DNA of 64,000 bases from the NCBI GenBank assembly GCA_951406725.2, contig OX597818.1:112344001-112408000 (forward strand), given 5' to 3'. This DNA comes from Octopus vulgaris (taxonomy: Eukaryota). Positions 1-64,000 of the stretch are shown here, piece by piece (positions within the stretch are counted from its first letter, which is position 1; each line of letters starts with the position of its first letter). Below the pieces are notes generated by a model. That model was not told the origin of the DNA, did not search any database, and saw only the letters and a list, made by a program, of their open reading frames with translations. A program made the position numbers and the translations under genes.

Positions 1-90
1 GATGATGGCTGGCGGGTATATCAGCCGAAAAGTTGTGTTAACAACAAACAAATATCCGTCAAATGTAAATACTGTAAATAATGTATATAT
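1..90 (+). mobile_element. Partial Penelope-type repeat (family A) with hammerhead-like motif
   Basis: (ct)GATGA-tggctgg...tcagcc-GAAA-agttgtgt, then aaatatccgtcaaatgtaaata. Same family as 1940-2460 and 21080-21950. Confidence 0.6.
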
Positions 91-808
91 AACAAATAGA
101 TCCTGCCAAATAATATATGTATATAGTAGCGAATTGTAAATTTTCCTTTCTCAAATTTTTAGGAAAACGTCACAATCACCATACGACATTACATCTAAAG
201 CGTCAGTACTAAAGGAACCCTCATATATTATAATTTTACGTACTGTGGTTGTCTGTCAGGAATATTTGGGTCTTTCCAAGTCTGTTAAGCATGCCTCTAA
301 ATATCCAGCACACTTTTATACATTAGATGTTTAATATACAAACAGAATTTGCACAAGGAATTCCTTACAGTGTTCAATATTTACAACTCATATTATTCTT
401 AACAAGGTGATATATTTTACACTTCATGTGTTTCTTTGGAAATTTATATAACCACATTCATTGTATGCCCCCTATACATTTCTTTTGCAATCGTTTCATA
501 CATAATTGCGTGATATCATAATGTTTACAGGCGAAAATTATTCTTAACAATGTATAAACAACCTTGAAATTTTAAAAATATTTCATGAATTTTTATACAA
601 AGTTTTCTTGCTTGAGGAAAATGTGAGAAGCTTATATACAAACTGGATAATGTATTCGAAACTAGATACAATAAAGATAAACTTAATGATTGTGTTTGTA
701 AATTAAATATGAAATATATACTGATATTTTGTTGTAAACAGGTAGATGAAACATTTCCTCGAATAATGTGTATATTAATAAAAGTCTGATATAATCATCA
801 AAGAAAAG

Positions 809-885
809 ATGATATATGTGGCCCTCATATTAAACTACTTCATTATTGCAGCAACGAGTGTGTGTGCTGATGCAATATGTAATAA
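809..885 (+). CDS. Candidate first coding exon with signal peptide (MIYVALILNYFIIAATSVCADAICN-)
   Basis: ATG at 809, open hydrophobic stretch with a V-C-A|D cleavage-like site, and a consensus donor gtaagt at 886-891 (phase 2). No homology recognised. Confidence 0.35.
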
Positions 886-1388
886 GTAAGTAATAAATTG
901 AATGAAAAGCGGATGACGAAATTGCCTTTAATAATGTCGATAGTAATCTATTCTCCGATTTCGTGAAGCTAGATCTTGCAAACTCTATGTAATTTAATCA
1001 AATTGTCACATATATATGCGACTGTTGTTCGCAGAGACTTATTCTGACTAGGGAACTTTCTCGAATTACTTTCTCTACTTGCTGTATATTAAATGTAGTC
1101 TTAATGAAACGTGACAGACATATTAGAACCATGTCTGGTCATTTAAATCTAGAAAATTTTCCTCTTCTATTAGGGATAACATATATCTCTTCGTGGCTCC
1201 GAATAACTAATCGAATATTAAGAAATAATTGGCAGTTTCTATCAATTATCTGCTTCACATTTCTTTCTATTTTTTTTTTTTGTGGGGAATGGAAACTTAT
1301 GAAAATTTTTCGTTTTCTTAAAATTAAACATAGAGTAGTACCACGGTTTTCGAACAACTCTGATCACGAATAAATCGTGCTCTCACTC

Positions 1389-1470
<82 letters not shown>

Positions 1471-1939
1471 TATATACATATATATAAAGCACGATTTATT
1501 CATGATGGGAGGCGTTCGTAAACCGAGGTACTACTGTATCAAATGAATATGAGAAAGACAGGAGATAATGTACGTTAAATTCGTGATCAGAGTTGTTCGA
1601 AAATCGAGTTTCTAGCGTATTTATGTTTTCTTTGCCAAGCAATATGAAACTATTTGACGATTAAAATTAAGTTAATTTAATTGAACATTAAGTGTGTAAG
1701 ATATCAATATCCTGTACACTCATGAGAATTTTGTCCAAGTTTTCCACATCATTTTATTCAAGGTTACATCAAAATATTACCTAAATGAATATTTTTGGTG
1801 AATGAGAAAAATGTTGCTGCCTTATACAAAAATGTATAAATTTTACTCTTTCAAATGTTTTGGCGCAAGACATGTGGCCATACATGATCATCACCTAAAA
1901 AAGAAATTTACTGAATTATAAATTGTCAATGATAAATGT

Positions 1940-2093
1940 CAACATTATTTACATTATTTACATTTCACGGATATTTTTCCGCATCTTGTTTGTTTGTTAA
2001 CACAGCGTTTCGGTTGACATACCCTCCAGCCTTCATCAGGTGTCTTGGGAAATTAGGAACCTGGGTTCACATTCCTAAGGTATTTTAAATGGA

Positions 2094-2158
<65 letters not shown>

Positions 2159-2225
2159 GGCGTAGTGGTTAATAACGCGGGCTACTAACCCCAAAATTCC
2201 GAGTTCGATTTCAGGCAGTGTCCTG

Positions 2226-2293
<68 letters not shown>

Positions 2294-2460
2294 CAACAAC
2301 ATCGAAAAATATCTTAGGAATGAGAAGCCAGGTTCTAATTTTCCCAAGCACACCTGAGGAAGGCTGGATGTTTTGTTAACAACACACAAGATGATGACAA
2401 ATATCCATCGAATGTAAATAATGTAAATAATGTACATAATTCTTCATCTCTTAAATATGG
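1940..2460. mobile_element. tRNA-headed, hammerhead-bearing Penelope-type element with an inverted upstream copy
   Basis: Minus-strand copy at 1940-2157, tRNA-like head at 2159-2228 (ggcgtagtgg...gagttcgattt), (AAT)n, then a plus-strand copy at 2300-2460. Confidence 0.6.
2000..2043 (-). ncRNA. Minimal hammerhead ribozyme-like motif
   Basis: Minus strand reads acac CTGATGA a ggctgg..tcaacc GAAAC gct gtgt. Stem I is acac/gtgt and the core is intact, but the cleavage triplet is GCU instead of GUH. Confidence 0.6.
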
Positions 2461-2695
2461 CACGATAAATATGAATTTTACAAAATATTAAACTAGAGTA
2501 TTTATGAAATTCCCATTAATGAATTTTCATAGCCATGCAATTTAAATATCTGCTCATTCCCAAGAGCATTTGCTTTGTCAAAGAAGAATTCGAATCAAAA
2601 AATTGCCTCGAATTGAGGGAACCACAATTGAATCACATTTCCGCTTGCGTCTTTCTCAGGACACTTGAAAATGATAATTGTGTGCGAGAACTTAC

Positions 2696-2911
2696 CTGAT
2701 TTGCATTAGAAATGTATACCCTTCGTAGTACCACTACATTCGTATGTTTATACCGAAGTACATTCATTAGGTTTACAACATATTTCTCATATTTCTCATA
2801 ATCTCTCATTTTCAGTAATGTGTTTGGCATGAAGTTATGATTCAAACTAAGAATATTTTGTGTAACAATCAAAATCCAAAAGATAGTCCACACGGTACAT
2901 TGACCGAAGGA
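2696..2911 (-). CDS. Candidate 216-nt phase 0-0 exon (SFGQCTVWTIFWILIV...YVVNLMNVLRYK...NANQ)
   Basis: ttag acceptor, 72 open codons and a CAG|gtaagt donor. Loose resemblance to an M12B metalloprotease N-terminus (inference only). Confidence 0.25.
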
Positions 2912-3049
2912 CTAACTCGTTTGGGGAAAATAATCAATATAAATTTTTTTTAAATCCTAATAAATTTTATGGCAGGTATATTATTATTGTTGTTGCTAGC
3001 AGTATAAAATATTACGTTTATTTCAATTCCATTTAATTTTTCATTTCAG

Positions 3050-3113
3050 AGTTGGTACCGAATCCATAATAGAAGTTTTCCTTTTGGCCAAAAGAAAAAT
3101 TAAATTTTCTCAT
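3050..3113 (+). CDS. Candidate internal exon (-VGTESIIEVFLLAKRKIKFSH)
   Basis: Strong acceptor tttaatttttcatttcag and donor gtaaga. Only the phase-2 frame is open, matching the phase of the 809-885 donor. Confidence 0.3.
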
Positions 3114-3396
3114 GTAAGAGGAATGTACAAGAATGTATTCGAATTTCATTATTGAAGTGAAACAATATACGTACATATATTCTATTTGTGGTGAAGATTC
3201 CATAATAAATGCGACACCAGAATATAGTGTCGTATTTCGGAATAAATACGGAGAGAACCGAATAGAATTTCTGTAAAATAAATGAGAAATTCAAAGCCGG
3301 GAAAACTGCAGAGAATATCGTGCACGAATATGTATTGATAGAATTTCAAAAACATTGTTACGTCACTTAATGTTTTAAATATGTTAGTAATATTTA

Positions 3397-3444
<48 letters not shown>

Positions 3445-4048
3445 TAATAAAAATAAGAAAATAGAGAAACAATTTGGTTTTTTCATCAACTTACGGATAT
3501 TATAATGTTGGATTATTTATTCATTTTACAAATGAGAACATCAAAAGCATACAAAAATATTATATAGATCAATAGATAAGATAATACAAAAACAGATTTT
3601 AAAAGTCTTGTATAAATTAATGAAATCCTAAAAATTACTTCTTACAGCTGTTTCAGCCTATGTTCAAATATATATATATATATATACCAATGTATATGTA
3701 CGTGTACATGCATATGCATACGTATATATGTATGGCTCTATGTATGCATGCACGTAAGGCTGTATAGCTACAAGAATATTGCATAGATCGTAGACCTGGT
3801 AATCTCTACAGTTCAACCCGGGCATTGTCCGCATTGAAAGATCATATATCTTTGTATTAAGGACATGTTATTAGAATGTTGATGAAAAAGGAATCATACA
3901 ATGCATTCATGAAGCCGAACCAATAAACAAGGCTTCTATTGTTAAACCATTTATGAGATGACTAGATAATACCCGTAGTCTAATTTGGTCTCTGTTAGGG
4001 ATCAACAGAAGATAAATGTCTCATATACATATATATACATATATATAA

Positions 4049-4352
4049 ACTGCAAAGCTTGGGTTTCAGAAGTCCACAGCTCTTCAATATCCTCCCTAAA
4101 TGCCTGAGAGACTTGCAATGTGTGGATGTGTGTTTCTTTAAAACTAAACTGGATCACTTCTTGTCATAGGTTCCAGATGAAACTACTTCTCAGCAGGAAA
4201 CACAGATGCGGGCAGTGGCGTGGAACTCCCTTGTTGATCAAGTGCCACGTATCAGAGGTGGTTTCACACACTAGTGTTGCTCATTCAACGGTGGTGTCCC
4301 AGCATGGCCGCAGCCTTCGGGCTGAAACATTTTTAAGGATTTAAGGATTTAA
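4049..4352 (+). mobile_element. 3' end of a CR1/L2-type LINE in (TA)n
   Basis: Near copy of 62680-62981. Encodes ..QLFNILPKCLRD..FKTKLD.. and has the 3'UTR cagccttcgggctgaaaca with a (ttaaggat)n tail. Confidence 0.7.
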
Positions 4353-4531
4353 ATATATACATATATATATATAGGTAAACCTTCATGGGAATAATTGATA
4401 AATACCTATACCCTCCGGAACAGGATGAACTATAACGAATCTTAAGCTTCGTACCTTGCTCCACATTTCTCTATATCACATTTGTCTCTACATGAGTCTA
4501 TATATTCTCTTATTTATACGATTTATATTTC

Positions 4532-4619
4532 GTCTCCGATGATGGAATACCCTCTATATGGAAATCTTGATCGGCACATTGATCAGTTACCTGGCCTATC
4601 CGAGAAATACCCGTAAGGC
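4532..4619 (+). ncRNA. Degenerate hammerhead-like motif in a Penelope-type remnant
   Basis: gtct CCGATGA ... GAAAt accc GTA aggc, the same architecture as 15772-15821. Confidence 0.4.
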
Positions 4620-4728
4620 ACTATAATATTACTTTATTATATTTTTTTTACTTTGCTTCATCATTAACCTAATTTAAATGAAATGATAAGCTGGTCCTGT
4701 CCTGATATTATTTTCCTGTTCTTAAAAT

Positions 4729-5143
4729 TATACATTCTGACTCTGATCCCTCGTCCTCTCCCTACTTATATATATATATATAAGCATATATATGTGTGTG
4801 AGTGTGTTCGCAACGGGGCCTGGAGTTGTGGCACCCACCGTCCAGTAGGGAGAGGACGAGGGATCAGAGTCAGAATGTATAGCAACAACAATAATAATAT
4901 ACCTGCCATAAAATTTATTAGGATTTAAAAAAAATTTATATTGATTATTTTCCCCAAACGAGTGCTGGTGTTGGCGTTGGTGCTGGTGTTGGCGGATCCC
5001 TAGTCCTCTTCCTACTGGACGGTGGCTGCCACAACTCCAGGTACCGTTGTGAACACACTCGCACACACACACAAACATATATGCTATATATATATATATA
5101 TATATATATCCGCCAACACCAGCACCAACGCCAACACCAGCAC
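4729..5143. mobile_element. Palindromic two-arm insertion between (TA)n tracts with templated fillers
   Basis: Inverted arms at 4784-4865 and 4995-5085. Perfect IRs 4729-4766/4844-4881 (38 bp) and 4962-4997/5108-5143 (36 bp). 4880-4963 is the perfect reverse complement of 2915-2998. Confidence 0.8.
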
Positions 5144-6804
5144 CGACAGCACCAGCCCCAAATCCACCAGTGACAACACCTCCGGTGGCCTAATCGATAA
5201 CGGTGGCAGCACCAGCAGCAACAATAGCACCAACAACAGTAGCACCTAGATATTAGATACTTCTGAGTTATTATACTATGAAGCTAGGAGTTTCTATTAT
5301 TTTGTCCAAACTCTCTCTCTATATATATATAAATTGTTTAGTAAACAAAATATGCATCTTTATGGACTAGTAATACCTTCATGCGATAAAGACGTCTCAG
5401 ACAGCATTTCAAAATACGTCTGGTGCCTTTAGGCAACCTCCAGGTTATTCCCACATGACATATACAAGCTAAAGCTGGACAATAGAATAAGAGAAAATAC
5501 GAGTAAATGTGAGTTTCTCTTGCGGAACTTTCGATGTTGGAATACTGGAATGTTCTGCTAGCCTGGATCCTGGATGATGTGCTAGTGTGGCAATAGCGAA
5601 GATTATAATTATTCCTTCATTTCTCTCTGTTTGTCTGTCTGTCTTTTTGTATATATGAATTTTGAAAGACTACAAGATGAAAAACTATGTGCGATCATGA
5701 GATGTGTGGGTGTGATCGAGGAAAATATAGAGATAAAGGACAATGAACAAGAAAGATAGAGCCAAATTGATTGAGATACTGGGAATGCTTTGAATAACTA
5801 ACGTGTAAGCAACTGCACTTGAAGTGGGAAAATAGTTTTAAGTATGTATGCGATGTTTGAATATCGGTGTTGTTATCTCTGAAATAATGAGAGTGTCAAA
5901 AGAATGAGATTGTGTAAATATTGTATAATATGCGCCGATAATATAAACTCGTGTTTTTTTTTTCTTTTTATCATTTAGAAAGAATTTTTATATTGTTTGT
6001 ATTACTCTAGAAAAGATATCATTATATTCGGAAATAGAAAAAAATAATACTAGCTAAATTACATTCTCCCATTTGAGATGATTCTGAGACAAGATCATAG
6101 TATAGAAAAGCAGAATAATTAAATTACATCACAATTGCTTTATTTTCGTGAATATATGTTCAAGATGTATCATTTCTGTAATGGTATAGATTATTATTAT
6201 ACGAGACAGGTTGGATGTTTATATTTTCCCTGGTGATTTTTGTTGCGCTATCTAGAAAAAGGAAGTCCATTTTATCCGATCAAATCTTTGCATTATTTCG
6301 TTCAGAAATAAGCGCAGTTAAATGAATGTAATTTCATTGGGCTGGAGAATGCAGTGGAAAGGACAGGAGAAAAATCCATCGAGCATTAATAGTCGGGGAA
6401 GATACGCACATTAATGCATCAAATCTTCAATTGTATTGCATGATAATACAATAAAATCTAACAATACGTACAGATGCTTACACACACACACGCACGTACA
6501 CACTCCTACGCACAGATACACAAACACACATATACTCACTCACAAACACACACACATATACTCACATATAGTTATCTATATATCTATATCGATATGAATG
6601 CACATACGTATCTATCTGGGTACTGTATTGTATATATTTTGAGTGAAAGTATGTGAGGGGCAGGTTTCGAAATCTGATATGGCTATAAAAAAGCTCTACT
6701 TACCACCCAGATATATCCCTAGTCGAAACGCCAATCACTTAACTCGCTTCAGTCCATATCAATGGGTACACTTTGAACAGTGGTGCATAAACTAATTGTG
6801 CATA

Positions 6805-7661
6805 ACTAATTGCTTAATGTCTTTGCAGTAGAAACGCGCAGAGCACAACTTTAAATCCAATAGGAGGTAATTGACAGGAGAAATAATAATAATAAAAGAA
6901 AAAATATACAATTATACTAATCTCCGCATTCATTGCTGCAGTATTTTGTATACACACGGTAAAATATGCACAATCTACAGAAGCAAACCCTGGATATCCT
7001 CACCGGATAAATTACAGTGGGTTCTGTTTGGCTCAAGTAATTCTAGGTGCTCATTGCAACTTGATGTCGTTAGCCTTAACCTAGATTATAACTAAATGCT
7101 TGGATTGTACCTGTCTGGATATTATACCTATATATATATATATATATATATAATCAAAACAAGCAACAAGGATATCCAGAGGTAATGCAGTACGATCGTT
7201 TCATGCATCTCCATTTAATTGAACAATGCTATCATTACATCAATTTAAAATGTAGAGAAATCTTTAGCTGCACAAAGACATAGAATTTTTATTGAATTAG
7301 AACAGAGGGACACATTAGTATAATTATACCTAAAATCTCCAAGAAGTTAAGGAGATAGACAAAGAATATGTTGTACCTATAACAGTATAGCTGTTGCAGT
7401 TACGGCTATGTTGTTCTAGGTGTTGCAGCTATGCTGTTGTAGGTACAGCATATTCTTTTTCTATCTCCTTAACTTCTTGGAGATTTTAGGTATAATTATA
7501 CTAATGTGTCCCTCTGTTCTAATTCAATTAAATTCTACGTCTGAGCAGCTAAAGATTTCTCTACATTTTAAATTGATGTAATGATAGCATTGTTCAATTA
7601 AATGGAGATGCATGAAACGATCGTACTGCATTACCTCTTGATATCCTTGTTGCTTATGTTG

Positions 7662-7705
<44 letters not shown>

Positions 7706-8034
7706 TATAATATCCAGACAGGTACAATTCAAGCATTTCGTTATAATCTAGGTTAAGGCTAACGACATCAAGTTGCATTGAGCACCTAGAATTACTTGAG
7801 CTAAACAGAACCCACTGTAATTTATCCGGTAGGGATATCCAGAGATTGCTTTTGTAGATTGTGCATATTTTACCGTGTGTATACAAAATACTGCAGCAAT
7901 GAATGCGGAGATTAGTATAACTGTATATTTTTTTCTTTTATTATTATTATTATTATTTCTACTGTCAATTACCTCCTATTGGATTTAAATTTGTGCTCTG
8001 TGCGTTTCTACTGCAAAGACATTAAGCAATTAGT
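6805..8034. repeat. Long inverted repeat (arms about 590-610 bp, spacer about 32 bp), Penelope-type
   Basis: 6805-7393 is the reverse complement of 7426-8034 with scattered substitutions. Each arm has an internal (TA)n, and ORFs 6871+ and 7886- give near-identical peptides. Confidence 0.9.
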
Positions 8035-8620
8035 AGATGAGTGTTGGACACGAGCCTCCTTTGGAGCTGGTGAGTTATGCTTCCATTGCTTCGACTGGAC
8101 TTTAATCTTAGGATCATTATGATGGACCCATGTTTCATCCTGTGTGAAATTTCTGTCGCAAAACTCCTCCTCGTTTTCTCGGCACATTGCCAAAAGCGCC
8201 TGGTCTCAGCTGACTCGTGTCAGCATCTGGGGAATACATCGTGCAGACAACTTTGGTATGTGCAAATGGTTGTGAATGATTTCTTTCCACAGAACCTACA
8301 CTTATCTTCAATTCTTGGGCCAGTTGTTGAATAGTGTTGTGGCGATACTCCAAAATGGCGGTTTCCCCTTTATGGATGGTGTCATCAACAATGGCGGAAT
8401 ATGGTCGTCCTGGAATAGGAGCAGTTTCCACGGATATCAGACCACATTTGAACTTGTGATGCCAGTGCACCACTAAGTCGTATCATGGTGCAGCATCGTC
8501 ACGATAAACTTCTTCCATCTCATATCAGACTCTATTGGTATACGACCATTCAGGTATAAGAGCCTGATCACTGCTCTGCATTCAACCGCCTCTCTTATAA
8601 CACCTTGGTCCACTTCAGCA
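8035..8620 (-). mobile_element. Mariner transposase remnant (N-terminal HTH to the first catalytic D), frameshifted
   Basis: WHHKFKCG..SVETAPIPGRP, QLAQELKISVGSV, TQDETWVHH.DPKIKVQSKQW. Truncated at the long inverted repeat. Confidence 0.85.
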
Positions 8621-8887
8621 GCCATAAAAGACAAACGAATAATAGTGTAAAGCGGTAATTCACAATGTGACGTGTAGAGACGTATGGTTCTACCTGTACA
8701 AGATCCGTTTCCTGTAATAACTGGAAAAGTGTCAGGGGAATTTTAAATCAAATATTGGAACTCCTCTCTGCTGATAACCTTTTTCTTTTCGCCAAAAGTG
8801 TACAAGAATCTTGGAAGAATTCTGCTTGTCGTTACGTTACCGTATCCTGTTGGTAACGCTTTTATGGGATTAGAGAAAAAGAGAGAG

Positions 8888-8922
<35 letters not shown>

Positions 8923-9789
8923 AGTGGGAGCGAGAAAAAGTGTGAGAGAGAAGCTTCCATGACGTGAGGTAGAAGGAAGGTAATTATAACGCTTTCACAT
9001 GAATCGTTGAAAAGAAAGAGAGGAGAAAGTGAGTGGGGGAGTGGGAGGAGGAGGGAGAGACAGGGAAAAGAGACGATGATGGTAGTGGAGGTGGTAGTGG
9101 TGGAGACGCAAGTGGTGGCATTTAGATAGTGAAAAATGTATTTTTTTTTAAATAGAGAACGGAGAGAAAGGGGAGGGAGAAGTGGAGGGGGAGATGATGA
9201 TGGTGGTGGTAGTGGTGGTGGTGGAGATGGTGGTGGTTGATTTGGCTGTGGCGCGGGGATAGTGAAAGGTGTATCGTTTTTAAAAATTGATCTAAGTTCT
9301 TATATCACCAATCACTTAACGCATGCGCGTAAGTGCAATTCTGTGAAATAGTCACGCTTACTTACGTGGCAGTTATATGCAATTTAACTAAAGCTTGTAT
9401 CACATGTACAGCGTATTTGTCTTTTGGTTTATGGGAAACTGAAAAAAATAAAAGTGAATTTATTAAGTCTATAATATTGTGCATAAAGTATATAAAATAC
9501 ATTAAGCAATGGTCGTATTCCGATTTCTTTCATGTTCCAATGAGTAGCTGATGAGAGACAAACACAACACTGGCTACCTTTCAGGATAACGTTTACAGAG
9601 AAGCGTTCAGAAGGTTTTTTTGGATAAAGTTTACAGAAATAACCCAATAGGTTTGTTATTGATTCTGTGAAATAATCACAGGTTAGGATCAACATCGCAA
9701 GTATGAAAACAAGATCTGGAATCAAAGTGCCTTAAATTTAACTCAGCAAAGGCTGAAGTTCTTAGTAGCAACAAACGGGACGACACACT

Positions 9790-10780
9790 AATGCCTTCGA
9801 GTAAATTTCTCTGTTACACACATAGATGTAGGTAGACATTACATACTGTGTGCTCAGTGCGATCTATGGGTATATAAAATGAGCAGTGGAACCATAGGAA
9901 GGTTAACAGAGAAGGCAGAGTTTGCTTGCGGCAGATGTACAGGAGAAATATATGAGAGCATACGGAAAGCAGATGTGATGACAGAACCAGTTAGCTACCT
10001 AGAAGCAGCAGATAAATTCTGATATATACCTGACCTAATTAACTGTGGAGGATGATGCTCCGAAAATATAATTACTAGAATACGAATTGACAGGAGAGAG
10101 TTCAGAGATCTTTAACTTTTATTGGTAAGGAGAAATCTCTCTCCCAGGAGGAAAGGCAGATTGCATGATGTCCATGTGCGAACATGAATGCTGTATGGCT
10201 GTGAAACTTTGTGGTGAAGGTAGATGATAGCCAAGGCGGCGAGCTGGTAGAACTGTTAGCACACCGGGCGAAATGCTTTGAGGTATTTCGTCTGCCGCTA
10301 CGTTCTGAGTTCAAATTCCGCCGAGGTCGACTTTGCCTTTCGTCCTTTCGAGGTCGATTAAATAAGTACCAGTTACGCACTGGTGTCGATATAATCGACT
10401 TAGTCCGTTTGTCTGTCCTTGTTTGTTCCCTCTATATTTATCCCCCTTGTGGGTAGTAAAGGAATAGGTAGATGATAGGCAAAGTCTTGAAAGACATGAA
10501 ACAAGTAAGGTAGATTGATGTGCAAAGTCAGTGTGACTGTACATCAAACCGCATAGAGAAAAATCCTGGGCATAATAAGCATCAGATGTAGTGAGCAGGA
10601 GAGATGGTTGCACTGATATGGTCATATGTTGTAGATGGATAGAGACAACTGTATGATGTACCAATCACTGAATAGCGGAGAAGCATGTGGAATATACAGA
10701 CCCGGGATGCTGTGGGACGAAATGGTGAAGTAGGACAGCCAGATGTTGATTCTATCAGAGAAACTGAGGGACGTTTGAGA
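9790..10780 (+). mobile_element. Highly decayed RTE-clade LINE, RT C-terminal region, interrupted by a SINE
   Basis: Fragmentary CxxCxxW and CGRC motifs, LE..DKF.Y, and a terminal GR...W segment, with many stops. Confidence 0.5.
10231..10470 (+). mobile_element. tRNA-derived SINE family 1 (Deu/Nin-like central domain) with TSD
   Basis: A/B-box head (gagctggtag...gagttcaaattcc) and central gccgaggtcgactttgcctttcgtcc. aggtagatgatag is duplicated at 10218-10230 and 10466-10478. Confidence 0.85.
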
Positions 10781-11479
10781 TGAATGGTGTTATTCTGTGG
10801 CTCGGAAAACATTTTCATCTCAGCAATATTGATGTCCTGTCTGATCTTCCACAAAAGCTCGTCTTCTGAGACCTATTTATCTAACGATCCAATATGTTAC
10901 CCTATTTTCTTTCCTTCTGTCTACACTGAACTGATATCATCTGCGTCCAACTCATTCCCTATCATGTCTCACACTGTTTTCACTCATTGCACTTACCTAC
11001 ACATCTAACGTTTCTGCTTTTCAGTTCTATTCTGTCTCATATTCACGTTACATCTGGATCTCACTTCATTTTCTCTACCACACTTTTCTAGTCAGTAAGC
11101 CATGTATTCACCACTTCAGCATGGCAGCTACTTTTTGCTGCAAGTGTAAATCCATGGTACGCAGAATTGCCGGTTTTGATGAATGGGTAATCGAGTGGCA
11201 TACTATGTTGGAGTATGTGGTGAAGTATTTGACTGGCAGCAGTTTAAAGAAAGATAACAGCTGCGGTAGATATCTACACAATCACTGAACGTTGACTTTT
11301 ACGTCGACATAGAAATCTAAAACTGCAACGGACAATGAGTGAAGTACATCAGGAGCCAGTAAGAGAATGCATGCATATATATATACGTTTGTGTGTGTGT
11401 CTTCCCTTTGTGTGTTCGTACGTGTGTGTATGTGTGAGGGGGTGTCTCCATGTACTTTTAAATGTATTGACAAGTGTGT

Positions 11480-11505
11480 ATATCCGTATATGTATGTATA
11501 TGTAT

Positions 11506-11552
<47 letters not shown>

Positions 11553-11935
11553 CATACATACATATATACATGTATGTGCGTATGTTATATGTGTGTGTAC
11601 ACACACATAAGTATACATATATATATATATATGTCTATATATATGAATGTGTATTTATATGAATACATATATACAGGTATGTGCGCATGTTATATGTGTG
11701 TACACACACATATGTACATATATATGTGTGTATATATATATATATACTATATGTATATGCGTATGTATGTATATGCATATGTATATATATATGTGTGTGT
11801 GTGTGTCTATATATATGAACGTGTATTTATATGAATACATGCATACATACATACATACATACATACATACATACATACATACATACATACATACATACAT
11901 ACATACATACGCACACATGTATATATATATATATA
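11480..11935. repeat. Compound (TA)/(TG)/(CATA)n microsatellite
   Basis: Direct inspection. Confidence 0.95.
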
Positions 11936-12921
11936 CTAATATACACGAATGAGATAATGTAACATTTTCCCTTCAGACGGTAAACACGTTACATTTACAG
12001 CTAGAACATTTTAGCGAACATTTTAGAGAAAATCACTTTCTCGTTGTAACGAAATGTAATATAAAACATAAAAACTCTTCTAAAATGCATTTCTGTTTTC
12101 ACTGTTCCTTTTTTTGTTTTTTCGTATTATCTCTCTTTGAAGTAGACATACTGGAATTAAACTTCACAGTTTCAGCTATTGTCGTTATTCTTCATTGATA
12201 ATGTTTAAAGCTGTATAGCTGTAAGTGCTTGTTTTCCATATGTCAATGTTTTGTAATTTTGGTTTCTTCACGAATGATCTGGGAACCATTGTTGCAGATA
12301 GCGATAACATGAACAACGTGAAAACATACACTACGACCACAAAAATTATTTCAATGGAGCATATGAAGAGATACCGCTACGTTGAAATTCTCTTAGAGTG
12401 GAAACTAGGCAATCGTTATTTTATTCGCCGAACATTGTTACAAAACTACACCTGAAAGTCAAAGATATTAGTGAATAAGACTCGGAAAATAAGAACTGAA
12501 AACAGAAAATGATCAAAATGGCAAGTGACTTGAAAATGATAACATATGATGTTATATATAATGCCGGCATTAACAAAAGAGCAGTTCTTTTACAGAAACT
12601 CATACATCTAGATATAAAAATACAGGAAACTACGCATTGAATAAGTTGAATATATCAGGAACCGTAAGGCAAAACAATGTTCTAACGCAAGCCTCGCGTT
12701 TCTGCGTTCGGTTTTGCTGATATGGCTACAATAAACGGGAAGTAAAATAATGATAATGTTGTATCATAAATTAGCAACACGTTCACTAGTTTTGCTTCAG
12801 GTTTATTGTCGATTTGATCGATTCGCAACATATTCTATTATTGACAATTGTAACCAACATGAGATTTAAAATCAAAACGGTAAAAAAATAATTAACGTAA
12901 GTTTTCATCGTTCCCCCGTCC

Positions 12922-13010
<89 letters not shown>

Positions 13011-13012
13011 TG

Positions 13013-13086
<74 letters not shown>
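12922..13086. repeat. (AAT)n microsatellite
   Basis: Direct inspection. Confidence 0.95.
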
Positions 13087-13088
<2 letters not shown>

Positions 13089-13178
13089 GAGAGATATGAC
13101 AGGTTAGCTTGGGAAGTTAAGCAGTTGTGGTCGATGAAAAAGGTAGTAGTAGTACCAATAATTGTCGGAGCCCTGGGA
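13089..13178 (+). mobile_element. R4/Dong non-LTR element, restriction-like endonuclease C-terminal fragment
   Basis: ERYDRLAWEVKQLWSMKKVVVVPIIVGALG. It abuts an (AAT)n tract, the known Dong target. Confidence 0.75.
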
Positions 13179-14377
13179 AAAAATAGAATTAATATTTTTT
13201 TTATTTTGTTCAGCTCTATAAATTTAGCTGTATCCATCCTGCAAGGTCATAATTTGTTTATCTTGATATGATGCATGTGCCTAGTGTAACCTTATCAGAC
13301 GAATTACTCGTGGTATATATATTGGGTCTCGTCACTTTGATGACATGCACTTCTCTCTCATTCTATGAAAATAGCAGCAAAAGTTAATCTTTATCCAACG
13401 TAATATGTATGTTCTGTTAGTACACCGTATACGGCGGTAATATCCTAGAGGTGCCTGGGGCAAAAAAGCACACATTTAAAATTGTCTGTCGTTGGCACCG
13501 GAACACAGAGTTCACTTGATTTCATTCTCTTGCAAATCATCAATGGAGAGCTTCCGGTCACCGCATGATAATCAAATGTCGATGGCTTATTATTTATTAG
13601 CGACGTAAGCAGTATTAATAACAAAAGGTAAAAATAATAACGAAAATAGAGAAAAGTAGAGATTAAAAGTGTCATTTTTACATTTCCTTTGTATTTGTCT
13701 ATATGCTGCAGTATTGATTCGAAAATATCTCTCTCCGTGAATCTTTATAAGAAATTCCTTTCTAATCACATGTTTATATTTAATTTTGTTGGTCGACATT
13801 TATTTTCTATCGAAAGTTATTTTTTTATTTAAATTAATCTTGAGTATTTCAATTTTTGATTATGTCATCAGTATGATATTCACTGATTCTTGAATAATTA
13901 AACAAAGATTTCGGAAAAAAGTTAATTCCTAAGTAGTGCATAGTAGTTTTCAAGAATTCAGGCTCAACATACAACAAAATAAGCTGATTTTTCTAACGAA
14001 AAATATTCCAAGACTAGCCAGAGAAATATAATTCACAAAATTTTACCTCTGACTCCAAACGTGGACATGTAGAAATCAGAAATAACATTACTCAGTAGGA
14101 AACATAACAGAGAAATCGATAAGAAAGGAAATATCCCTTAGGTTACAAAAATTCTGCTAGCAAAATTAGTGTTTGCAATTATGACTGATTCACTCTATCT
14201 TACAGAATAGTTATTTACTTTTCCATTTCTAACACGCCACAAATTAACGTCGTCAACGCAACTATAACTTCCCTTGATAGTAAAGGAAAATAAAGAGGAA
14301 CAACATCATATTCTAGACAAATCATTCCTTTCTACAAGATAAAACGTACATTACAAATCACATACAATCGATATATA

Positions 14378-15100
14378 CGAGAGGGTACCCAAAAGAAACG
14401 GTTATTTTATTCACTTAGTTTTACTTGCTTACCCATTTATAGCCTTCAAAGTATTCTCCATCAGAAGCAATGCATCAGTCCAGCTGCGTTTTCCACTGTT
14501 CGAACTCTTGTAAAGTGATGCCTTTTCCCGCCCCCGTCGTGTTATTCTCCACATCTGCAAAACGTTTTCCTTTAAGGACTCGTTTCATTCGGGGAAAAAA
14601 AACAAAAGTTGCAAGGAACAAGGTCGGGCTAATAGGAAGGTTGGCTAGGTCAAGTCATGCCATTTTTGGCAAAAACTCTCTCACACACACAGCGGTGTGT
14701 GCAGGCACACTGTCATGATGAAAGCACAATTCTCCACTTTGCCAAAGGTCTGAGCCTTTTTCTCTCACCGCGTCTCGCAAGCGCTCCAGAACTGCCAAGT
14801 AAAATGTCTGGTTCGTAGTTTCACCAGGAGGAAAAAATTCTGTGTGGACAAATCCTTTCGCATCGATGAAACAAATCAACATCATCTTGACATTGAAATT
14901 CACTTGAAGCACTTTTGGGGGAATGATGACATTCAGTGCTTCTATTTGCTTGATCGTTGATTCCATTCCTCTTCGTAGCCGTAGCATCAGCTTTCCTCCC
15001 CTGGGAGGACTTTCAGAAGAAAGCTTCGGATCAACTTCCAACTGTTCTTTCAGTTCACGACACGCATTCAGTCTCGCACAGATTTTTCCCATCTACCAGT
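14378..15100 (-). mobile_element. Mariner transposase remnant (catalytic domain to C-terminus) with 3' TIR
   Basis: VKMMLICFIDAKG..EF.PPG.T.NQ.FY..VLERLRDAVR, FHHD..PAHTA, PDLVPCNF, KGKRFAD, CIASDGEYFEG. Terminus TA|cgagagggtacccaaaag. Confidence 0.9.
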
Positions 15101-15771
15101 GCTAAGAAACACTTTTGTACAAGAACTTTTAAATAAAGAAAATTTATTTATCGAAAAATACAGAACACGCATAAGTATGAGCGCATAACCAACTTTGGCC
15201 TTAGTATGTATTTTAATTCAGGTTCACATAACCATGACTATAAATACTCCATTTCACCACTGTAGCTTTTGAGTTTTTGTATATCTTTTATCCCCTCCCC
15301 AAAATATAAGCAATTACCTCCCCTGTGCAAATAATAACGAGTACCAATTACATCCTCTTGGATTGTTCTATTTGTTCACTCGTTTTATTCACAAATTCCC
15401 ATACACAACGTGGACTAAAATCTTCTTAAGAAAATACGAAATTATATTGACATGATTAGTGAAACTGAAACCGGTCGACAAACACGATACTCTTTCACTT
15501 ATAAAATTTTCTTTTTTTATCATTATCATAATATATATATATATATATATATATATAGGTTATGAGAGGTAATAGTGTCAAGAAAACCCAAAGGTGTCCG
15601 GTAATGCTGAGTAAGTGCTATGGACAGAGTACAGTTAAGCTCCATGTTCGGTTATTATGCGAATGAGGAGTCCAACGTAGGTCATTATCATCATGCGCAT
15701 ATATTAAAACATTAACAGTATGAGATAAAAATCCAAGGCTGTGAAAAATTTCAGAACATTTATAAAGGGGA

Positions 15772-15821
15772 CGTCTTACAGCTGTTTCTGGGATATTTTA
15801 TATATCCCTTCATCGGAGACG
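15772..15821 (-). ncRNA. Minimal hammerhead ribozyme-like motif (U4C core variant)
   Basis: cgtct CCGATGA a gggatat-ataaa-atatccc a GAAAC agct GTA agacg. This gives a 5-bp stem I, a 7-bp stem II, a palindromic loop III and a GUA triplet. Confidence 0.65.
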
Positions 15822-16454
15822 AATTAGCTTTCTCATAATTAGTATTTAGGCAGAACGTTACATATGCTACGGCCCCAATAATTACAGGTATGTATTTATG
15901 TAAGTATAGGCACATATATAACTGGTATCCTTATATTTCAAATAATATCATATGTGTGTTACATTTGGGTCTGGCCCTGAGTTTCCACCACCAAAATAAA
16001 GAACTCGGTGTCTTTCTCGCCAGAACAATATTAAAAAAAAGCATTGAACTGATAAAAAGAAATCTTACATTCACGTACATATTTTATAACAATATTTGGA
16101 AATATTTTCATGTAGCGCAGTCTCTTGGTTTACAGCTCTTTGCACTTGGTGAGCTCTATTTTATGAGTGAATCATATTTCGAAACAAAAAAAAAATAAAG
16201 AATTTAATAGAAATGTTTACGCAAAAAAATATTGTAACAAAAAGTAAAGAGCCATATAAACTTTGAAACACATTTAACGAATATTGACTTATCAGGGCCA
16301 ATCCGTACTTGTTCAACTACAAGTGTCGAATGAACAGTAATTCTTCCGTTGAATAAGATTGGTATTTTATTTTATTGGTTCATCTCGTTATAGAGCTTTG
16401 CATTTTGTTATTGATTTGAGTGGTTTTAGTATTTAATCAGTGTAAGTCGACAAG

Positions 16455-16890
16455 AGGGGAGAATCCTTACCGCGCCGGGCAAAATGCTTAGCGGTACTTC
16501 GTCTGCCGTTACGTTCTGAGTTCAAATTCGACCGAGATTGATTTTTTTGTCTTTCATCCTTTCAAAGTCGATAAAATAAGTACCAATTGTGTACTGGGGT
16601 CGATGTAATCCGGTTACCCCGTCACTCGAAATTGCTGACCTTGTACTAAAATTTGAAACCACGTTTAAGTCAGTGCTGTGAAGGCGAGCTGGGAAAATCG
16701 CTTACATGACGGGAAAAATGATTAGCGGCATGGCGTCTCTCTCGACGTTCTAAGTTCAAATTCTGCTTCGGTTGACATTGTCTTTCATCCTCTTCGTGTC
16801 GACAAAACAAATACCAGTTAAACATTACGGTCGATGTAATCGACCTACTCTATCTTCTAAAATTGCTGGCCTTGTGCCAAATTTGAAGCT
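16455..16890 (+). mobile_element. Two tandem copies of SINE family 1
   Basis: Homology to 10231-10470 at about 16455-16660 and 16682-16890. Confidence 0.75.
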
Positions 16891-17285
16891 AATATTTACT
16901 TAGTGATGAATAATAGTCCGAAGATTAAATCGTTCAAATATCGATCACATTTCATTCAGTTTTCATTTCTGAAATCTGTGCTTAATATCGGTTCAAATAT
17001 ACCTTTCGAATATGTCAAAAATATTGCTGTTGGTGGTGTTAGTCATGATCTTGATGCTGCTTATATTCTGATTTCAATAACATAGTATCGATCTCCTAGT
17101 TTTGGCGCAGAAACAGAAAACTGCAGGAAAAACAAACCAGTCACATGCTTTGAACTGGTAAAAAGTGTGAATTAGGATACCCTGCTCACAATTGATTATG
17201 TGATCTTATTTGCCAGTTTAGTAAAGAACAGAGAAACAAATAGACATAATAAAATAGAAATTCATGTTTTCTTTTCATTCTGTAG

Positions 17286-17468
17286 TTTACTTTGTATCAT
17301 CTCGCATGGTTCCGCCTTTACACAATTACATTTTTTAAAGTAATACCTCACAATGCTTCACCAAATCTACCCCATACCTATGTTTATTGGTACTGGGCCA
17401 ATACATCAAAAGTGACAGGGAAAGCGGGTGGTACAATCTCATCGCATTTTGTTTGCATAAACAACAGG
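17286..17468 (+). CDS. Candidate 183-nt phase 0-0 exon (FTLYHLAWFRLY...HFVCINNR)
   Basis: Acceptor ttttcttttcattctgtag, 61 open codons and donor AGG|gtaact. No recognised homology. Confidence 0.25.
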
Positions 17469-17954
17469 GTAACTATAAGGGAGTACAAACAAACAGCAGA
17501 TAGCACCATTAGGAACTAAATGATGAAATTATGGCTGTTAAGGGTCCAAATTGTAAAAGATATAGCCATTAATACGCCAGAGAAAAGTTAATAAGTACAA
17601 TAGATAAAACAAACAGAATCATTTCAGCTGTGATCAACAACACACTACAAGATGTCATCAAGCGCAACAAGTACGCAGAATCAATCAAAATAACTACAAT
17701 AACAAACAAAGCAGAACAGAAACAACGAGATCAACAACAGCTGTAACTAGGGCAGATTTCAGGTGTTTCAATGAAATACATGTTTATCGAATGTCATATG
17801 ACTTTGAGTTGTGTTAATAGTCAATAGCAGTGTTGGGGTTTCACTGATCTTTCAAGTGCTTTTAACTACCAAATCGACTCTAATTATTTATTTCTTTATA
17901 GCGTCAGGAAAAAAATACGACGTCAATTTTATGGATGTGCTACGTATAAAAACG

Positions 17955-17995
<41 letters not shown>

Positions 17996-17996
<1 letters not shown>

Positions 17997-18369
17997 TAGC
18001 AGTATCGCCCGGCGTCGCTCGGGTTTGTTTCGACCCTTTAGAATTGGAATTTTGGAAACGTAAAACTTTTGCATTATGTAGCTTGTTATTCTCTTTAAGT
18101 GAACATTTTTCTCGTTGAAATACACCGAAAAATGGCGACACAGCAGTCAAAAAATCGTACAAAATAGGGATTTTCATAGAAAAAAAGCACCTTTTTTATG
18201 TAAATAATTTTTATCTTAACATGGTCTGATTTGAATTTTATCTTCTACGAAATAAAGAGCAAGCCTTGTGCTATCATACTCTCAATTTTGGTCAATTTGC
18301 GCGGCAGGCTCTCGGAGGAGATAGTGTTAGTTGAAGGCTACCATACCTGCCATACACAGACAACTTCAG

Positions 18370-18372
<3 letters not shown>
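17996..18372 (-). mobile_element. Non-autonomous Helitron
   Basis: Minus-strand 3' end has hairpin cccgagcgacgccggg followed by CTAG|T. The 5' end lies in (TA)n. Confidence 0.7.
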
Positions 18373-18412
<40 letters not shown>

Positions 18413-18774
18413 GAATTTACAAAAAACACAAAAGACAACATGCATACTGCGGCCATACTGGAACACCACTTTTATTCGAACAACTCGTATTGCTGTTGTT
18501 GTAATGGTCATCGTCGTTGATGGAGATCTCCCATTGTTTACTGATTCTAAGAGTTCTCCATCTGTGTGTGCGTGCGTTTGTCCCAAGTCCACCGCTTGAC
18601 AACATACGTTGGTCTGTCTATGTCCACGTAACATTGCTGTTCAGTAAGAGAGCCCGATAAAATAAACACCAGGCTTTAAAAAATAAGGTTGAAATATACA
18701 GAAATCGGAGGACAAAGATAGGTGAGGGAATAACAAGCAGGTATTAGTTTAAACCTGGAGAAGAATGGGAACTT

Positions 18775-18810
18775 CTTTGACGTTTCGAGCCTACGCTCTT
18801 CGACAGAAAG
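18775..18810 (-). ncRNA. Minimal hammerhead-like motif (A6U core variant), Penelope-type family B
   Basis: cttt CTGTCGA a gagc-gtag-gctc GAAAC GTC aaag. Confidence 0.6.
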
Positions 18811-19454
18811 GAACGCAGAAATAAACGGGGAGAGAAAATAGAAAGTGATATACCTGTTTGTTCTTCCCTTATTTGGTTTCGTCTTTTGCTTTCTATACAT
18901 TTGAACAATATACGCTTAGTGGGTCACCCCTTTTTGATCCTACCTGTCTGAACGTCCTCCGCTCTTAGATCCTCCTCTCTTGTACCTTTTTCTCAGACAT
19001 CTGCTACCTCTCCTTATCCTCCTTACCATCACTCCACCCAGATTACCAGGATGATGTACCCTTCTAGGACTCTAATCTCGTGGATCCTACTGTACACTAC
19101 TGTATATATATATGTATATATATATCGAAACGCGGAGTAGATGAAACAGGGACGATTGATGAAGGGGATGTTCTTTATGTTGCATGTCTTGGTTTATTGT
19201 TTTTTATTTTCGATGTTCGTAGAAAAGTTCGTTTTCTATGATTTTGTTTTTGTTTTCGTTTCTCGTTTTTTCTACGTTTTTTGATGTCTTGTACCCATAT
19301 ATGCATGTATATATACATATATATGTAGGTATGCACTTATATGTATGTATATATGCATATATTTATATATCATTCATATCATTATATTATCGAACGCCAC
19401 GCATCCTTTTCCAAGTAACTTTTATGTATCTATCTATTTCTCTCTCTCTCCCTC

Positions 19455-19527
<73 letters not shown>

Positions 19528-19700
19528 GTAAAATATAAATAAATGTAAAATATAAATAAATATATTTAAGAGAAAAAATTGGTGGGTTTTTTTCACTTAT
19601 GAGGTTTTCCACGCTAACTACTTGATAAATTCTTATGAAGATTTTATCCTATTTTAAAATTATATATCTATATATACATGACTGTATGTATGTATGTATG

Positions 19701-19763
<63 letters not shown>

Positions 19764-21079
19764 ATATATGTATTTACATTCATACATACACACATGCATA
19801 CAAACACATACGTACATACATATATTACAAGTGAAAGTGGCGTGAGTATCAATTTAGTAATCAGCGAGACAAAATTTTATTTGGCGAGAATTGCCAGAGT
19901 GCTTGCTGTCATAACGTAGGGAATATTGAATAATGATAATGTATATTTGGTTTTAAATTAAATTGGTAAAACTCGGAACATTTGAAACTATTTGCAATGT
20001 GTTTATCGGACTCAACAGTCGATTATTAAATACAAAGCCGTGCTTCTTATATTACATTCAGATATCAGACGCTTCGTGAAATATACTACGGTAATATAAT
20101 TAATAACGTGATGAATACCCGATATTTATCACCGTAATATATATAGTTTTATAAATATTTCAGAAAATCCCAGTGTGTGGTAATTGATTGTTATCTTCGT
20201 TTTATTTATATTAATTAAATCCTATACATTCCTTTACTAAGGTTCGTGAAAATGTTTTCTTTTAAACTTTCGTTTGTACAGTGCGAAACATCGAGCATAT
20301 ATTTTATATGTTAACTCGTTAGGTATCTCTGTCCATAATCTATCTAAGCATACACACACACACACACACACACACTCACATACACATACACGCACACATA
20401 TGGAGAGAGAAAGAAATTGAGAAAATATCGAATGCACGTGTTACCTGTTGCTAAAAATGGTATCTGTAGTCAGATATCATCGTTTAGCTCAATGACACGC
20501 AGCACTCAGTTAGCCAATGAGGGGTGCAGGTTTCGATTCGCTATAGCGTCTTTGCTGCGTTGTTTCAATCTGTGAAGGTAATTTAAACCGATTTTCTAAA
20601 GCTGTGTTTCTGCTGTCATGTGTTCGATGTTTTCATATTCATTAAAAAAACATGTCAGCCGAATCTTTCAGCCCCGTCGTAGCAAATCGTTTAGGTTTTT
20701 GAATGAAGACGGGTTGTTTCCCACAAAAGCATGTGTTTTCTATCTGCGGCACAGATGTTTATCCTAGAAAAAAATTAAAATTTCATCGATACAAAATAGT
20801 ATCATAGGGTTGCAGGATTTTTTTTTTCAGGACGCAAAACGCCAAAACAAATACTGTATGGTATCGTGATGGACTCTTTACAATTCTATCAATCTGCCGC
20901 CATCAATTTTTCATTGACCGAAAGAATAAAAGAAAAGATTGGCCTCTGCGGGGTTTGAGCGCAGAAAGCAGTCGATAATATGCGCACTGGAGTCAATCTA
21001 ATCGACTGACCTCCTCCCCAAAAATTATGTCGATATATATTGTGATGATTCCCTGATTTAACAGAGGACCAAATATAGT

Positions 21080-21950
<871 letters not shown>

Positions 21951-23079
21951 CAAATATGTTTGCATATTTTCTTTTGCATTTGTAATGAGCAGTTGCTGTT
22001 ACAGACAGCAACATATTAAATTTTCCAGACGTCTGTTAAAGAAGAAAACAGATGCTGTATCGTCCATATTCGCTGTTATGTTACATGTTATACATCGAAA
22101 TTCAATGACATGCGCATCGGCATGTACCCGTTAATCGATCGATTTCTTTTAGAAATTTCAATGGCTGGTGATTTCAGCTCGTAACTGATCATTGAAAATT
22201 ACTTAATAGATGACAAACACATTTTTCTCCAAGACAGAATTCTAGCTCTTTGCACCGATTTCTATTGAGGCAGATTTCTCAGACGAGCATACGAAGTAAG
22301 TTGAGAGTATACATGCAGAAATCGATTGAGACAGAAAACGAAATATAAAGAAGAGAAGGGGAGGAAATACAGATTTCAAATATAATAGACCAAATGTTGA
22401 AAGGGAAAATATGAATAGAACAACCTGGAACCATGTCATAATTTACAATAACCCCATTTTATGTAACAAGTTTAATAATTATGGTGGCAAATTTCTAAGG
22501 AAATCTCTGTATACATGTCTTTATGTGTTGTATTTTTTTCTCTTGAGACCAATTATAGAACTACATCATACTGTCCAAATTTCAATTCATTTCCATACTG
22601 CCAACTTTTATTGATACGAATTACGATTCAAAATTGCGGAAATGGAACGAATATGCATTCCATTGAAAAATATCCTCTTGGCACGAGTTTCGGAACCTTT
22701 GGCAAATAGTCCATATAGAAATCTATAGATTTTTCTTCTTTCAAACAATCCATCTTGACCTCTGGATCAGACAAAGAAGAGAAAGAAATTCTCCGTAGTT
22801 CAATGAAAAACAAAATGTTTAAATTAGTATTTCCTTTTCTACAAAGTAGGACGTGACAGATAACTGCGTAAAAGGTTACCGAGTTGCCTTGGAAACAGCT
22901 CATCAATGGTTTGTCACAGAGTTGGTTGCGTAGCTTAAAATACATTAAAAACTTACCTCTAGATGTTAACTAATTAGAAAATAATTAAGATCTTTTTCTA
23001 ATCTACCCTCAAACCACATTACTAAATATTACGTTTGATGAATTCTATTTTTACATGTATGACTTTGGTAATAAGTGTT

Positions 23080-23491
23080 GGTTTCAAATTCTGACACGAG
23101 ACCAGCAAGTTCAGTGGTGGGGGGCAAGTCGATTAGATTGACCCCAGTGCTCAACTGGTACTAATTGTGTCGAGCCCGAAAGAATAACGTAAAGGTAGGC
23201 AAAATACCGCTCAGCATATTGCCCAACGGGCTAAATATACTTTTCTACTCTAGGCCCAAGGCCTGACACTTTTAGGGAGGAGAGCAATCGATTAGATTGA
23301 CCCCAGTACACAACTGGTATTAAATTTAACGATCCTGTAAGGATAAAAAAAACGTAGTCGACCTCGGCGGAATTTGAACTCAGACCGTAAAGACAGACGA
23401 AATACCTATTTCTTTACTACCCACAAGGAGCCAAGCACAGAGAGGACAATCAAGGACAGACAAACGAATTAAGTCGATTATATCGACCCCA
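23080..23491 (-). mobile_element. Cluster of SINE family 1 fragments
   Basis: gtcgacctcggcggaatttgaactcaga and the tail ttttctactctaggc. Confidence 0.8.
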
Positions 23492-23565
23492 GAAAAACAA
23501 ACGATGAAGACGGATGTGTAAATAACAAACATATATATTAGTTGAACGCTCGGGAGAGAGAAAGT

Positions 23566-23601
23566 CTTTTACGTTTCGAGCCTAAGCTCTTCAGCAGAAA
23601 G
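23566..23601 (-). ncRNA. Minimal hammerhead-like motif (A6C variant), family B
   Basis: cttt CTGCTGA a gagc-ttag-gctc GAAAC GTA aaag. Confidence 0.6.
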
Positions 23602-24852
23602 GAACACAAAAATAAGCAGAGAGTAAAATGCACGCACACATCAACATATATAATATTTCTGCGCGTGAAATTTATTTATAATACATTTAACCGTAGCAAA
23701 ATTCATTTGTTTAAACAGGAAACGTTTCGATGAGATTGACATACACAAGGTTAGTATATCGATGTATGATTAAAAATATTGTATTTTTGGTGTAAGATTT
23801 TTTGGATATTACTGTCCTACTTCATATTCATTTTTTAATAATAGAGAATGCATCCATCTTGCCTCAAGTGATTATTTAATTAATTTCGTTACTCTCTTCT
23901 TTATTAAAAGAAACGTGTTTGCTTTATTCGTTAGGTTTCGTGTTGATGGATCTAAAAAGCTTTCAAGTCATTGGGAAGTATACTGAAACAAGTGAATTCT
24001 AGATTCGAAATGATTTTCTAACAACCTCGGGTGAACGTTAATATCAATAACTTTATACGTAATTTTGGCGGCGAAATAATTCAATTTGTTAATGAAGAAA
24101 TTTTAATGGATATTTTCCTGGGCTGAAGAATACCTACTAATGGAAATGCGTTGCTGTTATTCATTGTTAGTTGTATACAATTCATTCTTAATGATGTTTT
24201 CCTATGCAGAATGTTATATTATTTGTAATACATCCATTAACTTAAAGACATATTATAACAGTAAACACAATTTTACTAAATAAGTAATTAAACAAAATAA
24301 TTTCATATTTCCCAATTATCCTTGGAAATATTCTGTTCCTAAAATCCCTGTAACTGATTTTTCCTTGTGTCACGGAAAATATATTTGATGTTTTAGAGAC
24401 GTGTATATTAACAAGTTTCACTTAATTACTTGAAATACAAAGTCAGTGTCGATGCTCTGTAATTTTTCATTGCCATAATAAAATGGCTTATAAATTATAT
24501 CTTCGAATCTAAAGGGAATATCTAAGAAATGAACAATGAGAAAATGCGTATCAACCCTATCAGTTAGAAAAAAACATCTTTAAAATACCTGCGGATATTT
24601 TAGATAACTTTTGCCCCTAATAGGTTTATTATTTAAGCTTACGTCGATTCCTCTTTAGTGTTGTTTTGCATTTATAATAAAATTAATATATATAAATTAT
24701 AAAAATAATAAAAATATATGCAGTACAGTACTGTTTCTACTTGGAGGATTTTCAACTACCGCAAGGTGCTTTGGAACCTAACACACGCGACAGTCGAGGT
24801 ATTAGTGTACTTACAAACTTACCAGTCATAAGACTGGTAACGCTCTAGCTTA

Positions 24853-25395
24853 CTCTTCTATTTGTTTCAGTCAGTTGAGTGCGGCCATGCTGGGGCACCG
24901 CCTTTAGTAGAACGAATCGATCCTAGTATGTATTCTTTGTGCGCTTAGTACTTATTCTATCGTTCTGTTTAGCCGAACCGCTAAGTTACGGGGACATAAA
25001 CATACCAACACCAGTTTCCAAGCGATGGTGGAGCGAAAAATACAAACACACAAACACATAACCATATATATGCAACATATAATATATAATATATAAACCA
25101 TAAGACACTCACAATACAGATACACACGAGCAATGCAATGAACATATGAGAAACAGGCTTACCTTTGCGTTGAATACATCAGCAAGTAATGTATATTTGG
25201 ATACCAATTGATTTCACTCCCTGTATGACCAACGTATTCTGAGATCTTCAGTTGAAAATAGCATTTTAACATCTATTTCTAAAGTATTCACTACATTAGC
25301 TCGTGGGCGATTCTTTCTTTAAACGTCCTGCTCCTCTGTTTAAAAGAAAACTATCGTTAATAACGGTAATAATAAATCTTTATTTAAAATATATG

Positions 25396-25458
<63 letters not shown>

Positions 25459-25710
25459 ATGTGTGTGAGTGTGTGTGTCTGTGTGTGTCTGTGTCTGTGT
25501 GTTTACGACGGGCTACTTTCAGTTTCCGTTTACCAAATCCACTAACAAGGCTTCGGTCGGACCCAGGCTATATTGTAGAAGACACTAAGGTGCCACGAGG
25601 CTATAGTGACATGCGGCTATAGTGTAGAAGACAGCAAGGTGCCACGCAGTGGAACTGAACCCGGAACTATGAGGTTGGGAAGCAAGCTTCTTACCACACA
25701 GCCACGCTTG
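24853..25710 (-). mobile_element. SINE family 2 (tRNA head, CORE-like domain, internal microsatellite, LINE-like tail), interrupted
   Basis: Head gtggctgtgtggtaagaagc...gggttcagttcc and tail cagcatggccgcac...ctgaaaca. Confidence 0.8.
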
Positions 25711-26052
25711 CAAAATGCAAAGATGTAAAAAAGAAAAGAAAACTCACAACTTCATCAGAGTAGAGCTCGATATTTGCCACATCAAAAGAACTACCGTATT
25801 GTAGTTTTGATCATAGAGCGTTATCAAAGAAACACAATAATCTTGCATACATTATTATTTTGATAATGGAATCACTGGTGAAACATAATTCTTGGCAAAA
25901 GCTAATGCTTAATGGCTCCATGATGCGGCTTTTGAAGCGAAAAATTCGATGAAGTCAAACTTCTAAATGATTGCTACTTCTTCTATACAAATAATTAACA
26001 ACGGATATAATGTTCTTCTATACACGTAATTCTTTGTTTAAATTTAAGGATT

Positions 26053-26512
26053 CAGTAATCCTTCGCCATAACGCGGTTCACTTATCCTGATTTATTATTT
26101 AAAGTTACGTCAAATGCAGCGAGCTGGCAGAATAGTTAGCGTAAGGGACGAAATGCTTAGCAGTATTTCGTCTCTCTTTACGTTCTGAGTTCAAATTCCA
26201 GCGAGGTCTACTTTGCCTTTCATTTTTTCAGAGTCGATAAATTAAGTACGAATGAAACACTGGGGTCGGTATAATCGACTAGTTCCCACCCCACAAATTT
26301 GAGGCTGTGTGCCTCCAGTAGATAAGATTATTTAAGCTTACGAAAACTGCTCGGTGGTGTTGTTTTCAATTTACAATATAATAAATATATACAAATTATA
26401 AAGATAGACAGTATATAAGAAATATACAGTACTCTTTCTGCTTCGCGGATTTTCACTTATCGCGGGTGGGAAATTGTAACGTAGCACCCGCGATAGTAGA
26501 GGGATTACTGTA
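26053..26512. mobile_element. Tigger/pogo-like MITE with a nested SINE family 1 copy (about 26110-26325)
   Basis: Termini cagtaatcctt... and ...agggattactg|ta. The SINE is flanked by attatttaaagttacg and attatttaagcttacg. A related right end lies at 24625-24810. Confidence 0.55.
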
Positions 26513-26603
26513 ATCATTTCGATGATAATTATACTCACCATACGTAAGTCAGTTTACGTGTTCAATATAACATTCAGAACATTCATTTACGTATAAAGTA
26601 ATC

Positions 26604-26997
26604 CTTACTACCCACAAGGGGCTAAACACAGAGGGGACAAACAAGGACAGATAAACGGATTAAGTTGATTACATCGACCCAAGTGCGTAACTGGTACTTA
26701 ATTTATCGACCCCGAAAGGATGAAAGGCAAAGTGGACCTCGGCGGAATTTGAACTCAGAACGTAACGGCAGACGAAATACCTATTTCTTTACTACCCAGA
26801 AGGGGCTAAACACAGAGGAGACAAACAAGGACAGACAAACGGATAAAGTCGATCATATCGACCACAGTGCGTAACTGGTACGAAAGGATGAAAGGCAAAT
26901 TGGACCTCGGCGGAATTTGAAGTCAGATGGTAACGATAGATGAAATACCGCTAAGTATTTCGCCCACCGTGCTAACGATTCTGCCAGCTCGTCGCCT
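26604..26997 (-). mobile_element. SINE family 1, internally duplicated
   Basis: Homology to 10231-10470. Confidence 0.85.
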
Positions 26998-27028
26998 TAA
27001 TAGCAATAATAATAAAATTTTCTACTCT

Positions 27029-30000
27029 TTTACGAAAAATTTTGCCAAAAATTTTCCCCAAAAATTTTACGAAAATTTTACCCAAAGGTTTTTCGAAAAT
27101 TTTCCCCAAAAATTTTTCCTAAATTTTCACCGAAAATTTTACCCAAAAATTTTTCGAAGTTTTTGGCGAAAATTTTCCCCAAGAATTTTTCGAAATTTTT
27201 CATTGAAAATTTTACCAAAAAATTTTTGGAAAATTTTCACCAAAAATTTTTTCCAAAAATTTTTCGAAAATGTTCACCGAAAACATTTCCCAAAATTTTT
27301 CGAAAATTTTCAACGAAAATTTTCTCGAAAAACTTTACGAAAATATTTGCCGAAAATTTTCCCCAAAAATTTTACGAAAATTTTACCAAAAATTTTTTGG
27401 AAAATTTTCCCCAAAAATTTTTCCTAAATTTTCACCGAAAATTTTACCCAAAAATTTTTCGAAGTTTTTGGCGAAAATTTTCCCCAAGAATTTTTCGAAA
27501 TTTTTCATTGAAAATTTTACCGAAAAATTTTTGGAAAATTTTCACCAAAAATTTTTTCCAAAAATTTTTCGAAAATGTTCACCGAAAACATTTCCCAAAA
27601 TTTTTCGAAAATTTTCAACGAAAATTTTCTCGAAAAACTTTACGAAAATATTTGCCGAAAATTTTCCCCAAAAATTTTACGAAAATTTTCGTCGAAAATT
27701 TTACCAAAAATTTTTTGGAAAATTTTCACCAAAAATTTTTTCCAAAAATTTTTCGAAAATGTTCACCCAAAAACATTTCCCAAAATTTTTCGAAAATTTA
27801 CCCCAAATATTTTTCAAAAATTTTTACCGAAAATTTTCCCAAAAAATTTTTCACCGAATTTGACATCCCTGGCCTTCCATACTTTTTGATTTTAGCACCG
27901 CTGGCCTTCCATACTGTTTGATGTTGGCACCGCTGGCCTTCCATACTTTATGATTTTGACATCGCTGGCCTTCTATACTTCAAGATTTTGGCAGCGCTGC
28001 CCTTCCATACTTTGTGATTTTGGCATCGCTGGCTTTGTGATTTGTCGAAAATTTTTCCCAAAGATTTTTCCAAAATTTTCACCGAAAGTTGTACCCAAAA
28101 ATTATTCGATTATTTTTCCCAAAAATTTTACGAAAGTTTTCACGGAAAATTTTCCCCAAAGGTTTTTCGAAAATTTTACCCAAAAATTTTTCGAAAATTT
28201 CCCCAAAAATTTTTACCGAAATATTTTTCGAAAATTTGCACAGAAAATTTTCTCCAAAAATATTTCGAAAATTTATGTTATGGCTAAAAATAAACCTTTT
28301 GTTGGCTGCTGCTGCTGCTTTCTGTGTATATATAGAATGAATTCTGGTTTACTACTACAGTCAAGATGCCTCACCATCCACGATACACTAGTTTCTGCTT
28401 TACACTTAACAACTATGACGATGTCGACGTTTATAGACCTCAGAATTCGTTATATGGTTTTTCGAAAATGATCAGCGGAAATTTCACCGAAAATTTTTCG
28501 AAAATTTTCACAGAAAATTTTCCTCAAAAATTTTTGGAAAATTAAAAAAATTTTTCGAATATTTTTGCCGAAAATTTTCCCCAAGCTAAAATTAGATTTA
28601 TGTTAAGGCTAAAAATAGACTTTTAGTTGGCTGCTGCTGCTGCTTTCTGTGTATATATAGAGTGAATTGTGGTTTACTACTACAGTCAAGATGCCTCACC
28701 ATCCACGATACACCAGATTCTGCTTTCACACTTAACAACTATGACGATGTCGACTTTTATGCATATGGAGCATATTTGTTGTATGGTTTATCCCAAAATA
28801 GATTTTTATGTGGCTGTTGCTGCTGCTTTCTGTGTATATATAGAGTGAATTCTGGTTTACTACTACAGGCAAGGTGCCTCACCATCCACGATACACCAGA
28901 TTCTGCTTTACACTTAACAACTATGACGATGTCGACGTTTATAGACCTCAGCATATGGTGCATATTCGTTATATGGTTTTTCGAAAATGTTCACCGGATA
29001 TTTTACCCAAAAATTTTTGGAAAATTTTCTATGAAAATTTTCCATAAAAATTTTTGTAAAATTAATAATATTTTTCGAATATTTTTGCCGAAAATTGTCC
29101 CCGAGCTAAAATTAGATTTATGTTATGGCTAAAAATAGACATTCTTTTGGCTGCTGCTGCTGCTGCTTTCTGTGTATATATAGAGTGAATTCTGGTTTAC
29201 TACTGCAGTCAAGATGCCTCACCATACACGATACACTAGATTCTGCTTTACACTTAACAACTATGAAGATGTCGACGTTTATAGACCTCAGCATATGGTG
29301 CATATTAGTTATATGGTTTTTTGAAAATGTTCACCGGAAATTTTACCCAAATATTTTTCGAAAATTTTCACGGAAAATTTTCCTCAAACACTTTTGGAAA
29401 ATTAAAAAAAATTTTCGAATATTTTTGCCGAAAATTTTCCCCGACCTAAAATTAGATTTATGTTATATGTAAAAATAGACTTTTAGTTGGCTGCTGATGC
29501 TGCTTTCTGTGTATGTATAGAGTGAATTCTGGTTTACTACTTCAGTCAAGATGCCTCACCATCCACGATACACCAGATTCTACTTCACACTTAACAACCA
29601 TGACGATGTCGACGTTTATAGACCTCAGCATATGGAGCATATTCGATCTATGGTTTTTTGAAAAATTTCACCGAAAATTTTCTCGTAAAAATTTTTCGAA
29701 AATTTTCCCCAAAAATTTTTCACCGCTATTGGCACCGCTGTCCTTCCATACTTTTTGATTTTGGCACCGCTGGCCTTCCATCCTTTGTGATTTTGGCACC
29801 ACTGGCTTTCTATATTTGTAATTTTGGGACCACTGGCCTTCTGATTTTTCGGAAATTTTCCCCAAAAATTTTGCCAAAAATTTCACCGAAAATTTTACCT
29901 AAAAAGATTTCGAAAATTTTTACCGAAAATTTTTCCCAAACGTTTTTCGAAAATTTTCACCAAAAATTTTTCGAAAATTTTCACCAAAAATTTTTCGAAA

Positions 30001-33000
30001 ATTTCCCCAAGAATTTTGCCAAAATTTTCACCGAAAATTTTCCCCAAATATTTTCGAAAATTTTCACCAAAAATTTTTCGAAAATTTTCCCCAAGAATTT
30101 TGCCAAAATTTTCACAGAAAATTTTACCCAAAAATTTTTCTGAAATTTTAATCGAAAATTTTCCCCAAAAATCTTTATAAAATTTTCACCCAAAATTTAT
30201 TCCAGAAAAATTTTCGCCAAAAATATTCCCGAAAAATTTTTACAAAAATTTACACTGAAATTTTACGAAAAACTTTTTACAAAAATTTACACTGAAATTT
30301 TACGAAAAAATTTTTCGATAATTTTCACCAAAAATTTTCCCCAAAGATCTTCGAAAATTTTCACCGAAAATTTTCCCGAAAAATTTTTACAAAAATTTAC
30401 ACTGAAATTTTACGAAAAAATTTTTCGATAATTTTCACCGAAAATTTTCCCCAAAGATCTTCGAAAATTTTCACCGAAAATTTTGCACAAATTTTTCGAA
30501 CATTTTCACCGAAAATTTTCCCGAAAAATTTATGAAATATTTGGTAAAATTTTCAGTCAAAAATTTCAAAAAATTTTTGCCAAAAATTTTCACCAAAAAT
30601 TTTACGGAAATTTTCGTCGAAAATTTTAAACAAAGGCCTTTCGAAAGTTTCCCCCAAAATTTTTCCTAAATTTTCACCGAAAATTTTACCCAAAAATTTT
30701 TCGAAATTTTTGACGAAAATTTTCCCCAAAAATTTTTCGAAATTTTTCACTGAAAATTATACCAGAAAATTTTTCGAAAATTTTCACCAAAATATTTCTC
30801 CAAAAATTTTTGGAAAGTTTTCACCAAAAACATTCCCCAAAATTTTTCGAAAATTTTTCGCAAAAATTCTCCGAAATTAAAAATATTTTTCGAATAATTT
30901 TGCCGAAAATTTTCCCCGAGCTAAAATTAGATTTATGTTATGACTACAAATAGACATTCTGTTGGCTGCTGCTGCTGCTTTCTGTGTATATATAGAGTGA
31001 ATTCTGGTTTACTACTACAGTCAAGATGCCTCACCATCCACGATACACCAGATTCTGCTTTACACTTAGCAACAATGACGATGTCGACGTTTATAGACCT
31101 CAGCATATGAATTCTTGTTTGCTCCTGCAGTCAAGATGCCTCACCATCAACGATACACCAGATTCTACTTTACACTTAACAACTATGATGATGTGGACGT
31201 ATATGCATATGGAGCAAATTCATTTTATGGTTTACCCAAAAATAGATTTTTATGTGGCTGCTGCTGCATATATAGAGTGAATTCTGGTTTACTACTGCAG
31301 TCAAGATGCCTCACCATCCACGATACACCAGATTCTGCTTCACACTTAACAACTATGACGATGTCGACGTTTATAGACCTCAACATATGGAGCATATTCG
31401 TTCTATGGTTTTTTGAAAATTTTCACCGAAAATTTTCTCGTAAAATTTTTTCGAAAATTTTCTCCAAAAATTTTTCACCGATATTGGCACCGCTGTCCTT
31501 CCATACTTTATGATTTTGTCACCGCTGGCCTTCCATACTTTTTGATTTTGGCACCACTGACTTTCCATATTTGTAATTTTGGCACCACTGGTCTTGTGAT
31601 TTTTCGGAAATTTTCCCCAAAAATTTTTCCAAAAATTTCCCCGAAAATTTTACCCAAAAAGTTTTCGAAAATTTTTACCGAAAATTTTCCCCGAAGGTTT
31701 TTCGAAAGTTCTCACCAAAAATTTTTCGAAGATTTTCCCCAAATATTTTGCGAAAATTTTCACCGAAAATTTAACCCAAAACTTTTCTAAAATTTTGACC
31801 GAAAAATTTTCAACCGAAGATTTTTGGCGAAAATTTTCAGTGAAAAATTTCGAAAAATTTTTGCCGAAAATTTTCCCGAAAAATTTTTACAAAAATTTAC
31901 ACTGAAAGTTTACGAAAAAATATTTCGATTATTTTCACCGAAAACTTTACCCAAAGATCTTCGAAAATTTTCACCGAAAATTTTGCACAAAAATTTTTCG
32001 AACATTTTCACCGAAAATTTTCCCCAAAAATTTATGAACTATTTGGTAAAATTTTCAAAAATTTTACGGAAATTTTCGTCGAAAATTTTAAGCAAAGGCC
32101 TTTCGAAAGTTTCCCCCAAAAATTTTTCCTAAATTTTCACCGAAAATTTTACCCAAAAATATTTCGAAATTTTTGACGAAAATTTTCCCCAAAAATTTTT
32201 CGAAATTTTTCACTGAAAATTTAACCAAAACATTTTTCGAAAATTTTCACCCAATCATTTCTCAAAAAATTTTTGGAAAGTTTTCACCAAAAATATTCCC
32301 TAAAATTTTTCGAAAATTTTCCACAAAAGTTTTTCGAGAATTAAAAATATTTTTCGAAAATTTTCACCGAGCTAAAATTAGTTTTATGTTATGGCTATAA
32401 ATAAACTTTCAGTTGGCTGCTGCTGCTGCTGCTTTCTGTGTATATATAGAGTGAATTCTGGTTTACTACTACAGTCAAGATGCCTCACCATCCACGATAC
32501 ACTAGATTCTGCTTTACACTTAACAACTATGAAGATGTCGACGTTTATAGACCTAAGCATATGGTGCATATTCGTTATATGGTTTTTCGAAAATGTTCAC
32601 CGGAAATTTTACCCAAAAGTTTTTCGAAAATTTTCACAGAAAATTTTCCTCAAACATTTTTGGGAAATTAAAAAGATTTTTGGAATATTTTTGCCGAAAA
32701 TTTTCCCCGAGCTAAAATTAGATTTATGTTATGGCTAAAAATAGACTTTTAGTTGGCTGCTGCTGCTGCTTTCTGTGTATATATAGAGTGAATTGTGGTT
32801 TACTACTATAGTCAAGATGCCTCATCATCCACGATACACCAGATTCTGCTTTACATTTAACAGCTATGACGATGTGGACGTTTATGCATATGGAGCATAT
32901 TCGTTTTATGGTTTACCCAAAAATAGATTTTTATGTGGCTGCTGCTGCTGCTTTCTGTGTATATATAGAGTGAATTCTGGTTTACTACTACAGTCAAGAT

Positions 33001-34573
33001 GCCTCACCATACACGATACACCAGATTCTGATTTACACTTACCAACTATGACGATGTCGACGTTTATAGACCTCAGCATATGGAGCATATTCGTTCTATG
33101 GTTTTTTGAAAATTTTCCCCAAAAATTTTTCACCGATATTGGCACCGCTGTCCTTCCATACTTTGTGATTTTGGCACTGCTGGCCTTTCATACTTTGTGA
33201 TTTTGGCACCGCTGGCCTTCCATATTTGTAATTTTGGCACCACTGGCCTTGTGACTTTTCGAAAATTTCCCCAAAAATTTTTCTAAAAATTTCACCGAAA
33301 ATTTTACCCAAAAAGTTCTCGAAAATTTTTACCGAAAATTTTCCCCAAAGGTTTTTCGAAAATATTCACCAAAAATTTTTCGAAAATTTCCCCAAGAATT
33401 TTGCCAAAATTTTCACCGAATATTTTACCCAAAAAGTTTTCGAAAATTTTTACCGAAAATTTTCCCTAAATCTTTTTGGAAAATTTCACCAAAAAGTTTC
33501 CGAAAATTTTCCCCAAGAATTTTGCCAAAATTTTCACCGAAAATTTTACCCAAAAATTTTTCTGAAAATATTTGGGGAAAATTTTCAGTGAAAATTTTCC
33601 AAAAATTCTGGGGAATGTTTTTGGTGAAAACTTTCGAAAAATTTTTGGAGAAAATTTTTGTTGAAAATTTTCCAAAAATTCTTTGGTAAAATTTTCAGTC
33701 AAAAATTTCGAAATTTTTGCCAAAAATTTTCGCCAAAAATTTTACGAAAATTTTCGTCGAAAATTTATTCAAAGGTTTTTCGAAAGTTTCCCCCAAAAAT
33801 TTTTCCTAAATTTTCACCAATTTTCACCCAAAAATTTTTCGAAATTTTTGCCGAAAATTTTCCCCAAAAATATTTCGAAATTTTTCACTGAAAATTTTAC
33901 CAAAAAATTTTTCGAAAATTTTCACCAAAAATTTTCTCCAAAAATTTTTCGAAAGTTTTCACCAAAAACATTCCCCAAAATTATTCGAAAATTGTCAAGG
34001 AAAATTTTCCCCAAATATTTTTCAAAAATTTACATCGAAAATTGTCCCCAAAAATTTTTCACCGAGTTTGGCACCGAAAATTTTCTCCAAAGGTTTTTCG
34101 AAAATTTTACACAAAAATTTTTTGAAAATTTTTCCCAAAAATTTTGCCAAAATTTTCACTGAAAATTTGCCCCAAAAATTTTTCGGAAATTTTCACGGAA
34201 ATTTTCCCCGAAAATTTTCCAAAAATTTTCACAAAAAATTTTACCCAAAAATCTTTCAAATATTCTCACCAAATATTTTTTGAAAATTTTCACTGAAAAA
34301 ATTTTTTTGAAAAATTTTTCGATAATTTTCACCGAAAACTTTCCCGTAAAATTTTTCGAAAATTTTCCCCAAAATTTTTTCAGCGAATTTGGCACCCCTG
34401 GCCTTCCATACTTTTTGATTTTAGCACCGCTGGCCTTCCATACTTTTTGATGTTGGCACCGCTGGCCTTCCATACTTTATGATTTTGGCACCGCTGCCCA
34501 TCCATACTTCAAGATTTTGGCACCGCTGGCTTTGTGATTTGTCGAAAATTTTTCCCGTAAATTTTTCCAAACA
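27029..34573 (+). repeat. Composite tandem array: phased A4T4-tract DNA, 31-32-bp repeats and 11 Rep-like cassettes
   Basis: gaaaattttc-type units with a 305-bp period at 27044/27349/27654. 32-mer blocks at about 27861, 29731, 31486, 33141 and 34391. Cassette starts at 28366, 28691, 28874 (GTG), 29214, 29551, 31026, 31136, 31306, 32480, 32817 and 32999. Confidence 0.95.
32480..32593 (+). pseudogene. rep: CRESS-DNA/circovirus-like Rep N-terminal fragment (representative of 11 copies)
   Basis: MPHHPRYTRFCFTLNNYEDVDVYRPKHMVHIRYMVFRK has an MP start, RCR motif I FTLNN in an R(W/F)CFTLNNY context, and a YxVF segment at Rep-like spacing. Motifs II/III and the helicase are absent. Confidence 0.6.
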
Positions 34574-34944
34574 CGAAATTTGTGGGGAGGGGGCAGTCGA
34601 TTAGATCGACCCCAGTACGCAACTGGTGCTTAATTTATCGACCCCGAAAGGATGAAAGACAAAGTCAACCTCGGTGGAATTTGAACTCAGGACATAGCGA
34701 CGGGCGAAATACCTATTTATTTACTACCCACAAGGGGCTAACCACAGAGAGGACAAACAAGGGCAGACAAACGGATTAAGCCGATTATATCGACCCCAGT
34801 GCGTAACTGCTACTTAATTTATCGACCCCGAAAGGATGAAAGGCAAAGTCGAACTCGGCAGAATTTGAACTCAGAACGTAGCGGCAGACGAAATACCGCT
34901 AAGCACTTCGGCCGGCGTGCTAACGATTCTGCCAGCCCGGCGCC
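34574..34944 (-). mobile_element. SINE family 1, internally duplicated, with its tail split by the array
   Basis: Homology to 10231-10470. The tail terminus ttttctactct lies at 27018-27028. Confidence 0.85.
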
Positions 34945-35214
34945 ATTTCGAGATAGTATGATATATATGAATGAGTTAAATAAAAATACAGATTATGCTT
35001 CCTATTTGAAATCGGAAAAAATTGTGTTGGTGAGGTGAACTATCTTACGTTTTAGTGATATATTATTAATTAGTAAGAGAGAAAGGAGTGGAAGGGAAAT
35101 CAGGTAATTGTCGGTTTAGCTGGTTTTGAAAAAGAGAAGTCGAGAAAGAAAAGGGATGAAAAGTAAAGCCAAGGCGAGAAAAGCGGGAAGAGGAGGAAGA
35201 CAAAGGTGAATGCA

Positions 35215-35657
35215 TAATGATGATGATGATGATGACAATGAAGAAGAAGGAAAAGAAGAAAAGGATAATAATAATAATAATAATAATAAGAAGAAGAAGA
35301 AGAAAAAGAAAAAGAAGAAGAAGAAGTAGAAAAGAAGAAGAAAAGAAGAAGAAAGAAGAAGGAAACGAAGAAGAAATAGTAGTAAAAGAAGAAGAAGAAA
35401 AAGAAGAAATAGTAGAAGAAGTTGAAGAAGAAAAAGTAGAAGAAGAAGAAACAGAAGAAGAAGAAACAGAAGAAGAAGAAAAGAAGAAGAAGAAGAAGAA
35501 GAAGAAGAAGAAGAAGAAGAAGAAGAAGAAGAAGAAGAAGAAGAAGCAGAAGAAGAAGGTGAAGAAGAAAATGTAGAAGAAGAAGAAAGAGAAGAAGAAG
35601 AAGCAGAAGCAGAAGAAGAAGAAGCAGAAGCAGAAGAAGAAGATGCAGCAGCAGCGT

Positions 35658-35691
<34 letters not shown>

Positions 35692-35745
35692 AGAAGAAGA
35701 AGAAGAAGAAGAAGAAGAAGAAGAAGAAGAAGAAGAAGAAGAAGC
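35215..35745. repeat. Compound (GAT)/(AAT)/(GAA)/(CAG)n tract
   Basis: Direct inspection. Confidence 0.95.
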
Positions 35746-36315
35746 ATGTATTGGAAAATGGAAATGTGTGTAGTTGTGAAGCAGATGCTAGAGCATATTT
35801 TAATTGAGAGTTAGGAGTGAAATTTGTGAAGAATGAAGATGTGGCATGCGTCATGTGTTGTGTGGATTTCATATATTTTGTGCATTAAATGTTTGTCGGT
35901 TCGCCGCTATAAGTTTAACTTGTAGTTATCTTCGGTGGATATTATATTCTTTTTTATACAATGGAATTTTTTTCTCTTGTAGCATAATCATTTTCTGAAT
36001 TTGATGTTCACACTTTGGAACAATTGTAAAATCATTTCTAGCATTTTTGTTGTCTGACGTACAGTAGAACAGGGTAAAAATTATTGCTGCTACAGGTGTA
36101 CCATGAAGGACATCCTATACCAAATTATTTCTTAAGTTTTTTACGCTTTGCTCGAGTTCTAGGGCTATTTTCAGAGATGTAAGCCGGTGTGGTAGTTTCA
36201 TACATATATTTAACTTAACTCGAATCCTATATTTTATGTGATTTATTGTAATATAGAGAAAATTTATCAAATGAATTATAGGAAAATCAATATATTCCTC
36301 GAAGAACGCTTTTAG

Positions 36316-36972
36316 AATTTGTTGATTTTTTTCTGGGTGGTTAGACGTCTTATAGATATAATTTTCTATTTCGTTATGTTTTTTGAGGGGAGTAGAAAAT
36401 GAAACGTTTAATCTAAGGATAAGATCTTGCTAGTTAAGTTCACGGAAAAGAAAATTTCATTTTCTTACTAAATCCATTGAAAGAATTATACCTGTAAGCA
36501 ATCAACTATTTATGGTTTATTTTTGTAATAAAATTTGTTCATCTCTTTATACTACAAGTAGTGAGGTACACATATCACATTAAGAAATTATCATTTTGCA
36601 ACAAGATCAATTTTGTAGTATCCTTACATCATCTGCTTGAATTTTCGAATTTGTTGATTTCTTTCTGGGTGGTTAGATGACTTATGGATATAATTTTCTA
36701 TTTCGGTAGGTTCTTTTGAGGAAAGTAGAGAATGAAACGTTTAATCTAAGAACAACATCTTGCTAGTTAAGTTCCCGGAAAAGAAAAATTCATGTTCTTA
36801 CTAAATCCATTGAAAGGATTATACCTGTAAGCAATCAACTATTTATGGTTTATTTTCGTAATAAAATATGTTCATCTCTTTATACAAGTAGTGAGGTACA
36901 TATATCACATTAAGAAATTATCATTTTCCAACAAGATCAATTTTGTAAGATCTTTACATCATCTGCTTGAAT
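36316..36972 (+). repeat. Tandem duplication of about 332 bp of non-repetitive-looking DNA
   Basis: Both units run gaatttgttgatt...catcatctgcttgaa (starts about 36316 and 36648). Confidence 0.9.
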
Positions 36973-37034
36973 AACAATATTAAATATCCAAAGGGAGTGC
37001 TAGAAGCGTCTAACATCGACATCGCCGTTTTAGG

Positions 37035-37430
37035 TGGTTTTGTTGCATATAGCAATGACCGGTTTCCGATGGCTGGACAGATTATATGACTGAATCATTG
37101 CATCCCTCAGGATTTTGTAATCTTCATTCTCGGTGACTCCTTCTGGGGTTTTCTCATACTACGTCTTTTCTTTTTGTAGGCTGTGATTTCCACAGAGGTT
37201 ACAATCGATCATTCTTGAAACATTGTCATGCCGTCTTTTGTATTCGCCTTGTGCAAATTTTGGGTATTCGCTAACGATATACTATAACGATTTCACTCCG
37301 TTCACCACATATTCTGCCTTTGTCACTGTCCGCAGGTTTGTCTATTCTGTACGTCACATAGTTGGTTTTAACGCTTGTTCTCGAGCTGTGCATGTGAGTG
37401 CTCCTGTCTCTATCTTCAGACTACTCTTCC
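37035..37430 (-). mobile_element. R4/Dong non-LTR element, zinc-knuckle/endonuclease region, decayed
   Basis: LKIETGAL..A.EQAL, RIDK..DSDK.RICGE.SE, YKRRHDNV, YEKTPEGV.ENEDYKIL.D, HRKP. Confidence 0.85.
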
Positions 37431-38689
37431 TCGGGCTTTCTGAATCGTTATCACGCAAAACAAAACGCTTACATATTCCGTCTCTTCGTTCTGAGATCAA
37501 ATGTCGCTGCGACCAACGTTGCTTTATATCCCTTCGGATCCAATGAATACCAGTTAGTAGGTAATTGCGTACCAGTATATTTCATTTTGACACTGTAAAT
37601 TATTCATCAAGATAGCGAAAAAGATAATTTTCATAACATTTCCTATTGTGTTTCTTGTAGCGCAATTTCTTCACGACCTGTCAAAAAGTTTCACCTTCGA
37701 ATTGCTTATTAGTTCCACAGCAATTGTTATTACAGGTACCAAAACTATTATTCGGCAAAGTTGAGACCGGTAGTGGTTCGGATTTTTTTTTTTATTTCAG
37801 GACATATGATAAATCTGTACCGAAAATATAAAAATAACAACGATAAATAAAGAACAAAACTGTATAACATATACAAATTAATACATTTATAAAGCAGAGT
37901 GTTTGTTTGATCGCTAATACGCCACTTAAAATTCTTAAAACTCTTGAATATTTTCTTTCGGGTTTCAACAAGCAAGCTGCCTTGTGCTGGCATTTTAGAC
38001 ATGGTAATGAATTAAAATTATAATGAATAAAGACAAATAACTACTTAAATGTGAGAAGAGTGCGTCCACACAGCAGCAGTCACACAGCAAATGGTATCGT
38101 GTGACGTAAACGCCTCGGAAGCCAAAACAAAACGGCCGCGCGCTGGGCTACTACAGCCTGCGAAATTCAAAGGTAGCCAGTTTCAAAAATAGTAGAATTT
38201 CTTGTAATTCCAGATTTCCAGATTCCGGATCAGAGGTTTGTTACCTGTAATCATTAAAAAAAGAAATGAATAATGCAGTCCTATTCTGATTGTAGACTCT
38301 TTAAGATTCAATTCTAACCTTGCTTAAATTTAATTTTATAAAATTAAACAAAAACACAAATGGTGCTTAAAATTGTTTTATGGACATCGTTGCATTCTTC
38401 CATACCTCTTTGAAGTCATCCCTTTTAGGAATCATGTAAAAAGTCCCAAGGTTATACTTTGAGCAAGAGAAAATCTAATAAGTGCTACAAACGATGTAAA
38501 GGTTTTTTTGTTTGTTTAGGAATTGGAAATAATCGAATTTGCTGAATTTAAAGTTGATTTAAATGGCCGAATGAAATACAAATGGAAAATCTAAAAGAGA
38601 CAGAAAATGGAAATTAGAAATAATTTGTAATCTTATGTTTTTGTTTGTAAAAGAAAAGGCCTTAGAGTCCATTTTTTTCTTTACCTGCT

Positions 38690-39073
38690 TCATCATCGTC
38701 ATCGTAGTCGTCATCGTCATCGTCATCATCATCATCACCACCTCCAACACCACCACTAACATCAGCATCATCATCACCCCCCCACTACCATCATCAACAT
38801 CATTATCCTCACTACCACCACCACCACCACCACCACCACCACCACCACCACCACCACCACCACCACCACCACCACCACCACCACCAACATAACCATGACC
38901 ACAACCACAACCACCACTACCACCACCAATACCATCACCACCACCACCACCAACATAACCATGACCACAACCACTACCACCACCACTACCACCATCACCA
39001 CAACCACCACCACTACCACCACCACCACCAACATAACCACGACCACAGCCACCACCACCATCACTACCCCACC

Positions 39074-39105
<32 letters not shown>

Positions 39106-39480
39106 AGCGGCCTACATAATGAGCCACGATAATGATCTTCCTCAGCATCATAAGCATCATCATCATAATCGTGAACATCATCACCATCTACTTCAGCCTA
39201 TACTATTTCTTCCAATCACTTCCTCATATACATGATTCTTATAATTATTCTCACCGCCCACGTTTTATTCTTCGTTCACCTCCGAAATATCATCACTATC
39301 ACCATAACCACTTCACTATTTGAAATCTTCTTCTTCTTCTTCTTCTTCTTCTTCTTCTTCTTCTTCTTCTTCTTCTTCTTCTTCTTCTTCTTCTCTCCCT
39401 TCCTTCTCCTTCCCCTTCTCCTCCTCCTCCCCTACTTCTTCTTCTTCTTCTTCAAAAAAAAAAAAAAAAAAAAAAAAAAA
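38690..39480. repeat. Compound (CAT)/(CAC)/(CTT)n tracts and poly(A)
   Basis: Direct inspection. Confidence 0.95.
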
Positions 39481-39949
39481 AGAAGAAACCTTCAAAATAT
39501 AAACCATCAAACGGAACCCAATTCTTAATACGCAGATACTGAAAAATAAATTACCACAGAAAAGCAAACAAAAAATTAAATAAACAGCGAAACAAAACCC
39601 TACAAAAACAAATATAGTGAAAACTAAGGTGAGAGCGGCAAAGAGAGCGGGGCGTTGGGGCGGGGGGTAGTGAGTTTATGCAAAAAAGTTGAAGACAAAA
39701 TACGCAGGAAAATATTATAATTAGCTTGTATTAGATGAATAAGTTCAATCAATAGTATGGAGAAGGTAGTGTTGTTTTTTTTTCCTTTCCCAAACAATAT
39801 TGATCGCCATAGAGGGGCAAATCAAAAGTAAGCAAATATGAGATACATTGTTGAGAGTAGCAGGAGTAAGCGTATTGGTAGTGGGGTGAGGAGAAGAAAA
39901 TTGTAGAGAAGTAGGAATGATTGAATGTATAACAATGATAAAGATTTGC

Positions 39950-40535
39950 AAATTGGGCCTGGAGAGCAGCAATTTTGGGGAGGAGGATGAGGCGATTACA
40001 TCGAAACCAGTACGTAACTGGTACTTATTTTATCGACATCGAAAGAATAAAATGTAAAGTCGACGTCGTCGGAATTTGAGCTTAGAACATAGCGATGGGC
40101 GAAATATCGCTAAGCATTGCGTCTAGTGCGCTAAGGATTCTTTTCTACTCTAGGCACAAGGCCCGGAATTTCTGGGAAGAGGGCTTGTCGATTCGATTGA
40201 CACCAGTACGCAACTGGGACTTATTTTATCGACGCCGAAAGGGTGAAAGTTAAAATGACTTCGGTGGAATTTGAACTGAGAACGTAGCGACGGGCGAAAT
40301 ACCTATTTCTTTACTACCTACAAGGGACTAAAGACAGAGGGGACAAACAAGGAGAGACAGAGGGATTAAGTCGATTATATCGACCCCAGTGCGTAACTGG
40401 TACTTATTTAATCGACCCCGAAAGGATGAAAAACAAAGTCGACCTCGGCGGAATTTGAACTCAGAACGTAACGGCAGACGAAATACGACTACGCATTTCG
40501 CCCGGCGTGATAACGATTCTGCCAATTCGCCACCT
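39950..40535 (-). mobile_element. Cluster of SINE family 1 copies
   Basis: Three central-domain copies, with the head at about 40535. Confidence 0.85.
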
Positions 40536-40689
40536 TAAAAATAACAATGATAATAATACTAATAATAATAACGGTTTTATTCATCTGCCACCAGGACGAA
40601 GGATGAGGGGCACAATACGAAGGCAGACATGAAGTGTGGCGGGTTTGCATATGATGGAAGGATAACGTAATTCTATTCTTTATTCTTCT

Positions 40690-41045
40690 ATTCTTTTACT
40701 TGTCTCAGTCATTTTATTGTGGCCATGCTAGAACACCGCCTTTAGTCGAGCAAATCAACCCCAGGACTTATTTTTTGTAAGCCTTCTACTTATTCTATCG
40801 GTCGCTTTTGCCGAACCGCTAAGTTACGGGGACGTAGCCACACCAGCATCGGTTGTCAAGCGATGTTGGGTGGGGGGGGGTGGGGGACAAACACAGACAC
40901 ACGAACATGCACACGCACACAAAAATATATAAATATAAATATATATACGACGGGCTTCCTTCAGTTTCCATTTACCAAATCCACTCACAAGGCTTCGGTC
41001 AGCCCGAGGCCCCAGTGGAAGACACTTGCCTCAGGTGCCACGCGG
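40690..41045 (-). mobile_element. SINE family 2, 5'-truncated
   Basis: Homology to 24853-25710. Confidence 0.8.
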
Positions 41046-41159
41046 TATACAATGAAAAGAAAATGGCCGTGCACATAGTAGGGAGAAGATTATAAAAAAA
41101 CAGGGGTGATGGGGAATGAAAATGATGACGATCATAATGATGTTGATAATGATGATTAT

Positions 41160-41171
41160 AGTAGTAGTAGC

Positions 41172-41227
<56 letters not shown>

Positions 41228-41234
41228 CAGCAGC

Positions 41235-41272
<38 letters not shown>

Positions 41273-41278
41273 CAGCAC

Positions 41279-41332
<54 letters not shown>

Positions 41333-41855
41333 CAGTAGTAGCAGTAGTAGTAGTGTAAATATATCATGCTCCTCGCTGCTGCTTCTTTTGCCTTAATTGT
41401 TATCGTTTTTGATGTTGTTGTTGCTGCTCGCTTTTCTTCTGTTTTTGTCCACACCAACAAATGGTGGGAAAGCCTCCCTTGATTTGGGAAGCCTTATGAA
41501 TATATTTACTTTTGGTTTAAAATATGACATTTGCAAGTCTAAACCTCAACATTAGTCCTTAAAGGACGAAAGTCTAACCCCAGACTGGCTCGCACTGCTT
41601 GCAGCGAGCAGGATTGTTTAGTTAATAGTTCAACGAAATTTGGAATCTCAACTAATAAAACAGTAACAAATAATAATGAGAAGAAGAAGAAGAAGAAGAA
41701 GAAGAAGAAGAAGAAGAAGAAGAAGAAGAAGAAGAAGAAGAAGAAGAAGGAGGAGGAGGAGGAGGAGGAGGAGGAGAAGATGAAGAAGAAGAAGAAGGAG
41801 AAGAAAGAGAGCAGCAGCAGCAGCAGCAGCAACATCTCCAATACAATAACAATCT

Positions 41856-41890
<35 letters not shown>

Positions 41891-41954
41891 GTGATGAAGG
41901 TGATAATGATGATGATGTTGATGATGTTGATGATGATGATGTTGATGATGAGGG

Positions 41955-42005
<51 letters not shown>

Positions 42006-42482
42006 CGACGACAATGATGATGACGACGACGATGATGATGACTTCATGTGCCAGAAGTGCATTAGATAAGAGTGACAGAAGAACACTTGACAAGTGACGC
42101 TGGGAGCTTGCAAAAAAAAAAAAAAGATGAGGGGAAGAATTTTCAAAATAATATCTATAATATTGTTTTTGTTGTCGTTGTTGGTGGTGGTGGATCTGCT
42201 CACTGAATCACACGTTTAAGATGCTGCAGTTGGGTATGATATTGGCTTTCTCCATCATCATTTGTATTTATTGAGTTCGCACTAACTTATTATTGTTATT
42301 ATCAAGAGGCGTGCTAACGTTTTTCAGTGTCTTCTTCGTTCAGGAAAAAGAATTTTGTTCTCTCTTATTTGCTTCTAGGTTTGTTTATTTTTTTGTTTCT
42401 GTTATTATCGTTAAGTCATACAAATGGAGACGAAGCAAGAGAAGCAGGAGAAGGGGTTTAACACGATATGTATGTATATATG

Positions 42483-42528
<46 letters not shown>

Positions 42529-42723
42529 CATATATATTTATATATGTATGTATATAAATATATATATTCATACATATATATATATATATGTATGTATATA
42601 AATGTGCATATATGTGTATATACCTATGTGTATGCATATAGATGCATATATATATATATACATATACACATATACATATATATATACATTCATATATATA
42701 GGTATATACATATATATATATAT

Positions 42724-42764
<41 letters not shown>

Positions 42765-42860
42765 TACATATATATGTATGTATATGCTTATATTTGTATA
42801 TATGCATGTATGTATATATATATGTATATATGCACATATGCGTGTGTGTGTGTGTTTTAT
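41160..42860. repeat. Microsatellite cluster: (TAG)n 41160-41352, (GAA)/(GAG)/(GAT)n 41680-42040, (TA)/(TG) 42468-42860
   Basis: Direct inspection. Confidence 0.95.
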
Positions 42861-43689
42861 ATGTATTGAGATATATTTTTTCTTTTCTATTTACTCTAGT
42901 TTTAGGGCAAACATTCATTACATTACACATGTGTTCGTGAGTGGCAGTGTGAGGAGATGAGTTATATAATAACTATCGCTGAATCTTTCTCCTTCACAAG
43001 CGGAAGAAAAGAACTCCAACTCTCATCGTTTTTGGTGACAATTGCCTAAATAACAGAGATAATTGCAATATTAGCAGAAATTCACAAAAAAAAACAAACA
43101 AATAGCTCTAACAGATAAGAACGCAATACATATAATAAAAAGAATCACATTGATTTTAATTTAAGAATAATAACATGTACCACGGCTACGACTGTGTAAG
43201 TGGAGAGAAAACATGAAACTAAGGACGTTTATGGAAAAGAAATCAGGTTTACACAATGCATGTGCACAAGTATACTGAGTGGGTTCCATTGAAAATCTTC
43301 TGTACAATCTTCTATTTTTTTTGCGACGCTATACACCATTTTTTGAGCTTATTATTCTTTCTAAAACCGGTTCATAATCCATTCGATGTAACTCCTCGGT
43401 AGAGACACAACGTCAATGATATACACGTTCATAAGCCACATTACTTGAGACGTGATCAATTTGGTTTTGTTTCTTTGTTCATTTTTCTCTTTTGCATCAG
43501 GTCTGAACCTGAATGATGCGGATAATTTAGCATAGAAATTTTAATATTGGTATTAATGCTTAGTTTAGTATCATAGTAAAAGTAATTATGTATGAAGAAA
43601 TCATTTTGGACACTGCAACCTGACAGGGAATTACCAATATCTAGAATTATGAGAATATACCAGATATGTTCCTTTTTCGTTTAAATGCT

Positions 43690-44150
43690 GAAACCAAATG
43701 ATTTTTACAGGAAATTAGGGAAAATACCAGTTACCCTAAAGTCTGTCCCATTAAAAGAAGTGAAGGAATTTTGGAATAAAATTTGGGCAGAAGAAAAACC
43801 ACAATTGGATTGATAGAATATCTACAGACTTAGACTTCTTAGAAGAGCAAAAGTGGGAGGGTATTAAGGTTGAAGATAGATCTGCTCTCAGGAAATTAAG
43901 CAAATGGAACTCTCCAGGGAAGGAAAACATTCCTTACTTCTGGTTGAATCCCTTCGAAGAGAGCCATGAAAGGCTAACAAAACCTTACAACAATGTTTTG
44001 TAACAACCTAGTATGATTCCCTGTTGGCTAGTTAATGGTGTAACATTCCTACGTCCAAAGAATGAAGAAACAAATGAACCAAAAAATTATAGATCCATAA
44101 CCTGCTTAACAAGTTTGTATAAAATGCTAACATCTGCCTTGACTGAATAT
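43690..44150 (+). mobile_element. R4/Dong reverse transcriptase N-terminal fragment
   Basis: EFWNKIW, KWNSPGK..IPYFWL, IPCWLVNGVTFL.PK...TNEPKNYRSITCLTSLYKMLT. Confidence 0.85.
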
Positions 44151-44319
44151 AACTCAGCCTATAATAGAAAGGTTTGTTATTGTGTACATAGTATTGTGTA
44201 CCACAGGGTATGTTGGCGTTTTTTTATTCGTGTACAGCGCTGCCATCTCTAGGTGTAGATTTACGTTTCTTGAAGATTTATGAAGGTTTTTGTGGTTGTG
44301 TGCGGTTTTCTATTCTTCT

Positions 44320-44530
44320 ATGTGTTTCCGTCATCAGGCTGCGGCCATGGTGGTGCACAGCCTTGAGGAATCTTAGTCGAACAAATCGACCGCAAGGAAT
44401 GATTTTGCAGCTTGGTACATACTCAATCGCTTGGTCACAGCAACGGAAAACAACAAAGACGGTTGTCAAGCGGCAGTGGTGATGTGGGCACAGAATCAAA
44501 GATATACATATCCACACACACACAAACACA
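44320..44530 (-). mobile_element. SINE family 2, 3' part
   Basis: ctgcggccatgg..., ggttgtcaagcgg, (CA)n. Confidence 0.6.
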
Positions 44531-44677
44531 CACGCACACACTCACACAGACAAATTAAATAAAACTGTTTAATATTGGGGCTTTTATGCTCCCATATTAG
44601 ACTATTTTCATTAGCCACTACATGGTGATCCGTGATCGCTTATAAGCTTTAAGCTTATGGAATAACATATATACAGC

Positions 44678-46025
44678 AGGCGCAGGAGTGACTGTGTGGT
44701 AAGTAGCTTGCTTACTGCACATGCGTGAGTCAGTATAGTTTTTGCCCTGAATGCTGTCAAGACGTGCTTTCGCAGCGGTCTTGAAGTGAAGAGCGTTGAA
44801 GACGCGACTGTAAGGTAGGCATCTGATTTTGGGGGCGGATTTAGTGGGGTTTTGTCGTATGATATTGTTTTTCCTTTTGCAAATAAGAAATCCTCACTGG
44901 GTCCCGGACATTTGCCTGCCTGCGGTCGCGGTAAGTGGCTCACTTAGCTCTGTGAATTGTTGTTTTGTTGGCGTGTCTCAGCTCCCCCACCCCCAAAAAG
45001 TTGTGGAATTTTACCAAAAATTTGTGCAAATCGTACCAATTTGTGGAGCTCTGTTCCTGCTGGTGGATCACCCTGGACAAAGAGTACTGTTGGTCGGAGT
45101 TGGCCGAAGTCCCGTAACTCCGTCGGTGGGAATTGTGCCACCGACGCGTGAAAAGTCATCGTCGGTGGGAGTTGTGCCACCGACGGTGGAAGGAACGTCC
45201 CCGCCCTCTGAAGACGAAGAATTACTTGTCTTCTCGTACAGGGGTGGGGAGATGGAAAATGGTGGAGGAACTCCAAGAGAGAGTAGATCTGGCCTACATA
45301 CGGTGTCCCGTATGGCCTCTGCAGATAGGTATGGAGGTCATAAGGTTATACATGTTGCAAATGCTGGAAAAAAAACTGAAAGAGGAGTTTTGCTTATGGC
45401 CGGATGGCCCTGATACGTCATACTCCACATTTTTGAACGAGGCATGGGAAATAGCGGGGTATGGGGTCATAAGTAATATTGAACATGATGGACATATTAA
45501 CAAGTAAGAGGTTAAAACGCGTCGTTAGTGTTAAATGGTAAGAAGTTTTGAAACATCATCCTATTTTAAAGAAAAATTGTTTTCAGAAAGCGGCGGTCGG
45601 CGGTCGCTGTTCACTTCCCCCATTCATTCAAATATTTTTCATTGATCTCATTAATGTAACCAGCCAGCAGCTACTTCTATGTAATGCCATTGTGGAAAAT
45701 TATATGAAAAAAAGCAGCTTGGTTACCAACCATATGGCCCCGGGCTCAGTCACCCTGCGAGGCGCCTTAGGCAAGTGTCTTCTACTATAGCCTCACGCCG
45801 ACTAAAGCATTGTGAGTGGTTTTGGTCGACGGAAACTGAGAGAAGCTTGTTACACCACCATCACCTGACAACCGATGTTGGTGTGTTTACGTTCTCATAA
45901 CTTACCGGTTCGTCAAAACAGACCGACAGAATAAGTATTAGGTTTACAAAGAATGTCCTGGTGTCGATTTGTTCGACTAAAGCTGTGTTCCGGCATGTCC
46001 GCAGTCAAATGACTCAAAGAAAGGA
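44678..46025 (+). mobile_element. SINE family 2 split by a 1-kb insertion
   Basis: Head at 44678-44715, resuming at 45712. Confidence 0.75.
44716..45711 (+). mobile_element. About 1-kb retroposed insert with A-tail and 15-bp TSD
   Basis: aagtagcttgcttac (44701-44715) and aagcagcttggttac (45712-45726), with an A-run just before the second copy. GC-richer than the flanks. Confidence 0.55.
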
Positions 46026-46028
46026 AAG

Positions 46029-46099
<71 letters not shown>

Positions 46100-46109
<10 letters not shown>

Positions 46110-47643
46110 TGAGAATATGTGTGTGTGTGTGTCTGTCTGTCTGTCTGTGTGTTTCCCTAAAACTTGAGACCTACACCACCAATTTCATTCAAATTTTACA
46201 CAAGCTTTACTTAGGTTCCGAGGAGTGTCATCGGCAAAACAAATTTTGAACTTTTTTCCTAGGGCGAGCCCACAGCAATATCTTATCTTCTCCTCTACGA
46301 TTCCCTAAAACTTGAGAACTACACAACCAATTTCATTCAAATTTTACACATGCTTTACTTAGTTACGTAGTTTCATGGGCAAGAAAAAGTTCAACTTCTT
46401 GCCTGAAGCGAGCCCATAGCAATATCATATCTTCTCCACTATTTCAGTATTACGTGTTAAAAGTGAAACAAAAACATTTATCTATTTTATGTCAGATGCT
46501 TTCACTTTAACAATAAAAATAATAATAACAATTGAATTATATGTGGTAAGTAATAATTAAAATCAAACTAAAGTATAATATAATCGTAACATAACATAAG
46601 TAAAAATAGCAATTGGTATAAAATTGCATCAATGACTTGAACTTGAATAAGTGATTTCACATGAATGGGAATAAATCAAAAATAAAATTAGCGTGCAGAA
46701 ATGGAATAGTCCAGATGGACTATTATACATAAAGGACTATAGCTTCAACTGCGTACTGTTGTTATTATTATTACTGTTTAACTATTGTTATCACGTTTGT
46801 TGGTTCCTCGTAAAGGGAAACGTTGTTGTGTTGCATTTGTTAAATAGTTGTAAACTGTAAACCCCCTCTTTGGGAGAAGGAGCTTTGGTTATTGCTTAAA
46901 AATTGAATGGTATCCCTGTTTGGGGAAATTGACACTCTTTTCACCGTTTACACGGAAGCATTTTTGTTAGAATGCCTTCGATAGAAGAAAGTCCAAAAAT
47001 GAATTTCGCTGCAGTCGTCGGCGGGCGCGAACTCATTAAAATTAACATGGAAGAAATACAAACCTATTTCAGATTGATTACCGACAAAGACGGTGAATCT
47101 AGGATAACACCAACAAACGAAATAAAAAATTAAATTAAAGAGAAGACTGTTGTCTATAAAGTATACAATGTAGGGTAAAAAAAAAGATTTGAACACCTGG
47201 AGGAAAGCACCATCGAAAAGTGTCTTGGTGCGACTATGAAAGATAGTCGCGGTAAATTCGCCACAATAGAAGCAAGTACTCGACTCGAACCTTGCAAAGT
47301 GGAAATATTTTATTTTCACCTTTATATCTGGGACGTAGGACGTCCCGGATAAAAATTAAAAATGTCCTCGCAGAAGTAGAAGTAGGCTGGATTGTAGCAA
47401 CACTTCTATACAAGAGGGAGGAAAAGATACAATTGATCGAAATTGCAAGAGACAGGCCTACAATTCCAGTCTGTTATATATTTTGAGTATTGTTATCACT
47501 AGCGATATCAAGATATAACTTTGTATTTTGTATTTTATGTGTAGATGTATATATATAGATGTACATGTAATATGTACATATATATATACACATATATACA
47601 TGCACTAGTACTATGACCCGGCACCGACGGGACATAATGCTAG
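46100..47643 (+). mobile_element. Non-autonomous Helitron with internal duplication
   Basis: 5' tatataaaactgagaat+(GT)/(GTCT)n and 3' hairpin cccg-gcaccga-cggg then CTAG|T. Internal repeat 46155-46290/46302-46440. Confidence 0.6.
47130..47460 (+). mobile_element. Possible L1/Tx1-type ORF1 fragment inside the Helitron
   Basis: EKTVVYKVY..IEKCL..RGKFATIE..ILFSPLYLGRRTSRIKIKNV..EVGWIVATLL. Tentative recognition. Confidence 0.3.
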
Positions 47644-47671
47644 TATATATATATAGATAGATAGATAGGTG

Positions 47672-48185
47672 CGACAGGTTCCTTTCAGTTTCCGTTTATC
47701 AGATGAACGCACAAAATGTTTGTCGGCCTGGGGCTATAGTAGAATTACTTGTCCAAGGATCAACATTGCTGTAGTGAACCGAGGACATGTGGTTGTGAAG
47801 CGAGCTTCTTATCACACAGCTACGCTTTCTGTTTCTCAGAAACGTTTATATTTTTGAGTTTCATGCAATATGTGGTTTGTAATTTTATTGTGTAGTGATT
47901 ATAATTTTCGTTTCGTTGAAGTTCCTTTTTTTTCTGTCTTGCCATCTGATGGTCATGTGAATTACTGCTCTGTCAGCTGTTTTCTATATTTTGTTGTAAC
48001 TTTTGGCGCAAGGCTATGTGTTGGAGAGGGAGTAGTCTATTATATCGCCCTCTGTGCGTGAATGCTACTTTATTTTATTGATTCCGGAAGGATGAAAGGC
48101 AAAGTCGACCCCGGCGGTATTTGAAATCAGAACGTTATGAGCAGGAAGAAAATGCCATTAAGCATTTTGTCCGACGTGCTGACGA
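47672..48185 (-). mobile_element. SINE family 2 head (47672-47826) and SINE family 1 copy (48000-48185)
   Basis: Homology to other copies in the window. Confidence 0.7.
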
Positions 48186-48854
48186 TACATAACTACTGGA
48201 AACAATTTCTGAAGAATATTAGTTGTTTAATATAACGGTGATCTGTGGGCGTTGAATATATGAGATTGTAAAATGAAAGTCCTTAAAAACTGGATCTTAT
48301 ATCGGATCATGTTTTTATTTCACTTACAAACGCAGTAAATATTTCTCTGTGTGCCATGTATATACATAAAGTAAACATCACTAACTCATTAGCACACATA
48401 TATTAAGAAATAGCTGCAAATCATATACAAATATAAGTAAAACAGAGATCAATGCATCCACGAAATATACAGAAGGTATAAAGGGAAACGCATTTCTCTT
48501 TTTATTTTCACTTCAAAATTTCGGTGATGTTTTATAGTGTGTACACTAGTTTCAGTACAACGTTTTCAACCATACTGCAGTAGGCCAACATCCTACTTAT
48601 ACATTAGATTCACTTGTGCTCCTTTGAAGTCTTTCATATCCTGATTAGATATTCTACCCTGTTTATCATTCACTGCATAAAAAGAATGTTTGGAGAGAAT
48701 TTGGAAAACGTGAAATATGACACACAAACCACAACCTAAATAATTAAATTTCTCCCAAATGTTATCACATTTAGTGTACAGTATGGATCTGTTTTGAGAT
48801 TAAAATGGCTTCTTTCAATGGTAACCAAAACTTTCGTTCTTGGAAGTTTAAGAG

Positions 48855-49342
48855 AGGCCAAAGCATGGCTGTGTGTTAAAATGTTTACTTCCCAAACACA
48901 TGGTTCCAGGTTCAGTCCTGCTGTGTGAATACTTCAGCAAGCGTCTCCTACAAAAGACTAGGGCCGACCGAAGCCTTGTGAGTAGATTTGGTGGACGACG
49001 GAAACTGACAGAAGTTCATCATGTACATACATATACGCAAACACACACACACACATACATACATATATATACATACATACATGCATATATATATATGTGT
49101 GTGGGTGTGTGTGTGTGTGTGCGTGTGTGTGTGTGTATCTTTGCGTATATGTTTATCTCTGACACAGTTTGACAAGCAGTGATATTTTGCTTACGTTCTC
49201 GTCATTTAGCAGTCCAGTAAAAGTGACCGATGTTAAAGGCACAAGGCTTAAAAAAGTGCCGAGGTCGATTTGTTACTCTAAAAGCTCTTCAAGGTTGTGT
49301 CCTATCATGGCCGCGACCTAGTGACTGAAGTTAGTAAAAGTC
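48855..49342 (+). mobile_element. SINE family 2, near full length
   Basis: Head, CORE-like domain, internal microsatellite and catggccgc...gactgaa tail. Confidence 0.75.
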
Positions 49343-51619
49343 AACGGGTCTACAGCTCGGCATCTGAAGTGGCAGGTCCATGTAGCTGTACAGCGTTGAT
49401 TGGCGCTGAACGGAAGAACAGGTTAGATTGCTCGGCGTCTGGTTTAGTTCGAACATCCAAGTGGAGAACCGGGGGAGGTGACAAGCAGACTGACCAGTCT
49501 CACCCAGAAATGGGCAGCTAAGAAATTGTCCTTGAATGGTTGGGTGGGGATGGGGATGACATATATCGCTTCCGTCATCTACTCTTGCCTGACCGTCGTA
49601 CCTTGCTCTGCTTCGCGATAATTCGCTGGTCTTTACGGAGGATTTATGGCCGGGCTAGAAATCACTAGCTTGGCAATGCTACCGGAGAGCTCTGCCGGTT
49701 CGAGACAAGACTTACAGGCACAGAGGTGCTGTCAGACTGACCAACGCGAGACGTGCGCAGGGCAACGAAACCATTCTGCATGCACTCGTGCAATGTCCAG
49801 GCATTGCTAACTTGTGGAGCTTCTTCGAACAGCTGTTGACCTGTGTAAAGCGGATCACGTTATCAGACGAGTCCATCGTGAAGATTAGCCCACTGTTTTC
49901 GTTTGGCCGAGAAAGGAAGGCAGTTTTCTCTGTTTGGAGCCTTCTTTAAGCAAAATGATATATAAACATATGTCTCTACTCATCTTCATACACGCACAAA
50001 GTATCTCTTATACGCACACAGTCTTGGCATTCGTATAACAAAAGTTTTTGTTCGTATAAAATTTGATATGCCGGCATTTTTGAGCAATATTTTTGTTTAC
50101 TTTTTCCACAAGCACAAGCCACGTTTCGACACATCTCAAAGGTGGTCGTATCATATGTACCTAAATGAAACGTTTCGTAACGTGGAACTGATTCAAACTG
50201 TCCGTGCGTTTAGCTGTGTAACTTATTTTCCTTCATTCCGTTTCCCTTTCCGTACACTTTCCCCGATGTCTGCCCGGTTCAGTGGATAGAGCAATCTAAA
50301 TGAGAAACGCAGACAATTTAAATTTGGTTGATCGATTTCACAGCTGGTAGATAAATCATATTTTTTGTTGCACAGTTGGTAGTATTACAGTTTTTGTAAA
50401 ATTAGAGTCATATTTCAGTAACCAGGAGCGCAAAAATTGCGAAATGATGTGAAATGGAAAGAGTGCATGGAAGGTTCATCGGTTGATAACTCCACATCGA
50501 TACTTGGAAAATAACTGGTCTTTTTAATAACAGAGAAGGACAGCTGTAAAAATGGGAAGATATGACTTCTAGTAAAAAAAGAAAATATTGAAATAAAGTT
50601 TTGGAATGGTGAAGGTGCTGGTATGGGAGAGAAAAGTGTTTAACTCGTGTCCAGTGTCACATCAATAACACTTTCAAAAATATTAAATATCAAACGAAAA
50701 ATGAAAAATGTACTTCAGAAGCTCGCTTCACAAATAACCAATTGTGATTTCAGATTTTAGTATTTGGTGCATAAAAGAGAATTCGAAATGTGTACAGCAA
50801 ACACAAACTAGAAATGTTTGAATGTTTTGAAAACTTTTGTTTCAAAATGCAGTATAGTACACGCATTATTTTACTAAAGAGAATAGCAAATTTTAGTTTG
50901 GCAGGGTAGATGCTGTGAGCATGAATTATGCAGCGACTTAGTACTAGTCGTTGTAGATATGATAGGACGTGCATTGCATTATACATTTGCCACAAAATCA
51001 CATTACAAGCTAATACAAGTCGTAGAGGGTAATTATATTTGTCAGTTGACAATATAATACCGGGTGACAAGTAAGAGTTCGTGCTACATAATCGAATACA
51101 AGAAATGTCTGTATCAAATACAAACCAGAAAATGCAAATCAAAGTGAACGGAACGTTCTGCAGATATAATTCCCGGTTTCAGGATTGCCAAATTTCAGGA
51201 TGCACAAGAGTCATTAACAAATTACAAATGGTGACTTACCTTATTCAAGGTTCAAAATCCAGTATTCCTTCAAACAAGACGTGTTATCGGCCATCATAAC
51301 ATTGCAGTTCAGTGTTTATTTTTATTATTAACGGGCTGATAATATATCGTAGCGATAGCTAACCATGAATTTTCTGAAATTCGCTTCCTACGGAGAATTA
51401 AATGACCTGTATAGGTTAACTATGTGTATTCCAGTGAAATTATCCAGATATATGTCTGTAGCCAGCCTCTTGTCTCCAAATATACACAACTCGCTAAACA
51501 ATGATTCTTAGATTTCTAAATTAAAAGATATTATAAACTTCGTCGTCTCTGTAGGTACTACTTGGTACTATCGCCATCTAAAGAACAAGACACTACGTAC
51601 AAAAAACGTCTTGCTAATT

Positions 51620-52005
51620 GGGTTGAAAACCGGATGTTTTATTTGGGTATTGTCAGGACAAGTGCGGGAGCGTCCGCCATTGCAGCGCTTTGCTGCATTC
51701 ACCATTTGGTGGTATATTCCGCCTGTCCTCTCGAGCAATACATCCGGTAGGGCCCCAGTCAGACCACGTCTCCACGAGATACCTCCACATCAGCCAGAAC
51801 CGTATCTAACGAAAAATTCTACTCAGAAATTGGGATGCGTCCAGTTAATCGTGTATTGAAGGAGCGCCAGCACAGATGTTTGGCCATGTTGCCCGGTTTT
51901 CTGGCTTCGACCCTGCTTACCGTGTTCTATTCATTGAGGATCAGTTTGGGTTGGTGGTTCGTGTTGGTCGACCACATGCCACATGGTCGCAGCAGATTGG
52001 TCATG
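51620..52005 (+). mobile_element. RTE-clade LINE C-terminal fragment
   Basis: FGHVARFSGFDPAYRVL...RVGRPHATWSQQI. Confidence 0.7.
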
Positions 52006-53602
52006 TAACAGCTGATATTTGTTTCTATAATTTTGTATTTAGTGATCTGTATTTCCGAACTACTGAGTCTCAACTCAAGAATTTTGCATGTGTACTTTTC
52101 TGTTGTCCCACAACCTGGGAGCTTGAAGACTACTTTGATGCAAGACAGTATACTAGTCCCTTAATATTTGATATTCAATATTTCATCTATTCAATAAGAC
52201 AATCATTACTTCATTTCTTTTTACTATATATACTTTTTATACTATATATTCTATATTCTACATTAATATTACATAGAATATAAATAAAACATAAAAAACA
52301 GACAGAGTTGGAATTCCTTTGAATAATATATATATATATATATATATATACATAATTCAAGGCAGTGTCCCACCATGGCCGTAGAGTAATAACAGAAATA
52401 AGTAAGATACACACACACATATACACACAAATAAATATATATGTGTGCGTGTATGTATGTATGTATGTATGTATGTATGTATGTATGTATGTATGTATGT
52501 ATATATATATATATACATTATTTAAAAGCAACAGAAATATAACAAAAGCTGTTACTCAGAGTATCACGTTCTCATTCAGCGGACAATTTTGTTAAAATAG
52601 AGACAGAAATAACGATATGATCAATACTAGTTAAATGATACACCTTTAAAAATGGATTTATTTCATTGGTCTTTTCAATTAACGGTCTTAAGCATGCGGT
52701 AAACAAAATAAACAATAAATGAATTCAATATAAATTCATCCTATTATAAAAATCGAGGAAACAGTGTGAATCGAAGAGTGGATTCAAAATACGTATTTCA
52801 AATAATTATATACGAAATATAATTCAATTAATAAAATTAATGCATTAATAATTAAAATTAAAATTTTCACGCTGCATTACACAAATATTTTACAACATTA
52901 TATACGCATACTAAACCATCAATATACCTATATACATTAAAATACACAGATGAATGTACACAGACTACATACATATACAGACATATATATGTAAGACGTA
53001 AATATACACACAAATACACATATACACATGTATACATTTGTACGCAATCGTGCTCGCATGGAAAAAAATCACTTGGTCTATACAAATAGACGAGAAGTAT
53101 AATGCAGAGAGGAGGAAAGAAAAGGAAAAGGAAGGATCTTAGAGGTAACAGCGAGAGAAAGAGATGAGTGAGACGAGGGGAGAGGCGTGCAATGTTGAAG
53201 GACTGCATACAAGTAACGAATAAGGAGTGAAAAATACTTTCCGTAAAGAAGGGGAAGAAAGAAAGAAAGAAAGAACGAAAGAAAGAAAGAACGAAAGAAA
53301 TAAAGATAGGTGGGGGAACATGTGTAAAGAACGTACACAAATTAAAATTACGTGTACATGTGTATAAAAGAAGTGTATATTAGCATAAATACACATATAA
53401 GAACACATATATAAATATATGGAAATATGCACGTAAATACACATCCACACAAACATAAGTGAATAAATGCTTACACATACATCCATGTATGTATGTGCAC
53501 AAGTATAAACATACGCGCTTACTTACACATATACATAGACGCATACATACGAATACATATGCATGCCAGCAATACAAAATTCCACATAAAAACATGTCTA
53601 GG

Positions 53603-53680
<78 letters not shown>

Positions 53681-54522
53681 TGTGTGTGTGCGTGTGTATG
53701 TATACAGATTTGTATGAACGTTAAGTATGTAATATATGTATTTATGTATATGAATAAGCACAAAAGCTATCATGTATTTACATTGGTGCGAGAAATATTG
53801 ATAAACCCAAGTCGTGAGTTGTAGTGTACTTTTGTGCCCCGTCATCGTCTTAAAGGAGACCCATAAAGGCAAATGGTGGCAAAGAAAGTGACAGTCGGAA
53901 ACGTTGGATGCAGATGAGAGAAATAGAATGAATTATGCATGAAGCTGCAGTAAGTTGCTTCGCAATGGCTGGTAGAACAGATATTTTGATCAAAATGAAA
54001 CTCGAAATATTTCTCGTAAAATTCGCGCGCAGCTCATTTCCCTTACTTTCATCGTTAACAGCAAAATGTAAAAGAAGAAAATTACATAAAATACTCCACC
54101 TGATTTTATATTCTAAGACTTCACGTACAGACATAAGCGAGCTCAACACACAGTTAAACTCACACACTCAAACATGCACAGACACATAATCTCTCTCTCT
54201 CACACACACACACGCACATTCACACATAATGTTCGAGAAGTTATATAAGTTGTATTTTCTTTGAATTCTCGATACGAATGCTGACAAGACATTATTAACA
54301 AGTGTGTGGTGTTGAAACAAATGAGTGAATGAGTCTCATGAATTAACATTAAAACGCTTTTCCAGTAACAGTTTCGTAACAGATCGTGCAGGGAGCTTCC
54401 ACGTAATTGAAAGGAAGCAGTGAACAGCAATCAACCAATGTGTGATAAAATGTATTCGTGGTCGTTTTAGAAAAACTACTTTGAAATAAATGTAAGGGTG
54501 TATTAGAATTTTTGTTTTGAAT

Positions 54523-54586
<64 letters not shown>

Positions 54587-54632
54587 CACACACACATACA
54601 CACACACACACATATATATATATCTATATCTA

Positions 54633-54670
<38 letters not shown>

Positions 54671-54773
54671 CTTTATTTAAAGCAGCAGAAAATTCAACAA
54701 AACGTGTTACTCTGAGTTTCACGTTGAATTTCTAAATATCTCATAGAGATATGTACGGTGGTGGGGCGATATA

Positions 54774-54804
<31 letters not shown>

Positions 54805-54959
54805 GTCAGCAAAATAGCTACTTCAAAAATCTCACAAAGGAACCAGAGTAGTAACTATACTAAACAGTAAAGCAAGTGGGCACATCAAAGTGTCTACTGG
54901 ATGTTACTACTAGTTTAACCCCAGGAATATTCTCCGCCAGCTGGTTATCGGTGCGACTC

Positions 54960-55285
54960 TGCTGCGTGGCTAAGGGGTTAGAGCGTCGAGCTTACGATTC
55001 TGAGGTTGTGACATCGATTCCCGGGCCGGGCTGCGTGTTGTATTCACTTTATTTCACGTTGATCCAGTTTACTCAGCTGTAGAAATGAGTTGCGACATGA
55101 CTGGTGCCAAGCTGTATCAGCCCCTTTGCGTTTCCCTTGGATAACATCAGTGGTGTGGAGAAGAGGAGGCTGGTATGCTTGGGCGACTGCAAGCCTTCCA
55201 CAAACAACCTTGCCCAGACTTGTGCCTAAGATGGTAAATTTCTAGGTGCAATCCCACGGTAATTCATGACCGAAGGGCGTCTCCT
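54960..55285 (+). mobile_element. tRNA-derived CORE-type SINE (family 3)
   Basis: gtggctaaggggttagagcg...tcgattccc head and cactttatttcacgttg..ccagtt.actcagctgtag.aatgagt core. Confidence 0.7.
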
Positions 55286-56649
55286 CTTCCTCATTGTAAG
55301 CAGGGGGAGCAAACCCCTGCCACCATCTAGCAGTTATCAGGATCATGAGACTGACTTATTTTCGAGCTATTTGGGTCATTCTCAGTCGCGGGTGATAGTC
55401 AGAATACGCCATCCTCAGTACGCCAGAGCACTAGTCACTGATTTGCAACAAGCAGAATAGCCAACTGTAAAATCTCAAGAAGAGGCCCGAGTAGTAACTA
55501 TACTAAACAGTAAAGTCCGTCACCACATCACAGTGGCTGTTCAATAGCGGAGAATCTGATTGGGGTTAAACTAGTAGTAACATTCAACCGCCACTTAGAT
55601 GTAGCAACAGGCTTTACTACATATATATATATATATATATATAATTCCTGTGAGATTTCTTAGGCAAATATGTATGGCTAAAGTGGGATGAAAGAGTAAA
55701 GAAAAGCACTATAATTAGCATATAAAGTGCGAAGGGCTAGAATCGTGGCCGTCAGGCACAGGTCGAAAGGCCACATTCGTGGCCCAGATAAATGCATTTC
55801 GTCAATGAGAGTTTGTTGGGGTGTAATGTCACTCAAACGCACCGATACCCCCCAGAATGCAAGAGGACTAATAGTTCAACTAATGACTTTTCAGGTGATG
55901 TAAAACTTACCACCATTAGATACTAAGAAGATATTTAAATTTTTTTTTTATTTTTGCATGTTAGTCTCATTTTCATAAAATGTGCTCACCAGTCCATGTT
56001 ATGTAAGTGCAAATCCCAGCGCTTTACGAGTTAAGTCTCAAATGCGATGTTGTGGACACAGAATTCGCGTGAATAATGGTCGAATACTAAAACATAACTT
56101 TGAATGGCACGTTTGTAATGTCGTCCGGCTACTTCAACAGAATAATGTCAAATTCAAAGATTAATTTGAAATGAGTGGATATTAGATAAAAAAAAAGACT
56201 TTTAGAATCCTGAAAGTAGCTGTGCAGACTGCAGGTAAGTATGGTTTCTCCAGTTTAAAATTTTCTAAGTTAATCAAGAGCATTTACGAGAAATTAGGAA
56301 AATAAAACATCGCATCAACAATCGTGTTGTACACCACCATAGTCCACATTGTTATTCCCCAGCTAGTTTATGTGCTGTTTTAACAAGTCATGCTAACATA
56401 CATATTGCCTTTGGTATCCTGAAGACTATGAGGCTTCTAAGTATTGGGCAATAGCAGTGTCGGTAATATTTTTGCTTGGTCTTCTTGCTGAAAATTAGAT
56501 GTCGACGGGAGAGTCAGTCTGATATATATATATATATATACGTATGTATGTATGTATGTATGTATGTATGTATGTATGTATGTATGTATGTATGTATGTA
56601 TGTGTATATGTATGTATGTGTGTATGTATGTATGTATGTGTATATATAT

Positions 56650-56890
56650 ATATATGAAAGAAGGTTTGAAAATGAAATTTTAAAGATGTATATTCACTTG
56701 ACCGGTTTCACTATTTTAGAAAGACATTGTCAAAAGTAACATGTAAAAGCTTAGTTGTGTTAAGTACTGGTTGTCACAACAAAGCTTTCACATGTTACTT
56801 TTGACAATCTTTTTCTAAAAATGTGAAACCGGTCAAGTGAATAAACATATTTTAAAATTGCATTTTCAAGCCGCCTTTCATATATATTTC
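56650..56890. repeat. (TA)n-flanked palindrome (about 110-bp arms) with a hammerhead-like remnant in each arm
   Basis: 56650-56760 is the reverse complement of 56776-56888. actt TTGACAA...GAAAC cg GTC aagt at 56797-56838. Confidence 0.8.
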
Positions 56891-57263
56891 CACTCGTGCG
56901 GTACCTTCACTTTGTTATATATATATATATATATATATATATTATGACCGTTTAACTCCGTATATCTTTCTCTCCGTTTATTTCATTATCTCTACCTTCT
57001 GTAGAAAGGAGAAGATTCGAAACGTTAAAAGTATCTTCCATTTTCCGCAAGTTACAGCTTACTACACCCTAATTATTCTTCTTTCCAATCATATCTGTAT
57101 CAACATTATTCTTAACCCTTTCTCTCTCTCTCTCTCTCTCTCTCCCTCTCTCACTCTTTCTCTCTCTCTCTCTGTCTCTCCGCATCGATATTATAATAAG
57201 GTTGCGATTGCAACGGTTACTAATCGATACAGTAGAAACAGGTTTACGGCTATTTCAGAAGGG

Positions 57264-57384
57264 CTTCTTCTTCTTCTTCTTCTTCTTCTTCTTCTTCTTC
57301 TTCTTCTTCTTCTTCTTCTTCTTCTTCTTCTTCTTCTTCTTCTTCTTCTTCTTCTTCTTCTTCTTCTTCTTCTTCTTTTCCTCT

Positions 57385-57440
<56 letters not shown>

Positions 57441-57519
57441 CTCTTCTTCCTCCTCCTCCTCCTCCTCATCTTCTTTTTCTTCTTCATGTATATGTATATA
57501 TATGTATATATATATACAT

Positions 57520-57552
<33 letters not shown>

Positions 57553-57553
57553 A

Positions 57554-57600
<47 letters not shown>
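57264..57600. repeat. (CTT)n then (TA)/(TG)n microsatellites
   Basis: Direct inspection. Confidence 0.95.
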
Positions 57601-57745
57601 CCTGTAAAGATTTGATGAATAAACATAGAATAATGATCCACGGTATTTAGGATCCCATTCATTAACATCCCGTTAAACACCAAAATATATATATATAAAC
57701 ACATACACACACACAAACAAATGTTTTAATAATAATAATAATAAA

Positions 57746-57797
<52 letters not shown>

Positions 57798-57889
57798 ATA
57801 ATAATAATAATAATAATAATATGACAACAAAAGAATGAATGAGACCTCGATATTATGTAAAATATGGGAATTTATCTATAAATATAATA

Positions 57890-58082
57890 CGTGACAATTA
57901 GTTTGGTTGTCATAATAAAACTCAGTCCCAGATGTCGGGCTAAAGTCTTCTCCGGCATCTCATCAGTTATTAAGACAAACAAAAACATTGTCTTTTTTGT
58001 TTATATTAATTGAGATGCCGCAGCAGACCTCAGCCTCGATATCAAAAAATGAGTTTTATTATGACAACCAACTAATAGTCAC
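57890..58082. repeat. Imperfect palindrome (about 80-bp arms)
   Basis: gtgacaattagtttggttgtcataataaaactca ... tgagttttattatgacaaccaactaatagtcac. Confidence 0.8.
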
Positions 58083-58399
58083 ATATCATATATATACATA
58101 TATACATACATAAAGAGAGAGAGAGAGAGACAGAGAAATACAGAGAGAGAGAGACAGAGAAATAGAGAGAGAGAGAGAGACAGAGAAATAGAGAGAGAGA
58201 GAGAGACAGAGAAATAGAGAGAGAGAGAGAGAATAAATTAGAAAGAGGTACGCTCAATATAGAAAAGGCATAGAAGTGCTCAAACGACATTGAACTGAAG
58301 CATTGAAGCTTCTTCATCCAGCCTTGCCTGCAGCATTAAAAGAAATCCAAATCGTGGATGATATAGATGCAATAATGGAGATAAAAGCGATTATTATTC

Positions 58400-58450
<51 letters not shown>

Positions 58451-58921
58451 CTTAGAGCACACAATATACAGAATAGAATGTGAAAGAAAATATGTAATTT
58501 TTTAACTTGACAGCTGACTCAGGAAGGCCAGTATTAGGGAATGATCATATGGGTAAAAGCGAGTCATATTGTAATGCTAGCAAACGTAAAAAGCTGAGGG
58601 GAGAGATGACGTAGAAGATGTAAGGGACAGGGGGAGGAAGTTGTTGCACAAATTAGAAGAAAAAAAAACAGGAGCATTATAGAAAAGGGACAGAGAGAAA
58701 GAGATAGTGAGAGAGTGAAAGAGAGATAGAGACAGAGTGAGATAGACAGAGAAAAAGAAAGAGAAAGAAAATCAGAGAGAGAGAGAGAGAGAGAGAGAGA
58801 AATTGGGGAGAAAATAAATTTAGAACCGGCGTAGCGAAAGCAAACCACAGTGAAAAGATGGGAAACATTCATACACGCGCATAGATGTACACACACACGC
58901 ACGCACACACACACGCACACA

Positions 58922-58981
<60 letters not shown>

Positions 58982-59376
58982 CACACATACGCAAAGGCGC
59001 GCACGCACACGTATGCTCATCGTCCCTTTCTCTTTCCCATTCTCAATCAGATGCGCATAAAGCTACAGCTATTTGGTATAGATTAGAAGATAGTCTGAAG
59101 CAGATCCGGAGAAGAACGAGTCTCACTTTGATGAACGCACGAATAGCAACGAAGTTAATTTTGATAAAAATCTTATGACATTTTTAAAGGGAATGGTTGG
59201 ACAAATCATTGATTAGTTAATTAGTTGAATAACAAAACAAGACAATAATGATAGACGCTTGAAATTGATCCAGTGTGTGTATTTGTTTTTTTGACGTGAT
59301 GACCCTCCCAAAACACAAGAACTTTTGTTTCAGTACACCAGTTCCCATGAAGGACCTTGGAAACCAAATACAAATA

Positions 59377-59426
<50 letters not shown>

Positions 59427-59435
59427 AGGTACTCA

Positions 59436-59624
59436 GAAGTCTGGATGGTTTTATATTTACACAGATATTTATTAATATGTCACATGTTTTTATAAATCAT
59501 ATAATAGCGCTTGCATCTACTCTAGGAGATTCTACTAAAGCAGATGCAAGCGCTAATATATGATTTATAAAAACATGTGACATATTAATAAAAATCTGTA
59601 AATGTAAAACCATCCAGATTTCTT
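59436..59624. repeat. (TA)n-flanked palindrome (about 85-bp arms)
   Basis: tctggatggttttata...gcgcttgcatct and agatgcaagcgc...taaaaccatccaga. Confidence 0.85.
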
Positions 59625-59671
59625 CTAATATATAATAACTGTACATCACCTCCAAACCTTATAAGATATAT

Positions 59672-59734
<63 letters not shown>

Positions 59735-61045
59735 GTATATATGTAAACAAAATACAGAAATTTTTTACGAAATGCTATTTCTGAAACATAAGTAAAAAGA
59801 TACGCACAGAGGAAAATGTTTCCGGTGTTATATTTTTGACATTGCAAGAAGACCGCAAAAAGAAAGAAAATAGGTTCAGTTTGTTAAGAACAAAAGCCAT
59901 TATTAGGAATATAAATGAAAATGAAACAATTGAAGAAAGCGAGCTGTTTTAGATTTTATTTAAACGAATTTTCTAAATGCTCCTTTGTACAAAGTGAAAC
60001 GACGAGAGCATTCAATAAATTTGAAAAGAAATATCTGGTTTGAATTGAAATATATACAATGATATGCAGAGATCCACAGTGAAATACATTTTAAATATAC
60101 ACTGAAGCCATACACACACACACGCATACACACACATAATACTTATATATTTACATGTGTTCGTGAGCGTGGAGAGAGAGTGTGTGTGTGAGAGAAAACA
60201 GTTAATTTTCTTTTGGAGCGTAACATCCAAAATTTTAATGGGAATAGATTGTGCTTATCGGATTACTTATGTATTATATGGCTAATATAAATATCAATGA
60301 TTCGCAAATTTCCAGAAGTTATATGCTCCCATCCCGATGGAAGATCATCTCGTTTCCAATCACTTACAGAAAATTGCTTTCGTTTCATTTACGTTAATAA
60401 TGACGGCAAAATGGTGAAACGAACGTTGCGATTTCACCATCACTCTGAATATATTTATATTATTTTATGTTTAGACTTTCTATCTGACAAGTTTCGAATA
60501 TGCGATCCATATTTATGCCGACCCATTCAGTTATTGATTCGTGACACCAAATTTGATTGTGGAGATTTCGGATATAACACCGATAACTGACTTACGTGTT
60601 CTATCTGCAAATTTTCTCCGCGCTTGAAATGGTTATGGCATATAATTGGTAAACATTATACACTGAGCTAATGAGACAGGAAACTATGCGCTTGCAAAAT
60701 CTAATAGAAAATACCTGACATGTCCCATTGGAAATCCACTCCATCTTCTTACAATAAAATAACAGAAAAAAATGCTATAACACAGCCAGATGCAGACGCA
60801 GATTAACTATGATACAAGTCTCAGTTATTAGACGGGAGAAATGTTTTAATATTATGTAAAATCAATGTGAACTCATAGAAACAAAACAAAGAAAATAACA
60901 ATAACGTCCGTTGATAAATAGAAAAGAGAAACGCAGTGGAGAAGTGAAGCAGTTTTCTATATCTCCTACAGCAATACTTATATAGAATTGGCAGAGCATT
61001 CACGACACCATATGTATATGTATGTATGTATGTATGTATATATAT

Positions 61046-61268
61046 TTCTTTACTGCCCACAAGGGTCTAAACATAGAGGGGACAAACAAAGGCAGACAAA
61101 CGGATTAAGTAGTTTACATCGACTCCAGTGCGTAACTGGTACTTAATTTATCGACCCGGAAAGGATGAAAGGCAAAGTCGACCTCGGCGGAATTTGAATT
61201 CAGGACGTAATGGCAGACGAAATACGGCTACGCATTTCGCCCGGCGTGCTAACGTCTCTGCCAGCTCG
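61046..61268 (-). mobile_element. SINE family 1, full length
   Basis: Homology to 10231-10470. Confidence 0.85.
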
Positions 61269-61304
61269 ACTTGAAAAGTATGGTGTTTATATACATACAT
61301 ACAT

Positions 61305-61346
<42 letters not shown>

Positions 61347-61443
61347 CGGGAAGGTTTACGAAAATAAACAAAAGACGAAGGCAGGTGGAGTACAAACAAA
61401 CAAATGTATTAGTATAGCGCTCAGGAATAGAAATAGAAAAAGT

Positions 61444-61479
61444 CTTTTACATTTCGAGCCTACGCTCTTCGACAGAAAG
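61444..61479 (-). ncRNA. Minimal hammerhead-like motif (A6U variant), family B
   Basis: cttt CTGTCGA a gagc-gtag-gctc GAAAT GTA aaag. Confidence 0.55.
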
Positions 61480-61961
61480 ATACACAGAAAACAACAAGGA
61501 GAGAAACAAGGAGAGAAAAAAATGCGTGTAGGAGCTAACGATATATATATATAACTATATTCTTAAACTGACCACCCCGCTAATGCTCACGACGGCCAAT
61601 GTTGCTGGTCAATCTTCCATTTCATGGTTATCCTCCACAGATTTGAGCCACATCTGTGCTGTATTCCTGGGATATCATTTTGTTTATAAAAGTATGTCTC
61701 GTCTTATGATTACGGTATTTATTAACAGGTGATGTTAATCGCGGTGCCACTCCCGAGAACTTAGAAATAGAATCGTTAGAGAAATTTCTTAAGTGCGTGT
61801 TTAAGGGGATTATATTTTATATTCACACACAAAATATACCCCAACTTAAACTTAAAAGTATATAATAATAATATTGGATTGTTTTGGGCAACTCTGATGG
61901 TAGACGAGCTTATTACTGTACTCTACTACGTCCCTCACGGAATAAACCATAATTATATATA

Positions 61962-62015
<54 letters not shown>

Positions 62016-62526
62016 TGTGTGTGTTTGTCCTATATATTTTTACTATTTAATTGCTCCTGCACTTGCTACATTGAGACAAAAGAAACGATTTGAAATTATT
62101 TTGGTGATTCTCAAGAGATAGTATTTTCTAAGCTTTTATGATTAGAGAGTTAACCGGATGTAAGTTGGAAATCGGAATCGAATTTCCTAACAATGAAATG
62201 TCATTGTTTTATAAAAATGTTGTTCTGAATCTTTGAACAGCTTAAAACAATGAACATACTGAAGGCACAGACATACGTCGGCTGTTTCATCTATCCGACA
62301 GTTTGTTCTGTTCAACATTTTTATCTATGTAACTGTTTATTCTATTCAACAGCTTTATCTATCAAGCTCGGTGTGAAAAGAATATTTATTTACACATTCA
62401 TCATAGCAAAAGGTAACGAGTTATTTCAATGATAGCTTTTTTCGTTGTTTTGAGATATTTATTTCGTCACCAATATAAATCGTTGTAGAAAAGATTTCAA
62501 TAATGTGTGAGTATGTGTGTGTGTGT

Positions 62527-62570
<44 letters not shown>

Positions 62571-62574
<4 letters not shown>

Positions 62575-62978
62575 AGGGTCTGGTCCCAAACTTTGGCATT
62601 CAAAGTTACCCCAATAGCAGAACGGGGCGCCACTGCATGGTGCTAAAGATCCCAACATCACCATCAAATTACAGGACCAGATACTGCAACAGCTTAGGTT
62701 TCAGAGGACCACAGCTCTTCAATATCCTTCCTAAATGCCTGAGAGACCTGCATGGTGTGGATGTGTGTTTCTTTAAAACTAAACTGGATCTCTTCTTGTC
62801 AGGGGTTCCAGATGAAACTACCTCTCAGCAGGAAACACAGATGCGGGCAGCGGCGTAGAACTCCCTTGTTGATCACGTGCCTCGTATCAGAGGTGGTTTC
62901 ACATACTAGTGTAGCCCATTCAACGGTGGTGTCCCAGTATGGCCGCAGCCTTCGAGCTGAAACATTTTTAAGGATTAA

Positions 62979-62981
<3 letters not shown>
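62571..62981 (+). mobile_element. 3' end of a CR1/L2-type LINE in (TA)n
   Basis: EGLVPNFGI...RTGRHC...NSLGFRGPQLFNILPKCLRDL.GV....FKTKLDLFLSGVPDE, followed by a 3'UTR stem-loop and ttaagga tail. Confidence 0.75.
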
Positions 62982-63025
<44 letters not shown>

Positions 63026-64000
63026 CTATGTTTAAAATTAAGCTTTAGATAGGGGACTTTAAAACGTAGTATCCAAACCTTGTTTCGGGTACGTCTGTAG
63101 TAGTGTACTTTGAGATCACGTTCCCCACATACGGCTACTGGGTATCGTCCACGGTGCCGCACTTTTGTCAGAGGATCTACGTAAGGATTTCCTCGGTGTG
63201 TATTTTGTATATTTAAAATAGTCGATAGGGAATACGGAGTGTACTGTAAGCTCTATTTAGCACGGCTATCGTTTCAGCTTCCATCTGCACTGCTCACTAG
63301 TATGTGGTGAACGATATAATGGAATCGAATGCATCCCACAGAGTAGAAGAAACTTCATCAGAGTACATAATTCGTTACAGTTTTTTATTATGGGCATTTC
63401 GCTATATATGTATGGCATCGTGGTGTACATTTCGTTACATTTGGCAGGATGACGCTGGTATGGTACGTTCGTTTATAATTATATACGCAATTAATTGGAT
63501 CTTAGATATATGGTTAGTAGTATGCCGATCGAAGCACTTTCACCGTTTAGGCTATCTCATGTCATCTATGGTTACTATACAATTGTCAGTGGAATTATAT
63601 CAGTAATTCCGCAGTACTCGTTGAGTTTATAATGAGAGAGGGAAGCGGAAATCGGAGTTGGTAAGAATCTGTATTCAATACAACGATCGTTTCGAACCAT
63701 CTTCCATATGTCCGCTGCGGTAGGGTATTGTACAGCTAGTTGTGTTGCAAAACCCAGTGCAGGCTGCATCTCTCAACAACTGGTTCAGGAGAATCCGGTG
63801 GTGCAGATGTATCTCATCGGGGAATAAATGAATACAACTCGTTAAAATAACTGTTCTGCAATGTAACTTCCCGTTTTCCTTCTTGTAGAAAGGAAAGCAG
63901 CCAGCGGGTGGAAATATCTTAATTTATATAGAAGATTAAATATAAAATCACAAAATATGAAAAGAACACGCAATCTATCGAGAAAAGTATATATATATAT

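What the first reader, a model, noticed from the sequence alone, without database searches (positions are those of the whole stretch)
28276..33110. Satellite built from 11 copies of a CRESS-DNA virus Rep promoter and N-terminus
Seen: a cassette of about 170 bp recurs 11 times on the + strand. It runs ggctgctgctgc - tatatataga (about 39 nt before the ATG) - caagATG - MPHHPRYTRFCFTLNNY(D/E)DVDVYRPQHM(V/E)HIR(Y/F)MV(F/Y), then breaks into A-tract DNA or the next cassette. Known: circovirus/CRESS Reps often begin MP and carry RCR motif I as R(W)xFTLNN, followed about 20 aa later by a YxV(F/Y/C)xxE strand before motif II (HLQG). Tandem endogenous Rep/origin arrays exist in Nicotiana (geminivirus-related DNA). 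Inference: this is a defective ssDNA-virus replicon amplified by rolling-circle replication, or an endogenous viral element turned satellite, in a probable cephalopod. It could be a template for antiviral small RNAs or a Rep-decoy micropeptide. Motifs II/III, the SF3 helicase and a capsid gene were not seen, and the match rests on only about 37 aa.
Basis: partly seen in the sequence, partly recalled or inferred. Interest (0 to 1): 0.9.

Follow-up and report, generated by a model that had tools for sequence, protein, structure and literature searches.

The report
Host satellite multiplies captured virus fragment
A short broken piece of the replication gene of a small circular DNA virus sits inside a repeat that has likely copied it passively to well over 100 copies at 36 sites in the genome, and the same genome holds other fossils of this virus group, one nearly complete, so these viruses likely infected the germ line of this animal (probably an octopus).

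Summary
Observation confirmed: 11 copies on +, but only 4 keep an ATG and 35 open codons. The peptide alone hits nothing in Pfam or PDB. It is 66% identical to the N-terminus of a 104-aa Viral_Rep ORF elsewhere in the genome (E 5e-23), so the Rep identification holds. The genome also holds a near-complete CRESS fossil (TAGTATTAC stem-loop, Rep/helicase, capsid-like ORF) and other pieces, 13 loci in all. The cassette is not local: 227 hits in 36 clusters on 13 contigs, 201 of 206 sharing one right junction with a palindromic A-tract/32-mer repeat that mostly occurs without it. Copies drift neutrally (N/S 1.02), carry no origin stem-loop, and arrays show no fixed ends or target duplications. Best reading: one capture of a viral fragment, then passive spread with the repeat. 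Rolling-circle amplification and a decoy peptide are not supported; small-RNA use is untested. Whether the repeat predates the capture is unresolved.

The parts
27033..34556 (.). Patchwork satellite array: palindromic A-tract units, 32-mer blocks and Rep cassettes, with a loose higher-order repeat of about 1.65-1.86 kb
28276..28460 (+). Rep cassette 1 (ATG 28366; frame change after about codon 26)
28583..28789 (+). Rep cassette 2 (ATG 28691; frameshifted, 14-aa ORF)
28792..28979 (+). Rep cassette 3 (GTG at 28874; 35 open codons)
29103..29319 (+). Rep cassette 4 (ATG 29214; 35 open codons)
29443..29656 (+). Rep cassette 5 (ATG 29551; 35 open codons)
30918..31109 (+). Rep cassette 6 (ATG 31026; breaks off after codon 28 into cassette 7)
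31109..31233 (+). Rep cassette 7 (ATG 31136; no TATA, frameshifted); left end approximate
31236..31411 (+). Rep cassette 8 (ATG 31306; 35 open codons; 66% aa identity to the C14 Rep N-terminus)
32369..32585 (+). Rep cassette 9 (ATG 32480; 35 open codons, reads on into satellite)
32709..32914 (+). Rep cassette 10 (ATG 32817; frameshifted)
32917..33104 (+). Rep cassette 11 (ATG 32999; stop at codon 11)
27869..28033 (+). 32-mer tandem block 1 (5.2 copies)
29729..29841 (+). 32-mer tandem block 2
31480..31595 (+). 32-mer tandem block 3
33135..33250 (+). 32-mer tandem block 4
34388..34530 (+). 32-mer tandem block 5
33554..33718 (-). Inverted A-tract segment inside the array
   Evidence: inverted pairs I4, I10-I25
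26602..26996 (+). Interspersed host repeat left of the array (SINE-like; label recalled)
   Evidence: (D11-D14)
34595..34944 (+). Same host repeat family right of the array
   Evidence: (D11-D14)

Best explanation
The cassette is a roughly 215-bp piece holding a TATA box and the first 35 codons of a CRESS-DNA virus Rep gene, likely captured once into a dispersed A-tract/32-mer repeat and since then likely copied passively along with that repeat. Shown: Rep identity, shared junctions, genome-wide spread, neutral drift, no origin, no helicase or capsid in the arrays, and other fossils of related viruses in the genome. Inferred steps: (1) viruses of this lineage infected the germ line repeatedly and left fragments at DNA breaks, joined without target duplication (shown for C14: 412 bp inserted, 39 bp lost); (2) one fragment was joined to the palindromic A-tract repeat; (3) the repeat expands locally by unequal exchange or template switching between its short palindromic units, which would give the patchwork order and inversions, and seeds new loci as variable-length templated insertions; (4) the viral piece has no function as a protein.
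For: Rep identity: PF02407 hit at G000:C14:64337847-64338092 (E 1.3e-19; 0 of 14 control genomes), 5.1e-23 for the ORF, circovirus Rep structures at 2e-14, 23/35 identity to the window peptide. Six window peptides score 16-31 bits against a profile of 154 library Reps, best shuffle 3.4 (1091 of 1200 shuffles reported). Differences from the C14 Rep average 11.4/4.9/16.6 at codon positions 1/2/3, the pattern of a once-functional gene. One capture: 201 of 206 hits that reach the right end run into A-tract satellite within 30 nt, and most listed left ends share one motif (output partly cut). Spread: 227 hits, 36 clusters, 13 contigs; all 89 genome-wide exact 16-mers lie in the fetched stretches. 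Cargo: only 187 of 648 exact 32-mer words lie in Rep-bearing stretches, and nine fetched loci have the satellite without the cassette. Neutral: 106 indel-free copies give N/S 1.02 per possible change, 230/219/211 changes by codon position, 9 distinct stop alleles, and 64 of 106 keep ATG plus an open frame. Local expansion: nearest neighbour in the same cluster for 41 of 93 copies, 5.8 expected. No origin: no exact nonamer in the window array and only 5 inexact, AT-only stems in the stretches scanned; cassette upstream folds no better than shuffles (z 0.3-1.1) while the C15 origin does (z -4.1). No conserved termini or adjacent target duplications were evident in 76 listed segments, read by eye.
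Against: The order of events is not shown: 32-mers in Rep-free arrays are not more diverged (10.1%) than in Rep-bearing ones (11.2%), so the repeat need not be older than the capture. That Rep-free sample is only nine loci on two contigs, picked by exact match. The origin of the A-tract and 32-mer is unknown. The copying mechanism is inferred from anatomy only. The exact parent virus was not found (nearest fossil about 70% nt). The upstream part of the cassette shows no significant similarity to the fossils, so its viral origin is unproven. 24 of 139 near-full-length counts are not at issue, but 33 of 139 near-full copies with indels were left out of the N/S count.
Confidence: 0.72

Rival explanations
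1. The whole patchwork (A-tract, 32-mer and Rep piece) descends from one defective viral or virus-satellite replicon that was amplified by rolling-circle replication and integrated many times, later losing the Rep piece at most loci.
For: Patchwork order and inversions. Related viruses integrated repeatedly. Rep-free arrays are not older by 32-mer divergence. The GC-rich run lies where the 3' stem arm lies in the fossils.
Against: No nonamer stem-loop in the arrays. The arm resemblance is not significant (p 0.04-0.23 for C12, 0.12-0.49 for C15). A-tract and 32-mer match none of the fossils (best E 0.035 on short low-complexity pieces; none at 0.01), and the 32-mer pattern has no exact match in viral contigs. 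Spacers between cassettes vary freely.
Confidence: 0.12
2. The array is a non-autonomous HUH (Helitron- or Replitron-like) transposon family moved in trans by a Rep.
For: Dispersed on 13 contigs without target duplications; hairpin-prone DNA (29% of an A-tract block lies in perfect 10-nt palindromes against 0-3% in flanks); a helicase-less Rep ORF exists at C14.
Against: No conserved termini. The C14 ORF is single-copy and is a truncated insert in a DDE transposase copy; its relative P0034 continues past that point. No autonomous element was found.
Confidence: 0.06
3. The copies are kept as a template for antiviral small RNAs against this virus lineage (could coexist with passive spread).
For: High copy number, inverted copies that could give double-stranded RNA, a retained TATA box, and repeated germline infection by related viruses. 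Precedent: siRNAs from tandem endogenous geminiviral repeats in yam (PMC5014472, passages). One run guessed to be RNA has 3 low-depth contigs on the cassette, two matching the flanks of the single C13 copy (weak).
Against: No test was possible. The copies drift at the same rate at all sites, though that does not exclude an RNA-level role. Only 105 coding nt are covered.
Confidence: 0.15
4. The copies make a 36-aa dominant-negative Rep decoy peptide.
For: TATA, ATG and a stop right after codon 36 in some copies.
Against: N/S 1.02, stops, frameshifts and lost starts; the piece ends before motif II and lacks most of the nuclease fold.
Confidence: 0.02

Closest known systems
Geminivirus-related DNA (GRD) of Nicotiana and yam EGV1 (PMC5014472, passages read)
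   Same: Truncated, degenerate ssDNA-virus rep in multiple direct repeats; neutral drift after integration and purifying selection between separately integrated lineages.
   Different: Each GRD unit carries an origin-like sequence and the repeats cluster on one or two chromosomes. Here there is no origin, the piece is only 35 codons, and it rides in a non-viral-looking satellite at 36 clusters on 13 contigs of an animal.
CRESS endogenous viral elements of invertebrates (PMC4231630, passages read)
   Same: Many independent Rep fragments without target duplications; that paper reports circovirus-like sequences in two molluscs placed near Nanoviridae. The 13 non-satellite loci here are of this kind.
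   Different: Those were independent single insertions with no shared flanks; here one fragment was multiplied more than 100-fold.
Circovirus Rep endonuclease (PF02407; PDB 2hw0, 7kii)
   Same: Motif I strand, and motifs II and III in the C14 fossil; E about 2e-14. The C15 fossil is ambisense with a TAGTATTAC stem-loop.
   Different: At most 54% identity for full-length matches in the library and 33-50% to viral contigs. The helicase is not hit by PF00910. Family not assigned.
Replitrons (PMC10288648, abstract and opening read) and Helitrons
   Same: HUH Rep related to CRESS Reps in a eukaryote genome; dispersed copies.
   Different: No autonomous element, no conserved termini or terminal repeats; the Rep piece is non-functional.

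Membership tests
CRESS-virus Rep (PF02407) | RCR motif I near the N-terminus | tested here: met
   FTLNN aligns with library Reps; 16-31 bits against 3.4 for shuffles
CRESS-virus Rep (PF02407) | Direct Pfam or PDB hit of the 36-aa peptide | tested here: not met
   0 families for 7 of 7 copies tested, 0 PDB; the link runs through the C14 ORF
CRESS-virus Rep (PF02407) | Motifs II and III in the cassette | tested here: not met
   C14 Rep residues 39-104 hit no array; present only in the C14 fossil
CRESS-virus Rep (PF02407) | Helicase domain | tested here: not met
   Absent from arrays; present at 8 other loci, up to 51% identical to library Rep C-termini; PF00910 finds none
Endogenous viral element | Chromosomal, flanked by host DNA, heritable | tested here: met
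   Flanks; independent runs and other organism labels
Endogenous viral element | Purifying selection before, neutral drift after integration | tested here: met
GRD-type rolling-circle array / defective replicon | Origin stem-loop with nonanucleotide in each unit | tested here: not met
GRD-type rolling-circle array / defective replicon | Regular head-to-tail units of viral sequence | tested here: not met
   variable satellite spacers, half-copies and inversions
GRD-type rolling-circle array / defective replicon | Circular or episomal forms | not testable with these tools
   needs inverse PCR, RCA or circle sequencing
Helitron / Replitron non-autonomous element | Conserved termini | tested here: not met
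   76 segment boundaries listed, ends vary, read by eye
Helitron / Replitron non-autonomous element | Autonomous multi-copy HUH transposase in the genome | tested here: not met
   one PF02407 match of 3 candidates; 150 of 173 candidates scored
Circoviridae (for the parent virus lineage) | Ambisense genome with NAGTATTAC-type stem-loop (criterion recalled) | tested here: met
   C15 fossil; the C12 fossil has the nonamer on the capsid strand, downstream of it
Circoviridae (for the parent virus lineage) | Rep groups with circovirus Reps in a tree of named references | not testable with these tools
   nearest relatives are unnamed; tree had no named references
Circoviridae (for the parent virus lineage) | Circovirus-type capsid | tested here: inconclusive
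   no Pfam hit; Atlas top clusters 0.90, PF02443 on 29-31% of members

The most novel reading that the evidence does not exclude
A host satellite captured the promoter end of a germline-infecting CRESS virus gene and turned it into a multi-locus, heritable small-RNA template against an undescribed cephalopod virus lineage, shared across several related species.
Probability: 0.15. Interest if true: 0.85.

Novelty: new variant of a known kind. Interest (0 to 1): 0.62.

Why it matters
Non-retroviral virus fossils are usually few per genome (PMC4231630, passage). Here one fragment reached 139 near-full copies by riding a satellite, with no origin or enzyme of its own, which is a different route from the Nicotiana arrays. 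The fragment also led to 13 other fossil loci, including a slightly over-unit-length genome, which point to a CRESS lineage with no close named relative and tie it to this host; ten literature searches found no report of CRESS fossils in cephalopods. The fossils give direct handles for finding the living virus, and the 36 clusters are a ready test set for how satellites seed new loci and whether amplified viral DNA feeds small-RNA defence.

Tried and rejected
Pfam, PDB and PHROGs on the window peptide: nothing. Three searched hits with long open frames around the cassette (C14:63.37, C7:78.48, C18:36.84 Mb) were satellite, not longer Rep. PF00910 in the genome: 0 of 24 candidates. Rfam on five loci: only microsatellite-driven matches below gathering scores. 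Idea that the cassette starts at the origin nick site and keeps the 3' stem arm: position fits, similarity not significant, dropped. Upstream homology to C14 and C15: p 0.2-0.9. Test that the satellite is older than the capture: not supported. Close free-living relatives: none in viral contigs or metagenome contigs for the C15 Rep; exact patterns absent from viral contigs; longer relatives of P0034: none of 139 candidates. One clade for 8 fossil helicases: neither shown nor rejected (2 changes, p-AU 0.41). Literature: searches (listings); PMC13282606 term search found no 'virus', 'viral' or 'satellite' in the main text (supplements not read); PMC6011040 no 'virus'; PMC10193959 passages, and no cephalopod term in its 2 held supplements; PMC9615429 supplement lists CRESSV14 as mollusc-associated, host unknown, not compared here. 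A recalled genome-wide survey of endogenous CRESS Reps (J Evol Biol 2021) is not held and could list cephalopod hits. Earlier scan findings: none.
Full report
Observation. The window holds 11 copies of the cassette, all on +. Ten have TATATATAGA 39 nt before the start codon. Four keep ATG and 35 open codons; the others have a GTG start, frameshifts, an early stop or a break. They lie in an array at about 27033-34556 made of palindromic A-tract units of 12-13, 24 and 37 bp and five 32-mer blocks, with an inverted segment. The window is G000:C5:112344001-112408000 in a 2.8-Gb assembly.

Is it Rep? The peptide alone finds nothing in Pfam (7 of 7 copies tested) or PDB. A genome search with PF02407 gave one match, on C14 (E 1.3e-19; none in 14 control genomes). 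It is a 104-aa ORF with motifs I, II and III (motif definitions as in PMC10288648, opening passage), E 5.1e-23 in Pfam and about 2e-14 to circovirus Rep structures. The window peptide matches its first 35 residues at 66%. Against a profile of 154 library Reps, six window peptides score 16-31 bits and shuffles at most 3.4; those Reps were found with the C14 ORF, so this is not fully independent. Differences between the copies and the C14 ORF fall mostly on third codon positions (11.4/4.9/16.6; about 70% nt identity). The two therefore come from different, once-functional viral genes.

Other fossils. The C14 piece is a 412-bp insert that replaces 39 bp of a transposase copy, with no target duplication. 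A library relative, P0034, continues beyond the C14 stop, and searching with it found a locus on C15. That locus is a slightly over-unit-length viral genome: a repeated intergenic region (89.7% identical ends), TAGTATTAC in a 9-bp stem (z -4.1), a Rep that starts like the cassette and is broken between motifs I and III, a helicase part, and an Arg-rich ORF on the other strand. The helicase part is up to 51% identical to library Rep C-termini but is not hit by PF00910; its Walker motifs are read from recall. The capsid call is a lead only. Its helicase and capsid found 8 and 6 loci, 13 distinct non-satellite loci with C14. Four helicases form a supported clade; all eight as one clade is neither shown nor rejected. 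No close free-living or named relative was found.

Spread. The cassette is genome-wide. In the fetched stretches there are 227 hits of 40 nt or more, 139 near full length, 170 covering motif I, in 36 clusters on 13 contigs. All 89 exact 16-mer matches in the genome lie in these stretches, so the census is close to complete. Of 206 hits that reach the right end, 201 run straight into A-tract satellite; most listed left ends share one motif (output partly cut). No array continues into motif II. That points to one capture. The satellite is larger than the Rep-bearing subset: 187 of 648 exact 32-mer words lie in Rep-bearing stretches, and nine fetched loci have A-tract and 32-mer only. Contigs from runs under three other organism labels hold the cassette, some across the satellite junctions; labels are coded, so how many species that is cannot be said.

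Selection. Among 106 indel-free copies (33 near-full copies with indels left out), 60% of possible synonymous and 62% of possible non-synonymous changes are seen (p 0.88), N/S is 1.02, and 64 keep ATG and an open frame. Copies differ by 8.2% within and 10.9% between stretches, and nearest neighbours are enriched in the same cluster (41 of 93, 5.8 expected). A peptide function is very unlikely.

Mechanism. A rolling-circle replicon needs an origin. None was found: no exact nonamer in the window array, only five inexact AT-only stems in the stretches scanned, and no stable fold upstream of the start. The GC-rich run sits where the stem's 3' arm lies in the fossils, but the similarity was not significant. 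Array ends vary and show no adjacent target duplication by eye, which argues against a transposon with defined ends. The A-tract is rich in short palindromes (29% against 0-3%) and arrays mix modules in both orientations. I infer local growth by unequal exchange or template switching and dispersal as variable-length templated insertions, with the viral piece as cargo. Against this: 32-mers in Rep-free arrays are no more diverged than in Rep-bearing ones (10.1% and 11.2%; small biased sample), so the satellite is not shown to be older, and its own origin is unknown.

Expression. Untested. One run guessed to be RNA gave three low-depth contigs, two matching the flanks of the single C13 copy. This is a weak hint only.

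Comparison. The closest case is geminivirus-related DNA in Nicotiana, whose units carry a truncated rep and an origin-like sequence in clustered direct repeats and drift neutrally (PMC5014472, passages). This array is like it in being an amplified, neutral rep fragment, but fails its origin criterion and is dispersed. CRESS fossils are known in arthropods and in two molluscs (PMC4231630, passages) as independent single insertions. Ten library searches found no report for cephalopods; one recalled survey is not held and unread supplements may bear on this.

Verdict. Real, and viral in origin for the coding part. A new variant of a known kind: a CRESS Rep fragment multiplied by a dispersed satellite, within a rich fossil record of an unplaced virus lineage. 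Interest 0.62.

Noticed in passing
L071:4804-7122 (G000:C15:38111804-38114122): Slightly over-unit-length endogenous CRESS genome: intergenic region repeated at both ends (89.7% identical), TAGTATTAC in a 9-bp stem, Rep on + broken between motif I and motif III, helicase part open, Arg-rich capsid-like ORF on -.
   Followed up: yes
L011:1383-1794 (G000:C14:64337729-64338140): 412-bp Rep endonuclease fragment with a TATA box replaces 39 bp of a young ISXO2/Merlin-like transposase copy (PF12762 below cut-off; sister copies 86-96% identical).
   Followed up: yes
G000 C11:25.61, C3:10.37, C30:3.38, C1:220.79, C1:161.98, C17:60.80, C15:76.33, C31:6.46, C31:3.48, C12:6.09, C6:7.17 Mb: Further helicase or capsid fragments of related viruses; C12 also keeps a TAGTATTAC stem downstream of its capsid. 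Four helicases form a clade at 98/96.
   Followed up: partly
P0006, P0156, P0034: Unnamed assembly proteins closest to the window peptide and the C14 Rep; they look frameshifted, so may be fossils in related animals.
   Followed up: partly
L041:5115-5490, L044:4680-5058, L045:5400-5775: Three single cassettes on C3, C7 and C1 share a left join to a very common inverted-repeat host element (1626 candidates), suggesting one event later duplicated between chromosomes.
   Followed up: partly
L069:4970-5300 (G000:C13:71.356 Mb): Contigs of a run guessed to be RNA match this single copy and its unique flanks at depth about 4; possible transcription, unproven.
   Followed up: partly
L063, L064 (G000:C4:6.04 Mb): Cassettes are interleaved with a second, different 12-bp satellite.
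   Followed up: no
G000 genome-wide: ISXO2/Merlin-like transposase family is abundant, with several long open frames (151 matches, 150 of 475 candidates scored).
   Followed up: no
window:36310-36972: 333-bp tandem duplication, 91% match.
   Followed up: no
window:35240-35744: Long (GAA)n tract about 700 bp right of the array.
   Followed up: no
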